From assembly GCA_949282275.1 (NCBI GenBank), contig CASDOO010000019.1, positions 44,739 to 108,738 on the forward strand: DNA of 64,000 nucleotides. The letters are read 5' to 3'. The position numbers were made by a program, and so were the translations under genes. The DNA is from an uncultured Bacillota bacterium. Lineage in GTDB: Bacteria; Bacillota_I; Bacilli_A; RFN20; CAG-288. This document shows, in pieces, positions 1 to 64,000 of the stretch. Each line of letters starts with the position of its first letter. Position 1 is the first letter of the stretch. The notes beneath the pieces are model-generated. The model was not told the DNA's origin and did no database searches. It was given only the letters and a program-made list of their open reading frames with translations.

Positions 1-671
1 AGCTCCTTGGAAAGAAGGAGGGCATTCCTGGGCGAGAGGGAAGGGTTCTCCGATAGGACGTAGTCGACCATCGAGTATTCGTAGTACTTCACCGGGATCA
101 TGACGATGGTCATGGCCCAGAGGGCGGTCATGAAGAACTGGTAGAGCTTGACCAGGACGATGTTCCGATAGTATCCGGAAAAGGCCGAGAAGAGATAGTT
201 CCTTCCTTCGTCCTCCCCTTTTCCCCTTTCCAGGAAGTAGCGCTTCGTGCCGACATGGAGCGGATTGAGAAGGAAGAGGATCGCCACGGCATAGAGGACG
301 AGGAAGAAGAGGACATAGAAGATCTGCGTCGAGTTCTCGAATCCCGTCTTATAGATGTTTGAGGCTATGGCCAGAGGGAAGGTGAAGAAGGCCAGGAAGG
401 TATTCGCCGCAAAGCCCAGAAGGACAAGGAGGAAGAAATCCAAAGGCGTGTCGGAAACAAGGAAGTCCGGGACATAGAAACGGACGATGTCCAGAAGGAA
501 GGACGAGACGGAATCGCTCGTGCTGTTGCTGACATAGTCCATCAGCGTGCTGTTGAAGGTACCGGCCGTGGTAAAGAGGACAAGCAGCGCAAAGACGACC
601 GTGCGGAAATAGTGCTTCCGAAGAAGCTTCCGACTATCCCGACGTATCGACCTGCGCATCGTTCTTTCCAT
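1..671 (-). CDS. DUF975-family integral membrane protein (3' end runs off the window)
   Basis: Minus-strand frame is open from ATG at 671 to the window edge. Translation MERTMRRSIRRDSRKLLRKHYFRTVVFALLVLF...LNPLHVGTKRYFLERGKGE...IPVKYYEYSMVDYVLSENPSLS fits my recollection of the DUF975 layout. It is absent from the ORF track because it is truncated. Confidence 0.65.
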   Translation of the reverse strand, partial: MERTMRRSIRRDSRKLLRKHYFRTVVFALLVLFTTAGTFNSTLMDYVSNSTSDSVSSFLLDIVRFYVPDFLVSDTPLDFFLLVLLGFAANTFLAFFTFPLAIASNIYKTGFENSTQIFYVLFFLVLYAVAILFLLNPLHVGTKRYFLERGKGEDEGRNYLFSAFSGYYRNIVLVKLYQFFMTALWAMTIVMIPVKYYEYSMVDYVLSENPSLSPRNALLLSKE

Positions 672-709
672 TTCTTTTCGTCCAGTATAGCAGACTTTCC
701 CGAAAGTCC

Positions 710-1129
710 TTATTTCTTCTTCCGCTTTTCAAGCCAGAAGAACAGGAAGAGAAAGAGGACAAGGTCAGCAAGAACGAGGACGAGGAAGGCAAGGGACTGA
801 TACTGAAAAGGAAGGAGATATCCAAGAAGAAGGCCAAGGACAAGCGAGGTGACGTTGGCAAGGAAGGAAATCAGGAAGGAGGGCCATCCTTCCCTCGTCA
901 ACAGGAAAAGGACGAATCCCTCCAAGAGGAAGACAAGGATCTCGGCGATGGAAAGGAAGACGACGGAATAGGAAAAGACGAAGACATAGAGAAGATTCAT
1001 CGTCAGGTTCGTGACGACATTGAGAAGGACGAAAAGGAGGAACCGAAAAGGATCCTTTCCCCTTAGGAGAAGAAAGAATGGCATCTCGACGACAAGGGTC
1101 AAGGCCAAGGCCAGAAAGAGAGAAAGCAT
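710..1129 (-). CDS. hypothetical polytopic membrane protein (139 aa from internal start)
   Basis: Track ORF 710..1243. I prefer the ATG at 1129 (MLSLFLALALTLVV...) because AAGGAGG lies 4-5 nt upstream. Very hydrophobic with a basic C-terminal tail (EKRKKK). Confidence 0.5.
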   Translation of the reverse strand: MLSLFLALALTLVVEMPFFLLLRGKDPFRFLLFVLLNVVTNLTMNLLYVFVFSYSVVFLSIAEILVFLLEGFVLFLLTREGWPSFLISFLANVTSLVLGLLLGYLLPFQYQSLAFLVLVLADLVLFLFLFFWLEKRKKK

Positions 1130-1212
1130 CCCGCCTCCTTTTCCTTTTAGGATAAGGGATGGATTGCCAAAGGGAAAGTCCTTTCCTATAATCAAGGAAA
1201 AGGAGTCCGACC

Positions 1213-1971
1213 ATGAAAAAGATCCTTCATAGACTTTCCCCAATCCTCCTTCTTCCCCTTCTCCTTTCCAATTCCCCGGCGCCAGGTCCCTGGCCAGACA
1301 CCGTCGAGAATACCTTGACCCTCTCCGAGGATGGCAAATACCATCTCAGGAACGAATCGGAAGACAAGGCGATATTCCGAGTCGGCTATGCCTACGAGAG
1401 CCATTTGACCGAATTCCTGGAGGACTACAGTGATATCTTCGGAAGCCAGATACGGACCGGATACTTCATCCTTCCCGGCGAGGAGGCAGTCCTTCCCCTG
1501 GCCTTCGAGGAAGGAAACATCCCCGTCGAGGAAATCCACCTGTCGACTTCCGGCTTCCTCATGACGGATCTTGTGCTTTCCGAGCAGGAGATGACCGTCG
1601 ACATCTTCACGGAAGAGGGAAGGAACATGCTCTCCGTCAAAGGAAGCTTCCATAATCCCTCCGACGAGAAGGTCACCTACAAGGTCGGCGTCTATGCCCC
1701 GACAGAGCAAGGAAACTACTACTGCCTTGACGACCAGGCCATCGGCCAGAAGCGCAGTGCCAGAGTCGCGTTCGAGACGGAAATCCCCGAAGGCCTCTCG
1801 AAGGAAGACTTCAAGGCCATCCTCATCTATGACAATGATTACTACAGCCGGAACTATGGAAAGCCAAGCCTCTTCGACATCATCGGCTACTCAGTCCTTG
1901 GCATCCTTCTCTTCCTCATCCTCCTAGTCCTTGGCATCTACCTCTGGCGAAGGAGAAGACGCCTTGGCTAA
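1213..1971 (+). CDS. hypothetical exported protein with C-terminal membrane anchor
   Basis: GGAG lies upstream of the ATG. N-terminal signal-like segment LSPILLLPLLLS; C-terminal TM LGILLFLILLVLGIYLW followed by RRRRRLG. No recognisable catalytic motif. Confidence 0.65.
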   Translation: MKKILHRLSPILLLPLLLSNSPAPGPWPDTVENTLTLSEDGKYHLRNESEDKAIFRVGYAYESHLTEFLEDYSDIFGSQIRTGYFILPGEEAVLPLAFEEGNIPVEEIHLSTSGFLMTDLVLSEQEMTVDIFTEEGRNMLSVKGSFHNPSDEKVTYKVGVYAPTEQGNYYCLDDQAIGQKRSARVAFETEIPEGLSKEDFKAILIYDNDYYSRNYGKPSLFDIIGYSVLGILLFLILLVLGIYLWRRRRRLG

Positions 1972-1982
1972 GTTGCAACCCA

Positions 1983-2002
1983 GGCCCCGAAAGGGGCTTT
2001 TT
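1983..2002 (+). terminator. rho-independent terminator after 1213..1971
   Basis: GGCCCC-GAAA-GGGGC hairpin followed by TTTTT. A second imperfect hairpin for the convergent transporter gene follows at about 2017-2045. Confidence 0.6.
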
Positions 2003-2057
2003 CCTTGCAACGAAAAAGGCCAGGCCCATAAGGACCCGGCCTATCTTTCCGATGATT

Positions 2058-4085
2058 CTAGAGGGCGAGATACTTCTGGCGGATGTCGGCGTTTTCGTCG
2101 CGGAGAGCCTGGAATTCGGAAGCAAGCTTCGCCTCGTAGGCTTCCTTCTTCGCCTTCTTGTCGGCAAGACCCTGCTCGTACTTGGCCTTTTCCTCGGCCG
2201 TCATGGCAGCGATCCTGTTGGCAAGCTCCTCTTCCTTGGCCTTCTTCATGGCCGCCTTCTTCTCGTCGCTGGCCTTCTTCTTCTCGGCAGCGACTCTTTC
2301 CTTCTCGGCCTTGTCGGCCTCAAGCTTCTGGAGCTCTTCCTCGTAGTTGAGGTTCTTCTTCTCGCAGCGGGCCTTCAGTTCCTGCTTCTGGGCTTCCCAG
2401 GAGTCGCGGATGGCCTGCTCTTCCTCAAGCTGGAGACGGACCTTGGCCGGGACATATTCCTCGCCCTTGGAAAGGGCAACGGCCTTCTGGTCTTCCTCGA
2501 TGGCCTTGTGGTCCAAGTCGGAGAACTTCTCGACGCCCATGAAGACCATGAGGATGAGGATGCCAAGGTAGCAGATCGTCTCGCCGCCGATGAAGACCCA
2601 CTTGAGACCTTCTCGGAGAGGATCGTTGCCGGCAAGATCGGCCGGATTATAGTTGGTTGCGGTCAGGACAGCATTGAGGATACCCGTGGCAATGCCGGTC
2701 ATGCCGGCCATGATGGCACCGTAGATCGTCATCGTCAGACCATCGGTACGGACGCCCTTGACCGCTTCCTGGTGATCGAGGACATCGGCAAGGAGAGCCA
2801 GGGAGATGTACATGGCCGGGGTGGAACCCAAGGCCTTGATGACGAAGGAAGCCGTGACACAAACGAAGTTATCCGGGGCGATGAAGCCGATGCAACCGCC
2901 GATGGTGGCAAGGATGGCACCGAAGAGAATGGAACGGCCCTTGCCGATCTTGTTGGCAAGAGGCCAGACGATGACCATGCCAAGAGCGGTCGGGATGGCA
3001 CCGATGATGGAGAGTGTGCCCTGGAAACGTCCGCCAATGACGGAAGAATAGACACCGCCATCGCTAAACCAGGACTGGCAGTAGTAGGTCTGGGAGACGT
3101 TCTTGAGCATGCCGCCCAGTTGATAGAGGAAGAAGAAGCCCATCATGATCCACCAGAACCTGTCGGAGGCGCAGATCTTGAACTGCTCCTTGACGGGAAC
3201 GGCCTTCTTCTTGCTTTCGAGCTGGGCCTCGCCCTCGGCCTTCAAAGAGAAGGATTCCTCGGTGATTCTCTCGCGGGTGAAGTAGTATTCGACAAGGGCT
3301 CCGATGATGGTAATGACGATGAGGGCGATGATGAAGACGCGCCAAGCATTGAAGGAAGGCTCGGCATTGACGACGGCAGTGTAGTTGTCGTATTGGTCAA
3401 GCTTGTCGGCGGGAATTTCCACACCATTGGCATCAAAGTATGTCTCGTTGAAGAGGAAGCCGATGAAGAAGGGAAGGACCATGGACGTAAGGCCCATGGC
3501 GGCAAGGGCCGTGGCGTTGGAGATGGTGGCAAGGAGGGACCTGTCCTTGGAGTTACGGGTGGAGAGGTTGATCAGGGCCGAATGGTTGGTGAAGTAGAAG
3601 GGATAGGCAACGGCAAACCAGAGGTTGTAACCGATGGCAAATAGGACGAAGGTTCCCATTGTCGGGGCACCTTCCATCAGGTTCGCATAATCTGGATTCT
3701 CTTTGAATCCAATCGGCGTAAAGATAAACAGGAAGAGAAGGGCAAGGATTGAAAGGGGAATGGAGAGGAGGATAAGAGGCCTGGCCTTGCCGGCCCTCGT
3801 CCTGCTGTGGTCCATGAGACGTCCGACGAGGATGTTTCCAAGGACGACGAAGATGACGGAGATGACAGGAAGAAGGGTCAGATAGAGACCTGTAATTCCG
3901 AGGACATCCGTCATGTAGCGGTTAAGATAGGACGAAAGGATAGAATTCGAGAGAAGGGCGAGGGTGGGCCCGATGAAGTAGCCGAGGCCACCTTCGGGGA
4001 AGATCTTCACGTTTGCGGATTTGACTTTGGTAGACAACAGCGGATTGTCGAAGACGCTTTTCTTCTGCTTTGCTGCTTCAGCCAT
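2058..4085 (-). CDS. GPH/MelB-type glycoside-pentoside-hexuronide:cation symporter with long charged C-terminal tail
   Basis: 675-aa ORF with GGAGGAAA upstream of the ATG. The N-terminal ~510 aa are polytopic and resemble MelB/YicJ-type carriers (FPEGGLGYFIGPTLALLSNSILSSYLNRYMTDVLG...). The last ~165 aa are K/E/A-rich. Confidence 0.85.
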   Translation of the reverse strand: MAEAAKQKKSVFDNPLLSTKVKSANVKIFPEGGLGYFIGPTLALLSNSILSSYLNRYMTDVLGITGLYLTLLPVISVIFVVLGNILVGRLMDHSRTRAGKARPLILLSIPLSILALLFLFIFTPIGFKENPDYANLMEGAPTMGTFVLFAIGYNLWFAVAYPFYFTNHSALINLSTRNSKDRSLLATISNATALAAMGLTSMVLPFFIGFLFNETYFDANGVEIPADKLDQYDNYTAVVNAEPSFNAWRVFIIALIVITIIGALVEYYFTRERITEESFSLKAEGEAQLESKKKAVPVKEQFKICASDRFWWIMMGFFFLYQLGGMLKNVSQTYYCQSWFSDGGVYSSVIGGRFQGTLSIIGAIPTALGMVIVWPLANKIGKGRSILFGAILATIGGCIGFIAPDNFVCVTASFVIKALGSTPAMYISLALLADVLDHQEAVKGVRTDGLTMTIYGAIMAGMTGIATGILNAVLTATNYNPADLAGNDPLREGLKWVFIGGETICYLGILILMVFMGVEKFSDLDHKAIEEDQKAVALSKGEEYVPAKVRLQLEEEQAIRDSWEAQKQELKARCEKKNLNYEEELQKLEADKAEKERVAAEKKKASDEKKAAMKKAKEEELANRIAAMTAEEKAKYEQGLADKKAKKEAYEAKLASEFQALRDENADIRQKYLAL

Positions 4086-4113
4086 GCCATTTCCTCCTTT
4101 CCTTGTGGTTTAC

Positions 4114-4126
4114 ATCGCTTTCCATA
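4114..4126. promoter_or_regulatory. copy 1 of exact 13-bp repeat ATCGCTTTCCATA (cre/LacI-like core) in the transporter 5' region
   Basis: Seen directly. It lies 29-41 nt upstream of the transporter ATG (4085). The surrounding TTACATCGCTTTCC matches 11/14 of the cre consensus TGWAANCGNTNWCA. Confidence 0.4.
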
Positions 4127-4282
4127 AAGCGGTTACAATGTATTTTAAAACGACTGCCTTCGATATGCCATCATTTTTCCTAGATTGCAAAAAAAACTTC
4201 AGAACTGGTCGATATTGCCGTTTCGACACACCGACCAAACGGAAAAAAAGACAAAAAGACAAAGGGAAAAATCCTTCTTGCA

Positions 4283-4295
4283 ATCGCTTTCCATA
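4283..4295. promoter_or_regulatory. copy 2 of exact 13-bp repeat ATCGCTTTCCATA upstream of the DeoR gene
   Basis: Seen directly. The surrounding TGCAATCGCTTTCC matches 12/14 of the cre consensus. It lies 34-46 nt upstream of the DeoR ATG (4329). Confidence 0.4.
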
Positions 4296-4328
4296 GAAGG
4301 GATAATATCGAAAAAAACGGAGGCCGAA

Positions 4329-5090
4329 ATGGACAGCAGGAACATGTTTTCGTCGGAGCGCTTCAAGCTCATCGCCGACTATCTCAAGGAAAACAACAGG
4401 GCGACGGTCGAAGAGCTGAGCAAGGTCCTCTACGTCTCCCTTGCCACGGTCCGAAGGGACCTTGCGGAGATGAGTAAGCTTGGCCTCATCCAGAGAACCC
4501 ATGGCGGCGCGGTCTTCCTGGATTCCTCGAACGAGGTCAACATCTTCGTCCGTATCGAAAAGAATGCCACAGACAAGGAAAAGACGGTTTCCCTTGCCCT
4601 TCCCAAGCTTCCGGAGTTCAATTCCGTCTTCATCGACAATTCCTCGACCTGTCTTGCCCTTGCCGAGCGGATGGACTTCTCCTACAAGACGATCATCACA
4701 AACGGTCTCCAGATCGCCGTCAAGCTTTCCAACAAGAACGGCGTCAACGTGATTTTCCTTGGCGGAAACATCCAGTACAATTCCTATTCCACCGACGGCT
4801 CCCTGACGACGGAGATGATGGGCAAGTTCCATGTCGACCTGATGCTCTCCTCTGCCGCCGGGATAAGGCTTGACGGATCCTACGAGACGACGGTCGAATG
4901 CATGCAGGTCAAGAGGGAGGCCTTCAAGAGGGCGGACAAGCGCTATCTCCTTGTCGACAAGAACAAGTTCCAGAATTCCTTCGTCTATCGCGTCGAGGGA
5001 CTTGAGAGCTACGACGGCATCTTCACCAATGCCAGCGACGAGTTCATCGCCCCCTATCTGGAAAAGGGTTACAGGATCCACAATAGGTAA
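4329..5090 (+). CDS. DeoR-family transcriptional regulator (candidate rhamnose-locus repressor)
   Basis: Track ORF 4185..5090. I prefer the ATG at 4329, preceded by GGAGG. N-terminal HTH (ATVEELSKVLYVSLATVRRDLAEMSKLGLIQRTHGGA) and a DeoR C-terminal sugar-phosphate-sensor-like region. Confidence 0.85.
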   Translation: MDSRNMFSSERFKLIADYLKENNRATVEELSKVLYVSLATVRRDLAEMSKLGLIQRTHGGAVFLDSSNEVNIFVRIEKNATDKEKTVSLALPKLPEFNSVFIDNSSTCLALAERMDFSYKTIITNGLQIAVKLSNKNGVNVIFLGGNIQYNSYSTDGSLTTEMMGKFHVDLMLSSAAGIRLDGSYETTVECMQVKREAFKRADKRYLLVDKNKFQNSFVYRVEGLESYDGIFTNASDEFIAPYLEKGYRIHNR

Positions 5091-5106
5091 CAAGACAAGG
5101 GACAAC

Positions 5107-5141
5107 AAAAGGGGAAGGCCGTTTGACCTTCCCCAATTTTT
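5107..5141. terminator. bidirectional terminator between the DeoR gene and the rhamnosidase gene
   Basis: AAAA-GGGGAAGG-ccgtttga-CCTTCCCC-AATTTTT, with a U-tract available on both strands. Confidence 0.7.
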
Positions 5142-5142
5142 A

Positions 5143-7695
<2,553 letters not shown>

Positions 7696-7710
7696 ATCTT
7701 TCTCCTTTTT

Positions 7711-7741
7711 ATAAAACGGCTGGCAAGAAAGCCTGCCAGCC
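7711..7741 (-). terminator. terminator after the 4-TM gene 7763..8281
   Basis: GGCTGGCA/TGCCAGCC 8-bp stem (7718-7741) followed on the minus strand by GTTTTAT. Confidence 0.55.
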
Positions 7742-7762
7742 GTAGGACTAACCGTCTAGAGT

Positions 7763-8281
7763 TTAGGCCTCCTGAGCCGTTTCTTCGACAGGCTTGCCAT
7801 CCTCCTTGCGGACGAGACTAAAGAAGCTGGCAACGATTCCGACAAGGGTCGAAAGGAGGAAGAAGACAATTCCAGTAATGGCGACGGCAACACTGGCCAT
7901 GTTTTCCGGAGAGCTGTTTTCCTCCATGATATCGGCATTGGAGAAGAGAAGGACGCTGATACCATAGGCACGGCTGTCAATGAAGGCCATGAGGCAAACC
8001 ATGAAGAGAACCGGGACAAGAATCATCAGAACGCTGCGAAGAGCACTGACTCCCTTGTCGACATTGCCCTTGAAGGTGAACAGACCAGAAGCGATAGCCG
8101 CAATGCCAAAGATAAGACCAAAGATACCGGCAAGGACGATGGAAGAAACGCTCATTCCATGGAAGTAACCGGTGGCAGAGACGTTAACGCCATAGAGGAT
8201 CAGTCCAATCAGGCCAAGAAGGACGGAGAGGGCAAGAAGAATCGTTCCAGGCGTGAGGATCTTCTTGAAATCGATTTTCAT
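7763..8281 (-). CDS. small 4-TM membrane protein, partner of GH3 paralogue 1
   Basis: 172 aa with four hydrophobic segments. Its ATG directly abuts the TAA of the upstream GH3 gene. Paralogous in layout to 19572..20003. Confidence 0.7.
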   Translation of the reverse strand: MKIDFKKILTPGTILLALSVLLGLIGLILYGVNVSATGYFHGMSVSSIVLAGIFGLIFGIAAIASGLFTFKGNVDKGVSALRSVLMILVPVLFMVCLMAFIDSRAYGISVLLFSNADIMEENSSPENMASVAVAITGIVFFLLSTLVGIVASFFSLVRKEDGKPVEETAQEA

Positions 8282-11200
8282 TTAGTTCTGCTCCTTTTTG
8301 TCCAACACGTAGCAGAGAGCAAGACCGGCAGTGGAAGCGGCAGCAAGGGTGAAGGAAACGGCAACGATAGCAATCAATGCCGATTCCCAAGCCGGCGTGA
8401 TACGACGGGTGCTGATGTTCTTGATGGCCGTCTGGGCAAAGGCATAAAGCTGATACTTCATGCAATCCCTGGCAGCCTCGGCGAGAGTATTGTCCTTGGA
8501 GAGGACCTCGGGGGAGAGATAACTCCACGTCTTGTCAACACCGCCCTGTCCCTGATTGAGATGGGCATCATTAGCACTGAAGTCGGCCATCATGGTGACG
8601 GTGGCCAAGGCGCAGCCTTCGGGGTTGAAGTACCACTTGTTGTTCATCATGTCGGTCGTAGAAAGGCCCTTGAAGTCCCATTCGCCACGGATAATGTTCT
8701 TGTTGAACTCGACATAGTGAGAAACGTTGGTCGGTCCCATACGGTTGAAGGCGATCATGTAGCCGAGAGCGCCACCTTCTTCAAAGGAGCCTTGGAATGC
8801 TCTCAGTTCGGTTTCCCTGGCCTTCTGTTCAGTCATATAGGCGGAGACACCGGATCTGTTGTATTCTTGATCGTTGAATCCAATGTGCTTAGGGCCGACA
8901 AGGAGTCCCTTCTCGCGAGTCGCCTTAAGGAATTCGGCGCCCCAGATGTTGGTCAACATCTCGTCTTCGGACATGTATTCGACGTTACGGCCGTTATAAG
9001 GATTCCTGTGGACATTCAAGGCCGCTGCCCAGACGTTATAGACCCCGGCCCAAAGTCCGAAGTTACCAAGGGCACGGCCCCAGCGATAGGCAAGCTGTGG
9101 ATTGAAGGAGGAACCAGCAAGGGTCGGAGAATGGATATTGTCCTTGAAGCTATAAGCTTCCGATTCAGGATCGACATAGTAGGTTTCCTCGGGATCCTCG
9201 ATCTTCTGGTTGCCAATGGTGACACCGTTGAATCCGGCAGGACCATCGTACTGCTTGACAACAGGGTTTCCGATGTTGGAAAGCTGATCGGCCTGGTTTC
9301 CGCCGTGGGCGATGGCACCGAGGGCTTCTTCGGCAGGAATCTGATTGACGTAGTCTTCCCAGAAGGGATTGTTGATGTCGTTGACAGCATCGCCGGGCAT
9401 GGTTTCCCATGTGAGTCCCTTGTCGATACCATCCATGTTGGAGACGGGCTCGTCATCCTTAACCTCATATTGCTGATTGCGAAGGTTCTTCAGCCATTCA
9501 TCCTTCTTGGGGGAATCGGCAATGGCAAAACCCTTTCCGTCATTGATGGTGTTGAAGTTCTTCGGATAGGTACCATCCCAATCTTGACGGGAGAGATAGT
9601 CGATTTGATCTTCTTCGGAGAGCCAGTAGTTGATGTCCGTCGTCTGGAGCTGGTTCTTGATCTCCGTGCCGTTCTTGGCCTTGCCGAAGGTCGTGTAGTC
9701 GACAGAGCCTTCACGGATGCCGTTCCAGGCAAAGGTGGAACCTTCCGTTCCCTCGACATCATAGCCCTGATGGGCAAGGACGTTGTTGACGGCCTCATGG
9801 GCGCCGTTTCCAAGGGCGAAGACATACTCGCCACCATCGAGGATATAGGTGCCATATCCATTTGTATCATAAGAAGCCAGATACTTTGTCGGGAGAGAAA
9901 TCTTCACATCTTGGTACTGACCAGGTTCGATCGGTTTGGTCTTGGCAGAATTGAGGAACTGGATGGCGCTCTTTTCGACGCCGTTCTCACGGTCATAGTC
10001 CGTATAAGGGACGTTGACGAAGAGTTCGGTGCGGAAGCAACCCTTCTTGTCCGATTTGTTGGTGACACGGATAGTTGCCTCGATCTTACCCTCAACGCTC
10101 AGGTCGACCTTGACATCAAGAAGTTCTTCCGTGTAGTCCAAATAGCTCTGGCCATAACCGAAGGTATAGCAAACCTCCTGGTCATAATTCCAGTTGCCAT
10201 CGGAAGCATAGACACCGGCGGTGGAAGTCGCTCCGGAATTCGTGTTGGCAATGGAATCGTAATAGCGGGTCTCGTAGTAGTTGTAGCCCGTATAGATGCC
10301 CTCGGCCTCGACGTAATACATACCGCCGTTATAGGTCGCCGATCCACCAAAAGATCCAGCTCCCTCATTGCCAATCTCGACGCCAGGCCATCTCGTGTCC
10401 TCGAAGTCGCAGACGCTGAGGTAATCGGAATACATATCGCCGCCGAAGTTCATCATGGAAGGCGAGCTGGTGGAATCGGTGGCATAGGTGTCGGCAAGGG
10501 CACCCGTGGCATTTTCTTCGCCGGCGAGCACCTTGACGATACCCGTATATTGATAGTCGTTGGGAAGACCGATGTAGGCAATACCATCGACTTCATGTGC
10601 ACCACCCTTAACAATCGGGCCAAGTTCGAATTGGCAAGATGTGCTCAAAAGGACGATGACCGGCTTTCCGGTGGCCTTTGCAGCATCGATGACGGCCAAT
10701 TCATCCGGCGAGAAAGCGAAGGGATTCTGGTCAAGCGGATTGCCTTCGGAATCCGTCGTCGCTCCAGCCTTGAAGGTCGTTCCTTCGCCGCCCGGACGAT
10801 TGAATGTGACGATGTTGACATCACCCGTCAGAGAGGAAGCCCAACTAGAACTAGCGGTACCGAATCCTTCTTGCGTAAACTTGGAAGGATTGACTTCGCG
10901 AATCTGGAAGGTGTCATATGCCGGAGCGCTGGTGTTGGGATAGGCAGGCTTGAAGCTCGGTCCGCCCCATCCGGAGGACTCAATAAGCTGTTCCTCATTA
11001 ATTTCCGTATAAATTCCCTTCAGCGTCGGATCGAGGGTGAAGCCACCGTCCTCCAGGGCGCCGACAAGATCGACGGCATCCTTATTTCCGGCCTGGGACA
11101 TGCCACGATAGGAATTATAGGAAGCATTGCCCCAGAGGTTGATTTTGGCCTTAGAGGCAAGAGGAAGGGCGTTGTTGTCGTTCTTAAGAATCGCCGTGCC

Positions 11201-11443
11201 ATCGATACCTTCCTGGACAGAGACAGCCTTAAGTTCGACCATCAAATCCTCGGCCTTCGTGTAGTCGGAAGTAAACCTCGGTTCGCTTGAAATCGTCTCG
11301 TAGGAAGAGGTTCCCAAAGCGGCATCGACTTGGGTTCGCCACTGATCGGCAAGTCCCATACCCATGGTAGCCAGGACGGCAAGGGAGAAGGTCGTTGCAG
11401 CCACGCCACGGAAGACAGGGACAGTCTTCTTGTTGAAAATCAT
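8282..11443 (-). CDS. glycoside hydrolase family 3 (beta-glucosidase-like), N- and C-terminal hydrophobic anchors (paralogue 1)
   Basis: Track ORF 8282..11506. I prefer the ATG at 11443 with GGAGGG upstream (MIFNKKTVPVF...). GH3-like motifs KHIGFNDQEYNR and GLSTTDMM. C-terminal TM ALIAIVAVSFTLAAASTAGLALCYVL followed by DKKEQN. Confidence 0.85.
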   Translation of the reverse strand: MIFNKKTVPVFRGVAATTFSLAVLATMGMGLADQWRTQVDAALGTSSYETISSEPRFTSDYTKAEDLMVELKAVSVQEGIDGTAILKNDNNALPLASKAKINLWGNASYNSYRGMSQAGNKDAVDLVGALEDGGFTLDPTLKGIYTEINEEQLIESSGWGGPSFKPAYPNTSAPAYDTFQIREVNPSKFTQEGFGTASSSWASSLTGDVNIVTFNRPGGEGTTFKAGATTDSEGNPLDQNPFAFSPDELAVIDAAKATGKPVIVLLSTSCQFELGPIVKGGAHEVDGIAYIGLPNDYQYTGIVKVLAGEENATGALADTYATDSTSSPSMMNFGGDMYSDYLSVCDFEDTRWPGVEIGNEGAGSFGGSATYNGGMYYVEAEGIYTGYNYYETRYYDSIANTNSGATSTAGVYASDGNWNYDQEVCYTFGYGQSYLDYTEELLDVKVDLSVEGKIEATIRVTNKSDKKGCFRTELFVNVPYTDYDRENGVEKSAIQFLNSAKTKPIEPGQYQDVKISLPTKYLASYDTNGYGTYILDGGEYVFALGNGAHEAVNNVLAHQGYDVEGTEGSTFAWNGIREGSVDYTTFGKAKNGTEIKNQLQTTDINYWLSEEDQIDYLSRQDWDGTYPKNFNTINDGKGFAIADSPKKDEWLKNLRNQQYEVKDDEPVSNMDGIDKGLTWETMPGDAVNDINNPFWEDYVNQIPAEEALGAIAHGGNQADQLSNIGNPVVKQYDGPAGFNGVTIGNQKIEDPEETYYVDPESEAYSFKDNIHSPTLAGSSFNPQLAYRWGRALGNFGLWAGVYNVWAAALNVHRNPYNGRNVEYMSEDEMLTNIWGAEFLKATREKGLLVGPKHIGFNDQEYNRSGVSAYMTEQKARETELRAFQGSFEEGGALGYMIAFNRMGPTNVSHYVEFNKNIIRGEWDFKGLSTTDMMNNKWYFNPEGCALATVTMMADFSANDAHLNQGQGGVDKTWSYLSPEVLSKDNTLAEAARDCMKYQLYAFAQTAIKNISTRRITPAWESALIAIVAVSFTLAAASTAGLALCYVLDKKEQN

Positions 11444-11528
11444 ATTTCCCTCCTTGATAGGTATGATTTCATGTCTTGGGCGCTTGGTATTTTCCATCGT
11501 TCCCACAGGAATTCCGGCGCTAGCAGTT

Positions 11529-11542
11529 TACAAGCGCTTTCA
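11529..11542. promoter_or_regulatory. cre-like palindrome TACAAGCGCTTTCA upstream of GH3 paralogue 1
   Basis: 12/14 match to TGWAANCGNTNWCA, about 90 nt upstream of the ATG at 11443. Confidence 0.35.
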
Positions 11543-11765
11543 AGACAATAACAAGGTATCATAATCCAAAGCCTTTTTGCTCTTTTTTTTGCAAGTTGAG
11601 AAAAAAGTCGATTATCAATCAAAACAAGCAACCATTTTGCGCATTTTCAATCATAAATAATCATGTTTTGCTTCTTTTATTTCTTAAATTGAAGAGTCCG
11701 TTTTTCTGTCTCCCTTCCAAATCCAGTAAAAGGCTTACAATTTCCATTCGGCATTTTCTCTCCCA

Positions 11766-11808
11766 TTGGAAAAGCCATCCCGGTCGGGGAGGATCCTTCC
11801 GGGATGGC
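11766..11808 (-). terminator. terminator after rhaD
   Basis: GCCATCCCGG...CCGGGATGGC 10-bp stem followed on the minus strand by TTTTCC. Confidence 0.65.
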
Positions 11809-11840
11809 AATCTCTGCTCCGAAGCAAACTGGGAGCCTAG

Positions 11841-12647
11841 CTAGATGATCTTCTTGTAGTCGACCTTGAAGGCGGCGGCAAGCTTCTTGAGCTGCTCGTC
11901 GGTGATGGACTGGCGGACGTGGTCCTGGGTGAGGAAGTAGATCTGGCTTGCCTTCTCGACAGTCTCGACAAGACCGAAGGCCTCATCGAGGTCATCGCCC
12001 ATGGCAAAGACGCCGTGCATGCCCCAGAAGACGACGCGGTAGTCGTGCGCCTTGAGAGCCGTGGCCTCGCCGATCTCGTTTCCGCCGCAGACCATCCAGG
12101 GAAGATAGCCCACGCCCTCGGGGAAGACGACGATGCATTCCGTCGACATGCGCCAAAGGGTCTTGGTGATCTCGTCCTCGTCCTCGGGAAGGACGTAGGT
12201 CAGGGCAAGGGCATGGGTCGCATGGCAGTGCATGACGACATGGTTCTTCGGATTGACGGCAAGACGGGCGATATGGTTCATCAAATGGGTCGGGAACTCG
12301 CTTGTCGGCCTTCCGCCATCCTCAAAGCCCCAGAGGAGCTCGGCAGAGTGGCCGTCCTTTCCGATGCGGACGATGCCGAGGTTGACTTCGGGCGCGACGT
12401 CGACGTTCTTGAAGTACTTTCCCGTGCCCGTCACGACGAAGACCCTTCCGATGAGGGGCGTGGCATCGAAGCCCAGCTGGAAGACGCGATGGGGTTCCTC
12501 GGGGAGGTAGTCCCGGTATTCCTCGGGATCGATGATGACGGAGATGTTGCCGCCGTTCCTTTCGTCCCAGCCCATGCGATACATGTTGCTGGCGCAGCGG
12601 ATGACCTCCCTGACGGTCGGAAGGTCGACGATCTTCATTTTGGACAT
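11841..12647 (-). CDS. rhaD: rhamnulose-1-phosphate aldolase (class II aldolase)
   Basis: 268 aa. MGWDERNGGNISV and HCHATH motifs typical of RhaD. Last gene of the rhaBAD order. Confidence 0.9.
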   Translation of the reverse strand: MSKMKIVDLPTVREVIRCASNMYRMGWDERNGGNISVIIDPEEYRDYLPEEPHRVFQLGFDATPLIGRVFVVTGTGKYFKNVDVAPEVNLGIVRIGKDGHSAELLWGFEDGGRPTSEFPTHLMNHIARLAVNPKNHVVMHCHATHALALTYVLPEDEDEITKTLWRMSTECIVVFPEGVGYLPWMVCGGNEIGEATALKAHDYRVVFWGMHGVFAMGDDLDEAFGLVETVEKASQIYFLTQDHVRQSITDEQLKKLAAAFKVDYKKII

Positions 12648-12649
12648 AT

Positions 12650-13909
12650 TCAGTTTCCTCTCTTTGCCAAGACTTCCTTCTCGTATGCCTTCACGTCCTT
12701 GAGCCAGTCATGGCCCTGGATGCCGTTCTTTGCCAGATAGTATTCATAGACATCGCCCCAAGGATAGGACTTGAGTTCCTCGACGAAGGCAAGACGGGTC
12801 GTGTAGTCGAGTTCCCTTTCCGCCTTGAGGAGTTCCTCGGTGGGTTCCAGGAAGGCCTTGAGCAATGCCTTCTGGGTGGAGCGGATACCGATGACATAGG
12901 CGGCGATGCGGTTGATCGTGGCATCGAAGAAGTCCAGTCCGATATGCGTCCTTTCAAGCAGGCCATCGCGGACAAGGCCTTCCATGATGTGGTTGAGCTC
13001 GTCGGTGTCGGTGACGACATGGTCGCTGTCCCAGTTGACCGGACGGGAGACATGGAGAAGAAGCTCCGGGACATAGAGAAGGGCGGAGGAGAGCTTGTCG
13101 GAGATGAATTCGTTGGGATGGAAATGGCCGGCATCCAGGCAGAGGGCGATCTGGTTCTTGGCGGCATAGCCGAGATAGAACTCGCCGCTTCCGGTGGTAT
13201 AGCTTTCCGCGCCGATGCCGAAGAACTTGCTCTCGACGGCAAGAAGCTCGTTCTTTCTGTCGTATTCCGTCTCCAGGATCTCGTCGAGGGACTTTGTCAG
13301 TCTCTTCCTGGCTTCGAGATGGGAATAGGGATCGTCCTTCATGCCATCGGGAACCCAGATGTTGGTGACGCACTTCTTGCCAAGTTCCCTTCCAAAATAG
13401 TCGCCGATCCTCACGCAGCACTTGCCGTGGCGGACCCAGAAGGAACGCACTTCCTCGTCGGGAGAGGAAAGGGTGAAGTTGTCGCGGTACATCGGATGGG
13501 AGAAGAAGGTCGGGTTGAAGTCGAGTCCGACGTCGTTTCTCCTTGCGAATTCGACCCAGCCCTCGAAGTCCTCGGGGACAAGCTCGTCGACGTCCCTTCC
13601 GCCAAGGGGCCTTGTCGCATAGATGGCATGAAGGTTGACCTTCTTCTTTCCGGGGACAAGGGAGAGGACCTTCTCGAGGTCTTCGGAGAGCTCCTTGAAG
13701 TTCCTGGCCTTTCCGGGATAGTTTCCGGTGACCTGGATGCCGCCGGAGAGGGCGTTGTCATTCAAAAAGCCCTGGATGTCGTCGCCCTGCCAGCATTGGA
13801 TCGAGATCGGGACAGCATCGAGCCTTTCGATGGCCTTGTCGGTGTCGACGCCGATCTCCGCATAGGCTTCCTTGGCCCTCTGATAGGCCTGCTGGATTCT
13901 TTCTTCCAT
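12650..13909 (-). CDS. rhaA: L-rhamnose isomerase
   Basis: 419 aa. The N-terminus AYQRAKEAYAEIGVDTDKAIERLDAVPISIQCWQGDD and the overall length match RhaA. Confidence 0.92.
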   Translation of the reverse strand: MEERIQQAYQRAKEAYAEIGVDTDKAIERLDAVPISIQCWQGDDIQGFLNDNALSGGIQVTGNYPGKARNFKELSEDLEKVLSLVPGKKKVNLHAIYATRPLGGRDVDELVPEDFEGWVEFARRNDVGLDFNPTFFSHPMYRDNFTLSSPDEEVRSFWVRHGKCCVRIGDYFGRELGKKCVTNIWVPDGMKDDPYSHLEARKRLTKSLDEILETEYDRKNELLAVESKFFGIGAESYTTGSGEFYLGYAAKNQIALCLDAGHFHPNEFISDKLSSALLYVPELLLHVSRPVNWDSDHVVTDTDELNHIMEGLVRDGLLERTHIGLDFFDATINRIAAYVIGIRSTQKALLKAFLEPTEELLKAERELDYTTRLAFVEELKSYPWGDVYEYYLAKNGIQGHDWLKDVKAYEKEVLAKRGN

Positions 13910-13912
13910 GTT

Positions 13913-15370
13913 CTATATTCCTCCTTTTCCTGTCGTTTGGATGAATCTTTCCTTCTTCCGTGCCCACGTCTTCAAGTCTTGGGGCATATAGGTCCGGACG
14001 GCGATGGAATCCTTCAGCCGTCTTCGTCCCTCCTCCTTGTCGGCGATGGCGCCATTGGCGATGAACTGGGCGAGGGCATTTCCGAGGACGGTCGCCTCGA
14101 TGGGGCCGGTCTCGACTCTTGCCCCGGTCGCGCAGGCGGCATAGCGATTGAGGATTTCCGCCTGGTTTCCGCCGCCGACGATGATGAGACTATCGAACTT
14201 CCTGCCGCCGATGCGCATCAGGTTGTCGAGCACGAGGCCATAGTTGATGGCCATCGACTGATAGATGACGCGCAGGTATTCGCCTCTTCCCCGAAGCCTT
14301 TCCTGTCTTGTCCTTTCCAGATAGGAGTCGACCTTGTAGATCATGTCTCCGGGTGTCTCGAAGAGAGGATCGTCGGGATCGATGAAGCAATCCACGTCCT
14401 TGCTTTCCTCGACAAGGGGGACGATTTCCTCGACCGGGATAGGCTCCTCCATGTCGAGGAAGTTCTTCCTCAGCTCATTGGCGATGAACATGCCCATCGT
14501 GTTCTTCAGGAAGCGGACGGTATGGTCATAGCCAAGCTCGTTGGTGAAGTTTGCCTTCATCGATTCCTTGGTGATGATCGGCTCCTTCAGTTCCGTCCCA
14601 AGAAGGGACCATGTCCCGCTTGAGAGATAGGCAAAGTCATCGAAGCCATCCGTTCCGAGGACGGCACTTGCCGTATCGTGGGTGGGGACGGCAAGGATGG
14701 GGATATCCCTTTCCAGTTCCGGGAAGAGCGTCCTTGAGAGCACACCATAGCTTTCTCCGGGATGGATGATCTCCGGGAAGATATCTTTCTTTATACCAAT
14801 AGCCTCAAGAAGACGGGCGGAGATCTCCTGCTTCCTGGGATCGAAGAGGGAGGTCGTCGAGAGGTTCGTGTATTCGATTCTCTTTTCCCCGCCGAGGAAA
14901 TAGGCGATGAGATCGGGAATCATCAGTATCCTGTCGGCCTTCTCCAGTTCCTTCCTTCTTCCATAGAGCTGGTAGATGGTGTTGAAGTGAAGGTCCTGGA
15001 TGCCGGCAATGGCATAGATCTCGGAGAAGGGAATCCTCTCCTGGAGCTTCTTCTGGCTTTCGAAGCTATGCGTGTCCCTGTAGCAGACAGGATCCTCGAG
15101 AAGCCTTCCTTCCTTGTCGAGCATGCCATAGTCCACCGCCCAGGTATCGATTCCGATGCTGACGATGTCCTGGCTCTTCTTAAGGGCCTCATGGATTCCC
15201 GAGACGATGTTGTCGAAAAGAAGGGAGAAGTCCCATCTCAGGATTCCTTCCTTCTCATAGATGCGGTTGACGAAACGCTTGTCCTCCCTGTAGGAGAAGG
15301 TCCCGTTCTCATAGGTAACGGTCATCACCCGGCCGCTTGTCGCGCCGATATCCACTGCGATGCATTTCAT
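13913..15370 (-). CDS. rhaB: rhamnulokinase (FGGY family)
   Basis: 485 aa. N-terminal VDIGATSGR, FGGY architecture, position upstream of rhaA. Confidence 0.9.
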   Translation of the reverse strand: MKCIAVDIGATSGRVMTVTYENGTFSYREDKRFVNRIYEKEGILRWDFSLLFDNIVSGIHEALKKSQDIVSIGIDTWAVDYGMLDKEGRLLEDPVCYRDTHSFESQKKLQERIPFSEIYAIAGIQDLHFNTIYQLYGRRKELEKADRILMIPDLIAYFLGGEKRIEYTNLSTTSLFDPRKQEISARLLEAIGIKKDIFPEIIHPGESYGVLSRTLFPELERDIPILAVPTHDTASAVLGTDGFDDFAYLSSGTWSLLGTELKEPIITKESMKANFTNELGYDHTVRFLKNTMGMFIANELRKNFLDMEEPIPVEEIVPLVEESKDVDCFIDPDDPLFETPGDMIYKVDSYLERTRQERLRGRGEYLRVIYQSMAINYGLVLDNLMRIGGRKFDSLIIVGGGNQAEILNRYAACATGARVETGPIEATVLGNALAQFIANGAIADKEEGRRRLKDSIAVRTYMPQDLKTWARKKERFIQTTGKGGI

Positions 15371-15512
15371 ATCGCTATGAGTCTATCATTGAAAAAGGCC
15401 TTTATCGTGCTTTGATTGACAAGTTGACAAAAAATCTCATTGCCGATTCATTTATTCATAAACAAGCAGAAACAATCATGTTTTCCGGATCATTGTGGAG
15501 GTCTCCAAAATA

Positions 15513-15526
15513 TGTAAGCGATTGCT
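15513..15526. promoter_or_regulatory. cre-like site TGTAAGCGATTGCT upstream of rhaB
   Basis: 12/14 match to the cre consensus, about 145 nt upstream of the rhaB ATG in the divergent rhaB/MORN intergenic region. Confidence 0.3.
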
Positions 15527-15799
15527 TTGATTGTTTTCTTTCTTTATTGATTGCTTGCCTTTTCGGACGAAAACCTCTCCAAGACCTTCTTCGAACAAGG
15601 ATATCGGCGCCATCCCAAATAGGATTCCGTCACGCCTTCACCGCATTTCCGGCTGGCACATGGCGGAGAACAGGAAATCATCCCGGGACAAACACTATGA
15701 AAGGGAATTTGACGTTCCGAACGAAACGAAAATACAGTTTTCCCGTTCGATTGACTTTTGCTCCTCTGCGATGGAACATAGACGCATGGAGAACAGAGG

Positions 15800-17167
15800 A
15801 TGAAAAGCAAGAAAGTCAAGATCACCTATCCGGACGGGGCCTATTACATCGGAGAGGTCAAAGACGGGAAGAAGCACGGGACAGGAACCTGCGTCTATCC
15901 TTTCGGAACCTATACCGGAACCTTCGTCGACGATTGCGTCGAGGGGTTTGGAGAATTTCGCTACAACGATGGAACTTACTACAAGGGTTTCTACAAGCAA
16001 TGCCAAAGGGACTTCCAGGGAGAATACCGTGGCAAGGACTTCAAATACGTCGGCCAATACAAGGACGACAAGATGAACGGGAAAGGGACGATCCACTGGA
16101 ATTCCGGGGATGTCTACGAGGGCGGGTTCGAAAACGACACGCTCCACGGGTATGGAAAGCTGACCTACAAGAACGGGACGATCCTTAAAGGCATGTTCGA
16201 TCATAACGGCATGCCAAGAGAGGGAAAGCTCGATTTCCCCGATGGCACCTACTACGATGGGGAGCTGATGGGTCTCACGATGCACGGGCGCGGCTGTCTT
16301 TGCGGCCGGTCGGAATATCCGATGGAAGGCTATTTCGAAAACGGCGTCTATTCCCATCCTGTCGGCATGACGAAGGAGCAGTTCGACGTACTCAGGAAAA
16401 AGAGCGAGGCCTCCGGTCTCTCGATTGCCTACTCCCTTGGAATACTCGTCTTTCCGAAGAACTACAAGCCGAAAGACCTCTTTTGCAAGGAATGCAGGAA
16501 ACTCCTGAAGGCATACCGTTCCAGCGAAACCAAGCTTCCTCCTTTATACGGCATCCTGACGCTGAAGGACTATGCGGCAACCGTCGACGACGAGAAGAAG
16601 AAAAAGGAAGCCATCTATCTCGTAGCAAAATACTACATCGCCTATTCGTCCTGTGCCGCAAACTGGAAACCCTATGCCGACTATGCCAAGGCCGAAATCA
16701 AAAAGCTGGAGAGCTTCAACGACAAGTCCCTGAAGAAAAAAATTCTCTACCTGGAGAAAGCCCTGGAAATTCTCGACAAAATCCAGCGGAACGAGAGAAC
16801 GGACCAAGCCAGGACCTTCATCTCTTCCCTGATGGTTGATGCCTCGGTCCAACCCCTGGGACGCGAGAAAGTCACATATGACGACTATGACTACGACTAT
16901 GGCTCCTCTTCTTCCTTTTTGTCTTCCGAAAGTGACGAAGAAGAAGAATATGAAGAAGTGAAGACCACCTATATCAATTTCCGGGATGGAAAGAAAGGTG
17001 TCGTTGTCGATGACGACAGCCTCTCCAGCTACAAGGGACAGCTTGTCGTCGACGAATACACGAAAGAACCCACTGGTCTAAGGTACAAGGACAATCATCT
17101 TTATGACGAGGACGGAAAAGATCTTGGTTCGTTCTCAGACCTAGGAAACTTCTATCCAAACGATTGA
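15800..17167 (+). CDS. MORN-repeat protein with helical middle and acidic Tyr/Asp/Glu-rich tail
   Basis: 455 aa with about 7 YxGxxxxGxxxGxG-type repeats in the first ~170 aa (YIGEVKDGKKHGTGT, YVGQYKDDKMNGKGT, YEGGFENDTLHGYGK...). C-terminal part contains DDYDYDYGSSSSFLSSESDEEEEYEE. Confidence 0.75.
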   Translation: MKSKKVKITYPDGAYYIGEVKDGKKHGTGTCVYPFGTYTGTFVDDCVEGFGEFRYNDGTYYKGFYKQCQRDFQGEYRGKDFKYVGQYKDDKMNGKGTIHWNSGDVYEGGFENDTLHGYGKLTYKNGTILKGMFDHNGMPREGKLDFPDGTYYDGELMGLTMHGRGCLCGRSEYPMEGYFENGVYSHPVGMTKEQFDVLRKKSEASGLSIAYSLGILVFPKNYKPKDLFCKECRKLLKAYRSSETKLPPLYGILTLKDYAATVDDEKKKKEAIYLVAKYYIAYSSCAANWKPYADYAKAEIKKLESFNDKSLKKKILYLEKALEILDKIQRNERTDQARTFISSLMVDASVQPLGREKVTYDDYDYDYGSSSSFLSSESDEEEEYEEVKTTYINFRDGKKGVVVDDDSLSSYKGQLVVDEYTKEPTGLRYKDNHLYDEDGKDLGSFSDLGNFYPND

Positions 17168-17303
17168 TTGGAAAACGATAGGACTCTCCAACGTTCTTTT
17201 AGCGGAAAGCGTAGGCCAAACGAACCCTGCCTCTGCCTGAAACGGATATTCCCGTCTGGCAGGAATCCTAAAATAATCGTCTATCTGAAGCAATAGGGGC
17301 GTC

Positions 17304-17591
17304 TCAACGAAAAACCTCATCGACGACTTCCCAATGTCCGCCATTCCTAGAACCAACGCGGATTATTCTCCCACTGTTCTTTATGATTCTCTGGACTGTC
17401 TTTATTGACTCCCCTATCAAATCCGCCAATTTGCCAAGTGAAATGTTTGGGTCCCGCCTAATTGCATTGATAATTCTTAACGTATCATCTGGAGCATACT
17501 GATCATGGACATTTTCATGGACATTATCGTGGACATTCGTTGTCTCTCCATTCGAACTTCGGAGTCCGAAAGCATAAATCCTGTTCGGCAA
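17304..17591 (-). pseudogene. remnant of the C-terminal wHTH end of an AlbA_2/ATPase-type (RecG-like) putative regulator
   Basis: The 95-aa ORF ends ...SLGKLADLIGESIKTVQRIIKNSGRIIRVGSRNGGHWEVV, preceded by an NVHDNVHENVHD repeat. This resembles only the last ~70 aa of that much longer family, and there is no credible N-terminus or RBS. Confidence 0.45.
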
Positions 17592-17685
17592 AATATTTGT
17601 CAGGAATTACCTATAATGAAAAAATGTGTAATTACACAGTTTTTTATGATAATAATTTGTAATTATTCGTTTTTAACATTAAAAT

Positions 17686-19023
17686 ATGTGTATGAACACG
17701 AAAATTTCGATTATTGACAGACCGTCTTATCTCGAACTCCTCAAGAAAGCGGCCTGGAACGGCTATCCAAAAATCATCACTGGGGTAAGACGTTGCGGAA
17801 AGTCTTTCCTCCTAAGCACCCTCTATCGACGATGGCTTCTTTCCAACGGCGTCTCAAATGAGGATATTGTTTCCTTGGACTTGGATGATATCGAAAACAA
17901 ATCTTTGCGCGATCCTCTCAACCTATATGAGCATATCCTCTCGAAGACAAAGGAAAAGCCACGTTGCTATGTATTCCTTGATGAAATCCAACGCGTTTTC
18001 GACATTGTCAATCCGGCCTTGACACAAGGAAGGCATGTCTTGGCCAATAAAGAGGACAGGGAGGTTGTCGGATTTACCGATGTCGTCATGGGCCTGTCCA
18101 GGAAGTCGAACATCGACCTTTATGTCACGGGTTCCAATTCCCAGATGCTTTCCACGGATATCCTGACGCAGTTCCGCGGAAAGGCGACAAATATCCCTGT
18201 CTTTCCCCTCTCTTTCGAAGAGCTTTGGGACCGCGACAATCTTTCATTGAAGGAAAGCTTCCAACGCTATCTTCAGTACGGTGGCATGCCCGGGATTGTT
18301 TCCATGGACACGGAAGAGAAAAGAAATGCCCTCAAAGCCCTTTTTGAGACGACCTACTTCCGGGATATCGAAGAGCGGCACCATCTCCGAAAAAAAGATT
18401 CGATGAAGACCCTTTGTCATATTCTGGCTTCGAAAATCGGTTCCTTGGTGAATCCCGGAAAAATTGCCAACACCTTCAAAAGCACAATGAAGGGAATGGC
18501 AAGCTACGATTGGGTTCTACGTTCGCTCTCCTATTTGGAAGAAAGCTATTTAATGCATCCTGCAAAACGCTATGATCTCAAGGGAAGGAAGGAAATCGGC
18601 GGCAACCGGAAATATTATTTCATCGATCCAGGATTGCGAAATGCTTGCGTGGGCTTCCTCTTCCAGGATCAAGGTGCCGTCTTCGAGAACGTCATCTATA
18701 ATGAACTCTGCCGTCATGGTTTCGAGGTCTTTGTCGGAATTCTGGACTATTATGTGAAGGACAAGAAGGGAAAGACGATTCGAAAGAATGGCGAAGTGGA
18801 TTTTCTTGCCCGGAAAGCGGGAAAGACGGTCTATCTCCAGGTTGCAGACAACCTTGACGAAAGACGCACCTATGAAAGGGAGATCAAGCCTTTCCTTTAT
18901 CTTAAGGACGGAATCATGAAGAGGATTGTCGTCAACAGGATCATGGAAGAATCGGAAACCGAAGATGGCTTCCGCATTCTGGGCTTCCAGGATTTCTTCG
19001 GCAGATTTCTCAAGTCCTTCTAG
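17686..19023 (+). CDS. AAA+ ATPase with C-terminal DUF4143 (PD-(D/E)xK-like) domain
   Basis: 445 aa. Walker A GVRRCGKS, Walker B VFLDEIQ, C-terminal GEVDFLARK...YLQVAD typical of AAA_14/DUF4143 proteins. The segment is AT-richer than its flanks. Confidence 0.85.
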   Translation: MCMNTKISIIDRPSYLELLKKAAWNGYPKIITGVRRCGKSFLLSTLYRRWLLSNGVSNEDIVSLDLDDIENKSLRDPLNLYEHILSKTKEKPRCYVFLDEIQRVFDIVNPALTQGRHVLANKEDREVVGFTDVVMGLSRKSNIDLYVTGSNSQMLSTDILTQFRGKATNIPVFPLSFEELWDRDNLSLKESFQRYLQYGGMPGIVSMDTEEKRNALKALFETTYFRDIEERHHLRKKDSMKTLCHILASKIGSLVNPGKIANTFKSTMKGMASYDWVLRSLSYLEESYLMHPAKRYDLKGRKEIGGNRKYYFIDPGLRNACVGFLFQDQGAVFENVIYNELCRHGFEVFVGILDYYVKDKKGKTIRKNGEVDFLARKAGKTVYLQVADNLDERRTYEREIKPFLYLKDGIMKRIVVNRIMEESETEDGFRILGFQDFFGRFLKSF

Positions 19024-19196
19024 GAGGGGCCTTCAAAGATACGGGAAAACCGTCAAAATCAGAAGAGCGGAAGACACAATCCCTTTCCTGATTCATGGAT
19101 TTCGCTTGACGAAAGGAAATGTCGCTTTTCCCGTCGACATTGTTTGCCAATCTCGTTATCCATGTTGTGCTTCCTTACAAGAATCACCAAAGTATC

Positions 19197-19288
19197 CTAC
19201 GCCTTCCTCTCCTTTCCGGACTTGTGCCGAGTCAAGATCGGTGGAATGACAACGAAGATAATATCGATGATAAGGATAGCCCACTCGG
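19197..19288 (-). pseudogene. 3' remnant paralogous to the membrane-protein gene 26279..26644
   Basis: About 79% nucleotide identity by eye over 90 nt with 26279..26370. Encoded tail EWAILIIDIIFVVIPPILTRHKSGKERKA versus EWVLLVADILFVVIPPLLSRLKSEKEKKA. Confidence 0.5.
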
Positions 19289-19520
19289 AGGAGTACAAGG
19301 TTACGATCTCACGCATACTCCCCTTCCTTCGTCTTTCATAATCACAATGCATTAGGGTCCCAAGATTTATACCATGGGGCTTCGTCAATCCTAAGAGGCC
19401 TGCTTTTGGAATGACCTATCACTCCCCGATCCATTCCCATAATTCCCAAGCGTCCGTCCTCTTGCGTTTCGCAATTGTCATCGTCAAAGCCTCCCGGAAG
19501 AAGCATGAGAATAGTGACAC

Positions 19521-19559
19521 GAAATAAGGCATCCCGGCCATCAAGGGACCAGGATGCCC
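19521..19559 (-). terminator. terminator after 19572..20003
   Basis: GGCATCC...GGATGCC stem followed on the minus strand by TTATTTC. Confidence 0.5.
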
Positions 19560-19571
19560 GCTTGTCGAAAG

Positions 19572-20003
19572 CTACTTTTCCTCGGGAAGAGGCTCTTCCT
19601 TCTTTTTCTTGGCGATCTTCATGACGGTGGCGGCAAAGCCGGTGGCGATGGCAAGGACAAGGAAGAGGACCATGACGATCCAGGCCGGATCGAGGCTGTT
19701 GTTGTCGATGCCAGTGAAGACGTTGGAGAGATAGAGCATCTCCGAATTGAGCCAGATGCCAAGCGTGACGATATAGAGGATGTAGGGGACATAGGCGAGG
19801 AAGCCGAAGTCCTTGATCAGGACAAGGACATTCGTGACGATGGCAAGAACGAGGACGACGACGGCAGGGATGCTGACAGGCGAATAGCTGTTTCCGCCGC
19901 GGGCGACATAGACGATGAGGGCAAGAAGTCCTAGGACGAGGCTTGCGAGGGAGACATAGAATCCCGCGGCCTTCGTGGACAGGAATTTCTTGATGAAAGC
20001 CAT
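19572..20003 (-). CDS. small 4-TM membrane protein, partner of GH3 paralogue 2
   Basis: 143 aa with four hydrophobic segments. Its ATG lies 1 nt after the GH3 stop. Shares N-terminal (F)KK(I/F)L and loop features with 7763..8281. Confidence 0.7.
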   Translation of the reverse strand: MAFIKKFLSTKAAGFYVSLASLVLGLLALIVYVARGGNSYSPVSIPAVVVLVLAIVTNVLVLIKDFGFLAYVPYILYIVTLGIWLNSEMLYLSNVFTGIDNNSLDPAWIVMVLFLVLAIATGFAATVMKIAKKKKEEPLPEEK

Positions 20004-20004
20004 C

Positions 20005-23000
20005 TTAGTTTTCCTCCTTCTTCTTTCTCAGTCCGTCGACTGCCGAATAGCCAAGGAGACCGATGGAGAGAACCATACCGACGGCGCTGACAGCAATCAG
20101 GGCGATGAGGGCGGCTTCATACCAGGTGGTGATGTCGACAATCCTCGAGGTGGAAGAGAGGCCGTTCATGGCCAGGGAGTTCGCGAAGTTGTAGAGGATG
20201 CGATGCGTCGCCTCGCGCATGTTGGCAAGAAGCTTGAGATCGGCGGAAGCCCTGGGCGCGACGATTTCGGAGAAGGAGCTTCCGGAGGTGCAGAACATGG
20301 TCGTTCCGGCCTCGTAGGCAAGAAGCGGATCCATCAGCGTCTGCGGCTTCTGTCCGAAGTCGGTCGTGACGTTTCCGGTGAATCCCCACTCCTTTCCCAT
20401 GACGTTCTTCCAGAGGTTGCCGTAGTGTCCCGTCCAGGTCACGCCAAGACGGTTGAAGGCACCCATGACGCCCGTGCAGGCCTTGTCGTCCTCTCCCGTC
20501 GTCTCGAAGGCATCCTGGAAGGCGCGGAGATAGATTTCGCGGATGGCCTGTTCGTTGGCGAAGGTGCAGACGCCGATACGGTTGGTTTCCTGGTCGTTGA
20601 GGAAGAAGTGCTTGAGGTAGGGGATGACGCCCTTTTCCATTGCGCCCTTGCTTTCGGACTCGCAGAGCTTGCCGGAGATGAAGCCATCTTCGGAATAGTA
20701 TTCGAAGTTACGTCCGGAGTAAGGCGTGCGGTGGATGTTGGCGGCAGGGCCATACCAGCCCACGCCTCCGCCCCAGAGGCCTTCCTCGCCGAAGCTGACG
20801 CCAAGCCTGTGGGTAAGATCGAGGTTCCAAGTACCGGCGATGACCGTCTCCGTCGGATAGAGGACCATTGCTTCCTCGGTCACCTTGGCCGTCTCACTGT
20901 AGTCGTCGTACTTTTCCTTGTAGTGGGACTTGGTCCAGGCAGCCGGCCCATCGACGGCCGTCGTCTCGGGAAGACCGATCGACTGGATGGCGGAGCGTCC
21001 CTGCTTGTTGAAGTCGGCCATTTCCTGGATGGAGATCTGATCGAGAAGCGTGTCCCAGTTCTCGTCGTCATAGTCACGTCCCATCATCATGGCGATGTTG
21101 TATTTTGTAGCAGTGGATCCGGTGGTGATGGAAGAGGTGTCCTTGTCGCCAGGGGTATAGGCGCTAGGTTCGTTTATCGGGCTGTAGAGGGCATCCATGT
21201 CCGCGATCATCTTCGCGGGAGCCGAGTAGCCGCTCATGTTCTTTGGCCAGGTACCCTGCCAGTCGTTGCGGCTGAGGTAGGTGACAATGTCCTTGCCTTC
21301 GGCATAATGGTTGATGTCTGCCGTCTCGAACTGATTCGTGATCTTATTGAGCGTGGCCGAGAGGGAATAGTCGGCCTCATCGCCGTTCTTGTCCCACTGG
21401 CGGACGAGACTAGCGTCGCCTTCCGCGTCCATGCCATCCTGGACGGACTTTCCCTTGAGGTCAAGAATATTGTTGAGGGCATCGTGGGCACTTTCGCCAA
21501 GGGCAAAGTAGTAGGTCCCATCCTCCATCACGTAGGTCTTGGCGTTCTTGTAGTCATAGCTGGCAAGGTCGCTCAGGTCGATTTCAAGGGTCACCTCAAG
21601 ACTTTGGTCAGGTTCAATGATGTCCGTCTTGGCAAAGCCGATGAGCTGGACGCTCGATTTCTCGATGCCGCCTGCCGTATAGGGGGCCTGTCCATAGAGT
21701 TCGACGGTATGCTTTCCGGCAGCATCGCCCGTGTTCTTGACCGTCACCCTCATCGTGGCGCTCTTGTTCTTAGCATCGATATCGAAGGCTGTAATGCTCT
21801 CCTCGAACGTCGTGTAGGATAGGCCGTGCCCGAAGGGGAACTGGACTTCTTCGGAATAGTCCCATCCATTTTCGGAGGCAAAGCTTCCCGTCGCGGAAGA
21901 GGCGTTGCCCTTTCCAAGGACGCTATCCTCATAGCGCGTCTCGTAATAGCGGTATCCCACATAGATACCTTCGTTGTACATCAGATACTTGCGAGAATCG
22001 GCGTTGGCGATGCTTTCGGCATTCACAAAGGTGAAGTCGCCGTAGTTCTGCATGGCCGGGGAAGAGAAGGTGTCGTAGGCATAGGTGTCGGCAAGCCGTC
22101 CGGAGGGATTGACGTTTCCGACAAGGATGTCCACGACCGAATCCAAACCGCACTCGCCCGGACCGCCAATATAGAGGCAGGCATCGATGTTGTATTCGTC
22201 AAGCCAGCCAAGCTCGGGCGTGTTGAAGGTGTTGACGAGAACGATCCGCTTCTTGAAGGGGCCATCCTTCATTGCCTGAAGCACCGATTTCTCATCCTCC
22301 GTCAGGGCAAGATACTTGTCGGCATCCTCGCTGGCGCTTGTCGTGATGAGGTCGTTTCCTTCGCCACCGATACGCGTCAGGACGAAGATGGCGGCATCAG
22401 AGTAGTCGTTGAAGCTTTCCTTGAGATCGTTAGTGAACTCACTGGAAGGGACCTCAGGAGCCTGGAAGGAAACCGGCGTCGCATTGGGGCCCCAGCCACC
22501 GCCAAGCTTTCGGGTCAGTTGGCCATCCTTTGCCATGAAGCCGCTTTCGAGCTTTCCCTTGTAGAAGGCATCCATCGTCGGATTCATCTCCAGGCGCCCG
22601 TCCGCTGCACAGGCCTTGGAAAAATCGACTTCCCTTTCCGCGCTTGCCGTCACGCCACCTGAGCCTGTGCCGCCATAGGCGACATCGACGCTAGAATAGG
22701 AGAAGAAGGTGACCTTGCTTTTCTTGGCAAGGGGAAGGGCGTCGTTCTTGTTCGTCATCAGGACCGTGCCTTCGGCTTGGACATCCTTGGCGATGCTCCT
22801 GGCATTGTCGCGGACGTCCGTATAGGAGTCGAACTCGCTCTTGAAGTAGGTCGTATCCTTGTTTTCGGATTCATCGTCGACGATGGCCGTCCCCTGGATG
22901 TTGAGGAACTTGTTGATGTAGCCGGACCATTCCTGGGTGACCGCGTTTCCGGCGATGGCCATGATGTTGACCAACAGACAGGCGGAAGCAACGGGACGCC

Positions 23001-23034
23001 AGATCTTCTGATTCTTGAGAATGTCTTTGATCAT
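20005..23034 (-). CDS. glycoside hydrolase family 3, N- and C-terminal hydrophobic anchors (paralogue 2)
   Basis: 1009 aa. KHFFLNDQETNR and GNVTTDFG motifs. N-terminal IWRPVASACLLVNIMAIAGNAV; C-terminal ALIALIAVSAVGMVLSIGLLGY followed by a KKKEEN tail. Confidence 0.88.
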   Translation of the reverse strand: MIKDILKNQKIWRPVASACLLVNIMAIAGNAVTQEWSGYINKFLNIQGTAIVDDESENKDTTYFKSEFDSYTDVRDNARSIAKDVQAEGTVLMTNKNDALPLAKKSKVTFFSYSSVDVAYGGTGSGGVTASAEREVDFSKACAADGRLEMNPTMDAFYKGKLESGFMAKDGQLTRKLGGGWGPNATPVSFQAPEVPSSEFTNDLKESFNDYSDAAIFVLTRIGGEGNDLITTSASEDADKYLALTEDEKSVLQAMKDGPFKKRIVLVNTFNTPELGWLDEYNIDACLYIGGPGECGLDSVVDILVGNVNPSGRLADTYAYDTFSSPAMQNYGDFTFVNAESIANADSRKYLMYNEGIYVGYRYYETRYEDSVLGKGNASSATGSFASENGWDYSEEVQFPFGHGLSYTTFEESITAFDIDAKNKSATMRVTVKNTGDAAGKHTVELYGQAPYTAGGIEKSSVQLIGFAKTDIIEPDQSLEVTLEIDLSDLASYDYKNAKTYVMEDGTYYFALGESAHDALNNILDLKGKSVQDGMDAEGDASLVRQWDKNGDEADYSLSATLNKITNQFETADINHYAEGKDIVTYLSRNDWQGTWPKNMSGYSAPAKMIADMDALYSPINEPSAYTPGDKDTSSITTGSTATKYNIAMMMGRDYDDENWDTLLDQISIQEMADFNKQGRSAIQSIGLPETTAVDGPAAWTKSHYKEKYDDYSETAKVTEEAMVLYPTETVIAGTWNLDLTHRLGVSFGEEGLWGGGVGWYGPAANIHRTPYSGRNFEYYSEDGFISGKLCESESKGAMEKGVIPYLKHFFLNDQETNRIGVCTFANEQAIREIYLRAFQDAFETTGEDDKACTGVMGAFNRLGVTWTGHYGNLWKNVMGKEWGFTGNVTTDFGQKPQTLMDPLLAYEAGTTMFCTSGSSFSEIVAPRASADLKLLANMREATHRILYNFANSLAMNGLSSTSRIVDITTWYEAALIALIAVSAVGMVLSIGLLGYSAVDGLRKKKEEN

Positions 23035-23144
23035 GTTTGTCCTTTCTCATCGAGTCGTCTCTTCGATGTTCTTTCGAATTTGGCAACAGGAAAGACTTAC
23101 CGGTGAAGGTCTTTCGCTGTGCCTATTTAAAAGCCAAAAGGCTC

Positions 23145-23969
23145 TTAAACCTTTTCTTCGTCTGCAAAATCTTCCAAAAGCCGTGCCTCGAAGTAGGGCG
23201 TCCACCAATAGAGATAGCCAGTGCGATAGGGGTGGATGGCGTCGGCCATGTAGAAGCGATAGTCCTCGTCGGATATGGCGTTGAATTCCTTGTCGTTGAA
23301 AAGGTCGATCATGTGCACTTCATAGTCCTCATGGGCATCGTACTTGGAGACGATTTGCCGTGCCCCCTCTACAAGCCTTGCGTAGTCCGATCCCTTGGTG
23401 TTTCCGATGGAGCGCAGTCCCTCGTCTTCGAAATAGGCGTTGGTATAGATGTAGATGGGGCAGTCCCAGGTCTTCTCGACGTAGACCAAGATGCTTTCGA
23501 TTGCCCCATAGGTTGTGCGGATGTCAAAGGAGTCGGCGGAAAAGACATTGTCCGACGTGATTTCACCCCATTTGTCAAGCCGACTTTCTTGGGCATCGTT
23601 CGTCGAAAGCTGAAGAACAAAGGCATCGATGTCCGCTTCCTTGTCGAAATGCTTTGAGTGGACAAGCCTCGCATAGTAGGAATCCCCTTCCTCCTCGGAG
23701 ATAAGGGTCGTTCCGCTGATGGCATCCTTGACGCAGTGCATGCCATCGATGGCTTCAAGATAGTCTGGTACGGCACACTCCTCGCTTCGCATTCCCAAGG
23801 TCACCGAGCTTCCAAGAAAATAGAGGGTCTTCCCGTTGAGGGCGTTTTCCTTCTTCTCCTGTCTTTCCGGGGCATACTCGTTGGCATTGGAGGAAGCCAG
23901 GCTATCGCAGGACGTGACAAGAGTGAGCAGGGCCAGGCCCATGATAAGGATTCGTTTCTTGTTCTTCAT
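23145..23969 (-). CDS. SGNH/GDSL-type hydrolase lipoprotein (candidate carbohydrate esterase)
   Basis: Track ORF 23145..24035. I prefer MKNKKRILIMGLALLTLVTSC (lipobox) at 23969. Block I FLGSS and block V DAIHP. Confidence 0.8.
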   Translation of the reverse strand: MKNKKRILIMGLALLTLVTSCDSLASSNANEYAPERQEKKENALNGKTLYFLGSSVTLGMRSEECAVPDYLEAIDGMHCVKDAISGTTLISEEEGDSYYARLVHSKHFDKEADIDAFVLQLSTNDAQESRLDKWGEITSDNVFSADSFDIRTTYGAIESILVYVEKTWDCPIYIYTNAYFEDEGLRSIGNTKGSDYARLVEGARQIVSKYDAHEDYEVHMIDLFNDKEFNAISDEDYRFYMADAIHPYRTGYLYWWTPYFEARLLEDFADEEKV

Positions 23970-24041
23970 GCCACCATTATAGGAATTTCTGAAACCCCTT
24001 TCCGCTTTTTGGCAGAATTGGCAATTCAAAGCCACGATTCG

Positions 24042-25364
24042 CTATTTCGTGGCAGATTCGGTTTCTTTCCTGGCATTTTCGGGAGGCAGGGGAAGGAAGA
24101 TATCGACCATGAATTGTCCGTTTCGATAGATCATGGTCATGTTCCCGCCGTATTTCTGGGCAAGGTATTGCATGCTCTTCGTGCCATAGCCATGCCCCTT
24201 TTCCATCTTCGTGGATTTGGGGAAGCCGTTTTGGAACACGGGTTTGGCATGGCAGGCGTTCTCGACGTGGATGTGTCCCATCTCGCCATTGCGGACGGCC
24301 CTCAGGAAGAGGCGTCTTTTCCCTTCCTCGACCCTATCCTGTTCCTCGATGGCGTTGTCCAGGGCATTTCCGAAGAGGGAACAGAGATCCCCGGAACCGA
24401 TGAAGGAAAAGACGGCACCATCGACAAGAAGGGAGAAGTCGATGTTCCTCTCGCGACATTTTCGCATCTTTTCCGTCAAAAGATAGTCCAAGGCATCGTT
24501 TCCGCTTTCGACCATGGCATCATAGATATCCACCTGCTTCTCCAATTCCTTCAGTTCCCTGGACTTTCCTTCGCTTTCCTGCCGTTGCAGCTCCATCAGC
24601 CGATGCTTGAGGTCGTGGGAAAGGATGTTGACTCTTTCCATGTTCTCCCTGGCCATCGTGTAATAGCGGGTCTCGGCATCCAGGCGCATTTGAAGTTCCC
24701 TGTTGCCTTCCTCGAGACGAGCATTCCGGAAGATGCCAAACTGGATGAAGAGAATCATTCCGGCCAGGATCGAGGAATAAAGCTCATAGACCATCGCGAC
24801 GGAGCCATCCTCCAAAAGGACGCTGTTGAAATGGCGGATGTAGATGCCCAAAACGATCATGATGATTAGGAAGGATACCGAAAGAAGAAGCGTCGAGACC
24901 CTTGGAATCTGCTGCAGGTCCTCAACCCGGAGCTTTCTCAAAAGCAGAAGATAGAAAAGCGAATAGAGAACGGCATAGACGGCAGCCAGGACAAGAAGAT
25001 AGAGAATGTCGTCATACTGGTTTGCCAGGGGGATTCCCGCAAGACGCATGATCAGTCCATAGAGATGATGGCCGAAGTTCTGGACGACCATGGCTCCCGT
25101 CCAATAGAAAAGTGTCCGAAAGACATTCAGCCGGAAGGGAAGGAAGACAAGAAGGAAGGAGAAAAGGTAGCAGAGCAGATAGTAGAGAAAGATGCTGACC
25201 CCTTCCGGAAGGAAGAAGAGGGATTCGGGCTTGGCAAAGAGGATACTGATCGTCAGCTCGACTGCCAGCTGGGGCAAAAAAAGAAGCCAGAAGTGCTTCT
25301 TTCGCGGAAAGCGATAGAACATCAATGCCAAAGGCACGATGAGCTGAACGAAGAAACCGATCAT
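24042..25364 (-). CDS. AgrC/HPK10-like sensor histidine kinase (polytopic N-terminus, GHKL C-terminus), system 1
   Basis: 440 aa with 6-7 TM segments, H-box SHDLKH and an ATP-lid-like GHGYGTKS. Overlaps the upstream response regulator by 4 nt. Confidence 0.85.
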   Translation of the reverse strand: MIGFFVQLIVPLALMFYRFPRKKHFWLLFLPQLAVELTISILFAKPESLFFLPEGVSIFLYYLLCYLFSFLLVFLPFRLNVFRTLFYWTGAMVVQNFGHHLYGLIMRLAGIPLANQYDDILYLLVLAAVYAVLYSLFYLLLLRKLRVEDLQQIPRVSTLLLSVSFLIIMIVLGIYIRHFNSVLLEDGSVAMVYELYSSILAGMILFIQFGIFRNARLEEGNRELQMRLDAETRYYTMARENMERVNILSHDLKHRLMELQRQESEGKSRELKELEKQVDIYDAMVESGNDALDYLLTEKMRKCRERNIDFSLLVDGAVFSFIGSGDLCSLFGNALDNAIEEQDRVEEGKRRLFLRAVRNGEMGHIHVENACHAKPVFQNGFPKSTKMEKGHGYGTKSMQYLAQKYGGNMTMIYRNGQFMVDIFLPLPPENARKETESATK

Positions 25365-26071
25365 TTCCGATCCCCGTAGAACACAGCAAGGGTTTCAAGG
25401 AAGGCCTTCTTCCGGGAACGGGAGATTGGAAGCGTCTCTCCTCCCTGAAGGGTGATGTTGTCCCCCTGCACGCGGCGAACATAGGAAAGGTTCACGAGAT
25501 AGGAGTTGGAAGAACGGGCAAAAGGAAGGCGTTGCAGGCTTTCTGGAAGATCCTTCAGGGATCCTCGGACACGATAGCTTTCCTTGTCGACGTGATAGAC
25601 CAAGTAGTGGAGCTGGCTTTCCACGAATCGGATGTCCTCAAGCTCGATCCTTACCTTTCCGTCGGCACTCGGAAGAAGGAGATAGACTTTCTGCCTCTTC
25701 TGGCACAGGCGGATGGCTCTCTCCATGCGATGGTAAAAGGGAAAATAGTCAATGGGCTTGACAAGGAAGTCCATGGCATCCACTTCATATCCTTTCAGAG
25801 CATAGTTGGCAAGGCTCGTGACGAAGATGAGGACGGCTTCCGTATCCATGGCGCGAAGCCTCCTAGCCGTCTCCAGACCATCAAGATTCGGCATGGATAT
25901 ATCCATGAAGACAATCTGGAAGCCGGAGCCATATCTACCAAGGAAGTCCAGCCCATCCCCAAAAAGCGCAATCTGCACCTCGAGGGATGTCTCTTTGGCA
26001 AATCGTTCCACGTAGCGCTGAAGAAGGAGACGATGGCTTTCCTCGTCCTCCACGATGGCAATCTTTATCAT
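25361..26071 (-). CDS. LytTR-family response regulator (AgrA/ComE-like), system 1
   Basis: 236 aa. Receiver domain (IVFMDISMPNLDG) plus a C-terminal LytTR-type domain (YLVNLSYVRRVQGDNITL). Confidence 0.9.
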   Translation of the reverse strand: MIKIAIVEDEESHRLLLQRYVERFAKETSLEVQIALFGDGLDFLGRYGSGFQIVFMDISMPNLDGLETARRLRAMDTEAVLIFVTSLANYALKGYEVDAMDFLVKPIDYFPFYHRMERAIRLCQKRQKVYLLLPSADGKVRIELEDIRFVESQLHYLVYHVDKESYRVRGSLKDLPESLQRLPFARSSNSYLVNLSYVRRVQGDNITLQGGETLPISRSRKKAFLETLAVFYGDRK

Positions 26072-26278
26072 TGTCTTTTTCTAAAATAGCATAATGCCAA
26101 TCGACGTGAAAGCCCGTCCTCCTTTCCCTGAAAGCACGCTGATGTCCTTTTCGTTTACGGTCTTCGATAAGTGAAAAGAAATGTCGTCTTTCTCTGCCCC
26201 CCTCTTTTAGAACTGTCGATTCAAAAACAAATTACTCTCCTAAAGGAGGAAAAAGGAGACAGGGACTCTCAAAGCAGC

Positions 26279-26644
26279 CTACGCCTTCTTTTCTTTTTCG
26301 GACTTGAGACGACTAAGCAGCGGCGGAATGACAACGAAGAGAATATCGGCGACAAGAAGAACCCACTCGAACGCAAAGGCAAAGGCTCCTCCAAACTGCA
26401 AGGTCACGTCCATATTGTCCTTTTCGAGGGCGAAGGTAAGTCCCATCGTTATGCTGCTAAGGACATTCAACAGGAACAAGGCCAACAGCTGAACGATCGT
26501 GAACTTCTTCCCAGTCCAGAATGATTTATGAACGAAACCCATCAGGAAAAGAATCGGGACAAGGAAGACCAAAACGATTTCGAAAGTGGCAAAGTGAAGA
26601 TGGCTGCATTTTCCGTGATGGAGAAGAAAAACTGTAAGCGTCAA
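26279..26644 (-). CDS. small membrane protein, probably 5'-truncated at the IS66 boundary
   Basis: The track ORF starts on a TTG that lies inside the IS66 terminal repeat. There is no RBS for any candidate start. Hydrophobic, with C-terminal tail SRLKSEKEKKA. Has a degenerate paralogous remnant at 19197..19288. Confidence 0.45.
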   Translation of the reverse strand: MTLTVFLLHHGKCSHLHFATFEIVLVFLVPILFLMGFVHKSFWTGKKFTIVQLLALFLLNVLSSITMGLTFALEKDNMDVTLQFGGAFAFAFEWVLLVADILFVVIPPLLSRLKSEKEKKA

Positions 26645-26693
26645 AGAATCAGTCTATTGAGTTTTGAAGTTTGAACAAAAAAAGATGAGGTGC

Positions 26694-28328
26694 TTAGTCC
26701 TCATCCAGGGTTATGTTCCATGGCAGGTAGTTTTCGTAGTCGAAGTTCTTGTCTTCTTTGTAGGGAAGTTCCTTTAGCAGTTTGGTTATGTACTTGACCG
26801 GGTTCAGTTTGTTCTCCATTGCCGTTTTCACTAGTGAATAATACATCAGGGTAATATCTGCCCCTTTTCTGGTGTTCGCGAACATCCAGTTCTTTCTTCC
26901 TATCACGATATCCTTGATCCCCCTTTCGCTGGCATTGTTGTCCAGCTCCAGTCTTCCGTCTTTGAACACTTCCTTGAAGCCCGTTATATGGTCCTTGAAA
27001 TATCGAACCGCCTTATAAAGCCCCGATTTGGTCGTCAAGGTATCCTTGAAACCATCGATATATGCTTCCAGTTTTTCCAATATCGGCAGTTCCTTGATGT
27101 TCCTTGATGCCTTTATTTCTTCATAACCATGTGCTTCTTCCTTTATCTTCCTTTCTTCATGGTAAATCTCGCCGATAAGATTCACTATCCTGACCGCCTT
27201 GCTTTCCTTGCTGCTGTTCTTGTTTATCAGTTGATAAAAGCATCGTCTTATATGGGGCAGGCAATAGACGTTGGTGATATTTTCCATTCCTTGATAGGCA
27301 TTGTAGCCATCGCTTATCAAGTATCTTTTCCTGTCTGTCTTGAAATAATCGACAAGAACCCTTTTGTCTCTTCCGGGTCCCTGTCTATATGAATAGGCAG
27401 GATGATGACCGTTCCCTGTCGAGAACAACCAGATATAGCTGTTGTGTTTGCTGGTCGTTGCCTTTTCCTTTCTATATTCCAGGACATTCAGTTCTGTCTC
27501 GTCGGTTCTATTGATATCGGCGGATCTGATATATTCATCTATCTTATCTACCAAAGGTCTGATGGCATTGGAACTTTGAAATATCAAGTTAGACATGCAT
27601 TGCCTTGAAAACTCAATGCCTTCCAATTTGAAGGCTTTCTCTTGTCTGTATAAAGGCAGACTCTTCAGGACTTTGTCATTGATGATTTCGGACAGGACTT
27701 CTTCCGATACCATCGACTTGCCCAATGCTCCCCTTTCCTCAGAGGCCTTGACGATCTCGCCGGTATCTTTGTCTCTGTATTGGTGATAATGGGTTTCCTT
27801 GATGTAGTGTCTGGCCGGCATGACGCATAAGGTCTTTTTGATGATATCGGAGTTGATATCGATCAATTTGTCATCGTTCAAGCGCACGTCGAATCTTTTG
27901 ATGGGCAAATCACTGTTCTCGAAATTGACCAGGTTTCTTCTTCTTTGAATCTCTTTCTTTTCTTCGGGCTTCCTTTCCGCTTCGGCAATCCTTTCTTCCA
28001 ATTCGCCTTCTTCTTGATTGGTCTCGATGTCATCGAACAAAGACAGCTGTTCACTCAGGGCCTCTTTCTGCCTGGCAAACTTCATCTTGGCCCTGATACC
28101 GGCCAAGTTCTTGTAATGAATCATCTCCAGATACAGATATTGATTCTTCTCGTGCAATTCCTTGATTTGTTCTTCTTGCCTTTCCAAGGCCTTGGACATG
28201 ATGGAAATGCTTTCGTCTTTATTGTTCAGCAAGGAAATGATTGACTTGTATTGTTCTTCAGACAAAGAGTTTTTAAGTATAGAATCAATGTCTTCTTCCA
28301 TGTCAATATTATACGAAAAAACACCCAT
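26694..28328 (-). CDS. IS66-family transposase TnpC
   Basis: 544 aa. N-terminal coiled coil, then a central region typical of IS66 TnpC (LPLYRQEKAF...YIWLFSTG...DGYNAYQG...CLPHIRRCF). Confidence 0.9.
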   Translation of the reverse strand: MGVFSYNIDMEEDIDSILKNSLSEEQYKSIISLLNNKDESISIMSKALERQEEQIKELHEKNQYLYLEMIHYKNLAGIRAKMKFARQKEALSEQLSLFDDIETNQEEGELEERIAEAERKPEEKKEIQRRRNLVNFENSDLPIKRFDVRLNDDKLIDINSDIIKKTLCVMPARHYIKETHYHQYRDKDTGEIVKASEERGALGKSMVSEEVLSEIINDKVLKSLPLYRQEKAFKLEGIEFSRQCMSNLIFQSSNAIRPLVDKIDEYIRSADINRTDETELNVLEYRKEKATTSKHNSYIWLFSTGNGHHPAYSYRQGPGRDKRVLVDYFKTDRKRYLISDGYNAYQGMENITNVYCLPHIRRCFYQLINKNSSKESKAVRIVNLIGEIYHEERKIKEEAHGYEEIKASRNIKELPILEKLEAYIDGFKDTLTTKSGLYKAVRYFKDHITGFKEVFKDGRLELDNNASERGIKDIVIGRKNWMFANTRKGADITLMYYSLVKTAMENKLNPVKYITKLLKELPYKEDKNFDYENYLPWNITLDED

Positions 28329-28347
28329 TGAAAAGAAGCAAATCCCC

Positions 28348-28698
28348 TCATAAAATCACACTTCTTTTGTATTCTTTTATGTATCCCTTCGGTTCTATTT
28401 CCAACCCGTTCAACAACCATTCCATCTGCTCATGAGTTATCTTCTTTGTGTCTTTGTTTTTGAGCCATTTGAACTTTCCTTCTTCCAATCTGTAAGTCAA
28501 TAGCCAGAAACCACTGCCTCCCCAGTAAAGTATCTTCATCTTGTCCTTGCTTTTGGACATGAAGACATAAAGGCAGTTGCCAAAGGGATCCAAATCGAAC
28601 TCCTCGATCAGTTTCATGGTCAATGAATTGATGCCACACCTGAAGTCGGTAAAGCCGGTGATCAAAATGATGTCCGGTCTTTCATCCCTCTTATACAT
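28348..28698 (-). CDS. IS66 Orf2 (TnpB) accessory protein
   Basis: 116 aa. TDFRCGINSL...KILYWGGSGFWLLTYRLEEGKFKW matches the IS66 Orf2 family. Confidence 0.9.
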   Translation of the reverse strand: MYKRDERPDIILITGFTDFRCGINSLTMKLIEEFDLDPFGNCLYVFMSKSKDKMKILYWGGSGFWLLTYRLEEGKFKWLKNKDTKKITHEQMEWLLNGLEIEPKGYIKEYKRSVIL

Positions 28699-28972
28699 CC
28701 TTGATCACCTCCAAAGAAGAAAACGGTTCTTCTTCATTATTGAAAGAGATGCCGACCTTCTTGCCGCTTGATATGAAAGAAAGATTATCAGTGCCATTGG
28801 CGATAGGTTTCTCTGATCTCGTGCATTCGATCCTTTCGCCGGTTATTCTGTGTCTGGCATTGTGGAAAGAAGATAGTGTCAAGTTGTCCGACTCACAAAA
28901 CTTGGCTGTACATGACCCACTGTTCCTTTGAACATCGAATGACTTTGACCAATCTTCGTCGGTTCTTCTCAT
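28691..28972 (-). CDS. IS66 Orf1 (TnpA)-like small protein
   Basis: 93 aa. Overlaps tnpB by 8 nt, in the canonical first position of IS66 elements. Confidence 0.7.
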   Translation of the reverse strand: MRRTDEDWSKSFDVQRNSGSCTAKFCESDNLTLSSFHNARHRITGERIECTRSEKPIANGTDNLSFISSGKKVGISFNNEEEPFSSLEVIKDV

Positions 28973-29047
28973 AAAGGAAGCCTCCTATATGAGGAGAAGA
29001 TATCAATAAACCAAATCCAAAACTAGAAGACTAATTCTTTGACGCTT

Positions 29048-29097
29048 AAAAAAAGGCAGAGCCTAGGAGGAAGGAGGGACCTTCCAAGGCTCTGCCC
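29048..29097 (-). terminator. terminator of the esterase lipoprotein gene, abutted by the IS66 end
   Basis: GGCAGAGCC (29055-63) pairs with GGCTCTGCC (29088-96), with an inner GGAAGG/CCTTCC pairing. On the minus strand it is followed by a T-run that reaches the IS66 terminus. Confidence 0.6.
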
Positions 29098-29135
29098 ATA
29101 AAAGGGGATTGGTGATTGATTATCGATTCCAGAAA

Positions 29136-31358
29136 CTACTGACGGGAGATCCAGTCCCAAAGGCCGGTGACCTTCTCGCCATTGAAGGTGACTTCTTCGG
29201 TGGAAGGGGCGGCAATGTTGTTGGGATCCTTCTGGTCGAGCTTGCACTCATCCTTGAGGGTGTAGATCCAGGAATAGTGTCCCTGATACTGGACTTCAGC
29301 GCCGGATTCGCTTCCCTTGACGTTCTCGAAGAAGGAATAGTGGACATTCGTGGCACCGGCATCCATCAATCTCTTGTAGGTGGCGTTGGTGTAGTTGGCA
29401 GGGACGACGGTGGTATCATCGGCGGCGGCCGTGAACCAGATGGCGCAATCCTTCAGCGTCTCGATCTGAGCATCGGTGATGACCTCATCCGGTCTGGCTT
29501 CGCAGACAGGATAGTAGGCGGCGAAGTAGTCGGTGTAGGAGATGGCCATCTGCATGGTCATGTAGCCACCGTTGCTGCATCCGCCGAGGTAGATGCGCTC
29601 CGTGTCGATGTCCGAATTGGACGAGACATAAGCCTCAATCGTCTGCATCAAAGTCTCCGTATAGATGGAGTCCGTCTTTCCATCGCCCTGACCGCCTTGA
29701 CCATTGTCCATCCAGAAGGTCGGAGTCTGGACGGCAAGGACATAGGCGCCATCCAATCCGTCCTTCGCGAAATAGGACTGGATCTTCTCTTCTCCAAGGT
29801 TGGTGACATCGTTTCCGAGAAGGGCGATGTCGACATCCGTTCCGCCTTCACCGGCGCCGTGGAGCCAGATGACGAGAGGGTTCTTGTCCGCATCGCCTTT
29901 CAGCGCATCCGTTTCGTAGGCCTTGTAAGTCAGAGTCTGACCCTTTTCCACATTCGTATAAGACTTTTGCTCTCCCCAATCCTCAACGCAAGGAATGATG
30001 CGTTCCTGTTCGCTAGGAGTTTCGATGATGATAGGCTTCTTGGCAGAATCATAGGTCGTTCCGCCGATTGTCAGCGACTTTCCGTTGGCAAGGGTGATGT
30101 TGTAGGTATAATCTTCGGCCCAGAGATTGTGACCGGATCCCGTCTGTTGTCCGGTCGTCCAGTCAAAGCTCATGTCATAGTAGAAAGGACTGGCACCATT
30201 GTAGCTGACGCCACCCCAACTCTGGGTGAACTCGAATCCGAGATCCAGACCGATCTTGGTCCCTTCCGTCGCGACGGCATCCTTCTCGCCGTTCTCGTCG
30301 ACCAAATAGACATCTTCGACCGGCCTTGTTCCACTTGTCTGGGCACCTGTCGTGCGGACGGTGAAGAGATCCTTGCTCAGATCGGCGGCCTTGACGGTCT
30401 TTCCTTCGCCGAGGTCGACGACGACCTTATAGACGCCGGGACCCCACTCGTAGCCGTTGACATAGTAGGTGTAGGTTCCGATGCTCTCCGGCTCGGCGAC
30501 TTCGATGACGACCTGCTCGATGCCAAGATCGCCATAGACCTTGACGCAGTCCATGTTGGGGCCCTGCTGGGCGATGGTCTCGACGACGATGGTGTTGGTT
30601 CCTTCCTGGATGGCGACATCCTCGACGATGAATTCGTTCCAATTGTAGTAGTCGTTGGGAACCTCAGATCCGGGAAGCTTCAGTCCAGCAAGATCAAGGG
30701 CCGTGTTGTTGACGGTAATCTCGATGCAGTCGGCAACGACCATCTCGCCGATGGTGCCGCTCATGTAGTCCTGGAGGGCAGAACTGGCCATGATGAAGCC
30801 GAGGTCGACCGTGCCGGCTTGGGCGGCCGTGAACTCCAGCGTCGTCGTGACGCCCTTGTTCTGATAGCCGATGGATTTTCCGCCGGAGGCCTTGTCGTTG
30901 TTTTCGACAGGGGAAGTGACGGAGGGATCCCACTGATTCCAGACGCCGTTGGGATTGTAGAACGAACCTTTCTCGAACTCCAGGACGGCATCGGCAGGGA
31001 TGACCGGCCGTTCGGCGACCGTGATTTCGACCGTGCCGGCGGCATATCCAGCCTTTCTGGCCTTGATCGTCGCCTTTCCGACGGCAAGAGCGGTGACCGT
31101 TCCGTCATCGGTGACGGAAACGACCTTGGCATCCTCGCCTTCAATGACGAACGTGCAGCCCGTGACGGCAGTGCCATCGGACGTTACGGTGACCTTGGCG
31201 GTCTCGCCGACATAGATGGACGTCTTGTCCAGGGTGAGGGTGAGGCTCTTGTCGGCGACGGAGGATGAATCGTTGTTGCAGGAGACCATCGTGAGGGAGA
31301 GGCCGGTGAACATCAAGGCAGAAGCGGTGAAGAGGATTCTAGCTCTGTTCTTTTTCAT
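29136..31358 (-). CDS. multidomain lipoprotein: Ig-like (Big_2-type) + carbohydrate-binding-like + C-terminal alpha/beta-hydrolase esterase
   Basis: 740 aa. Lipobox LSLTMVSC. A Big_2-like segment (TLDKTSIYVGETAKVTV...VTALAVGKATIKA). C-terminal ...VIWLHGAGEGG... with nucleophile elbow GGCSNGG. Confidence 0.8.
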   Translation of the reverse strand: MKKNRARILFTASALMFTGLSLTMVSCNNDSSSVADKSLTLTLDKTSIYVGETAKVTVTSDGTAVTGCTFVIEGEDAKVVSVTDDGTVTALAVGKATIKARKAGYAAGTVEITVAERPVIPADAVLEFEKGSFYNPNGVWNQWDPSVTSPVENNDKASGGKSIGYQNKGVTTTLEFTAAQAGTVDLGFIMASSALQDYMSGTIGEMVVADCIEITVNNTALDLAGLKLPGSEVPNDYYNWNEFIVEDVAIQEGTNTIVVETIAQQGPNMDCVKVYGDLGIEQVVIEVAEPESIGTYTYYVNGYEWGPGVYKVVVDLGEGKTVKAADLSKDLFTVRTTGAQTSGTRPVEDVYLVDENGEKDAVATEGTKIGLDLGFEFTQSWGGVSYNGASPFYYDMSFDWTTGQQTGSGHNLWAEDYTYNITLANGKSLTIGGTTYDSAKKPIIIETPSEQERIIPCVEDWGEQKSYTNVEKGQTLTYKAYETDALKGDADKNPLVIWLHGAGEGGTDVDIALLGNDVTNLGEEKIQSYFAKDGLDGAYVLAVQTPTFWMDNGQGGQGDGKTDSIYTETLMQTIEAYVSSNSDIDTERIYLGGCSNGGYMTMQMAISYTDYFAAYYPVCEARPDEVITDAQIETLKDCAIWFTAAADDTTVVPANYTNATYKRLMDAGATNVHYSFFENVKGSESGAEVQYQGHYSWIYTLKDECKLDQKDPNNIAAPSTEEVTFNGEKVTGLWDWISRQ

Positions 31359-31438
31359 GTTATTTTTTCCTTTTTTAGAAAGGGGAAGAGAAGGCGTCTA
31401 TTGCCTTCCCATCCCCTGAACGTCTCGGATTGCCTATC

Positions 31439-34315
31439 TTATTCGGCTTTCGGCTCCGCAGGAGCCTCTTCTTCCTTTTGGTACTTGATGGCCTTGTAGA
31501 CGACTAGTCCGGTCCAAGCAAGGACGACGACCCAGAGGGCGACATCGACAGGAATGAACCACTTGAGCCAATCCTCGTTGAGGGTGACGTTTCTCGGCTG
31601 GGCGTTGGCGACGGAGAAGAGGATGTTGTGGCAGGCGTTGCGAGCGGCGATCTGGGAGGTGGCGGAGGTCAGATCCGGCTTCTTGCCCATGGCGACGAAA
31701 CCGGTGAGCCAGAGGTCGTTTCCGGCACGGAGTCCCTGGTTGGGATCCATGAAGACCTGGAAGCTCATGTAGTAGTCGGTGATGACGCAGCCCTGGAAGC
31801 CCCATTCGTCCCTGAGGACCTCGGTCAGAAGGGCGCGGCTGGCACCGGCCCAGGTCGTTCCAATCCTGTTGAAGGCGGACATGATGCAACGGGTCTGTCC
31901 TTCCTCGACGGTGATCTGGAAGGGCTTGAGGTAGATTTCTCTCAGAGCCTGCTCATCGATGTAGGTGAAGAGTCCGTATCTCTGGGTTTCCTGATCGTTG
32001 ACGGCGAAGTGCTTGACGTAGCAGTTGAGACCTTCCGACTGGGCGCCCTTGACGAATTCGGAGCCCATCTTTCCGGAAAGGTGCGGATCCTCGGAATAGT
32101 ACTCGAAGTTTCTTCCACCATAAGGCTGACGATGGATGTTGACGGCCGGAGCATAGAGTCCGGTGACGCCCAAGGCGCTGGCCTCCAGACCGAAGGCACG
32201 GCCCTCCACGTAGGCGAGTTCCTTGCTCCAGGTGGATCCGACGACGACTTCGGAAGGATAGGACATGGCGTCGAGCTTCTCGATGGAGACGTTGGAGAAG
32301 TTGAAGCCCTGAGGGCCGTCGAGGTCTCTGTTGAGACCCTTGTTGATGCTCTCGACAGCCTGGGTCTGATAGCCGCCCTCGGCGATGAGGGTCGCCATCT
32401 CGTCGACGGTGAGCTGGTTGAGGAGCTCGTCCCAAAGCGGATCGTCATAGTCGAGGCCGGCCATATCGCTCAGGTAGAGGCCTCTCTTGGCGATGGTCTC
32501 ATTGCCGTTGTCGTCGATGGTGGTCTCGTAGACGACGTTGCCTTCCTCATCGTAGACGATTTCGCCCTTCTCGTCCCTCATCTCCTTGTCGCGTTCCGTG
32601 GTGATGGTTCCGGTGACCGGATACTCGTCGTCGGGATCGTCGACGATGTCGGTCTGATGGGCGATGGCGTCCTTGACCTTCTGGGAGGCGGCACGGGGCT
32701 GCCTGTCGGCCGTGGGGAAGTTCTTGGTGAAGTTGTCCTCACGGGTGATGTACTGGGTGCTGCCGTCGGTCAGGGCATCCTCGAAGCGGTTCTCGACGGT
32801 CTCTCCGGTGACCTTGGAGGTGTCGAAGTTCTTCTGCTCGTTGACCTTGTAGGTGATGGTGTTGGTGCCTTCCTTGATGGTGTGCGCATCGGTGGAGACG
32901 GAGAGGATGTAGTCGCCGGCCTCAAGCTCGTAGCCGGTGTGGCCATCGCCGTTGGCATCGTCGAAGTCGTAGGAGGCGAGGTCGCGGACATCGAAGGTCA
33001 GGGTGACGGTCTCGCTCGCCTGGGGCTCAATGGTCGGGGTCTTCTCGAAGGCGACGAGGTTCTTGTGGGCCTTCTCGATTCCGCCGGCAGTATAGGGCGG
33101 CGTGACATAGAGCTCGACGACATCCTTGCCGGCGTATTCGCCGTCGTTGGTGACGGTGACGTCGACGCTAATGGTGTCCTCGCCGAAGCTGGTGTTGCCG
33201 ACGGTCCAGGAGAAGTCGCTGTAGCTCAGGCCATAGCCGAAGGGATACTGGACGGCTTTCTCGTATCCGGCCTCATCGTCGATGTACTTGGTCTCGTAGT
33301 AGCGATAGCCGACATAGATTCCTTCGGAATAGTCGACATAGTAACTGCCCGCCTGATCGGTGTACTGATAGGTGTAGCACGTGTTGGCGTTGTAGTAGGC
33401 CGGGGAGCTCTTGGTGTCGTAGGCCCAGGTGTCGACCGTACGGCCGCTGGGGTTGACCACGCCGCGGAGGACCTTGCCGACTTCGGAGAAGCCGTAGGAT
33501 CCCGGATGACCAATCCAGAGGACGGCATCGATGTTCTCGTCGTCGAGGGCGCCGAGTTCCATCGTGTTGGCGACGTTGAGGCAGACGATGGTCGTCTCGA
33601 AGTTCTCGCCGACCCAAGCGATGAGCTCCTTCTCCTCATCGGAGAGCTCGAGGTAATCAGCCTCGGTTCCGCGGCCGGAATGATCCTTCTGATCGCCGGG
33701 CTCACCCGTCGGGATGTCCATACCTTCGCCGCCGGTTCTACCGATGTTGACGATGGCGATGTCGGAATAGGCCTTGTAGGAATCGACGTTCTCCTGATAG
33801 AGGCCGATGTCAATCGTCGGACGGGCAGGATAGAAGGATCCACCGAGCGGGTTTCCGACATCGGTGTCGGCCTCGCCGATGTGAGCCTCCATCAAGTCGA
33901 TGATGTCCTGATTGTAGAGGATGTGATTCTCCTCATAGGAAGAGAGATAGGTCGCGGCATCGTCGACGGAGCTGGCGCCGGAGCCGGAGCCGCCATAGTA
34001 CTCGTTGATGGTGTTGATGCCAAAGACGTTGACCTTGACATCCTCCGTCGGGTTCTCGGCGTCGAGAGGGAGGGCATCGTTCTCGTTCTTGAGAAGGACC
34101 ATTCCCTCGTCCATGATCTGATCGACGATCTCGCCGGCGTGTTCATAGGCATCGCCGACTTCGCCTTCGTTCGCCTGCAGACCCGATCCGCCCAGATACG
34201 TCGTGATGAGCTGTCTCAGGCTGGTGCCCAAGGCGGCCACATTCAACGCGATCAGGATGGCGGCGCAGACGCCAATGCCGATGGCATTGCCGACCACAAA
34301 CTTCTTGTGTTTCAT
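31439..34315 (-). CDS. glycoside hydrolase family 3, N- and C-terminal hydrophobic anchors (paralogue 3)
   Basis: 958 aa. KHFAVNDQETQR and GCVITDYY motifs. N-terminal FVVGNAIGIGVCAAILIALNVAAL; C-terminal VALWVVVLAWTGLVVY followed by a charged tail. GGAGGA RBS. Confidence 0.88.
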   Translation of the reverse strand: MKHKKFVVGNAIGIGVCAAILIALNVAALGTSLRQLITTYLGGSGLQANEGEVGDAYEHAGEIVDQIMDEGMVLLKNENDALPLDAENPTEDVKVNVFGINTINEYYGGSGSGASSVDDAATYLSSYEENHILYNQDIIDLMEAHIGEADTDVGNPLGGSFYPARPTIDIGLYQENVDSYKAYSDIAIVNIGRTGGEGMDIPTGEPGDQKDHSGRGTEADYLELSDEEKELIAWVGENFETTIVCLNVANTMELGALDDENIDAVLWIGHPGSYGFSEVGKVLRGVVNPSGRTVDTWAYDTKSSPAYYNANTCYTYQYTDQAGSYYVDYSEGIYVGYRYYETKYIDDEAGYEKAVQYPFGYGLSYSDFSWTVGNTSFGEDTISVDVTVTNDGEYAGKDVVELYVTPPYTAGGIEKAHKNLVAFEKTPTIEPQASETVTLTFDVRDLASYDFDDANGDGHTGYELEAGDYILSVSTDAHTIKEGTNTITYKVNEQKNFDTSKVTGETVENRFEDALTDGSTQYITREDNFTKNFPTADRQPRAASQKVKDAIAHQTDIVDDPDDEYPVTGTITTERDKEMRDEKGEIVYDEEGNVVYETTIDDNGNETIAKRGLYLSDMAGLDYDDPLWDELLNQLTVDEMATLIAEGGYQTQAVESINKGLNRDLDGPQGFNFSNVSIEKLDAMSYPSEVVVGSTWSKELAYVEGRAFGLEASALGVTGLYAPAVNIHRQPYGGRNFEYYSEDPHLSGKMGSEFVKGAQSEGLNCYVKHFAVNDQETQRYGLFTYIDEQALREIYLKPFQITVEEGQTRCIMSAFNRIGTTWAGASRALLTEVLRDEWGFQGCVITDYYMSFQVFMDPNQGLRAGNDLWLTGFVAMGKKPDLTSATSQIAARNACHNILFSVANAQPRNVTLNEDWLKWFIPVDVALWVVVLAWTGLVVYKAIKYQKEEEAPAEPKAE

Positions 34316-34347
34316 TGCGCTTCCTCCTATTTCTGTGAAGCGCTGAT

Positions 34348-34376
34348 ATTCTATAGAGGTATCTTTTTGTATGTAA
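34348..34376 (-). promoter_or_regulatory. sigma-70-type promoter for GH3 paralogue 3 (-35 TTACAT, 17-nt spacer, -10 TAGAAT)
   Basis: Read on the minus strand: TTACAT (34376-34371), a 17-nt spacer, then TAGAAT (34353-34348), about 33 nt upstream of the ATG at 34315. Confidence 0.5.
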
Positions 34377-34385
34377 TCGCTTTCA
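34372..34385. promoter_or_regulatory. cre site TGTAATCGCTTTCA (14/14 match to TGWAANCGNTNWCA) overlapping the -35 box
   Basis: Seen directly. Perfect match to the CcpA cre consensus as I recall it. Confidence 0.55.
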
Positions 34386-34456
34386 CATAAGCTTCCGTTT
34401 TTTGGACATAACCTTGCGCTTTTCGAGGCCCTGAAACACCTTTCGTTTTTCCTGTA

Positions 34457-34495
34457 TTTGACATAATCGGTCTGTTTTCTGACATTTTCGGTCGT
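34457..34495. promoter_or_regulatory. pair of direct repeats TGACATWWTCGGTC spaced exactly 21 bp: candidate LytTR-regulator box
   Basis: tatTTGACATAATCGGTC (34457-) and tttCTGACATTTTCGGTC (34478-) match at 14/19 positions. They sit between the system-2 kinase terminator and the GH3-3 promoter. Confidence 0.4.
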
Positions 34496-34604
34496 CTCGA
34501 TGGCATAAAAGGGCTTTATTTCCGGCTTTCGAGCGAAAGAAGGCTTCCTGACGGCATTTCTTTTTCCCTTTCCCCTCCTTCCTTCCGCGCTCTTTTCGCC
34601 ATCG

Positions 34605-34633
34605 AAAAAGGGGCTGAAACACCTTTCAGCCCC
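34605..34633 (-). terminator. terminator after the system-2 histidine kinase
   Basis: GGGGCTGAAA-cacc-TTTCAGCCCC 10-bp stem followed on the minus strand by TTTTTCG. Confidence 0.8.
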
Positions 34634-34654
34634 TCTTCTATAAAACCTTATTTA

Positions 34655-35980
34655 TTACTTGGCGACGGGAACGAGGATACGGATGGTGAAGACGCCGCCG
34701 TCGGCCTGATAGCTGACCCGTCCGCCATGGTTTCGGATGATCATGGCGATGCTCTTGGTCCCGAAGCCGTTGAAGTACTTGTTCCGCTTCGTGCTCAGAA
34801 GGAAGTCGTCCTTGATCTCGACCTTGCTCACATAGGGATTGGTCTCCTCGATGTAGAGAAAGCCCGAACGCGTCTTGACGATCAGGGAGATGTAGCGGTT
34901 CTGCCTCTCCGGGATCTTGCACGTGGCCTCGATGGCGTTGTCGAGGACGTTGGTGAAGAGGGAAATCAGGTCGCTCTTGGTGAAGATGTCCAGCGCCTTG
35001 CCGTCGCACATGGTCGTCAGCTCGATGCCGTTCTTCTGGAGGGTGATGCTCTTGGAGAGGAGGATGTGGTCCAGAATCTCGTTTCCCGTCTGGTAGGTCT
35101 CGTCGTAGATTCGGATGGCGTTGGCGATGTTGTCGATCTCGGACTCGTCGAGGATGTCCTTGTTGTTCTTGAAGTCGCGGATCTTCTTCCGTAGATCGTG
35201 GCACTTGATGTTGATGTATTCGATGGCCTCCTGGGACATGGCGTACTGCTTGAGCTTCTCCTGGTAGTACATCTCCATCTTCAGCCTCTCGTCGCGATAC
35301 TTGTTTTTCTCGAAGAAGCCTAGGATGAGAAGGAGGATGAAGATGCAGCAGAGGATGCAGAAGAGGGAGGAGATGATGCTGAAGGGGACGTACCAGCTGG
35401 CAAGCTTCAGGGTCAGGGTATTCAAGGCGACGACGATGATCAAGGTCACGGTGGAGATGACGAAGACCTTGTAGGAGGTGACGCTGTATTTGTAGTTCCG
35501 CTTGAAGATGCCTTGGAGGACAAAGGCGATGAGGAAGTCAACGAACAGCTGGAGAAGGAAGTTGATCGAGTTGAGGATGATGTAGGCCGTCGTCGTCGCC
35601 GTCGGCACGATGGTGTAGATCCACGAATCATAGACGAGGTAGATGGTCTGGTAGGCGATGTGCTGGACGCAATAGCAGAGCGTCAGGATGAGCAGGGCGT
35701 CCTTGAAGGAGCAGTCGAATATAAGGAAATAGTCGAATATCAGGGTGAAGAACATCACCAGATAGAGGAGAAGGTTCGTCACATAGTTCCAATAGAAACG
35801 ATTGGCGAGATAGAAAAAGGCATAGGAGAGACCGAAGCTCAGGAAAATGGCCATGAGGATGCGAAAGACGACACCGATCCTCACTTTCTTGAGATCCGGA
35901 TTGAAGAGCAAGAAGCCTATGGCGATTTCGACATGGAAAAGGACGACGGTCGAGAGAAAGGTCATGACATTCATGTCCAT
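34655..35980 (-). CDS. AgrC/HPK10-like sensor histidine kinase, system 2
   Basis: 441 aa. Polytopic N-terminal half, H-box KCHDLRKKI, C-terminal GHKL region (NGFGTKSIAMIIRNHGG). Confidence 0.85.
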   Translation of the reverse strand: MDMNVMTFLSTVVLFHVEIAIGFLLFNPDLKKVRIGVVFRILMAIFLSFGLSYAFFYLANRFYWNYVTNLLLYLVMFFTLIFDYFLIFDCSFKDALLILTLCYCVQHIAYQTIYLVYDSWIYTIVPTATTTAYIILNSINFLLQLFVDFLIAFVLQGIFKRNYKYSVTSYKVFVISTVTLIIVVALNTLTLKLASWYVPFSIISSLFCILCCIFILLLILGFFEKNKYRDERLKMEMYYQEKLKQYAMSQEAIEYINIKCHDLRKKIRDFKNNKDILDESEIDNIANAIRIYDETYQTGNEILDHILLSKSITLQKNGIELTTMCDGKALDIFTKSDLISLFTNVLDNAIEATCKIPERQNRYISLIVKTRSGFLYIEETNPYVSKVEIKDDFLLSTKRNKYFNGFGTKSIAMIIRNHGGRVSYQADGGVFTIRILVPVAK

Positions 35981-35996
35981 GTCTTTTTCCTCCGCC

Positions 35997-36725
35997 CTAT
36001 TTCGTCATGAGATAGGCCATCAGATCCTCGACGAACTTCTTCTTTCGAGGATGAGAAATCTGAAGCCTTTCGCCGTTGATGAGGCATTCGTACTTCTCCA
36101 CGGCGTCCACGTAGCGCAGATTGACCAGATAACAGTAGTTGCAACGGGAGAAGGAACGGCTATCGACCTTCCGCTCGATATCCTTGAGCGTTCCCTTGCT
36201 TTCGATGATCTCGTTGGGGAGATGGAACTTCAGGACGTGGCCGTAGATTTCGATATAGAGAATCGAGTTGAGCGCAATCTTGTGCATTCCATTGATACCA
36301 CCCCCGGTGGTCACGATCAAATTGTCCTCCGGACGGCTGTCGATGATGCGCAAAGCCTTCTGCACACGCGATATGAAGGAAGAATATCGGACAGGCTTGA
36401 GCATATAGTCCAAGGCATCGACCTCATAGCCTTTCAGAGCGAACTTGGAGAGGTTCGTCACGAAGATGATGACGACATCGCTGTCCTTCTTGCGAATTTC
36501 CCTCGCCAAGTCCATGCCGTTTTCCTTCGTCCCGAAATCGATGTCGATGAAAAGGATATCGAACTGAAGGTTGTAGTCCGCAAAAAAGGATTCGATATTC
36601 GTGTAGGAATCGATTTGGAAGGCGACCTTGTTTTCCTCCTGATATTTCCCTAGGCAGTCCGAAAGAAGCCCGAGGTCTTCCGGACTATCTTCGATGATGG
36701 CTATCTTATACTTACCATGATTCAT
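35997..36725 (-). CDS. LytTR-family response regulator (AgrA/ComE-like), system 2
   Basis: 242 aa. Receiver (DILFIDIDF...) plus a LytTR C-terminal domain (YLVNLRYVDAVEKYECLING). Confidence 0.9.
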   Translation of the reverse strand: MNHGKYKIAIIEDSPEDLGLLSDCLGKYQEENKVAFQIDSYTNIESFFADYNLQFDILFIDIDFGTKENGMDLAREIRKKDSDVVIIFVTNLSKFALKGYEVDALDYMLKPVRYSSFISRVQKALRIIDSRPEDNLIVTTGGGINGMHKIALNSILYIEIYGHVLKFHLPNEIIESKGTLKDIERKVDSRSFSRCNYCYLVNLRYVDAVEKYECLINGERLQISHPRKKKFVEDLMAYLMTK

Positions 36726-36946
36726 TTCGGTAACTGAACTCCCGTTATATGAATAGACTATATCAGTTTCAAAACGCTATGTCTATTTTAGTGAGGGGTG
36801 CCATTTTTCAGCAAGGGCATCGCCAAGAAGCGAAGTTGTGCTATCTGCTTTAAAGCCGGGCAAGAAAAATCGCGTCTTTAGCAGAATCCGGATAAGAAAC
36901 GAAGGAAACATAAAGGTTCATATGCTATGTATATGGATTTTTTTGT

Positions 36947-38866
36947 GTTTGTCAAATTTCAGTCAATTAATTGTAGTATCTTGTAGCGTTATATGATATG
37001 ATGTCTCCGAAAGGCCATCCGCCATGAAACTCAACAGAACCGTAACCAAGTCCGACATCATCTACTACCTCGCCCGTTCCGTCAGGAAAAACGGCAAGGT
37101 GACCAGCGTCAACGTCAAGACCCTCGGCAAGCATTCCGAGCTTCTGAGACTCCACGACGATCCCGAGGCCTATTGCCGTGAACTGGTTGCGCAAGCCAAC
37201 GAGGAACTCAAGTCGAATCTCTGCTCCATTACGCAAGACATCGACTTCAACTCCATCCTGGATGGGGAATCGAACGCATCTTCTTCCCCCACTTACAAAA
37301 ACATTGGCTATCTCTATCTGAACGATATCTTCAACAAGCTCAAGATTCCCGAATGTCTCAAGGCCCTGACTTCGGGTCGGAAGACGAAATACAGTGTCTC
37401 CGACGCCTTGAAGCTCCTGGTCTTCTCCCGGATCCTGGATCCCCATTCCAAGAAATCGACCTTCGACAGTTCCTCGACCTATCTCAAGGATTTCGATCTC
37501 TCCCTGGATGACATCTACAGAAGCCTGGATGTCATCGATGAGTTGTCCTGCGATTTGCAAAGGCACATTTACAAGGCTTCCGGCCCATTATACAAAAGCA
37601 ACGGATCCGTCCTTTATTACGACTGCACCAACTATTATTTCGAGACGGAACAGGAAGACGAGGACGGTCTGAGGAAATACGGGGTAAGCAAGGAGCACAG
37701 ACCCAACCCAATAGTCCAAATGGGCTTGTTCATCGATGAAAACGGCATGCCCATTGCCTTTGATGTCCTAAGCGGAAACACCAACGGACAGGTGACCGCC
37801 GTCCCTTTGGAAAAGCGCATTGTCAAGGACTATCAAAAGGCCAAGTTTATCTATTGCTCGGATGCCGGTCTTTCCTCGGAAGCCATCAAGAGATTCAACT
37901 CCTTTGGTTCCCGCGCCTATATCGTCACTCAGTCCTTGAAAAAGCTTCCGAAGGAAGAACAGGAACTGATATTCAAGGACGTGAACTGGAAGTGCCTTTC
38001 CGACAACAAGATGGCCAGCTTGAACGAGTATAAAACCATTGCCGGCAAGCTTTTGTCCGGAGCGAACCTGACCGAGGAAGAAAGGAAGGCCGTTGGCTGC
38101 GATCTCATCTATAAGGATTACCCTTATAAAAACGAAAGGTTGATAGTGACCTTCAGTCTCAGAAGCTATGTCTATCAACGCTCCGTCTTCAACAAGCAAC
38201 TAGAGAGAGCCGATGCGAAGATCTCCAAAAACAGCATCACGTATCAGGCCCAAGACGTTCGAAGGCTGATAGAAATAAGCGGAGCCACTGCCGAAGGGGA
38301 AATGGCAGACAACACCGTTTTGAGCTTGAATGACAGGCAAGTGGAAAAGGAGAGAAAATATCACGGCTTTTATGCCTGCGCCACCAATCTGGAAGACGAT
38401 GTCGGAAGCATAATCGAAACAAACAAGGCCCGGTGGAAGATCGAGGACTGCTTCCGCATCATGAAAACGACATTCAAGGCCCGGCCGGTCTATTTGCAGA
38501 AGGACAACCACATCAAGGCCCATTTCTTCACCTGCTATCTGGCCTTGCATATATTCACTTTGTTGAAGCTAAAGCTAAAAAGGAGCTACAGCAACGACAA
38601 CCTGATAAAAACACTTAGAAACATGAACATAGCGATAGATGAGAAAACGAACATCGGCAAAGCGCTATATACGAATTCGGAAATATTGGCCTCCCTGGAA
38701 GAAGAATACAGACTTGGTCTGAATCACAAGTACTACAGAATGGGGGCACTGAAGAAGAAAGCGAAGTAAGGACAAAATGCTACATTGAAAACGCATCAAG
38801 GCCGCATGACAAGTGGCTTTTTTGCTTTTTGCTGCAAAAGATGGGATTGTAACAAAGCTGACAAAC
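36947..38866 (+). mobile_element. IS1634-like (IS4 superfamily) element; boundaries tentative
   Basis: A single 581-aa DDE transposase gene. The only terminal inverted match I can see is GTTTGTCA (36947-54) versus TGACAAAC (38859-66). No target duplication recognised. Confidence 0.5.
37024..38769 (+). CDS. IS1634-family transposase
   Basis: 581 aa. The N-terminus MKLNRTVTKSDIIYYLARSVRKNGKVTSVNVKTLGK and the overall length resemble IS1634/IS4-type DDE transposases. Confidence 0.8.
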   Translation: MKLNRTVTKSDIIYYLARSVRKNGKVTSVNVKTLGKHSELLRLHDDPEAYCRELVAQANEELKSNLCSITQDIDFNSILDGESNASSSPTYKNIGYLYLNDIFNKLKIPECLKALTSGRKTKYSVSDALKLLVFSRILDPHSKKSTFDSSSTYLKDFDLSLDDIYRSLDVIDELSCDLQRHIYKASGPLYKSNGSVLYYDCTNYYFETEQEDEDGLRKYGVSKEHRPNPIVQMGLFIDENGMPIAFDVLSGNTNGQVTAVPLEKRIVKDYQKAKFIYCSDAGLSSEAIKRFNSFGSRAYIVTQSLKKLPKEEQELIFKDVNWKCLSDNKMASLNEYKTIAGKLLSGANLTEEERKAVGCDLIYKDYPYKNERLIVTFSLRSYVYQRSVFNKQLERADAKISKNSITYQAQDVRRLIEISGATAEGEMADNTVLSLNDRQVEKERKYHGFYACATNLEDDVGSIIETNKARWKIEDCFRIMKTTFKARPVYLQKDNHIKAHFFTCYLALHIFTLLKLKLKRSYSNDNLIKTLRNMNIAIDEKTNIGKALYTNSEILASLEEEYRLGLNHKYYRMGALKKKAK

Positions 38867-38954
38867 GAGATATAGGAATTTCTTTTTCGGAAAATAGCAA
38901 TTCAAATTTGCCTCATTTTTCAAAAAAACATTCTTTTTTTCATGAAATCATAAG

Positions 38955-38987
38955 CAAAAAGCCCCTTAGCTGAACGCCAAGGGGCTT
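38955..38987 (-). terminator. terminator after the tRNA-Asn/tRNA-Glu pair
   Basis: AAGCCCCTT...AAGGGGCTT stem followed on the minus strand by TTTTG. Confidence 0.7.
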
Positions 38988-39001
38988 ATGTGAAACAAAC
39001 G

Positions 39002-39077
39002 TGGTGACCTGGACGGGGTTTGAACCCGTGAATGCATCCTTGAAAGGGATGTGAGTTAACCGCTTCTCCACCAGGCC
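39002..39077 (-). tRNA. tRNA-Glu (anticodon UUC), CCA encoded
   Basis: Folded by hand. 7-bp acceptor GGCCTGG/CCAGGTC, anticodon stem CATCC/GGATG with loop CTTTCAA, T-arm ACGGG-TTCAAAC-CCCGT, 3' ACCA. 76 nt. Confidence 0.9.
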
Positions 39078-39092
39078 ATGGGCTTGAAGAGA

Positions 39093-39168
39093 TGGCGCCT
39101 ACTGTAGGACTCGGACCTACGACCTACCGGTTAACAGCCGGTTGCTCTACCAACTGAGCTAAGTAGGC
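39093..39168 (-). tRNA. tRNA-Asn (anticodon GUU), CCA encoded; T-loop reads TCCGAGT
   Basis: Folded by hand. Acceptor GCCTACT/AGTAGGC, D-arm GCTC-AGTTGGTA-GAGC, anticodon stem ACCGG/CCGGT with loop CTGTTAA, T-arm GTAGG-TCCGAGT-CCTAC, 3' GCCA. 76 nt. Confidence 0.9.
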
Positions 39169-39225
39169 AGCGGAGAACAATATACCAAATCAAGGTTGGC
39201 TTTGCAATAACTTCGAAACTCTTTT

Positions 39226-39468
39226 TTAGCTTCTTTTCTTCTCGATCAGGTTCTTGACGTCCTCGACGGTACGGACGTCGAGCATCTCCTCCTGGGAAAC
39301 CTCGGGAAGATTGAATTCCTGCTCGATGTTGATGAGAAGCTCGGCCGTATCCAGGGAGTCGAGTCCCAGATCCTCGAGACGGGTCTCCGGGGTGATGCTG
39401 TCGATATCGATATGCTTCTTGCGGATCTGCGTGGAGAGAAGCTCCTTGAGCTTGGCATAAATGTCCAT
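39226..39468 (-). CDS. acpP: acyl carrier protein
   Basis: 80 aa, acidic, with LGLDSLDTAELL containing the phosphopantetheine-attachment Ser motif (DSL). Confidence 0.85.
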   Translation of the reverse strand: MDIYAKLKELLSTQIRKKHIDIDSITPETRLEDLGLDSLDTAELLINIEQEFNLPEVSQEEMLDVRTVEDVKNLIEKKRS

Positions 39469-39570
39469 TTTCGTTTACCTCTGAATCTTTCGTCCGGATT
39501 ACTATAATACAAAAAACGATGCTTTTCTATCTTCTGTTTCGTTTGTGTCGTTGTTGCCTGCGTAAAACAT

Positions 39571-41334
39571 ATGTCTATAATATTTAGTGTCTTGTCTATG
39601 AAATATTTTGCCATGCTTTCGGACTCTCCCGGATGGTTCTACGGCGGTTGGATGATTGCCCTTCTTGTCCTTGCCCTTCTCCTTGCAATCGCCATCTTCC
39701 TTTTCGCGACCGTCCTTTTCACCATCAAGTACCGGAGGATCAACGACAGCAACATCCGCATATACACCTACGACTACGCCAAGAAGAGCTTCTTCTTTTT
39801 CGATCGGAACAATCTTCTTCGTCGCAAGGAGATGAACGAGAAGGACTTCATTGCCCAGTTCCAGACAAGCGATTCCTATCAGGTGCGGAACTGGCTGGAC
39901 AGCATCATCGCCGGAAAGAGCCACCGGGACTTCCTCCAGGCGGATGTCAAGATCCATGTCCGCGGAAGGGCCATTCCCTCCATCCTCGAGCTGACGAGCG
40001 TCAACAGGGAGAAGTGTCTCATCCACTTCGAAAGCCATCTTCTTCCCTTCTCTGCCTTTACTCCTTCCGCCAGCAAGAGAAGAAGGGCGAAGTTCATGCT
40101 TCCCTCGACGGAGGAGGCGGAGTCATTCCTTCTTGAAAGCGACCCCAACAGTCTCGCCTCGGCCTATTACATCTCCCTCTACCTGGACGAGAAGCAGAAG
40201 ACCCCGGACACCTTCCGCGAGCTGATGGAGATCAGCCAGCTGACTCTGGAGATGCTTGGAGGCTATCTCAACAAGGACAGACGCCTTCTTGCCTTCACCG
40301 AAAACGAGTTCTTCCTTCTTTCCACCCTCAACATGTCCAAGGCGATGTGCATGCAGTTTGCCTCCACCCTGGAGACGAAGATAAGGCAGGTCATCAACCG
40401 TTCCCATCCCGACACGAAGGTGAAGTTCGCAATCGGCCTGTCCACAGGCACCTACTTCCAGAAGGACTACAGGAAGGCCAGGGAGCAGTGCCAATTGATG
40501 TGCGAGGCCATCCGCAAGGGCGATTATCGGAACGATATCCTCTTCTATGACCAGGACTTCTTCCTCAAGGAGAGAAAGCGGAAGACCGACAGGGAGGAAG
40601 TGAGGATGCTCATCCGCAACCAGACCTTCCGCATCTACTTCCAGCCGACCTTGGACATCACTTCTTTCCAGCCTTCCCTCTACATCCTGTCGATTGGGAC
40701 CTACGGGACATCGATCACGGACTTCCGGGAGATACAGAGGATCGCCTCATCCATACGAAACGGGACAGACGATCTCTTCCGCGCCTTCTGCAACAAGCTG
40801 ACGATGGTCCTTGGAAGCCAGAAGGAAAGGAAGAAATACCTCTTCCCCGTCGTCTATTCCTCCCTGGAGAGCCTGTCGAAGGCCATCGGACACAACGACA
40901 ACAGGAACTTCGACCTCGTCCTCTCGCTGAGGGAAAGCGACCTTCTTCCCTACCTCCCCCTCCTCAAGCAAGTCATCGACCGCTTCGAGGATCTCAAGAA
41001 GAGAGGCTTCCGCCTTGCCATCCACATCGCCAATGCCACCTCCCTTCTTCCCAACAGGCTCCTCCGCCTCTTCTCCTACGTCATCGTGGGAAAGGAGTTC
41101 ACAAGCCACCTTGGCGAGCCCAGTGCCCTGACAAGCCTGCAGCTCATCGAATCCGACTATCTGCCCCTTGAAGTCCCCATCCTCTATCAAGACCTTGCGG
41201 ACAATAGCCAGATCGAGCTGTGCGCCCACTATGGCGGCACCATCTTCCAGTCGCGTTCCTTGGGAGAGCTTTCCTCAAGACCGGAAGAGATCGAGGCCGA
41301 TGCGTTGGAGACGTTGAAGGAAAGCCTAAGCTAA
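39571..41334 (+). CDS. membrane-anchored protein with apparently degenerate GGDEF-like and EAL-like regions (start uncertain: 39571, 39598 or 39613)
   Basis: One N-terminal TM (WMIALLVLALLLAIAIFLFATVLF). RLLAFTENEFFLLS sits where GGDEF proteins have RxGGDEFxxLL. Downstream FRIYFQPTLDI... and LAIHIANATSL occupy the positions of EAL-domain YQP / DDFG blocks without the catalytic residues. No clear RBS at any start. Confidence 0.6.
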   Translation: MSIIFSVLSMKYFAMLSDSPGWFYGGWMIALLVLALLLAIAIFLFATVLFTIKYRRINDSNIRIYTYDYAKKSFFFFDRNNLLRRKEMNEKDFIAQFQTSDSYQVRNWLDSIIAGKSHRDFLQADVKIHVRGRAIPSILELTSVNREKCLIHFESHLLPFSAFTPSASKRRRAKFMLPSTEEAESFLLESDPNSLASAYYISLYLDEKQKTPDTFRELMEISQLTLEMLGGYLNKDRRLLAFTENEFFLLSTLNMSKAMCMQFASTLETKIRQVINRSHPDTKVKFAIGLSTGTYFQKDYRKAREQCQLMCEAIRKGDYRNDILFYDQDFFLKERKRKTDREEVRMLIRNQTFRIYFQPTLDITSFQPSLYILSIGTYGTSITDFREIQRIASSIRNGTDDLFRAFCNKLTMVLGSQKERKKYLFPVVYSSLESLSKAIGHNDNRNFDLVLSLRESDLLPYLPLLKQVIDRFEDLKKRGFRLAIHIANATSLLPNRLLRLFSYVIVGKEFTSHLGEPSALTSLQLIESDYLPLEVPILYQDLADNSQIELCAHYGGTIFQSRSLGELSSRPEEIEADALETLKESLS

Positions 41335-41365
41335 ATTAGAAATTGCCACAAAGGAGAACAACAAC

Positions 41366-42802
41366 ATGGCTGACAAGAAAGTAAAGTTCATCTGTTCCAA
41401 GAGCGACGATTTGGCGAAATGGTACACGGACGTCTGCCTCAAGGCGGAACTCATGTCCTATGCCAAGACGAAGGGATTCATCGTCTATCGCCCCGACGGC
41501 TACTCCCTATGGGAAGAGATCCAGTCCTATCTGGATGCCCGCTTCAAGGCCATGGGCGTGAGAAACGTCTACATGCCGACCCTCATCCCCATGTCCCTGC
41601 TCCAGAAGGAAAAGGACTTCGTCAAGGGATTCGCCCCCGAATGCGCGGTGGTGACAGAGGGCGGCGGCAAGGACCTTGCCGAGACGATGGTCGTCCGTCC
41701 GACCTCCGAATGCCTCTTCTCCGACCACTTCAAGGACATCGTCCATTCCTACAACGACCTCCCGGTGAAATACAACCAGTGGTGCTCCGTCGTCCGCTGG
41801 GAAAAGACGACAAGGCCCTTCCTCCGCGGTGCCGAGTTCCTCTGGCAGGAAGGCCATACCCTCCACTATTCCAAGGACGAGGCCAAGCAGTTTGCCCTCT
41901 CCATCCTCCGTATCTACAACGAGATGGGAAGGGACGTCCTTGCCATTCCCTTCGTCATGGGCCAGAAGCCCGACAGCGAGAAGTTCGCCGGTGCCGACGA
42001 GACCTATACCATCGAGGCCCTGATGCCCGACGGACAGGCCCTGCAGTGCGGAACGACCCATTATCTGGGAACGGGCTTCCCCGAATGCTTCAACATCCGC
42101 TTTTTGGACAAGGACAACCAGCTCAAGTATCCCCACTATACCTCCTGGGGTGTCTCGACCCGACTTCTTGGCGCCCTCATCATGGTCCATGGCGATGACG
42201 AGGGCCTTGTCCTTCCCCCGAAGGTCGCGCCCATCCAGGCCGTCATCATCCCCATCCGCATGGACACGAGCAAGGAAGTCCGGGAAGAATGCCATAGGCT
42301 GGAATCCCGCCTGAGGGAAGCCGGCGTCCGCATCTCTCTCGACGATTCCGACAAGACCCCCGGATGGAAGTTCAGCCAGTACGAGATGAAGGGCATCCCC
42401 GTCCGTATCGAGCTTGGTCCCAAGGATCTCGAGAAGGGCCTTGTCACCCTCTCCATCCGCTACAGCGGCGAGAAGAGACAGGTCCCCATCGAAAGCGTGG
42501 AGAAGACGATCGTCGAACTCCTCGACGAGATCCAGAAGGGCATGTACCAGAAGGCCTACGACTATCTCCAGTCCCACATCTATCCCTGCACGACCTACGA
42601 GGAAGTCCAGGACGTCCTCTCAAGCCACAAGGGCTTCTGCAAGATGATGACCACCGGCGAGAAGGAGGACGAGGAGAAGATGAAGGCCGAATTCTCCGCC
42701 ACGCCGAGGGTCCTTCCCTTCGACGAGAAGAAGTTTGCCGACAAGGATCCCCTTTCCGGCAAGGATGCCGACCAGGTCATCTACTATGCCCGTGCCTACT
42801 GA
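41366..42802 (+). CDS. proS: prolyl-tRNA synthetase, short archaeal/eukaryote-like type without the INS editing domain
   Basis: 478 aa. WYTDVCLKAELMSY..., class II motifs (FLRGAEFLWQEGHT, GTTHYLG) and a C-terminal Y. Confidence 0.93.
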   Translation: MADKKVKFICSKSDDLAKWYTDVCLKAELMSYAKTKGFIVYRPDGYSLWEEIQSYLDARFKAMGVRNVYMPTLIPMSLLQKEKDFVKGFAPECAVVTEGGGKDLAETMVVRPTSECLFSDHFKDIVHSYNDLPVKYNQWCSVVRWEKTTRPFLRGAEFLWQEGHTLHYSKDEAKQFALSILRIYNEMGRDVLAIPFVMGQKPDSEKFAGADETYTIEALMPDGQALQCGTTHYLGTGFPECFNIRFLDKDNQLKYPHYTSWGVSTRLLGALIMVHGDDEGLVLPPKVAPIQAVIIPIRMDTSKEVREECHRLESRLREAGVRISLDDSDKTPGWKFSQYEMKGIPVRIELGPKDLEKGLVTLSIRYSGEKRQVPIESVEKTIVELLDEIQKGMYQKAYDYLQSHIYPCTTYEEVQDVLSSHKGFCKMMTTGEKEDEEKMKAEFSATPRVLPFDEKKFADKDPLSGKDADQVIYYARAY

Positions 42803-42821
42803 TCCAGGAGAGAAAAAGAAA

Positions 42822-44585
42822 ATGAACGTCTTCGACGAAAGAATCGAGAAGCTCCAGCGCCAGATGCGCAAGGATGGCCTGAGGGCCTACATCATCCCGG
42901 CGACCGATCCCCACATGTCGGAATCCTATTGCGACCGCTATGGGGCGATGCGGAAGTACTTCTGCCCCTTCCGCGGCCAGGACGGGACGCTCCTTGTCAC
43001 TTTGGATTCCTATGAGATCTATACCGACGGCCGCTACTGGATCGAGGCGGAGAAGGAACTGGAAGGTTCCGCCTGCCTTCTTGTCAAGGACGGCCACCCG
43101 GGCGTGAAGAGCCTCTTCGAAAGGATCCGGGAAGAGGAACTCTATCCCCTTGGCATGGATAGCGCCCTCTTCTCCATCGACGACCTTCGTGCCCTCTATC
43201 TCGACGAAAGGCATCCGATCTATTCCCTGGACTATTCCTTCCTCGTCGAAGGCCTTCCCACGCTCCCCAAGGAAAAGATCTTCCGCGTCGACGACAGCCT
43301 CCTTTCCACAACGCTTAAGGAAAGGGTGGATATGGTCCTTTCCAAGGCAAGGGAAAAAGGCGCCCAAAGCGTCATCCTGACGGCCCTGGACGACATTGCC
43401 TACGTCCTGGGATACCGGGGAAGGGACATCGCCTACACGCCCGTCTTCTATTCCTATCTCTTCCTCTCCGGAAACGGGACGATCGACCTCTTCATCGACG
43501 AGGAAAAGCTCCCCGAGGATTTCGACAGGGAGGCCATTAATGTCCATCCCTACGAGGAAATCTTCGCCTTCCTGAAGGAAAGGAAGGAAAGAATCCTCGT
43601 CGACCCCAGGAAGACAAACGCCCGCATCCATTCCCTCATCGCGAACAAGGTCCTTGCCACCTCCCCGGCCTATCTGCTCAAGGCCGTCAAGGGAGAGAGG
43701 GAAATCACCAACACCAAGCGCGTCCACGAGATCGACGGCATCGCCGTCCTCAAGCTGATGAAGTTCCTCGAGGACAACATCCCGAACAGGGACATCGACG
43801 AGCTGGAAGCCGCAAGCTATCTCGATGGCGTCCGCCTGCGGGGAAAGGACTGCTACGACCTCTCCTTCGAGACCATCGCCGCCGTCGACAGCAACGGCCC
43901 GATGATGCACTATGCCCCGACGGAAGAATGCCACAGCGCCTTCACCAAGGATTCCCTGACCCTGCTTGTCGATTCCGGCGGCCAGTACTATGGCGGAACG
44001 ACGGACATCACCCGCACCTTCCTTGCCAAGCCGACGAAGGAAGTCATCCACGACTACACCCTCACCCTCAAGAGCCAGATCGCCCTGACAAGGCAGGTCT
44101 TCATGCGCGGCTGCTCGGGCCATGCTATCGACATCGCCGCCAGGGAAGTCATGTGGAGGGAAGGCCTCGACTACAAGTGCGGGACCGGCCATGGCGTCAG
44201 CTACATGGGTCCCGTCCATGAAGGCCCGATCGGCTTCCGCTACTACACCACAAAGCAAAGGGACGACAACGGCACGCTCCTTCCCGGCCACGTCATCACC
44301 ATCGAGCCGGGCGTCTACAAGGAAGGCAAGTACGGCATCCGCCTGGAGAACGAGCTTCTGGTCGTCGAAAAGGACAAGACCGACCAAGGCGACTTTCTGG
44401 GCTTCGAGACCATCACCTACTGTCCCTACGACAGGAAGGGCATCGACGTCACCATGCTTGACGACGAGGAACTCGAATGGCTCAACGACTATCTTGCCCT
44501 GGTCGAGAGAAAGCTCTCGCCCCTCATCGACGATCCCGAGCTCCTTTCCTACCTCCACAGACAGTGCGAGCCTTTCCTCAAGTGA
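42822..44585 (+). CDS. Xaa-Pro aminopeptidase (M24B, aminopeptidase P family)
   Basis: Track ORF 42735..44585. I prefer the ATG at 42822 after GGAGAGAAAAAG. N-terminal creatinase-like domains, C-terminal pita-bread motifs (HGVSYMGPVHEGP, IEPGVY, ENE). Confidence 0.88.
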   Translation: MNVFDERIEKLQRQMRKDGLRAYIIPATDPHMSESYCDRYGAMRKYFCPFRGQDGTLLVTLDSYEIYTDGRYWIEAEKELEGSACLLVKDGHPGVKSLFERIREEELYPLGMDSALFSIDDLRALYLDERHPIYSLDYSFLVEGLPTLPKEKIFRVDDSLLSTTLKERVDMVLSKAREKGAQSVILTALDDIAYVLGYRGRDIAYTPVFYSYLFLSGNGTIDLFIDEEKLPEDFDREAINVHPYEEIFAFLKERKERILVDPRKTNARIHSLIANKVLATSPAYLLKAVKGEREITNTKRVHEIDGIAVLKLMKFLEDNIPNRDIDELEAASYLDGVRLRGKDCYDLSFETIAAVDSNGPMMHYAPTEECHSAFTKDSLTLLVDSGGQYYGGTTDITRTFLAKPTKEVIHDYTLTLKSQIALTRQVFMRGCSGHAIDIAAREVMWREGLDYKCGTGHGVSYMGPVHEGPIGFRYYTTKQRDDNGTLLPGHVITIEPGVYKEGKYGIRLENELLVVEKDKTDQGDFLGFETITYCPYDRKGIDVTMLDDEELEWLNDYLALVERKLSPLIDDPELLSYLHRQCEPFLK

Positions 44586-45091
44586 GGAAGATCGTCCTTT
44601 TCCAGCCGGAGAAGCCGGCAAACACCGGAAACATCATCCGCCTTTGCATGGCGATGGATTTCTCCCTGGCCATCATCGAGCCGATTTCCTTCCGGCTTGA
44701 CGACAAGAGCCTAAAGAGGGCAGGGATGGACTATGCCCAGGGCTTTCCCATCGAGCGCTACAGAGACCTTGAGACTTTCCTCAAGGCGCATCTTTCCTAC
44801 GAGGGATACTTCGTCACCCGCTATTCGCCAAACGTCTATTCCGACTTCGACCTCTCCGATCCCAACAGGGACCAGTTCTACCTGTTCGGAAGGGAATCCA
44901 CGGGCCTTCCACGGCAATTGCTCGAGGCCAATGTCAGGAAGACCATGCGCATCCCGATGGCCATCAATGCCAGAAGCCTCAACCTCTCCGACTGTGTCAG
45001 CATCATCGCCGGGGAGGTCAACAAGCAACAGGACTACCACGGCCTTGCCGTCAGGGAATGCATCAAGGGAAAGGCATTTGTCTTGCATTGA
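44582..45091 (+). CDS. trmL: tRNA (cytidine/uridine-2'-O)-methyltransferase, SpoU/TrmL type
   Basis: GTG start overlapping the aminopeptidase stop (GTGA). VRKIVLFQPEKPANTGNIIRLC and LFGRESTGLP motifs. 169 aa. Confidence 0.85.
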   Translation: MRKIVLFQPEKPANTGNIIRLCMAMDFSLAIIEPISFRLDDKSLKRAGMDYAQGFPIERYRDLETFLKAHLSYEGYFVTRYSPNVYSDFDLSDPNRDQFYLFGRESTGLPRQLLEANVRKTMRIPMAINARSLNLSDCVSIIAGEVNKQQDYHGLAVRECIKGKAFVLH

Positions 45092-45117
45092 ATGCGCCCT
45101 GGCCCTATACTTTACTC

Positions 45118-45297
45118 ACCTAGGACATATGCGGCTTTCCGACACGTATTGCATATGGGCCTACATGCCGGCGCAGCGTCGAATGCCTACCATCGTGCAG
45201 GAATCCCAAACGCCCGTTGCGGTCCTAAAAGTTAAAACAAGGGAAACGTCCCTTCGTCCTATGGGAAAAGGCGGAAGGCTTCGGTCTTCCGCTTTTT
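45118..45297 (+). ncRNA. candidate ~180-nt structured small RNA (6S-like size) between trmL and tkt
   Basis: Putative promoter: TTGCAT (45083-88), 17-nt spacer, TATACT (45106-11). Long-range pairing of CCTAGGAC (45119-26) with GTCCTATGG (45256-64). Strong terminator GCGGAAGGC-TTCG-GTCTTCCGC-TTTTT (45271-97). No credible ORF. Confidence 0.35.
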
Positions 45298-45340
45298 GTT
45301 TGTGGTAGAATGGAAGGGTCGCAAACAACCGGAGGACCCA

Positions 45341-47314
45341 ATGAAAAAAGAGTATCTAGAAGTCGAAGCGCTCCGCGGACTGGCCATGGACATCATCGCC
45401 AACGCCAAGAGCGGACATCCCGGCATGGCGCTTTCTTCCGCCCCCCTCCTCTACGCCCTCTATCGGGACCACCTTGTCGCTTCTCCCAGCGATTCGAGTT
45501 GGATCGATCGTGACCGTTTCGTCCTTTCCGCCGGCCATGGCTCCGCCCTTCTCTATGCCCTTCTTCATCTCTGCGGCTATCCCCTGCCGATGGATCAGCT
45601 AAGGCTCTTCCGGAAACTGGGCTCCCTGACGCCCGGCCATCCCGAATACGGCCATACCGCCGGAGTCGACTGCACGGCCGGCCCCTTGGGCCAGGGTATC
45701 GCCCAGGCCGTCGGCATGGCCCTTGCCGAAAGGCATCTGCGCCACCTCTATCCCGAGGGCGAAAGGCTTGTCGACCATTATACCTATTGTCTTGTCGGCG
45801 ACGGCTGCCTTGAGGAAGGCATCAGCCAGGAGGCCATCTCCTTTGCCGGCATCGAGAAGCTAAGCCGCCTCATCGTCCTCTATGACCGCAACGACTGCAC
45901 CCTGGACGGTCCTCTTTCCGATTCCTCCGTCGAGGACGTCAGGCTCCGCTTCGAGGCCGCAAAGTGGAACGTCCTTGAGATTGCCGACGGTAACGACGTC
46001 GACGAGGTCAGCAAGGCCATCGCCCTTGCCAAGGAAGCCAAGAGCAAGCCGACCCTCATCCTCTGTCATACCGTCATCGGTTATGGTTCCCCCTATGAAG
46101 GCTCCCACAAGAGCCACGGCAAGGCCTTCAGCAAGGAAGAGGTCCTCCAAACGAAGAAGAACCTCGGCTATCCCTATGGCGAGTTCGAGGTCCCCGAGCA
46201 GGTCTATGAGACCTTCCGTCAGACCTTCGCCCAGAGGGGCGAAAAGGCCCTTGCCGAATACAAGCGGGAACTTCTCGCCTATCGCAAGGACCATCCGCAG
46301 AACTACCTCCAGTTCGAGAAATACCTCGAGAACGACGTCAGCCACGACCTCTTCTCTTCCGCCCCCGTCTATCCCGAGGACTTCAAGCAGGCGACAAGGG
46401 ACACCTCCCAGAGCCTTCTCGAGCTCCTCTACCAGGAAGTCCCGATCCTCGTCGGCGGTTCGGCCGACGTCGCCGATTCGGTCAAGACCCGCGTCCCCGG
46501 CCTTGTCGACATGACGCCCGAGCACCCCGAGGGAAAGAACATCCGCTTCGGCATCCGCGAGTTCGCCATGGCCTCGATTGCAAACGGCATGCTTCTCCAC
46601 AAGGGCGTCCGTCCCTACGTCGGTTCCTTCCTCGTCTTTGCCGACTACATGAAGGGCGCACTGAGGATGTCTGCCATGGAAAGGCTTCCCCTTGTCTATC
46701 TCTTCAGCCATGACTCCATCGCCGTCGGCGAGGATGGCCCGACCCACCAGCCGATCGAGCAGCTTACCATGCTAAGAAGCATTCCCGGCTTTGACGTCTA
46801 CCGTCCCTGCGACGCCACCGAGACGGCTTCCTGCTATCGCCTTGCCTTTGCAAGCAAGGACCGTCCTTCCGCCCTCATCCTCACCCGCCAGGGACTGCCC
46901 CTGCAGAGGAATTCCTCCTTCGAGAAATGCGCCAAGGGCGCCTATGTCCTGGAAAAGGAAGGGAAGGAACGGCCCGACCTTGTCCTCATCGCCTCGGGAA
47001 GCGAGGTCGATTTGCTCTGCAAGTGCCGCCGTCTCCTCCTGGATGAAGGCATCGACTGCCGCGTCGTCAGCATGCCCTCGACGACCCTCTTCGACAGGCA
47101 GGAGGAAAGCTACAGGGAGGAAGTCCTCGGAAAGGACTACGACAGAAGGGTCTATGTCGAGATGGGAAAGGGCGACCTCCTCTACAAGTATGCCAAGAAC
47201 GTCATCGCCATCGACAGCTTCGGCAAATCGGGAAGCTACGAGACGCTCCTTGAGGAATACGGCTTCACGCCCGAGAAGATCAGCAAGAGGCTTGCTGCCC
47301 TGCTGGAAAAATAA
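45341..47314 (+). CDS. tkt: transketolase
   Basis: Track ORF 45296..47314. I prefer the ATG at 45341 after GGAGG. SGHPGMALS and GDGCLEEGIS TPP-binding motifs. 657 aa. Confidence 0.93.
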   Translation: MKKEYLEVEALRGLAMDIIANAKSGHPGMALSSAPLLYALYRDHLVASPSDSSWIDRDRFVLSAGHGSALLYALLHLCGYPLPMDQLRLFRKLGSLTPGHPEYGHTAGVDCTAGPLGQGIAQAVGMALAERHLRHLYPEGERLVDHYTYCLVGDGCLEEGISQEAISFAGIEKLSRLIVLYDRNDCTLDGPLSDSSVEDVRLRFEAAKWNVLEIADGNDVDEVSKAIALAKEAKSKPTLILCHTVIGYGSPYEGSHKSHGKAFSKEEVLQTKKNLGYPYGEFEVPEQVYETFRQTFAQRGEKALAEYKRELLAYRKDHPQNYLQFEKYLENDVSHDLFSSAPVYPEDFKQATRDTSQSLLELLYQEVPILVGGSADVADSVKTRVPGLVDMTPEHPEGKNIRFGIREFAMASIANGMLLHKGVRPYVGSFLVFADYMKGALRMSAMERLPLVYLFSHDSIAVGEDGPTHQPIEQLTMLRSIPGFDVYRPCDATETASCYRLAFASKDRPSALILTRQGLPLQRNSSFEKCAKGAYVLEKEGKERPDLVLIASGSEVDLLCKCRRLLLDEGIDCRVVSMPSTTLFDRQEESYREEVLGKDYDRRVYVEMGKGDLLYKYAKNVIAIDSFGKSGSYETLLEEYGFTPEKISKRLAALLEK

Positions 47315-47334
47315 GCAGTTAAAGACAGCATCAC

Positions 47335-47358
47335 GGGAGGGCAAGACCCTCCCTTTTT
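47335..47358 (+). terminator. terminator after tkt
   Basis: GGGAGGG-caagac-CCTCCC followed by TTTTT. Confidence 0.8.
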
Positions 47359-47435
47359 CGTCTCCTTTCCCAAAACGGGTTTGTTTTTTGCCTCTTTCGA
47401 TACAAAAGGTAGTGAAACCCAAGAAAGGAGACAAC

Positions 47436-48500
47436 ATGACGAAACGAAACAAGTGGACGATCGGACTGGCATCCTTCTGTCTCTCCCTCACCCTCCTTGG
47501 CGGATTCTCGACGCTCACCAAGGGCTTCACCGACTTCAGCTTCGGAAGCATCGAGGAACAGGCGGGGCTTAATGCCACGGCGGTGGAAAACATCCGCTTT
47601 CTCTCCGAGACCGACACGATGCGCCAGGACGGGACGATGCAGAAGGAAATCCTCTTTACCATCGAGCCGGAATCCGCGCGGGACGAGACGTTTTCCTACC
47701 ATCTCGACTGGAATGCCGATTCCTCGGCCGGAAAGGAAAGCGAGAACTGGAAGGACGGCAAGAAGGCGGAAGACTATGTCACCTACGAGGTCAAGGAAGA
47801 GAACAGCCGCATCGTCTTCACCTGTGGAGAGGCCTTCGGACACCAGATGAAGTTCGTCATGACCTCCGTCAGCAATCCCGACATCCGCGCCTCCCTGACA
47901 TTGGACTACAAGAGGAAGCTTCTCTCCAATGCCCGCATCGAGACGACGCCGACCTTTGCCCCGGGAAAGGCCATCCAGGTCAAGGTCATCGACGAGGTCT
48001 ACAGCATCGGCACGACGGGCGAAAAGACGAAGGACCTCAAGCCGACGATCGACGTGACCTACAAGGACAACGGCACGAGCTACGATTCCCTCTTTGCCGA
48101 CATCATCGTCGATGGCATCAACAGCCAGAACTACAAATACCTCGGATCGGACTACAACTCCCCGGACAAGCTCCTTGCCGACATGAAGGAAAAGGTCAGG
48201 AACTACCTTCTCAAGATCCCGAGCGAATCCGGGGAGACAGTCTTCGACCAAGCGACCTTCCAGTCCTATCTCACCTATAGCTATCACGCCTATACGACCT
48301 ACAAGCCCATCTACCAGGAATCGAGGGTGAGCCTGAACGAGTTCATCAAGCGTTACCAGAATGCCTATGCCTCGGGCTCGGGCTTCCACCTCCATGTCGA
48401 TGCCGAGGGAAAGGCAACCTACGACAACCTCATCGCCCTGGGACTGAGCGCCTCGACGCTGACGGACATTTCCTTCTCCGACTCTTCCATCGTCTTCTAG
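47436..48500 (+). CDS. hypothetical exported protein
   Basis: In-frame ATG at 47436 with AAAGGAG upstream. Signal-like MTKRNKWTIGLASFCLSLTLLGGFS. 354 aa with no recognised domain. The rest of track ORF 46791..48500 overlaps tkt and is rejected. Confidence 0.7.
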   Translation: MTKRNKWTIGLASFCLSLTLLGGFSTLTKGFTDFSFGSIEEQAGLNATAVENIRFLSETDTMRQDGTMQKEILFTIEPESARDETFSYHLDWNADSSAGKESENWKDGKKAEDYVTYEVKEENSRIVFTCGEAFGHQMKFVMTSVSNPDIRASLTLDYKRKLLSNARIETTPTFAPGKAIQVKVIDEVYSIGTTGEKTKDLKPTIDVTYKDNGTSYDSLFADIIVDGINSQNYKYLGSDYNSPDKLLADMKEKVRNYLLKIPSESGETVFDQATFQSYLTYSYHAYTTYKPIYQESRVSLNEFIKRYQNAYASGSGFHLHVDAEGKATYDNLIALGLSASTLTDISFSDSSIVF

Positions 48501-48563
48501 CGGTGCTTAACTTTCCATTCCGAAAAGGGTAAACTATTCCGGTCCCGAAAAGAGGCTATCGAA

Positions 48564-49604
48564 ATGGAAAGAAAGAAAAGAATACTGACCAAGAACCTGG
48601 ACGAAAGGAAAAGGCGCATCCACCATGCCCGCATCGTTGCAACGACCATCCTTGTCGTCCTCCTTCTTCTTGTCGCCGGCTGCTTTGCCATCGGGGAATA
48701 CCTTGTCCTCTTTGCCGTCGGCCCTTCCGAGATCATGGGAAACGTCAACCTCGATCCGGGTGCCTCCAGTGAGGATTGCGTGCTGACGACGATCGACACC
48801 AACCGCGAGAAGTTTGACCAGAAGAAGGAAGAATGGCTCTCCCGGACGGAAGTGAAGGAAGTCGAGATCGAGTCGGACGACGACCTAGCCCTGAAGGGCT
48901 TCTTCTATCCCGCCAAGGAAGAGACGCATGACTATGCCCTCCTTCTCCACGGCTATCGCGACACCCACAAGGGCATGGAGAATATCGCCTACGTCTACAA
49001 CGAGCACATGGCCTTCAACTGCCTGCTCCCGGACATGCGCGCCTGTGGCGAAAGCGAAGGCGACTATGTCGGCATGGGCTACCTCGACAGCAAGGACGTC
49101 GAGAACTGGATCGACTATCTCATCGAAGAGGATCCTCAGGCACGGATCCTCGTCTCGGGCATCTCCATGGGCGGCGCGACGACGATGATGGTCTCCGGGC
49201 TGGATCTCCCCGACAACGTCGTCTGCTTCATCGAGGACTGCGGCTATACCTCCGTCTGGGACATCTTCGAGCACGAGCTGGACTTCCTCTTCCATCTCCC
49301 CGCCTTCCCGCTTCTCCATGTCGCAAGCGCCATCTCCTCCCTCCAGGTCGGCTATTCCTTCACGGAGGCCTCCTCCCTTGATGCCCTCTCCCGCTGCGAA
49401 AGGCCGATGCTCTTCATCCACGGGACTAACGACGACTTCGTCTCCTACTCGATGCTTGACGAGGTCTACGAGGCAAAGACGAAGGGCGAGAAGGAAATCC
49501 TCCGCATGGAAGGCGCCGGCCATGCCAACAGCTATCTCCAGGATCCCGAGCTCTACTTCTCAACGGTCCATTCCTTCCTCGGGAAGTACTTCTTCCAGGA
49601 CTGA
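48564..49604 (+). CDS. membrane-anchored alpha/beta hydrolase
   Basis: 346 aa. N-terminal TM (IVATTILVVLLLLVAGCFAI), nucleophile elbow GISMGG, and later D and H (GAGHAN) consistent with a Ser-Asp-His triad. Confidence 0.85.
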   Translation: MERKKRILTKNLDERKRRIHHARIVATTILVVLLLLVAGCFAIGEYLVLFAVGPSEIMGNVNLDPGASSEDCVLTTIDTNREKFDQKKEEWLSRTEVKEVEIESDDDLALKGFFYPAKEETHDYALLLHGYRDTHKGMENIAYVYNEHMAFNCLLPDMRACGESEGDYVGMGYLDSKDVENWIDYLIEEDPQARILVSGISMGGATTMMVSGLDLPDNVVCFIEDCGYTSVWDIFEHELDFLFHLPAFPLLHVASAISSLQVGYSFTEASSLDALSRCERPMLFIHGTNDDFVSYSMLDEVYEAKTKGEKEILRMEGAGHANSYLQDPELYFSTVHSFLGKYFFQD

Positions 49605-49627
49605 AGTCCTGAAAACAGACAAAAAGA

Positions 49628-49662
49628 AAACGTCACCCCGCCTAGGCAGGATGACGTTTTTT
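49628..49662. terminator. bidirectional terminator between the hydrolase gene and rpsU
   Basis: AAAACGTCA-ccccgcctaggcagga-TGACGTTTTTT with an inner GCCTAGGC palindrome; A/T runs on both sides. Confidence 0.75.
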
Positions 49663-49675
49663 CATGCCTTCTGGA

Positions 49676-49846
49676 TTAGTGCTTCCTTCTGGCGTTCTCG
49701 CTCTTGAGCTTCCGCTTGAGACCCTTCTTGAGGAAGAAGTCGTGCTTGCGGTAGTCCGCGATGGTACCGGCCTTGTTCACCTGACGCTTGAAACGCTTCA
49801 TCGCGTCGTCAAGTGTTTCGCCGTCCCTGACAGCTGTTCTTGGCAA
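49676..49846 (-). CDS. rpsU: 30S ribosomal protein S21
   Basis: Not in the ORF track (56 aa). TTG start 6 nt after GAGGTGA. Translation (M)PRTAVRDGETLDDAMKRFKRQVNKAGTIADYRKHDFFLKKGLKRKLKSENARRKH matches the S21 pattern. Confidence 0.85.
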   Translation of the reverse strand: MPRTAVRDGETLDDAMKRFKRQVNKAGTIADYRKHDFFLKKGLKRKLKSENARRKH

Positions 49847-49945
49847 ATGAAATCACCTCGTTTTCTGAAAATTGCCTTGTCAATTCTATCAAAAGGCGAA
49901 GACGGATTTCAAGGAAAAACAGAAACCCTTCTTCCGAAAGGGAAA

Positions 49946-51088
49946 CTAGTAGCGGATTTCCTCCCCGTCCAGGCCATAGGTCTTGTCGATGATGCCGCTT
50001 CCCAAAAGCCTTTCCCCGAGATAGAGGCAGGCAATCTGGCCCTTGGCGACATAGGGATAGCGGGGATAGGAAAGACGGGCTTTCTTTCCGCCTTCGAGGA
50101 CTTCCAGGGTGACAGGCATGTCCTTTCCCCGGTAGCGGAACTTGCAGCAGCAGGAAAGACGGCCTTCGGGAAGGTCCGATCCGATCCAGTTGAAGCTCGT
50201 GAGCAAGCACCCATAGGAAAAGCGGAACTCGTTGTCATCCTCCTGGGCGACATAGAGGATGTTCCTTTCGACGTCCTTGCCGACGACGAAGAAGGGAAGG
50301 GTCTTGTAGCCCTTGATCCCGCCGATGTTGAGGCCCTTGTGCTGGCCGACCGTGTAATAGAGGACGCCATCGTGCCTGGCGATCCTGTTTCCGGAGACGA
50401 TGTCGACGATGTCGCCTTCCTTGCTGGGAAGGTAGTTGTTGAGGAATTCCTTGAAGTTCCTCTCGCCGATGAAGCAGACGCCCGTGGAATCCTTCTTCCT
50501 GGCGACGGAAAGGTGGAGCATCTCGGCCTTCTTCCGGACCTCCTCCTTGGTCATCGATTCCAACGGGAAGAGACACTGGGAGAGCTGTTCCTTGCTGATC
50601 TGGCCCAGGAAATAGGACTGGTCCTTGTTCTTGTCGTAGGCCTTGTAGAGATGGCTTTCGCCGTTCTCGTCGATCCTTTTGGCATAGTGGCCCATGGCAA
50701 TCATGTCGAATCCGGACGCCTTGGCGAAATCGAGGAAGGCACCGAACTTGATGTACTTGTTGCAGAAGACGTCCGCATCGGGCGTATAGCCCCGGCGATA
50801 GGTCTCCAGGAAATAGGAAAAGACGTCCTTCCAGTACTCCTCGATGAAGTCCTTCCGCATGATCGGTATGGAAAGCTCGAAGGCCGTCTCGGCCGCATCA
50901 TCGTAGTCGAGTTCCTGGGAACACTTGCTTCCGGAAAGGGTGGGATTGCCAAGGATGTCGTTGTTGGCGATGGAATCCCAGTTCCGCATGAAGCAGCCGG
51001 TGACGTCATAGCCCTGGAGGATGAGGAGATAGGCGGCAATCGCCGAATCCACGCCTCCCGAAAGGCCGACCAAGACCTTTTTCTTCAT
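49946..51088 (-). CDS. mnmA: tRNA-specific 2-thiouridylase
   Basis: 380 aa. PP-loop GLSGGVDS, with the overall MnmA/TrmU pattern. Confidence 0.93.
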   Translation of the reverse strand: MKKKVLVGLSGGVDSAIAAYLLILQGYDVTGCFMRNWDSIANNDILGNPTLSGSKCSQELDYDDAAETAFELSIPIMRKDFIEEYWKDVFSYFLETYRRGYTPDADVFCNKYIKFGAFLDFAKASGFDMIAMGHYAKRIDENGESHLYKAYDKNKDQSYFLGQISKEQLSQCLFPLESMTKEEVRKKAEMLHLSVARKKDSTGVCFIGERNFKEFLNNYLPSKEGDIVDIVSGNRIARHDGVLYYTVGQHKGLNIGGIKGYKTLPFFVVGKDVERNILYVAQEDDNEFRFSYGCLLTSFNWIGSDLPEGRLSCCCKFRYRGKDMPVTLEVLEGGKKARLSYPRYPYVAKGQIACLYLGERLLGSGIIDKTYGLDGEEIRY

Positions 51089-51540
51089 CCCCAGAGCTCC
51101 TTGCTGTCGAGAAGGACGGTAAAGGGTCCGTCGTTGATCAGGTGGACCTTCATGTCCGCGCCGAAGACCCCCTTCTCGATCTTCCCAGGCATCCTTTCAT
51201 CCATCTTCTTGGCGAACAGCCCGAAGAGAGGCTCGGACTGGCTTCCCGGAAGGGCCTTGACGAAGGATGGCCTGTTGCCGGAGGAGAGATCCGCATAGAG
51301 GGTAAACTGGCTGACGAGGAGAAGCTTCCCGTCGATATCCGCAAGGGAAAGGTTCGTCTTGCCGTTCTCGTCGGCAAAGATCCTTAGCTTGAGAAGCTTG
51401 TCGATCATCCTGTCGATGATCTTCTCGTCATCCCCGGTGGTGAAACCGACGAGGACCACTTCCCCGCGCCCGATCTCGCCGACCGTCTTCCCATCGATGA
51501 CGACTTTGCCCTGTAGGCATTCTTGTATCAAAAGACGCAT
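51085..51540 (-). CDS. dtd: D-aminoacyl-tRNA deacylase
   Basis: Track ORF extends to 51564. I prefer the ATG at 51540 (MRLLIQ...). SQFTLYAD and NDGPFT motifs. 151 aa. Confidence 0.9.
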   Translation of the reverse strand: MRLLIQECLQGKVVIDGKTVGEIGRGEVVLVGFTTGDDEKIIDRMIDKLLKLRIFADENGKTNLSLADIDGKLLLVSQFTLYADLSSGNRPSFVKALPGSQSEPLFGLFAKKMDERMPGKIEKGVFGADMKVHLINDGPFTVLLDSKELWG

Positions 51541-51610
51541 GTGCACATTATACGCCAAAGGCAACCGGATTCAGCATCCCAAGGAGTAGAATATTAATGA
51601 GGACATTGAC

Positions 51611-52432
51611 ATGGATTACAACGAACTGAATGCGATGGCAAGGACGATAGGAGACCGCCTTGACGAAAAGCCCCTTCTTGGCATCGTCCTCGGCTCCGGC
51701 CTCTCCTATCTCAAGGACTATCTTGTCGAAAAGGGCAGGATCGACTACAAGGATATCAAAGGACATCCCGTCTGCACCAACAAGAGCCACTCGGGAAGCT
51801 ATATCATCGGAACGATACAGGACATCCCGGCGATCGTCATGGACGGAAGGCTTCATTACTACGAGGGCTATTCCGCCTCCGAATGCACGATACCCGAAAG
51901 GCTTCTCGGGATTCTTGGCATCCGCCATCTCATCCTGACCAATGCCGTCGGCGGAATCACAGCAGGCCCGGGAACGGTCCTCGTCACGACAGAACAGATC
52001 GCAAGCCTTGTTCCTTCTCCGCTTCGGGGAGAGAACATCGACGAGCTTGGCCCCCGCTTCCCGGATATGTCGGAAGTCTACGATCCCCTTCTTTCCGCCA
52101 CGATTGCCAAAAAGGCCAAGGAAGAGAACCTCGCCTGCAAGGAAGCCGTCTTCATGCAGTTTCCTGGCCCACAGTTCGAGACGAAGGCGGAAGTCGAAAT
52201 GGCAAGGCGCCTTGGCGCAGATAGCGTCGGCATGTCCACCGGTATCGAGGCCATCGCCAGCCGCCACATGGGAATCAAGAACATCGGCCTCTCCCTTGTC
52301 ACCAACTGGGCCTGCGGCATCGCAAAGGGGCCCATCACGGACGAGGAAGTCCTCGTCGTCGCCAAGTCCAGCGAGAAAACGATGCGCCGTGTCTTCGAAA
52401 TCGCCTTGGAGGCCATTGCCGATGATCGATAA
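51611..52432 (+). CDS. punA: purine nucleoside phosphorylase (trimeric PNP/PunA type)
   Basis: 273 aa. GIVLGSGL..., HSGSYIIG, GRLHYYEG, FPGPQFET, VGMSTG motifs. Confidence 0.9.
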   Translation: MDYNELNAMARTIGDRLDEKPLLGIVLGSGLSYLKDYLVEKGRIDYKDIKGHPVCTNKSHSGSYIIGTIQDIPAIVMDGRLHYYEGYSASECTIPERLLGILGIRHLILTNAVGGITAGPGTVLVTTEQIASLVPSPLRGENIDELGPRFPDMSEVYDPLLSATIAKKAKEENLACKEAVFMQFPGPQFETKAEVEMARRLGADSVGMSTGIEAIASRHMGIKNIGLSLVTNWACGIAKGPITDEEVLVVAKSSEKTMRRVFEIALEAIADDR

Positions 52433-53726
52433 GCCCCTTGCCTACAGGATGCGTCCGAGGCTTCTTGCGGACGTCCTGGGCCAGAAGAAGATAAAGGCAT
52501 TCCTGAACAACCTCCTTGAGAACAAGGCTTTGGTCTCGATGATTTTCTATGGCCCTCCGGGAACGGGAAAGACGACCCTTGCCCAGGCCTTTGCCAATTC
52601 CTTCGATGCCTATTCCGTCCGCCTGAATGCGGTCCTGGACAACAAGAGCCAGATGCAGCAGGCCTTCGACGAGGCCATCCGCTTCAATCCCAGCATCGTC
52701 ATCATCGACGAAATCCACCGCCTGGACAAGGCCAAGCAGGATCTCCTCCTTCCCCACCTGGAGAACGGGGATTTCTATCTCATCGGCTGCACGACGGCAA
52801 ATCCGCTCATCTCCCTCAATCCCGCCATCCGCTCCAGGACGAGACTGTTGGAATCCGTTCCCCTTTCCAAGGAAGATGTCCTTGAAGGCCTCCATCGAGC
52901 CGTCAAGAGCAAGGAAGGACTCTCCGATTCCAGGACTTTCGATGAGGATGCCTTGTTTTATCTTGCTTCGATATCCTCTGGAGATCTCCGCTTTGCCTAC
53001 AATCAGCTTGAGGCTATCGCCCTGAGTTTTTCGAAAAGCCATCGCATCACGCTCGATGACGTCAAGGAAATCGCCATCGCCCCAAACTACCTGACCGACA
53101 AGGACGAGGACGAGCACTATGATACCGTCTCGGGACTGCAGAAATCGATTCGAGGAAGCGATGTCGACGCCGCCATCTACTACCTTGCCAAACTGCTCAA
53201 GGGCGGCGACCTGGAAGGCCTTATCCGCCGTCTTCTTGTCACGGCCTACGAGGACGTGGGCCTTGGAAATCCCCAGGCCGTCGATCGTTGCTACACGGCC
53301 TGTCTTGTCGCCAGGGAAGTCGGTCTTCCGGAAGCCATGATTCCGCTTGCCTTTGCCGTCTGCGACCTTGCCCTCTCCCCGAAATCCAGGGCGTCCTGTG
53401 AGGCCATCCACATGGCAAGCGACCTTATCGACTCCTCCCCGAGCCATGTCCGCAGCTACCTTCGATTGAAGACGACCGGAATTCCCAAGGAGGAGCAATA
53501 CGACTATGGCAATCCCGAAATCTGGTCCCATCTTGTCTATCTTCCCGAAGGCCTCGAGGGAACGCATTTCTTCCACGGCTGGGGAAACGGAAAATACGAA
53601 CGCGCCCTGATGGAACAGTACCAGCGTCTTTGCTCCCTTGCAAAGGTCACATCCGTCTCCGAAGCACGAAAGATCGTCGAGGAGGAAAGACGGAAAGGAA
53701 AGAACGAAAAGACCGGGGTCCGCTAA
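52422..53726 (+). CDS. rarA: replication-associated recombination protein A (AAA+ ATPase)
   Basis: ATG at 52422 overlaps the punA end by 11 nt. Walker A GPPGTGKTT, IIIDEIHR, and the C-terminal MgsA-type helical domain. 434 aa. The N-terminal part of track ORF 51942..53726 is rejected. Confidence 0.9.
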   Translation: MIDKPLAYRMRPRLLADVLGQKKIKAFLNNLLENKALVSMIFYGPPGTGKTTLAQAFANSFDAYSVRLNAVLDNKSQMQQAFDEAIRFNPSIVIIDEIHRLDKAKQDLLLPHLENGDFYLIGCTTANPLISLNPAIRSRTRLLESVPLSKEDVLEGLHRAVKSKEGLSDSRTFDEDALFYLASISSGDLRFAYNQLEAIALSFSKSHRITLDDVKEIAIAPNYLTDKDEDEHYDTVSGLQKSIRGSDVDAAIYYLAKLLKGGDLEGLIRRLLVTAYEDVGLGNPQAVDRCYTACLVAREVGLPEAMIPLAFAVCDLALSPKSRASCEAIHMASDLIDSSPSHVRSYLRLKTTGIPKEEQYDYGNPEIWSHLVYLPEGLEGTHFFHGWGNGKYERALMEQYQRLCSLAKVTSVSEARKIVEEERRKGKNEKTGVR

Positions 53727-53740
53727 TACCCCGGCTTTTT
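53713..53740 (+). terminator. terminator after rarA
   Basis: CCGGGGT-ccgctaat-ACCCCGG followed by CTTTTT. The stop codon lies in the loop. Confidence 0.7.
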
Positions 53741-53863
53741 CATTTCAGGTACACCATTTGAAACAATGAAAGGTGGTCGAATGAGCGCTTTGCAAAGGGT
53801 CCGATAATCGGGAACCGTCTCTTTCAATCGCCCAAATCAACCGACCATGCTTTTAGACAAATC

Positions 53864-54289
53864 TCATCCGTGTTTCTTCTTCTGCCGGCAAATTTCCTTC
53901 AGGTCGTCGATTGCCACTTCCGTGTCAAGCGTATGGAACATGAAGTAATTCGTATTCATCGTATCAAAAGGCGCCTGTTTGTAAATTCTTGCGCTTTCCT
54001 CACCGGTATAGAAATGCCAATATCGATAGAGATATCCCATCCAGAAAAGGACTTCTTTGGAAATGTTTTCTCTTTTTGCCACCAGTTTTTCTTTATGGAC
54101 GGCAATCAACTCTTCGTATAGATATTCCTCCCCGGCCCACTGGAGCCGATTGTATTCGGAGTCGAGGGCTTTGGCCAAATCGCTTTCCATAAAGGTCTTT
54201 ACAAGGCTTTCCGGACTATATTGGCTATCGGCAAACAACGCGAACAGCCTTCCTTGTATATCGCACAATTTCAGGGCAATAGGATTCAT
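53864..54289 (-). CDS. small helical protein coupled to the HTH-DUF3990 gene (DUF3791-like by recollection)
   Basis: 141 aa. Its ATG overlaps the upstream TGA (ATGA). C-terminal ...NYFMFHTLDTEVAIDDLKEI resembles the DUF3791 signature I remember. Lies in the AT-rich islet. Confidence 0.6.
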   Translation of the reverse strand: MNPIALKLCDIQGRLFALFADSQYSPESLVKTFMESDLAKALDSEYNRLQWAGEEYLYEELIAVHKEKLVAKRENISKEVLFWMGYLYRYWHFYTGEESARIYKQAPFDTMNTNYFMFHTLDTEVAIDDLKEICRQKKKHG

Positions 54290-55161
54290 AGAAGCTCTCC
54301 TTTTTGCGCCGCTGCAAGAATCTCATCGAAATAGCGTCCCTCGCGGCGATGGTCTTTGCAAATCGCGTTGGCAATATCGATTCCCTTTTTCCTGTTCTGC
54401 TCGCTGACTCTCTTAAGGACTTTCTTTTCGAAGTAGGAAACCGGCACTTCCTTCTCGATGCGAATCGCTTTGCAGGCTTTTTCCGTGAGCGCAACATATT
54501 GTTTGCCAAGTCCCAAAGCGGACAAGCTTCCTACCAATGCGGCGTCCGTGATATTTTCCTGGAAGAAATTGTCGATGACGAAGAACATCCTGTCATTGGC
54601 AATACTTCCGATCACAATGTCCTTATTCGTGGTCATGGCTTTGTATTTCTCGTACAGCGGCGTGCCTTTGATTCCTTCCATCTTGCCGCGATGAAACGCC
54701 ACCACCATCGCCCAATCGATGTTCGCCGGGATTTCCGCAACATCCAGTCCCTCCAAGGCAATCGATACGATATAAAATCTCGAGTCCTCGAAATCGCACA
54801 CGAGCGTGAGAGCTTGCTCAGGGGCCGTCCCCATATAGAATCCTTTCCCGAAATCGCACCGTTCACGGCTGATAGGCTTGATCGGTCCGACAATCCCGCT
54901 TTTGGAACCATGATACAAAACAAGCCGGCTTTCGGTTTCCAAGCCCTTGACCGCCTTTCCAATTCCGTCAAGGATCATTTCATACACCGGGATGTCGTAT
55001 TGTTCGCAAATTTCCAATAGCTTTTCCTGGGCAAGGCGAGTCGGCTTGGTATGCCCGTTTTCCCAGCGGTTGATCGTGGCAAATCCGACACTCAGCTTTT
55101 CCGCCATCTCCTTTTGGCTTAATTTCGCGTACTGCCGAATCTCTTTAAGCAATTCTTTCAT
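54286..55161 (-). CDS. XRE-type HTH fused to a DUF3990-like domain with PARP-like H-Y motifs
   Basis: 291 aa. N-terminal HTH (LSQKEMAEKLSVGFATINRWENGHTKP). Then LVLYHGSKSG (H84) and FGKGFYMG (Y109), which mirror the PARP HGS...GKGIYFA motifs. Later IGSIANDRMF. Confidence 0.7.
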   Translation of the reverse strand: MKELLKEIRQYAKLSQKEMAEKLSVGFATINRWENGHTKPTRLAQEKLLEICEQYDIPVYEMILDGIGKAVKGLETESRLVLYHGSKSGIVGPIKPISRERCDFGKGFYMGTAPEQALTLVCDFEDSRFYIVSIALEGLDVAEIPANIDWAMVVAFHRGKMEGIKGTPLYEKYKAMTTNKDIVIGSIANDRMFFVIDNFFQENITDAALVGSLSALGLGKQYVALTEKACKAIRIEKEVPVSYFEKKVLKRVSEQNRKKGIDIANAICKDHRREGRYFDEILAAAQKGELL

Positions 55162-55302
55162 AATTCAAATATAACATTTGTAATGATTTTAATGTATCGA
55201 ATGTCATATTTATTATCAATAAATTCTTTCAGAATATTGTTTTCATGCAAATTCGTTGTAAATTCTACGTCATTGCATGAATTTGACAATGGATTAAACA
55301 AC

Positions 55303-56048
55303 ATGGATGCATATAAAAAGCTTGTCGAGTTGCGTTGCTTTACAAGAAACGAACTTGCAAAGCGGCTTGGCTCCGCCGCAAAGGCAGACTGGCACATAAG
55401 AACGTTTTTGGAAAAAGGCTACATTGAACGAATACACCGTGATTTTTATGCCGTCATGAGTCTGGAAACCGATCAGCCAATACCAAATCGCTTTCAGATT
55501 GCATCCAAGTCCGCGTCGGACGCATGCGTTTCCCATCATAGTGCCTTCGAAAACTATAGCTATGCCAACCAGGTATTTTACGCGGTGTATTTTGCAACGA
55601 AAAGCAAGTACGTTCTTTCTCCTATGACGGGCTCTCCTATTGTCCAATCCGTTATCGCGGAGATGATGGCATCCTTGAGACGGAAAGCGGCGTTCGAGTC
55701 ACGACCTTGGAACGGACGGTAATCGATATCATTGCCGATTGCGAAAAAATCGGCGCCATCGAAGAACTGCTTCGTTGCATCCAGCTTATTCCTTCTCTTT
55801 CTTCCAAGGGTTTGCTTGCCGCCTTAGAAATGCATGGCTCTGGCAGGCTTTACCAAAAGACAGGCTATATCCTGGAATTCTACAAAGAGGAATTCAATCT
55901 TCCGGATTCCTTTTTCGAGGAATGCGAAAGACATCTTCCCAATTGCAAAACCTACTTCAGTACGGAAAAGAGAGGATTCGGATTCCTATACCATAATCGC
56001 TGGAAGATTTATGGTCCAAGAAACCTAGAGAGTTGGATTGATAACTGA
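55303..56048 (+). pseudogene. AbiEi-family (type IV TA antitoxin / transcriptional regulator) gene, frameshifted near 55598-55612
   Basis: Two track ORFs (55183..55722, 55707..56048). The upstream frame gives MDAYKKLVELRCFTRNELAKRLG...SHHSAFENYSYANQVFYAVYFATKSK. Another frame reads through VRSFSYDGLSYCPIRYRGDDGILETESGVRVTTLERTVIDIIADCEKIG. Joined, this makes about 248 aa typical of AbiEi. Confidence 0.6.
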
Positions 56049-56155
56049 TGGCCAACCTTGTTTCCTTTTTCAGATTGTTCCAATAGAAAATGAGTTATTT
56101 TGTCAAAGACAAAAGCTCGTTTCTTTCCTGAAGTATCGTTCGATTGCCAGTCCGC

Positions 56156-56758
56156 CTAGAACCGATATCCCGTGTTCAGCCTGGCATTCATCACCTTGTA
56201 GAATCCCGGCACCTTCCTCGTCAGGAAGAGGAAGAGAAGGTATCCAAGGATCGAGATAGCGACAAACTCCCCGAGGAAGATCCATCCGAACTGGACACCA
56301 AAGTAGACTGCCCGACTGACGCCTTCCGCCGGGCCGATGATGAAGGTGAATTCGGCCGAAAGGATCAGTCCGTTTGTCAGGCAGGGAAGAAGACTGGAGA
56401 CGAAGAGGCTTCTTGTCATCGGCATAAGAAGACAGGCGATCAAGGTCGCAAGGCTTCCGAAGATTATGTCCAAAGGCCCCAAGAAGCCCGAGGTGATGGA
56501 ATAGATGTTGGAAAGGGCACAGCCAATCGTCAGGCCGATGGCGTAGTTGGGATTGAAGAAGCACAGAAGCATCAGGAATTCGCTGATCCGGCACTGGAAA
56601 GAGCCATAGGACATGAAGTAGAAGGCATAGGTCAAGGCAACGTAGAGCGCAGCGATGATGGCATTGGCGGCGATGTCCTTGGTCGACATCCGGAAACACT
56701 TCGCATAGGTCGAGAAGAATCCTTCCCTTTTCGTTATCTCGGATTTGCTTTCGTTCAT
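56156..56758 (-). CDS. queT: QueT-family queuosine-precursor transporter
   Basis: 200 aa. TKDIAANAIIAALYVALTY...YGSFQCRISEFLMLLCFFNPNYAIGLTIGCALSN matches my recollection of QueT (COG4708). GGGGG lies 8 nt upstream of the ATG. Confidence 0.75.
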   Translation of the reverse strand: MNESKSEITKREGFFSTYAKCFRMSTKDIAANAIIAALYVALTYAFYFMSYGSFQCRISEFLMLLCFFNPNYAIGLTIGCALSNIYSITSGFLGPLDIIFGSLATLIACLLMPMTRSLFVSSLLPCLTNGLILSAEFTFIIGPAEGVSRAVYFGVQFGWIFLGEFVAISILGYLLFLFLTRKVPGFYKVMNARLNTGYRF

Positions 56759-56766
56759 GAAAAAAG

Positions 56767-56812
56767 CCCCCTGTTAATGTTTTAAGCGGGGTGTTCATGG
56801 GTAGACCCGCTC
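56767..56812 (-). promoter_or_regulatory. candidate preQ1-I-like riboswitch in the queT leader
   Basis: Minus strand reads AGCGGG-UCUACCCAUGAACA-CCCCGCU-UAAAACAUUAACAGGGGG: a 5-6 bp P1, an A-rich tail, and loop CCC able to pair with the SD-containing GGG. Resembles the Thermoanaerobacter aptamer CUGGGUCGCAGUAACCCCAGUUAACAAAACAAGG, but with a loop about 5 nt longer. Confidence 0.4.
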
Positions 56813-56839
56813 GGTACAGAAAGTACTATACAATCCCTT

Positions 56840-57484
56840 TCATCCGTTTGCAACGATTTTCTTCGGATCGGCGACATAGAGGAAACAGGTGAGTCTTCCG
56901 TCCCTGTCGGGTCCCAGGTCGAAGCAAATGTCCTTCCGTCGCATCTCCGCAAAGCCGATATGGGGATAGAAGCCATAGTTGCAGTCGGTATCGGAATAGA
57001 GGTAGATCGGCTTCTCTCCGTACTCCAAAGCCTTCCGGCAGTAATCCTGGACAAGCCTTTTTCCCATTCCCTTCCCGCAAAGTTCCGGACGAAGGGAAAG
57101 AAGCGTGATCTCGCCCTGGAAGGAAAGGCCTGTCTCTTCCTTCATCGTGCGGCAGCACTCGCCATAGATATCGCTTCGTCCTTCCTTCCCGAAGGCGATC
57201 TCGTATTGCCTTTCCGCTTCCCTTTCCAGGGAAGGGTCGAAAAGAAGGGGAGCACCCTCGATCGTCCCCAATAGGACGCCAAGGACGACGCAATCCTCCT
57301 CATAGACAACGGCATGGGCGCTTTCGGCAAGATGGCCAAGGACGAAGCCCAGGCCAAAGGCATGGCATTTCTCCTTCGTGTCGCAATAGCGGGAGAAATC
57401 CAGGCTCTGTGCCGTCAGGGAGACAATCGTCTCGACGTCCTCAAGCCGGGCCTGGCGGAAGATCCCATTCGTTCTGTCGGTCAT
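56840..57484 (-). CDS. GNAT-family N-acetyltransferase
   Basis: Track ORF extends to 57631. I prefer the ATG at 57484, overlapping the kinase stop (ATGA). LRPELCGKGMGKRLV acetyl-CoA motif. 214 aa. Confidence 0.75.
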   Translation of the reverse strand: MTDRTNGIFRQARLEDVETIVSLTAQSLDFSRYCDTKEKCHAFGLGFVLGHLAESAHAVVYEEDCVVLGVLLGTIEGAPLLFDPSLEREAERQYEIAFGKEGRSDIYGECCRTMKEETGLSFQGEITLLSLRPELCGKGMGKRLVQDYCRKALEYGEKPIYLYSDTDCNYGFYPHIGFAEMRRKDICFDLGPDRDGRLTCFLYVADPKKIVANG

Positions 57485-58128
57485 GCCTTCTTCTCCGATG
57501 CCATTTTGACCTGTTCGACAAGGAGGTCGAAATCCGAAGGATTGTTGAGGATGTCGACCTTGTCGACGTCGACGACGATCAGGGGCGATTCCTTGTAGGA
57601 GGAAAAGACCCACTTGTCGTAGTCCTCCCACAGGAAACGGTAGTAGGAGACAAGCTCGTCCCCAAGCTCGAAGGTCCTTCCACGCCTGTTGATCCTTTCC
57701 AGGACGGTCTCGAAGGAGCCCTTGAGATAGACCATGACGTCGGGCGCCTTCTTCGGGAGGGACTTCAGGTCCAGAAGCAGGTTCTCGAGAAGGCCATCGT
57801 AAATCGACATCTCCAGGTCCGAGATGTTTCCAAGATCGTGGTTTCTCGAAGCGAAATAACGATCCTCATAGATGGAACGATCGAGAATCGCGTTGTCCTC
57901 AAGAAGCGCCTTGCGGATGGAACCGAAACGGTTGGAAAGGAAGGAAAGCTGAAGAAGGAAGGGGTAGCGTTTCCTTTCCTTCTCCTCGGGACTTGCCTTG
58001 TAGAAAAGGGGAAGGACCTCGTTTCCCTCGACGGATTCGTAATAGGCCGGCAGGGAAAGCCTTTCGGAAAGAAGCTTCGCCGTCGTCGTCTTCCCCAGTC
58101 CGATCATGCCGCCAATGACTATCACCAT
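57481..58128 (-). CDS. deoxynucleoside kinase
   Basis: 215 aa. P-loop GMIGLGKTT, DRSIYED, RINRRGRTFE (dNK family layout). Confidence 0.88.
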   Translation of the reverse strand: MVIVIGGMIGLGKTTTAKLLSERLSLPAYYESVEGNEVLPLFYKASPEEKERKRYPFLLQLSFLSNRFGSIRKALLEDNAILDRSIYEDRYFASRNHDLGNISDLEMSIYDGLLENLLLDLKSLPKKAPDVMVYLKGSFETVLERINRRGRTFELGDELVSYYRFLWEDYDKWVFSSYKESPLIVVDVDKVDILNNPSDFDLLVEQVKMASEKKA

Positions 58129-58148
58129 CTTTACCTCGCTAAAACATG

Positions 58149-58167
58149 GAATAACGATTCGTTATTC
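58149..58167. promoter_or_regulatory. perfect inverted repeat GAATAACG-att-CGTTATTC in the divergent kinase/rubredoxin region
   Basis: Seen directly. 8-bp arms, 21 nt upstream of the kinase ATG. Confidence 0.3.
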
Positions 58168-58266
58168 TACCACCAACAAGGTTAGACAAAACGTTTTCCT
58201 TTATGGAAACAAGGAAAAGTGCTTTAATAGGGATACGTTGGTACGGCACAGGAAAGGAGAAGGAAA

Positions 58267-58404
58267 ATGGAAGAGAAAAGACTCCATCACTTCAAGTGCC
58301 TGCTCTGCGGATACATCGTCGAGACGGAAGACGAAGAGCTTCCTGCCGACTATATCTGTCCGCTCTGTGGCGCAGGCGCAAGCGATTTCCAGAAAATCGA
58401 CTGA
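58267..58404 (+). CDS. rubredoxin-like mini-protein (45 aa)
   Basis: Not in the ORF track. GGAGAAGGAAA lies upstream of the ATG. MEEKRLHHFKCLLCGYIVETEDEELPADYICPLCGAGASDFQKID carries CxxCGY...CPxCG knuckles. Confidence 0.7.
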   Translation: MEEKRLHHFKCLLCGYIVETEDEELPADYICPLCGAGASDFQKID

Positions 58405-58416
58405 AATCCGGTCGCC

Positions 58417-58438
58417 GGGGATCGAAAGATCCCCTTTT
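58417..58438 (+). terminator. terminator after the rubredoxin-like gene
   Basis: GGGGATC-GAAA-GATCCCC followed by TTTT. Confidence 0.8.
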
Positions 58439-58482
58439 CCTTTGCCAAAAAGAAAAGGAGCCCAAAGGGCCCCAAAGGAACG

Positions 58483-58932
58483 TTACTTGGCGAAGATGAC
58501 GACCCAGCGGTTGTTGTCGTTGCCGTAGCAGTTGTCGTAGATGCGGACGTGAATCTCGTAGTTCTTGTGGCTATCGCCGACAAAGCGGAGACTAGACCTC
58601 TCGTTGATGTAGACGAAGTCCCTGTCTTCCTCGTCGGAATGGCGGACAAGGGCATTCTCGGCCTTGAAGATCTTCTGGGCATTGCCCTCGAGGGTGTAGC
58701 CGTGGTTGCTCTCGCCCTTGGAAGGATAGTTCTCCTTGAGCGCCTCGCCGCCGATGAAGGTGACTTCGCCCTGATGGAGCTTTCCGACATAGACGTATTC
58801 CTCGACGCCGAAGATGGAGGTTTCCTTCTTCAGCTCGTGGACCTTGCCGAAGGACTTCTCGTTCAGGCAGACGCCCTCGGGTGTCTTCAGGATATCGACC
58901 TTCTTGCTATTCTTGACGGTTTTCTTGACCAT
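58483..58932 (-). CDS. hypothetical cytoplasmic protein
   Basis: 149-aa ORF with normal-looking composition. No motif recognised. Confidence 0.6.
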   Translation of the reverse strand: MVKKTVKNSKKVDILKTPEGVCLNEKSFGKVHELKKETSIFGVEEYVYVGKLHQGEVTFIGGEALKENYPSKGESNHGYTLEGNAQKIFKAENALVRHSDEEDRDFVYINERSSLRFVGDSHKNYEIHVRIYDNCYGNDNNRWVVIFAK

Positions 58933-59106
58933 TTTGTTTTCCTCGTTTTCTCTCCGGATTTGCCGGAGCCGTTTTCATTGTAGGCCTTTTTTCAAGGGAC
59001 GAGGCATGAATTCGCTTTCATCCCCCTTTTCTTCCCGGGGAATTGACGATTCCATGCTTTCGTATCCAAAAAAGGAGCCCGAAGGCTCCTCAGGATTCAA
59101 ATGGGA

Positions 59107-59514
59107 CTATTCGGAGAACATCCGCTTCTCGCGGCCCTTCCAGTCGATGCGCTTTCCTTCCTCGTCCTCGATGCCATAGCCATCATAGCCAAAGCAGGGA
59201 ACGACATGGTACTTCTTTCCGCGGACGGTGAATTCCGGATAGGAAGTCATCTCCAGGGCGGAAAGGCGCATCACGGGCTCGAGATTGTTGAGGCTGTCGG
59301 CCTTCGAAGCATCCTCGAAGCTCTCCGCGGGACGGATGTGGGCAAGCGTCCAGCTGTAGTCATAGACGCGGCCATCCCGAGAGGAGGTGCACAGGACTGG
59401 GGTCTCGGAATAGGCGTCCTTCTTCATGTAGGCGCCGAAGCAGTCCGCAACCACTTCCTTGTCTCCATAGATTGCTTCCCATACCTTCAACGCCAGTTCT
59501 TTGTCGATCACCAT
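59107..59514 (-). CDS. small protein with a degenerate HNH-like core
   Basis: I prefer the ATG at 59514 after AAGGAGAG (MVIDKELALKVWEAIYGDK...). YSWTLAHIRPAE...SLNNLEPVM resembles the WxxDHIxP...NLxxL pattern of small HNH proteins, but with Ala in place of the first Asp/His. Confidence 0.5.
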   Translation of the reverse strand: MVIDKELALKVWEAIYGDKEVVADCFGAYMKKDAYSETPVLCTSSRDGRVYDYSWTLAHIRPAESFEDASKADSLNNLEPVMRLSALEMTSYPEFTVRGKKYHVVPCFGYDGYGIEDEEGKRIDWKGREKRMFSE

Positions 59515-59638
59515 TTTCAATTCTCTCCTTGTGTCTATTCTAAGACAACCTCTTCGAAAAGAGAATCGTTTTTTGCTGGAAAATCGGGGAAATCGGCGCA
59601 AAACGCCTTTTTCCTGCCTGCGGACTCCTAGGCAAAGC

Positions 59639-62020
<2,382 letters not shown>

Positions 62021-62021
62021 G

Positions 62022-63119
62022 TCAGTTTCCCTTGAAGGCTTCCTTGGCCTCGTCGAAGATGGCCTGGACCCTGTCGTCGGGAATCGTCTCGCCCTCGAAG
62101 ACATGGAATTCCGTCGTCAGGTTGGAGGTCAGCTTCAGGGCCTGGACACCGGCGATCTGGCCCGTATAGGTCTCGACGACCGTCATCCTCTTGGGAAGGA
62201 AGTCCGAATCGACGGTCACCTCGACATGGAGGGTCTCGATCGTCAGGTCGACATTCGTCGCGCCGATCCCGGCCGCGGCGATCATGTGCTGCTGTTCCCT
62301 AAGGTAGTATTGGCCGGCGTTCTTTCCTTCGGCGACGCTGAAGTCGAAAGAGAACTCATAGCTATCCGTTGCCATCGATTCCATCCGGCCGCTTTCGATA
62401 TAGTCGGCGCTCGGGACATAGTAGTTGGTCAGGCCGCAGATGTCGTGTCCGAAAGTCTCCAGGAAGGTCGGCCTGGAATCGACGCCGGCATCCCAGCCTT
62501 CCCATTTCCCGACTGTGGCGACATTGTCCTCGTCGATCGTGCAGGTCTTGCTATCGCCCTTTCGATAGCCGTAGTGTCCCGCGTCGACATCCTCGTAGCG
62601 CTGCTCGACGGTGTTGACGGAAAGGCCGGCGACCGAATTCTCGGCAAGGGCCGTGACCTGGTTGAAGCCCGTCGTCCCGACGAAGGCCCGGAGGCTGGTG
62701 ATGTTCTGGACATAGTCAAGGCCCAAGACGTTCGTCGTCGTCGTTCCGCTTGTCACCGAGTAGAAATCGGAATTGGCAAGGGCATGGTCGATGAAGGTAT
62801 AGGCGGCAAAGGCATCGTCGGTGACGTCAAGCGGCGTAAATCCCTCATAGTCCTTGGGGGCCTTCTTGGGAAGGAGGATGGGCTTGGGATCCCCGGTGAC
62901 GCCATCGTAGCTCGGGATGATGGGTTCCGGCGTTGCCGGCTTTGTCGTCGTTTCCGGCTTCGGCGTAGTCGTCGTTTCCGGCTTCGGCGTAGTCGTCGTT
63001 TCCGGCTTCGGCGTAGTCGTCGTATTGCCAGTCGGTCCTGCCGTTGTCTCTCCCCCATTGCCGCACGAGGCTAGGAGGAAGAGGGCGGGAAGGACGAGAA
63101 GAAGCTTTCTTTTTTTCAT
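62022..63119 (-). CDS. lipoprotein with Thr/Pro-rich repeat linker, co-transcribed with the ABC transporter
   Basis: 365 aa. Lipobox LFLLASC, then (TTTTPKPE)x3. No recognised domain in the globular part. Confidence 0.8.
   Translation of the reverse strand: MKKRKLLLVLPALFLLASCGNGGETTAGPTGNTTTTPKPETTTTPKPETTTTPKPETTTKPATPEPIIPSYDGVTGDPKPILLPKKAPKDYEGFTPLDVTDDAFAAYTFIDHALANSDFYSVTSGTTTTNVLGLDYVQNITSLRAFVGTTGFNQVTALAENSVAGLSVNTVEQRYEDVDAGHYGYRKGDSKTCTIDEDNVATVGKWEGWDAGVDSRPTFLETFGHDICGLTNYYVPSADYIESGRMESMATDSYEFSFDFSVAEGKNAGQYYLREQQHMIAAAGIGATNVDLTIETLHVEVTVDSDFLPKRMTVVETYTGQIAGVQALKLTSNLTTEFHVFEGETIPDDRVQAIFDEAKEAFKGN
62938..63023. repeat. 24-bp tandem repeat, about 3.4 copies (unit GTCGTCGTTTCCGGCTTCGGCGTA), coding for TTTTPKPE
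   Basis: Three identical units at 62944-62967, 62968-62991 and 62992-63015, plus partial copies at both ends. Confidence 0.9.
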
Positions 63120-63254
63120 TGTCCGTTGAAAAATCCTTTCATCAAAAAGAGGGCATGGACGTTGTGCCCTCTATTTTCCAACATTTCCTCTATATTTAGC
63201 AAACGTTTGTTGGCGAAACTATTGCAATTGCGAATCGTCTTGGAAAATGCGCAA

Positions 63255-63277
63255 GAAAAAATGGGGTTTCCCCCATT
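63255..63277 (-). terminator. terminator after 63283..63510
   Basis: AATGGGG-gaaa-CCCCATT on the minus strand followed by TTTTTTC. A second hairpin AGAGGGCA/TGCCCTCT lies at 63147-63171. Confidence 0.7.
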
Positions 63278-63282
63278 GTCGA

Positions 63283-63510
63283 CTACTTTGCGCCGATGAG
63301 ATGGTTGAAGAGAAGGACCCAGACAAGATCGACGTAGGCAAGGACGGCACCGAAGATCAGGAAGAGGATGAAGAAGAGAAGGCTTGAGAGATTCCTGTCG
63401 GAAATGAAGTCATCGGCACGGACAAGGATTTCGACGATCCAGCCGACGATAGGGATGATGAGCAGGATGATCTGGACGATACGGCCACAGCTGTTGAACC
63501 ATTTCTTCAT
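63283..63510 (-). CDS. small 2-TM membrane protein (75 aa)
   Basis: I prefer the ATG at 63510 after GGAGGAA (MKKWFNSCGRIVQIILLIIPIVGWIVEILV...). The longer track ORF 63283..63831 is rejected. Confidence 0.6.
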   Translation of the reverse strand: MKKWFNSCGRIVQIILLIIPIVGWIVEILVRADDFISDRNLSSLLFFILFLIFGAVLAYVDLVWVLLFNHLIGAK

Positions 63511-63566
63511 GAATAGGTTTCCTCCGTTGGAAACATTATACCCCAACAAAATCCGTTTTTGTTCTC

Positions 63567-64000
63567 CTATCGTTCCATTCTTTCCGATCCGGACAGAAAA
63601 CGGGAAAACCGCTCGAGTATCCTGTCCCTGTCCTTCCCGGAAAAGAGGTAATGCCCGGAATCCGCCAGACGAATCGTCTCGATACCGGCCCTTTCCAGGT
63701 ATTTGCCGGAACGTTTCGAGACAAGCTCGTCCTTCTGGGAGACGAGGGCGACGCATTCCGCGTCGGGCTTTCGAAGCTTCTTCCTTTCCTTGGGGACATG
63801 GACAAGAAGGCTCAGGAAAGGCGGCGCCCATGCGATGTAGGAAAAAGGATTCCTGGACAGGGGAAGTCCGCTGCAGCGATGGGATTCGCGGATGGCTTCG
63901 TCCTTGCTTTCCTTTCCCGAAAGGGCAGAAAGGGAGGTCTTCAGCATCGGAAGGATACGGACGCCGATCTTGACGGGCGGACAGAGGAGGAAGAGGCCCT
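63567..64000 (-). CDS. C-terminal part of an alpha/beta-hydrolase-like protein (5' end beyond the window)
   Basis: The frame stays open upstream of the track ORF start (…GLFLLCPPVKIGVRILPMLKTSL…) to the window edge. The C-terminal ...IRLADSGHYLF resembles the catalytic-His end of alpha/beta hydrolases. Confidence 0.5.
   Translation of the reverse strand, partial: GLFLLCPPVKIGVRILPMLKTSLSALSGKESKDEAIRESHRCSGLPLSRNPFSYIAWAPPFLSLLVHVPKERKKLRKPDAECVALVSQKDELVSKRSGKYLERAGIETIRLADSGHYLFSGKDRDRILERFSRFLSGSERMER

Follow-up and report, generated by a model that had tools for sequence, protein, structure and literature searches.

The two coupled genes at positions 53,864 to 55,161 of the window (the whole stretch of 64,000 nucleotides from an uncultured Bacillota bacterium analysed here) appear to form a mobile operon of toxin-antitoxin or abortive-infection type, in which an autorepressing enzyme of ADP-ribosyltransferase (ART) fold would be the toxin and the product of the second gene its inhibitor; we give this reading a probability of roughly 0.55. 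The pair itself is already catalogued as a defence candidate in PADLOC, under the name PDC-M42. New here are the putative operator surrounding the -10 box and the apparent movement of the helix-turn-helix (HTH) domain from one component to another among relatives. Two open reading frames were called, and they lie with their neighbours as follows:

54286..55161, minus strand: large gene, encoding a 291-aa XRE-HTH plus DUF3990 (ART-clan) protein (ORF call and Pfam)
53864..54289, minus strand: small gene, encoding a 141-aa DUF3791-type, PDC-M42B-like partner, the putative antitoxin or immunity protein (Pfam, PADLOC, co-occurrence)
53712..53735, not assigned to a strand: bidirectional terminator shared with rarA, a GC-rich hairpin with a T-run on both strands (sequence scan)
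52437-53726, plus strand: rarA/MgsA, flanking gene, convergent with the gene pair
56156-56758, minus strand: QueT, flanking gene on the other side

The pair occupies an AT-rich islet (GC 0.39-0.49 across ~53500-56250, vs. 0.53-0.59 in the flanks), and the GC profile and flank annotation both agree with the initial annotation, which had placed it in such an islet between rarA and queT, next to a decayed AbiEi gene. That gene is indeed split across two frames, at 55303-55722 and 55707-56048, with the ORF at 55183-55722 corresponding to positions 1-103 of the PADLOC AbiEi model (E=2e-36) and the ORF at 55707-56048 to positions 136-242 (E=1e-35); Pfam and PADLOC scans found no AbiEii before queT, so an intact AbiE system is not present. 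Among the 80 reference loci a single one (L043) has AbiEi-like sequence close to the pair, at ~34% identity, and a single one has rarA there; functional links of the pair to AbiEi and to rarA/queT were accordingly rejected. On this comparison of loci the AbiEi neighbour is incidental.

The large protein is built of three parts:

54946..55161, minus strand: N-terminal XRE helix-turn-helix, residues 1-72, the putative autorepressor module (HTH_3, Foldseek, AF2)
54460..54921, minus strand: DUF3990 core, residues 81-234, with invariant H84, Y109 and Q221 as well as D103, G105 and W150 (Pfam, alignments, AF2, Foldseek)
54289..54435, minus strand: C-terminal helical extension, residues 243-291, with conserved RRxGxYFDEI (AF2 and alignment consensus)

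Its reading as an XRE-type HTH joined to DUF3990, made at first from the letters alone, is borne out by Pfam: HTH_3 matches residues 5-59 (E=3.4e-10), and DUF3990 (PF13151) matches residues 81-234 with E=8.1e-29 and 100.7 bits against a gathering cut-off of 32.2 bits, nearly the full model being covered (positions 2-151 of 152). The HTH is modelled with a pLDDT of 90-96 and is matched by Foldseek, at probability 1.0, to the HTH structures of C-proteins, SinR and DdrO. The extension, with predicted helices at 243-270 and 278-286, is limited in the alignment to the PDC-M42A-type subfamily, while PDC-M13-type relatives have the core only. The papers examined that mention DUF3990 or DUF3791, those on Rhs included, give no function for either family, in agreement with the initial annotation.

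Several lines of evidence support an ART-like fold and active site for the DUF3990 domain. H84, G85, D103, G105, F108, Y109, W150 and Q221 are invariant in alignments at 19-58% identity, and this invariance spans Bacillota, Spirochaetota, Actinomycetota and viral copies. Motif I, Hx[ST], is represented by H84-G85-S86, which ends a predicted strand at 80-86 and in which S86 is at least 90% conserved; motif II by Y109 of FGKGFY, a residue of strand 109-111 that stays invariant in homologues as distant as 19% identity; and motif III by the invariant Q221, which starts strand 221-224 (KQYVAL). From its position we infer that Q221 is the equivalent of PARP E988. [quoted passage not shown] The initial annotation had likened the motifs to the PARP-type H-Y-E and could not place the third catalytic residue; the likeness of the first two blocks stands, and the third residue is now placed at the invariant Q221 of KQYVAL, so that the triad is H-Y-Q.

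The fold comparison was made with the DUF3990 domain re-predicted alone, since the full-length AF2 model gave only HTH matches in the PDB. In the model of the domain (pLDDT 84) H84, Y109 and Q221 all lie in beta-strands, and Foldseek against BFVD matches it to PolyVal ADP-ribosyltransferases (E 1e-3 to 5e-2, probability 0.72-1.0, TM 0.3-0.5) as well as to the predicted structure of an iridovirus PARP-like protein. Against the PDB, Foldseek found no significant similarity of this model to any solved ART structure, the best match being the diphtheria-toxin homologue 7rb4 (E=0.029, probability 0.66, TM 0.34), and when PDB chains were queried with the protein, a diverse DUF3990 profile and a partner profile, only HTH matches or none came back. 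When 61 diverse members were scanned against Pfam at relaxed settings, two gave a faint ART-PolyVal match (E about 0.05); besides this and DUF3990 no other ART-clan signal appeared. DUF3990 is listed in the Pfam ADP-ribosyl clan (PMC7955679). The fold is assigned from Pfam clan membership, the motifs and the matches to predicted phage ART-PolyVal structures; the PARP-like fold first proposed is upheld by the clan and by these predicted structures, its similarity to solved ARTs being weak. NAD+ chemistry and toxicity we infer for the domain.

The small gene is tightly tied to the large one. The junction reads ...GGAGAGCTTCTATGAATCCT, in which the TGA stop of the large gene and the ATG start of the small one overlap by 4 nt, the ATGA overlap that had been noted from the start, and a ribosome-binding site precedes it:

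54297..54300, minus strand: GGAG Shine-Dalgarno of the small gene, within the 3' end of the large gene and 7 nt before the ATG (junction sequence)

The position of this GGAG recurs in related loci, and in 54 of 78 loci the stop and start codons share 4 nt or a single nt. The tentative relation of the partner to DUF3791 (PF12668) is confirmed above the Pfam gathering threshold (residues 102-137, E=1.8e-7, 31.5 bits vs. a 25-bit cut-off), the match being a partial one to model positions 25-60, and 12 of 14 diverse partners match the same family. The partner looks like two tandem DUF3791-like units. Invariant residues are few (G13, F16, W83, G85, H119), and the partner family showed neither features of an enzyme nor membrane features. 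Homologues at E<=1e-5 number 5,718 for the large protein in the sequence search, and 2,849 homologues were found for the partner. Conservation of the pair, which the initial annotation had singled out for checking, is complete: a partner lies downstream of the large gene in each of the 78 reference loci with room for one, and pairing was likewise found in all seven loci sampled from the partner's side. Three DUF3990-partner fusion proteins were set aside as Rosetta-stone evidence, because their in-frame deletion junctions differ and they may be pseudogenes or chimeras. One assembly (L086) carries an intact DUF3990 gene beside a fragmented partner; if real, this would mean that the enzyme is not lethal alone, and an error in the long-read assembly would explain it equally well.

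Upstream of the large gene the promoter and the presumed operator are interleaved:

55214..55219, minus strand: -35-like hexamer TTGATA, aligning with the conserved ATTGACA of 66 unique related upstream regions (promoter scan)
55191..55196, minus strand: -10-like hexamer TACATT, family consensus TATAAT (promoter scan and upstream alignment)
55170..55208, minus strand: putative 39-bp operator, the inverted repeat TATGACA-N25-TGTTATA (inverted-repeat scan)

The left arm of the repeat falls within the spacer between the -35 and -10 elements and the right arm just downstream of the -10. Across the 66 unique regions, upstream conservation is limited to the -35, the operator arms and the -10. The family consensus, TATAACA-N25/26-TGTTATA, is present at <=1 mismatch in 78 of 81 upstream regions of HTH-fused loci (66 of them exact), against a background expectation of 0.0013 per 120 nt and 16 matches elsewhere in the 1.49 Mb of loci. 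It was not found at HTH-less loci, and the Collinsella loci, where the HTH is on the partner, have a different 20-nt palindrome. The promoter elements of the window's copy are degenerate, and no Shine-Dalgarno is visible for the large gene in the 8 nt between operator and ATG. An operator that brackets the -10 in 78 of 81 HTH-fused loci marks the HTH as a probable autorepressor, and it is strongly supported, by comparison of upstream regions, that the large protein represses its own operon in this way. Of the two alternatives originally offered, an autoregulated toxin or a nucleic-acid-modifying enzyme, the autoregulation is upheld by the conserved operator; promoter binding accounts for the HTH, so a DNA-guided enzyme acting on nucleic acid becomes unnecessary.

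The mechanism we propose would begin with the XRE-HTH binding the inverted repeat around its own -10 box and repressing the operon. The DUF3990 enzyme would bind NAD+ and either mono-ADP-ribosylate an essential cellular target or hydrolyse the NAD+, arresting growth, while the translationally coupled 141-aa partner would bind the enzyme and hold it inactive. Loss of the partner, or conceivably a trigger such as phage infection, might then set the enzyme free. Among relatives the functions of enzyme, partner and regulator are shared out differently, by analogy with three-part toxin-antitoxin systems of the omega-epsilon-zeta type.

In those relatives the HTH may be fused to the enzyme or to the partner, encoded separately, or missing, and about two thirds of the DUF3990 family have no HTH at all. 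Thousands of 90%-identity clusters were found for the family, and a survey of rumen MAGs counted 3,324 hits for PDC-M13 by itself (PMC13356809). Two copies (L043, L053) occur together in one MAG. The pair is most likely horizontally mobile, judging from the AT-rich islet, the varied flanking genes (often housekeeping), the patchy distribution and its carriage as phage cargo. Carriage by plasmids or phages was rejected as the main vehicle, the family being mostly chromosomal: IMG/VR yielded 15 viral contigs, and tblastn only one phage record and three plasmid or megaplasmid records.

These surroundings bear on whether the pair might instead be a strict defence system, in which the partner would serve as sensor or adaptor and switch the ART on when a phage infects, so that phage or host nucleic acid or protein is modified and the infection aborted. 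ART-based defences such as CmdTAC and DarTG do exist. The pair adjoins Cas9 in one locus (L113), hsdMS type I restriction-modification genes in two (L117, L121) and a ToxN/HEPN gene in another (L091), and the related candidates PDC-M42, PDC-M13 and PDC-M10 have been found embedded in BREX, DISARM and restriction-modification systems, type I RM loci among them (bioRxiv 10.1101/2024.01.29.577857). Those PDC systems are nevertheless candidates only; most of the approximately 10 annotated neighbourhoods sampled consist of housekeeping genes; and since phages themselves carry the pair, addiction or superinfection exclusion fits equally well. Strict defence is an unlikely reading.

A reversal of the roles, in which the HTH-DUF3990 protein would be an antitoxin and repressor, possibly an enzymatic one (type VII-like) that inactivates a toxic 141-aa partner by ADP-ribosylation or in some other way, draws on the gene arrangement. 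In classical type II systems the HTH-bearing first gene encodes the antitoxin, not the toxin, which counts against a toxin role for the large protein, and the 4-nt overlap and autoregulatory operator match canonical type II antitoxins as well. DarG and MntA are precedents for an enzymatic antitoxin, and the broken partner beside an intact DUF3990 gene in L086 would fit. We nonetheless consider the reversal decidedly unlikely, given that DUF3990 forms the toxin tip of Rhs proteins, that most of the family lacks an HTH and Collinsella has it on the partner, that the partner has few invariant residues and neither enzyme-like nor membrane features, and that orphan large genes were not seen. A regulator outside any conflict, with an inert or NAD+/ADP-ribose-sensing DUF3990 tuning HTH binding, the partner as co-regulator and no toxin at all, is highly improbable: one-component regulators typically join an HTH to a ligand-binding domain, conservation of the operator is strong and the change from E to Q weakens classical ART catalysis (discussed in bioRxiv 10.64898/2026.05.07.723553), but the operator occurs only at the operon's own promoter beyond the background matches, HTH-less forms dominate a family that also includes Rhs-toxin fusions, the distribution is patchy and mobile with the pair in an AT-rich islet, and H-Y-Q is catalytically competent in VopU.

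In genomes from gut and rumen, DUF3990 cassettes are among the commonest "candidate defence" matches. Time and again, toxins of the ART clan (DarT, CmdT, ParT, RES and Tre, for instance) have brought to light new DNA, RNA and protein chemistry and new antiviral logic. If the enzyme is active, VopU would be the only H-Y-Q ART family to precede its own, which would be the first of them from a bacterial conflict system. More tentatively, and with the odds somewhat against so full a picture, DUF3990 with its DUF3791-type partner may represent new and very abundant NAD-dependent H-Y-Q ART toxin systems of gut and rumen, having a partner fold new to antitoxins (two DUF3791-like units, in one chain or as two small proteins), a regulator able to ride on the toxin, half-sites three helical turns apart, and abortive infection or defence through a target new for ARTs. 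Experimental handles are now at hand in residues H84, Y109 and Q221, the obligate partner, the 39-bp operator and the natural variants in which the regulator has been relocated.

Of the known systems, the closest is PDC-M42, which with PDC-M13 and PDC-M10 makes up a set of defence candidates sharing family FAM_00403 (Payne et al., bioRxiv 10.1101/2024.01.29.577857). The large protein matches PDC-M42A models in PADLOC (E=1.1e-12 and 2.1e-7), the 280-position model aligning from its position 65 onwards, which agrees with an extension at the N-terminus, and it also matches the candidates PDC-M13A/B and PDC-M10A; the partner matches PDC-M42B over its whole length (residues 9-130, E=4.2e-10). As in PDC-M42, a DUF3990-type gene A and a gene B of about 138 aa stand adjacent on one strand, here with the 4-nt overlap. 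The M42-model scores are moderate, compared with 3e-51 for a Treponema partner, and the published cassette, FAM_00403>>FAM_03189>>FAM_00360, has three genes whereas the window has two; the FAM_00360 gene is missing here, the small gene being followed by the terminator and the convergent rarA.

With the H-Y-[EDQ] clade (PARP, diphtheria toxin/ExoA, ART-PolyVal), the domain shares hhhYHGS, FGKGFY and an invariant polar residue starting a later strand; the PARP motifs compared are HGS, YFA and YNE in Table 1 of PMC7955679, and the clade is taken as in the definition quoted from that source. DUF3990 differs in that Q, never E or D, fills the third position, and in adding the invariant D103 and W150 and helical insertions. 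The same non-canonical triad is found in VopU of Vibrio parahaemolyticus, an H-Y-Q mono-ART in which H7A, Y38A and Q141A each abolish activity and whose triad sustains both mono-ADP-ribosylation and a stress response linked to NAD (bioRxiv 10.64898/2026.05.07.723553). Its motifs, GYHGTS...GRGFYIA, are similar, but VopU is a secreted anti-eukaryotic effector with neither an HTH nor a DUF3791 partner. Membership of VopU in DUF3990 was rejected: DUF3990 HMMs find nothing on E. coli pO55, hhalign gives a probability of 1.5%, and the VopU homologue of pO55 (L109:5218-5655) matches Exotox-A_cataly (2.4e-4) and PARP (0.044) rather than DUF3990.

In the T6SS Rhs toxins Serratia Rhs5 and Enterobacter bugandensis RhsA, DUF3990 makes up the C-terminal tip (PMC4524185, PMC10763514, PMC12165300). 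The resemblance lies in the same Pfam domain, there a delivered toxin tip, with an immunity gene downstream; the difference is that Rhs proteins are secreted inter-bacterial toxins.

Pfam, NCBIfam and PADLOC scans gave no match to DarT (DUF4433), macrodomain, RES or ParT in the pair, which sets it apart from DarTG. In DarTG, ParST, RES-Xre and CmdTAC an ART-clan toxin is encoded beside its cognate neutraliser, with an Xre-type HTH taking part in the regulation of RES-Xre and ParST, and in DarTG the toxin gene also comes first. The present partner differs in being helical and of DUF3791 type, neither a macrodomain nor an Xre antitoxin, and the HTH in being fused to the putative toxin itself. 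By comparative evidence, the two small coupled genes, their conserved pairing and their apparent autoregulation are those of a type II-like toxin-antitoxin system.

Two ORFs, with the coordinates and lengths first described, make up the operon:
54286..55161, minus strand: large gene, 291 aa (ORF call)
53864..54289, minus strand: small gene, 141 aa (ORF call)

In the window sequence the large gene's stop overlaps the start of the small gene in an ATGA, as the initial annotation had it, and a GGAG is sited within the large gene's 3' end. The residues quoted there (H84, S86, Y109 and IGSIANDRMF) are correctly numbered. In the large protein Pfam identifies HTH_3 (residues 5-59, E=3.4e-10) and DUF3990 (residues 81-234, E=8.1e-29), the identity originally given, and the tentative relation of the small protein to DUF3791 also held (residues 102-137, E=1.8e-7). 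A Pfam scan places the pair between rarA/MgsA and QueT, in an islet that is indeed richer in AT (GC 0.39-0.49 over about 53.5-56.25 kb vs. 0.53-0.59 outside). Between the small gene and the convergent rarA lies a GC-rich hairpin (53712-53735) that has a T-run on either strand; it overlaps rarA's last codons and is probably a shared bidirectional terminator. The neighbouring AbiEi gene is decayed, as reported, being split across two frames and having no AbiEii partner before QueT:
55303-56048, plus strand: AbiEi antitoxin pseudogene, model positions 1-103 and 136-242 in different frames

The frame break falls near 55610-55720. At L081, the locus of a relative 99% identical, the same 179-aa AbiEi_4 N-terminal ORF adjoins the pair. 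Overall, the observation first made here is confirmed and its interpretation supported, with three refinements: a putative catalytic triad of the H-Y-Q type, autoregulation as the explanation of the HTH, and a prior listing of this type of cassette among untested defence candidates.

DUF3990 is a listed member of the Pfam ADP-ribosyl clan in a review of ADP-ribosyltransferase (ART) families (PMC7955679), in agreement with the clan membership proposed. The Aravind classification quoted there defines an H-Y-[EDQ] clade by three elements: Hx[ST] (motif I) in the first strand, a Tyr, and one of E, D or Q in a strand further on. An exhaustive search with residues 70-291 against 1.84 billion representative proteins gave 998 relatives at E<=1e-3. 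Among 61 relatives (29-58% identity) the sole invariant positions are H84, D103, G105, Y109 and Q221; in a wider alignment that adds core-only relatives, Treponema and Collinsella proteins and viral copies, at 19-35% identity, those still invariant are H84, G85, D103, G105, F108, Y109, W150 and Q221. H84 and Y109 are thus conserved down to 19% identity, and both window ORFs and all the invariant residues are intact. Q221 begins a predicted strand, KQYVAL (AF2), at the position where PARPs have their catalytic Glu, in the motif YNE (table in PMC7955679). Because H84, Y109 and Q221 are invariant and Q221 takes the place of that Glu, the family's triad is predicted to be H-Y-Q. The H-Y-E type first suggested therefore stands for H84 and Y109, but the third residue, then left unplaced, is Q221 rather than E. 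The large protein is likely to be a NAD-utilising enzyme of the ART fold.

Structural support for the enzyme domain is weaker than that from sequence. The AF2 models are reasonably good (pLDDT 84 at full length, 84.2 for the isolated domain). Against the PDB, the full-length model recovered only HTH structures and the domain alone gave no significant match, the top one being the diphtheria-toxin homologue 7rb4 (E=0.029, probability 0.66); profile searches of PDB sequences found nothing. Among predicted viral structures, the matches ranked first are a phage protein that is probably a homologue (E=7e-10) and four uncharacterised proteins below 1e-3; after them come several proteins annotated "PolyVal ADP-ribosyltransferase" and a PARP-like one from an iridovirus, at E 1e-3 to 5e-2 and with probabilities reaching 1.0. 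Two family members also have faint ART-PolyVal HMM matches. The proposed likeness to ART folds accordingly extends to predicted viral PolyVal enzymes but not to a significant match in the PDB.

The two genes belong together. In 78 of 80 reference-genome loci, whose large proteins are 58-84% identical, the small protein is encoded immediately 3' of the large gene, and in the other two the contig ends 7 and 17 nt past it. The stop/start overlap is 4 nt in 31 loci and 1 nt in 23, and the GGAG within the large gene's end recurs. A search centred on the partner found HTH-DUF3990 upstream in 7/7 distinct places, and the partner also accompanies the HTH-less DUF3990 proteins of about 213 aa, where it scores E=7e-52 with the partner HMM and matches PDC-M42B. 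Compared with solved structures and Pfam, the partner shows no relative beyond DUF3791. The ~75-aa DUF3791-like proteins of the defence candidate PDC-M13 resemble both its N-terminal and its C-terminal half, with marginal E-values (4e-4 to 1e-3), so the partner may consist of two DUF3791-like units in tandem. In a hybrid OPERA metagenome assembly (L086:6644-7475) the partner is split into three ORFs downstream of a DUF3990 protein identical to that of loci with an unbroken pair. The split is due either to a frameshift artefact of long reads or to natural partner loss, and the latter, if true, would count against a simple toxin-antitoxin relationship. Three relatives (P0319, P0304 and P0331) are single chains in which the DUF3990 region joins directly to the partner's C-terminal half, each at its own junction (near residues 229, 253 and 199 of the large protein). 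In-frame deletion or chimeric assembly may have produced them, or they may be pseudogenes; P0319 keeps its H, Y and Q.

The role of the HTH is a new finding of this analysis. An inverted repeat, TATAACA-N25/26-TGTTATA, lies upstream of 78 of 81 HTH-fused genes with at most one mismatch in total (66 are exact), and the spacer is 25 or 26 nt without exception. Elsewhere in the same loci (1.49 Mb) it occurs just 16 times, or 0.0013 per 120 nt, and the motif is absent from HTH-less loci. The window has its own copy:
55170-55208, minus strand: operator TATGACA-N25-TGTTATA, an inverted repeat, with -35 TTGATA and -10 TACATT

When 66 unique upstream sequences are aligned by their left arms, high information content is confined to ATTGACA (-35), that arm, TATAAT (-10) and AATGTTATA; the stretches separating these elements score low. 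With its left arm between the -35 and the -10 and its right arm just 3' of the -10, the repeat is placed such that a bound repressor would occlude RNA polymerase; the half-sites' distance of about 33 bp implies one with two HTHs held far apart. The HTH is very probably an autorepressor of its own operon. Of the two roles initially offered, autoregulation is thereby favoured, and a nucleic-acid-modifying enzyme is not needed to explain the HTH. Most related loci have GGTGG or GGAG between the right arm and the large-gene ATG; the window has 8 nt there (TTTGAATT, 55162-55169) with no Shine-Dalgarno, and its -35, -10 and left arm are degenerate relative to the consensus, which may mean weak expression or early decay of this copy. 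Half-site-like repeats, ATGTTAT(G/A), occur upstream at an HTH-less locus (L084:5930-6000, CATATGTTATGATTTAAATGTTCAAATGTTATAC; also L085-L089), where a paralogue that has an HTH may be regulating in trans.

The HTH itself is, by sequence comparison, a movable module, which is also new. Of the 114 representatives with a full core, most (78) lack any N-terminal extension; a recognisable HTH precedes the core in 18, and a different extension, 60-117 residues long, does so in the other 18. In Collinsella an HTH_3 is found at the C-terminus of the partner, and the operator for this relocated regulator is another one, a perfect 20-nt palindrome in the promoter:
L092:5940-6009, Collinsella aerofaciens, upstream of the DUF3990 gene: 20-nt perfect inverted repeat ATATCACCTCAGTGATAGTT / AACTATCACTGAGGTGATAT

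An L. crispatus plasmid has a separate HTH gene after one of two DUF3990 + DUF3791-like pairs, and a Treponema locus has no HTH. Such placement on enzyme, partner, separate gene or nowhere is expected if the two proteins work as a complex whose operon needs a repressor attachable to either of them. The two L. crispatus pairs (179-kb plasmid; L090:5989-6752 and 10897-11977) are core-only, within 5 kb, in a run of small hypothetical genes adjoining dnaN that is possibly phage-plasmid-like. At L110 an HTH-DUF3990 + partner operon is directly preceded by a separate 73-aa HTH_3 gene (L110:5558-5779), which would give that locus two regulators.

Flanking genes vary by locus in the sampled neighbourhoods and are often housekeeping (ffh, metH, dnaN, V-ATPase, rpsF-ssb-rpsR); some pairs adjoin Cas9/Csn2, strain-variable type I RM, or ToxN/HEPN/NUDIX genes. 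AbiEi, rarA and queT were rejected as general neighbours: of the 80 reference loci, L043 is the sole one with an AbiEi-like sequence close to the pair, and L061 the sole one with a rarA homologue there. One MAG holds two copies (L043 and L053), and in one phage-contig group the pair lies between large terminase and a ParB-methyltransferase. At rpsF-ssb-rpsR the gene directly after the pair differs between strains (L117 and L121 vs. L115/L116/L118-L120): L117:3474-6144 is a type I RM module (HsdM, HsdS) directly 3' of the pair, and at L121:3474-3719 a gene starts at the same position, but the contig stops too early to identify it. Defence genes may integrate preferentially at this site, making it a small hotspot.

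The most likely mechanism (probability about 0.55) is that the operon encodes an autoregulated ART-fold toxin, which the co-translated DUF3791-type partner would hold in check. That the enzyme is the toxic component is somewhat favoured; an anti-phage role is a tentative suggestion. We infer toxicity, substrate, neutralisation and defence role, and all are readily testable.

A literature search found no functional study of DUF3990 or DUF3791, in line with the statement that neither has an experimentally defined function; DUF3990 is described as a C-terminal domain of T6SS Rhs toxins, its function given there as unknown (PMC4524185, PMC10763514, PMC12165300). Both window proteins match PADLOC-DB models, PDC-M42A/B and also PDC-M13 and PDC-M10. 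These three, which have one family in common, are among 145 explicitly untested phage defence candidates identified through guilt-by-embedding, the surrounding loci being BREX, DISARM and type I RM (bioRxiv 10.1101/2024.01.29.577857). The PDC-M42 definition includes a third gene, which the window operon lacks.

An H-Y-Q precedent is the Vibrio T3SS effector VopU, a mono-ADP-ribosyltransferase whose activity needs H7, Y38 and Q141; E-to-Q variants of diphtheria toxin and PARP1 likewise retain NAD-glycohydrolase or mono-ART activity (bioRxiv 10.64898/2026.05.07.723553 and reviewed therein). A VopU homologue on E. coli pO55 (MYFIGYHGTS...GRGFYIA) has weak Exotox-A_cataly and PARP matches:
L109:5218-5655 = NC_013942 53217-53654, minus strand: VopU-like H-Y ART homologue, 145 aa, annotated hypothetical

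Its gene directly adjoins an IS3 element, and its C-terminal region has no obvious Q-strand; it may be truncated. VopU was rejected as a DUF3990 member, the pO55 homologue having no DUF3990 match and an hhalign probability of 1.5% against the DUF3990 alignment. VopU is therefore a mechanistic precedent rather than a relative: the H-Y-Q triad is common to both, but the families differ.
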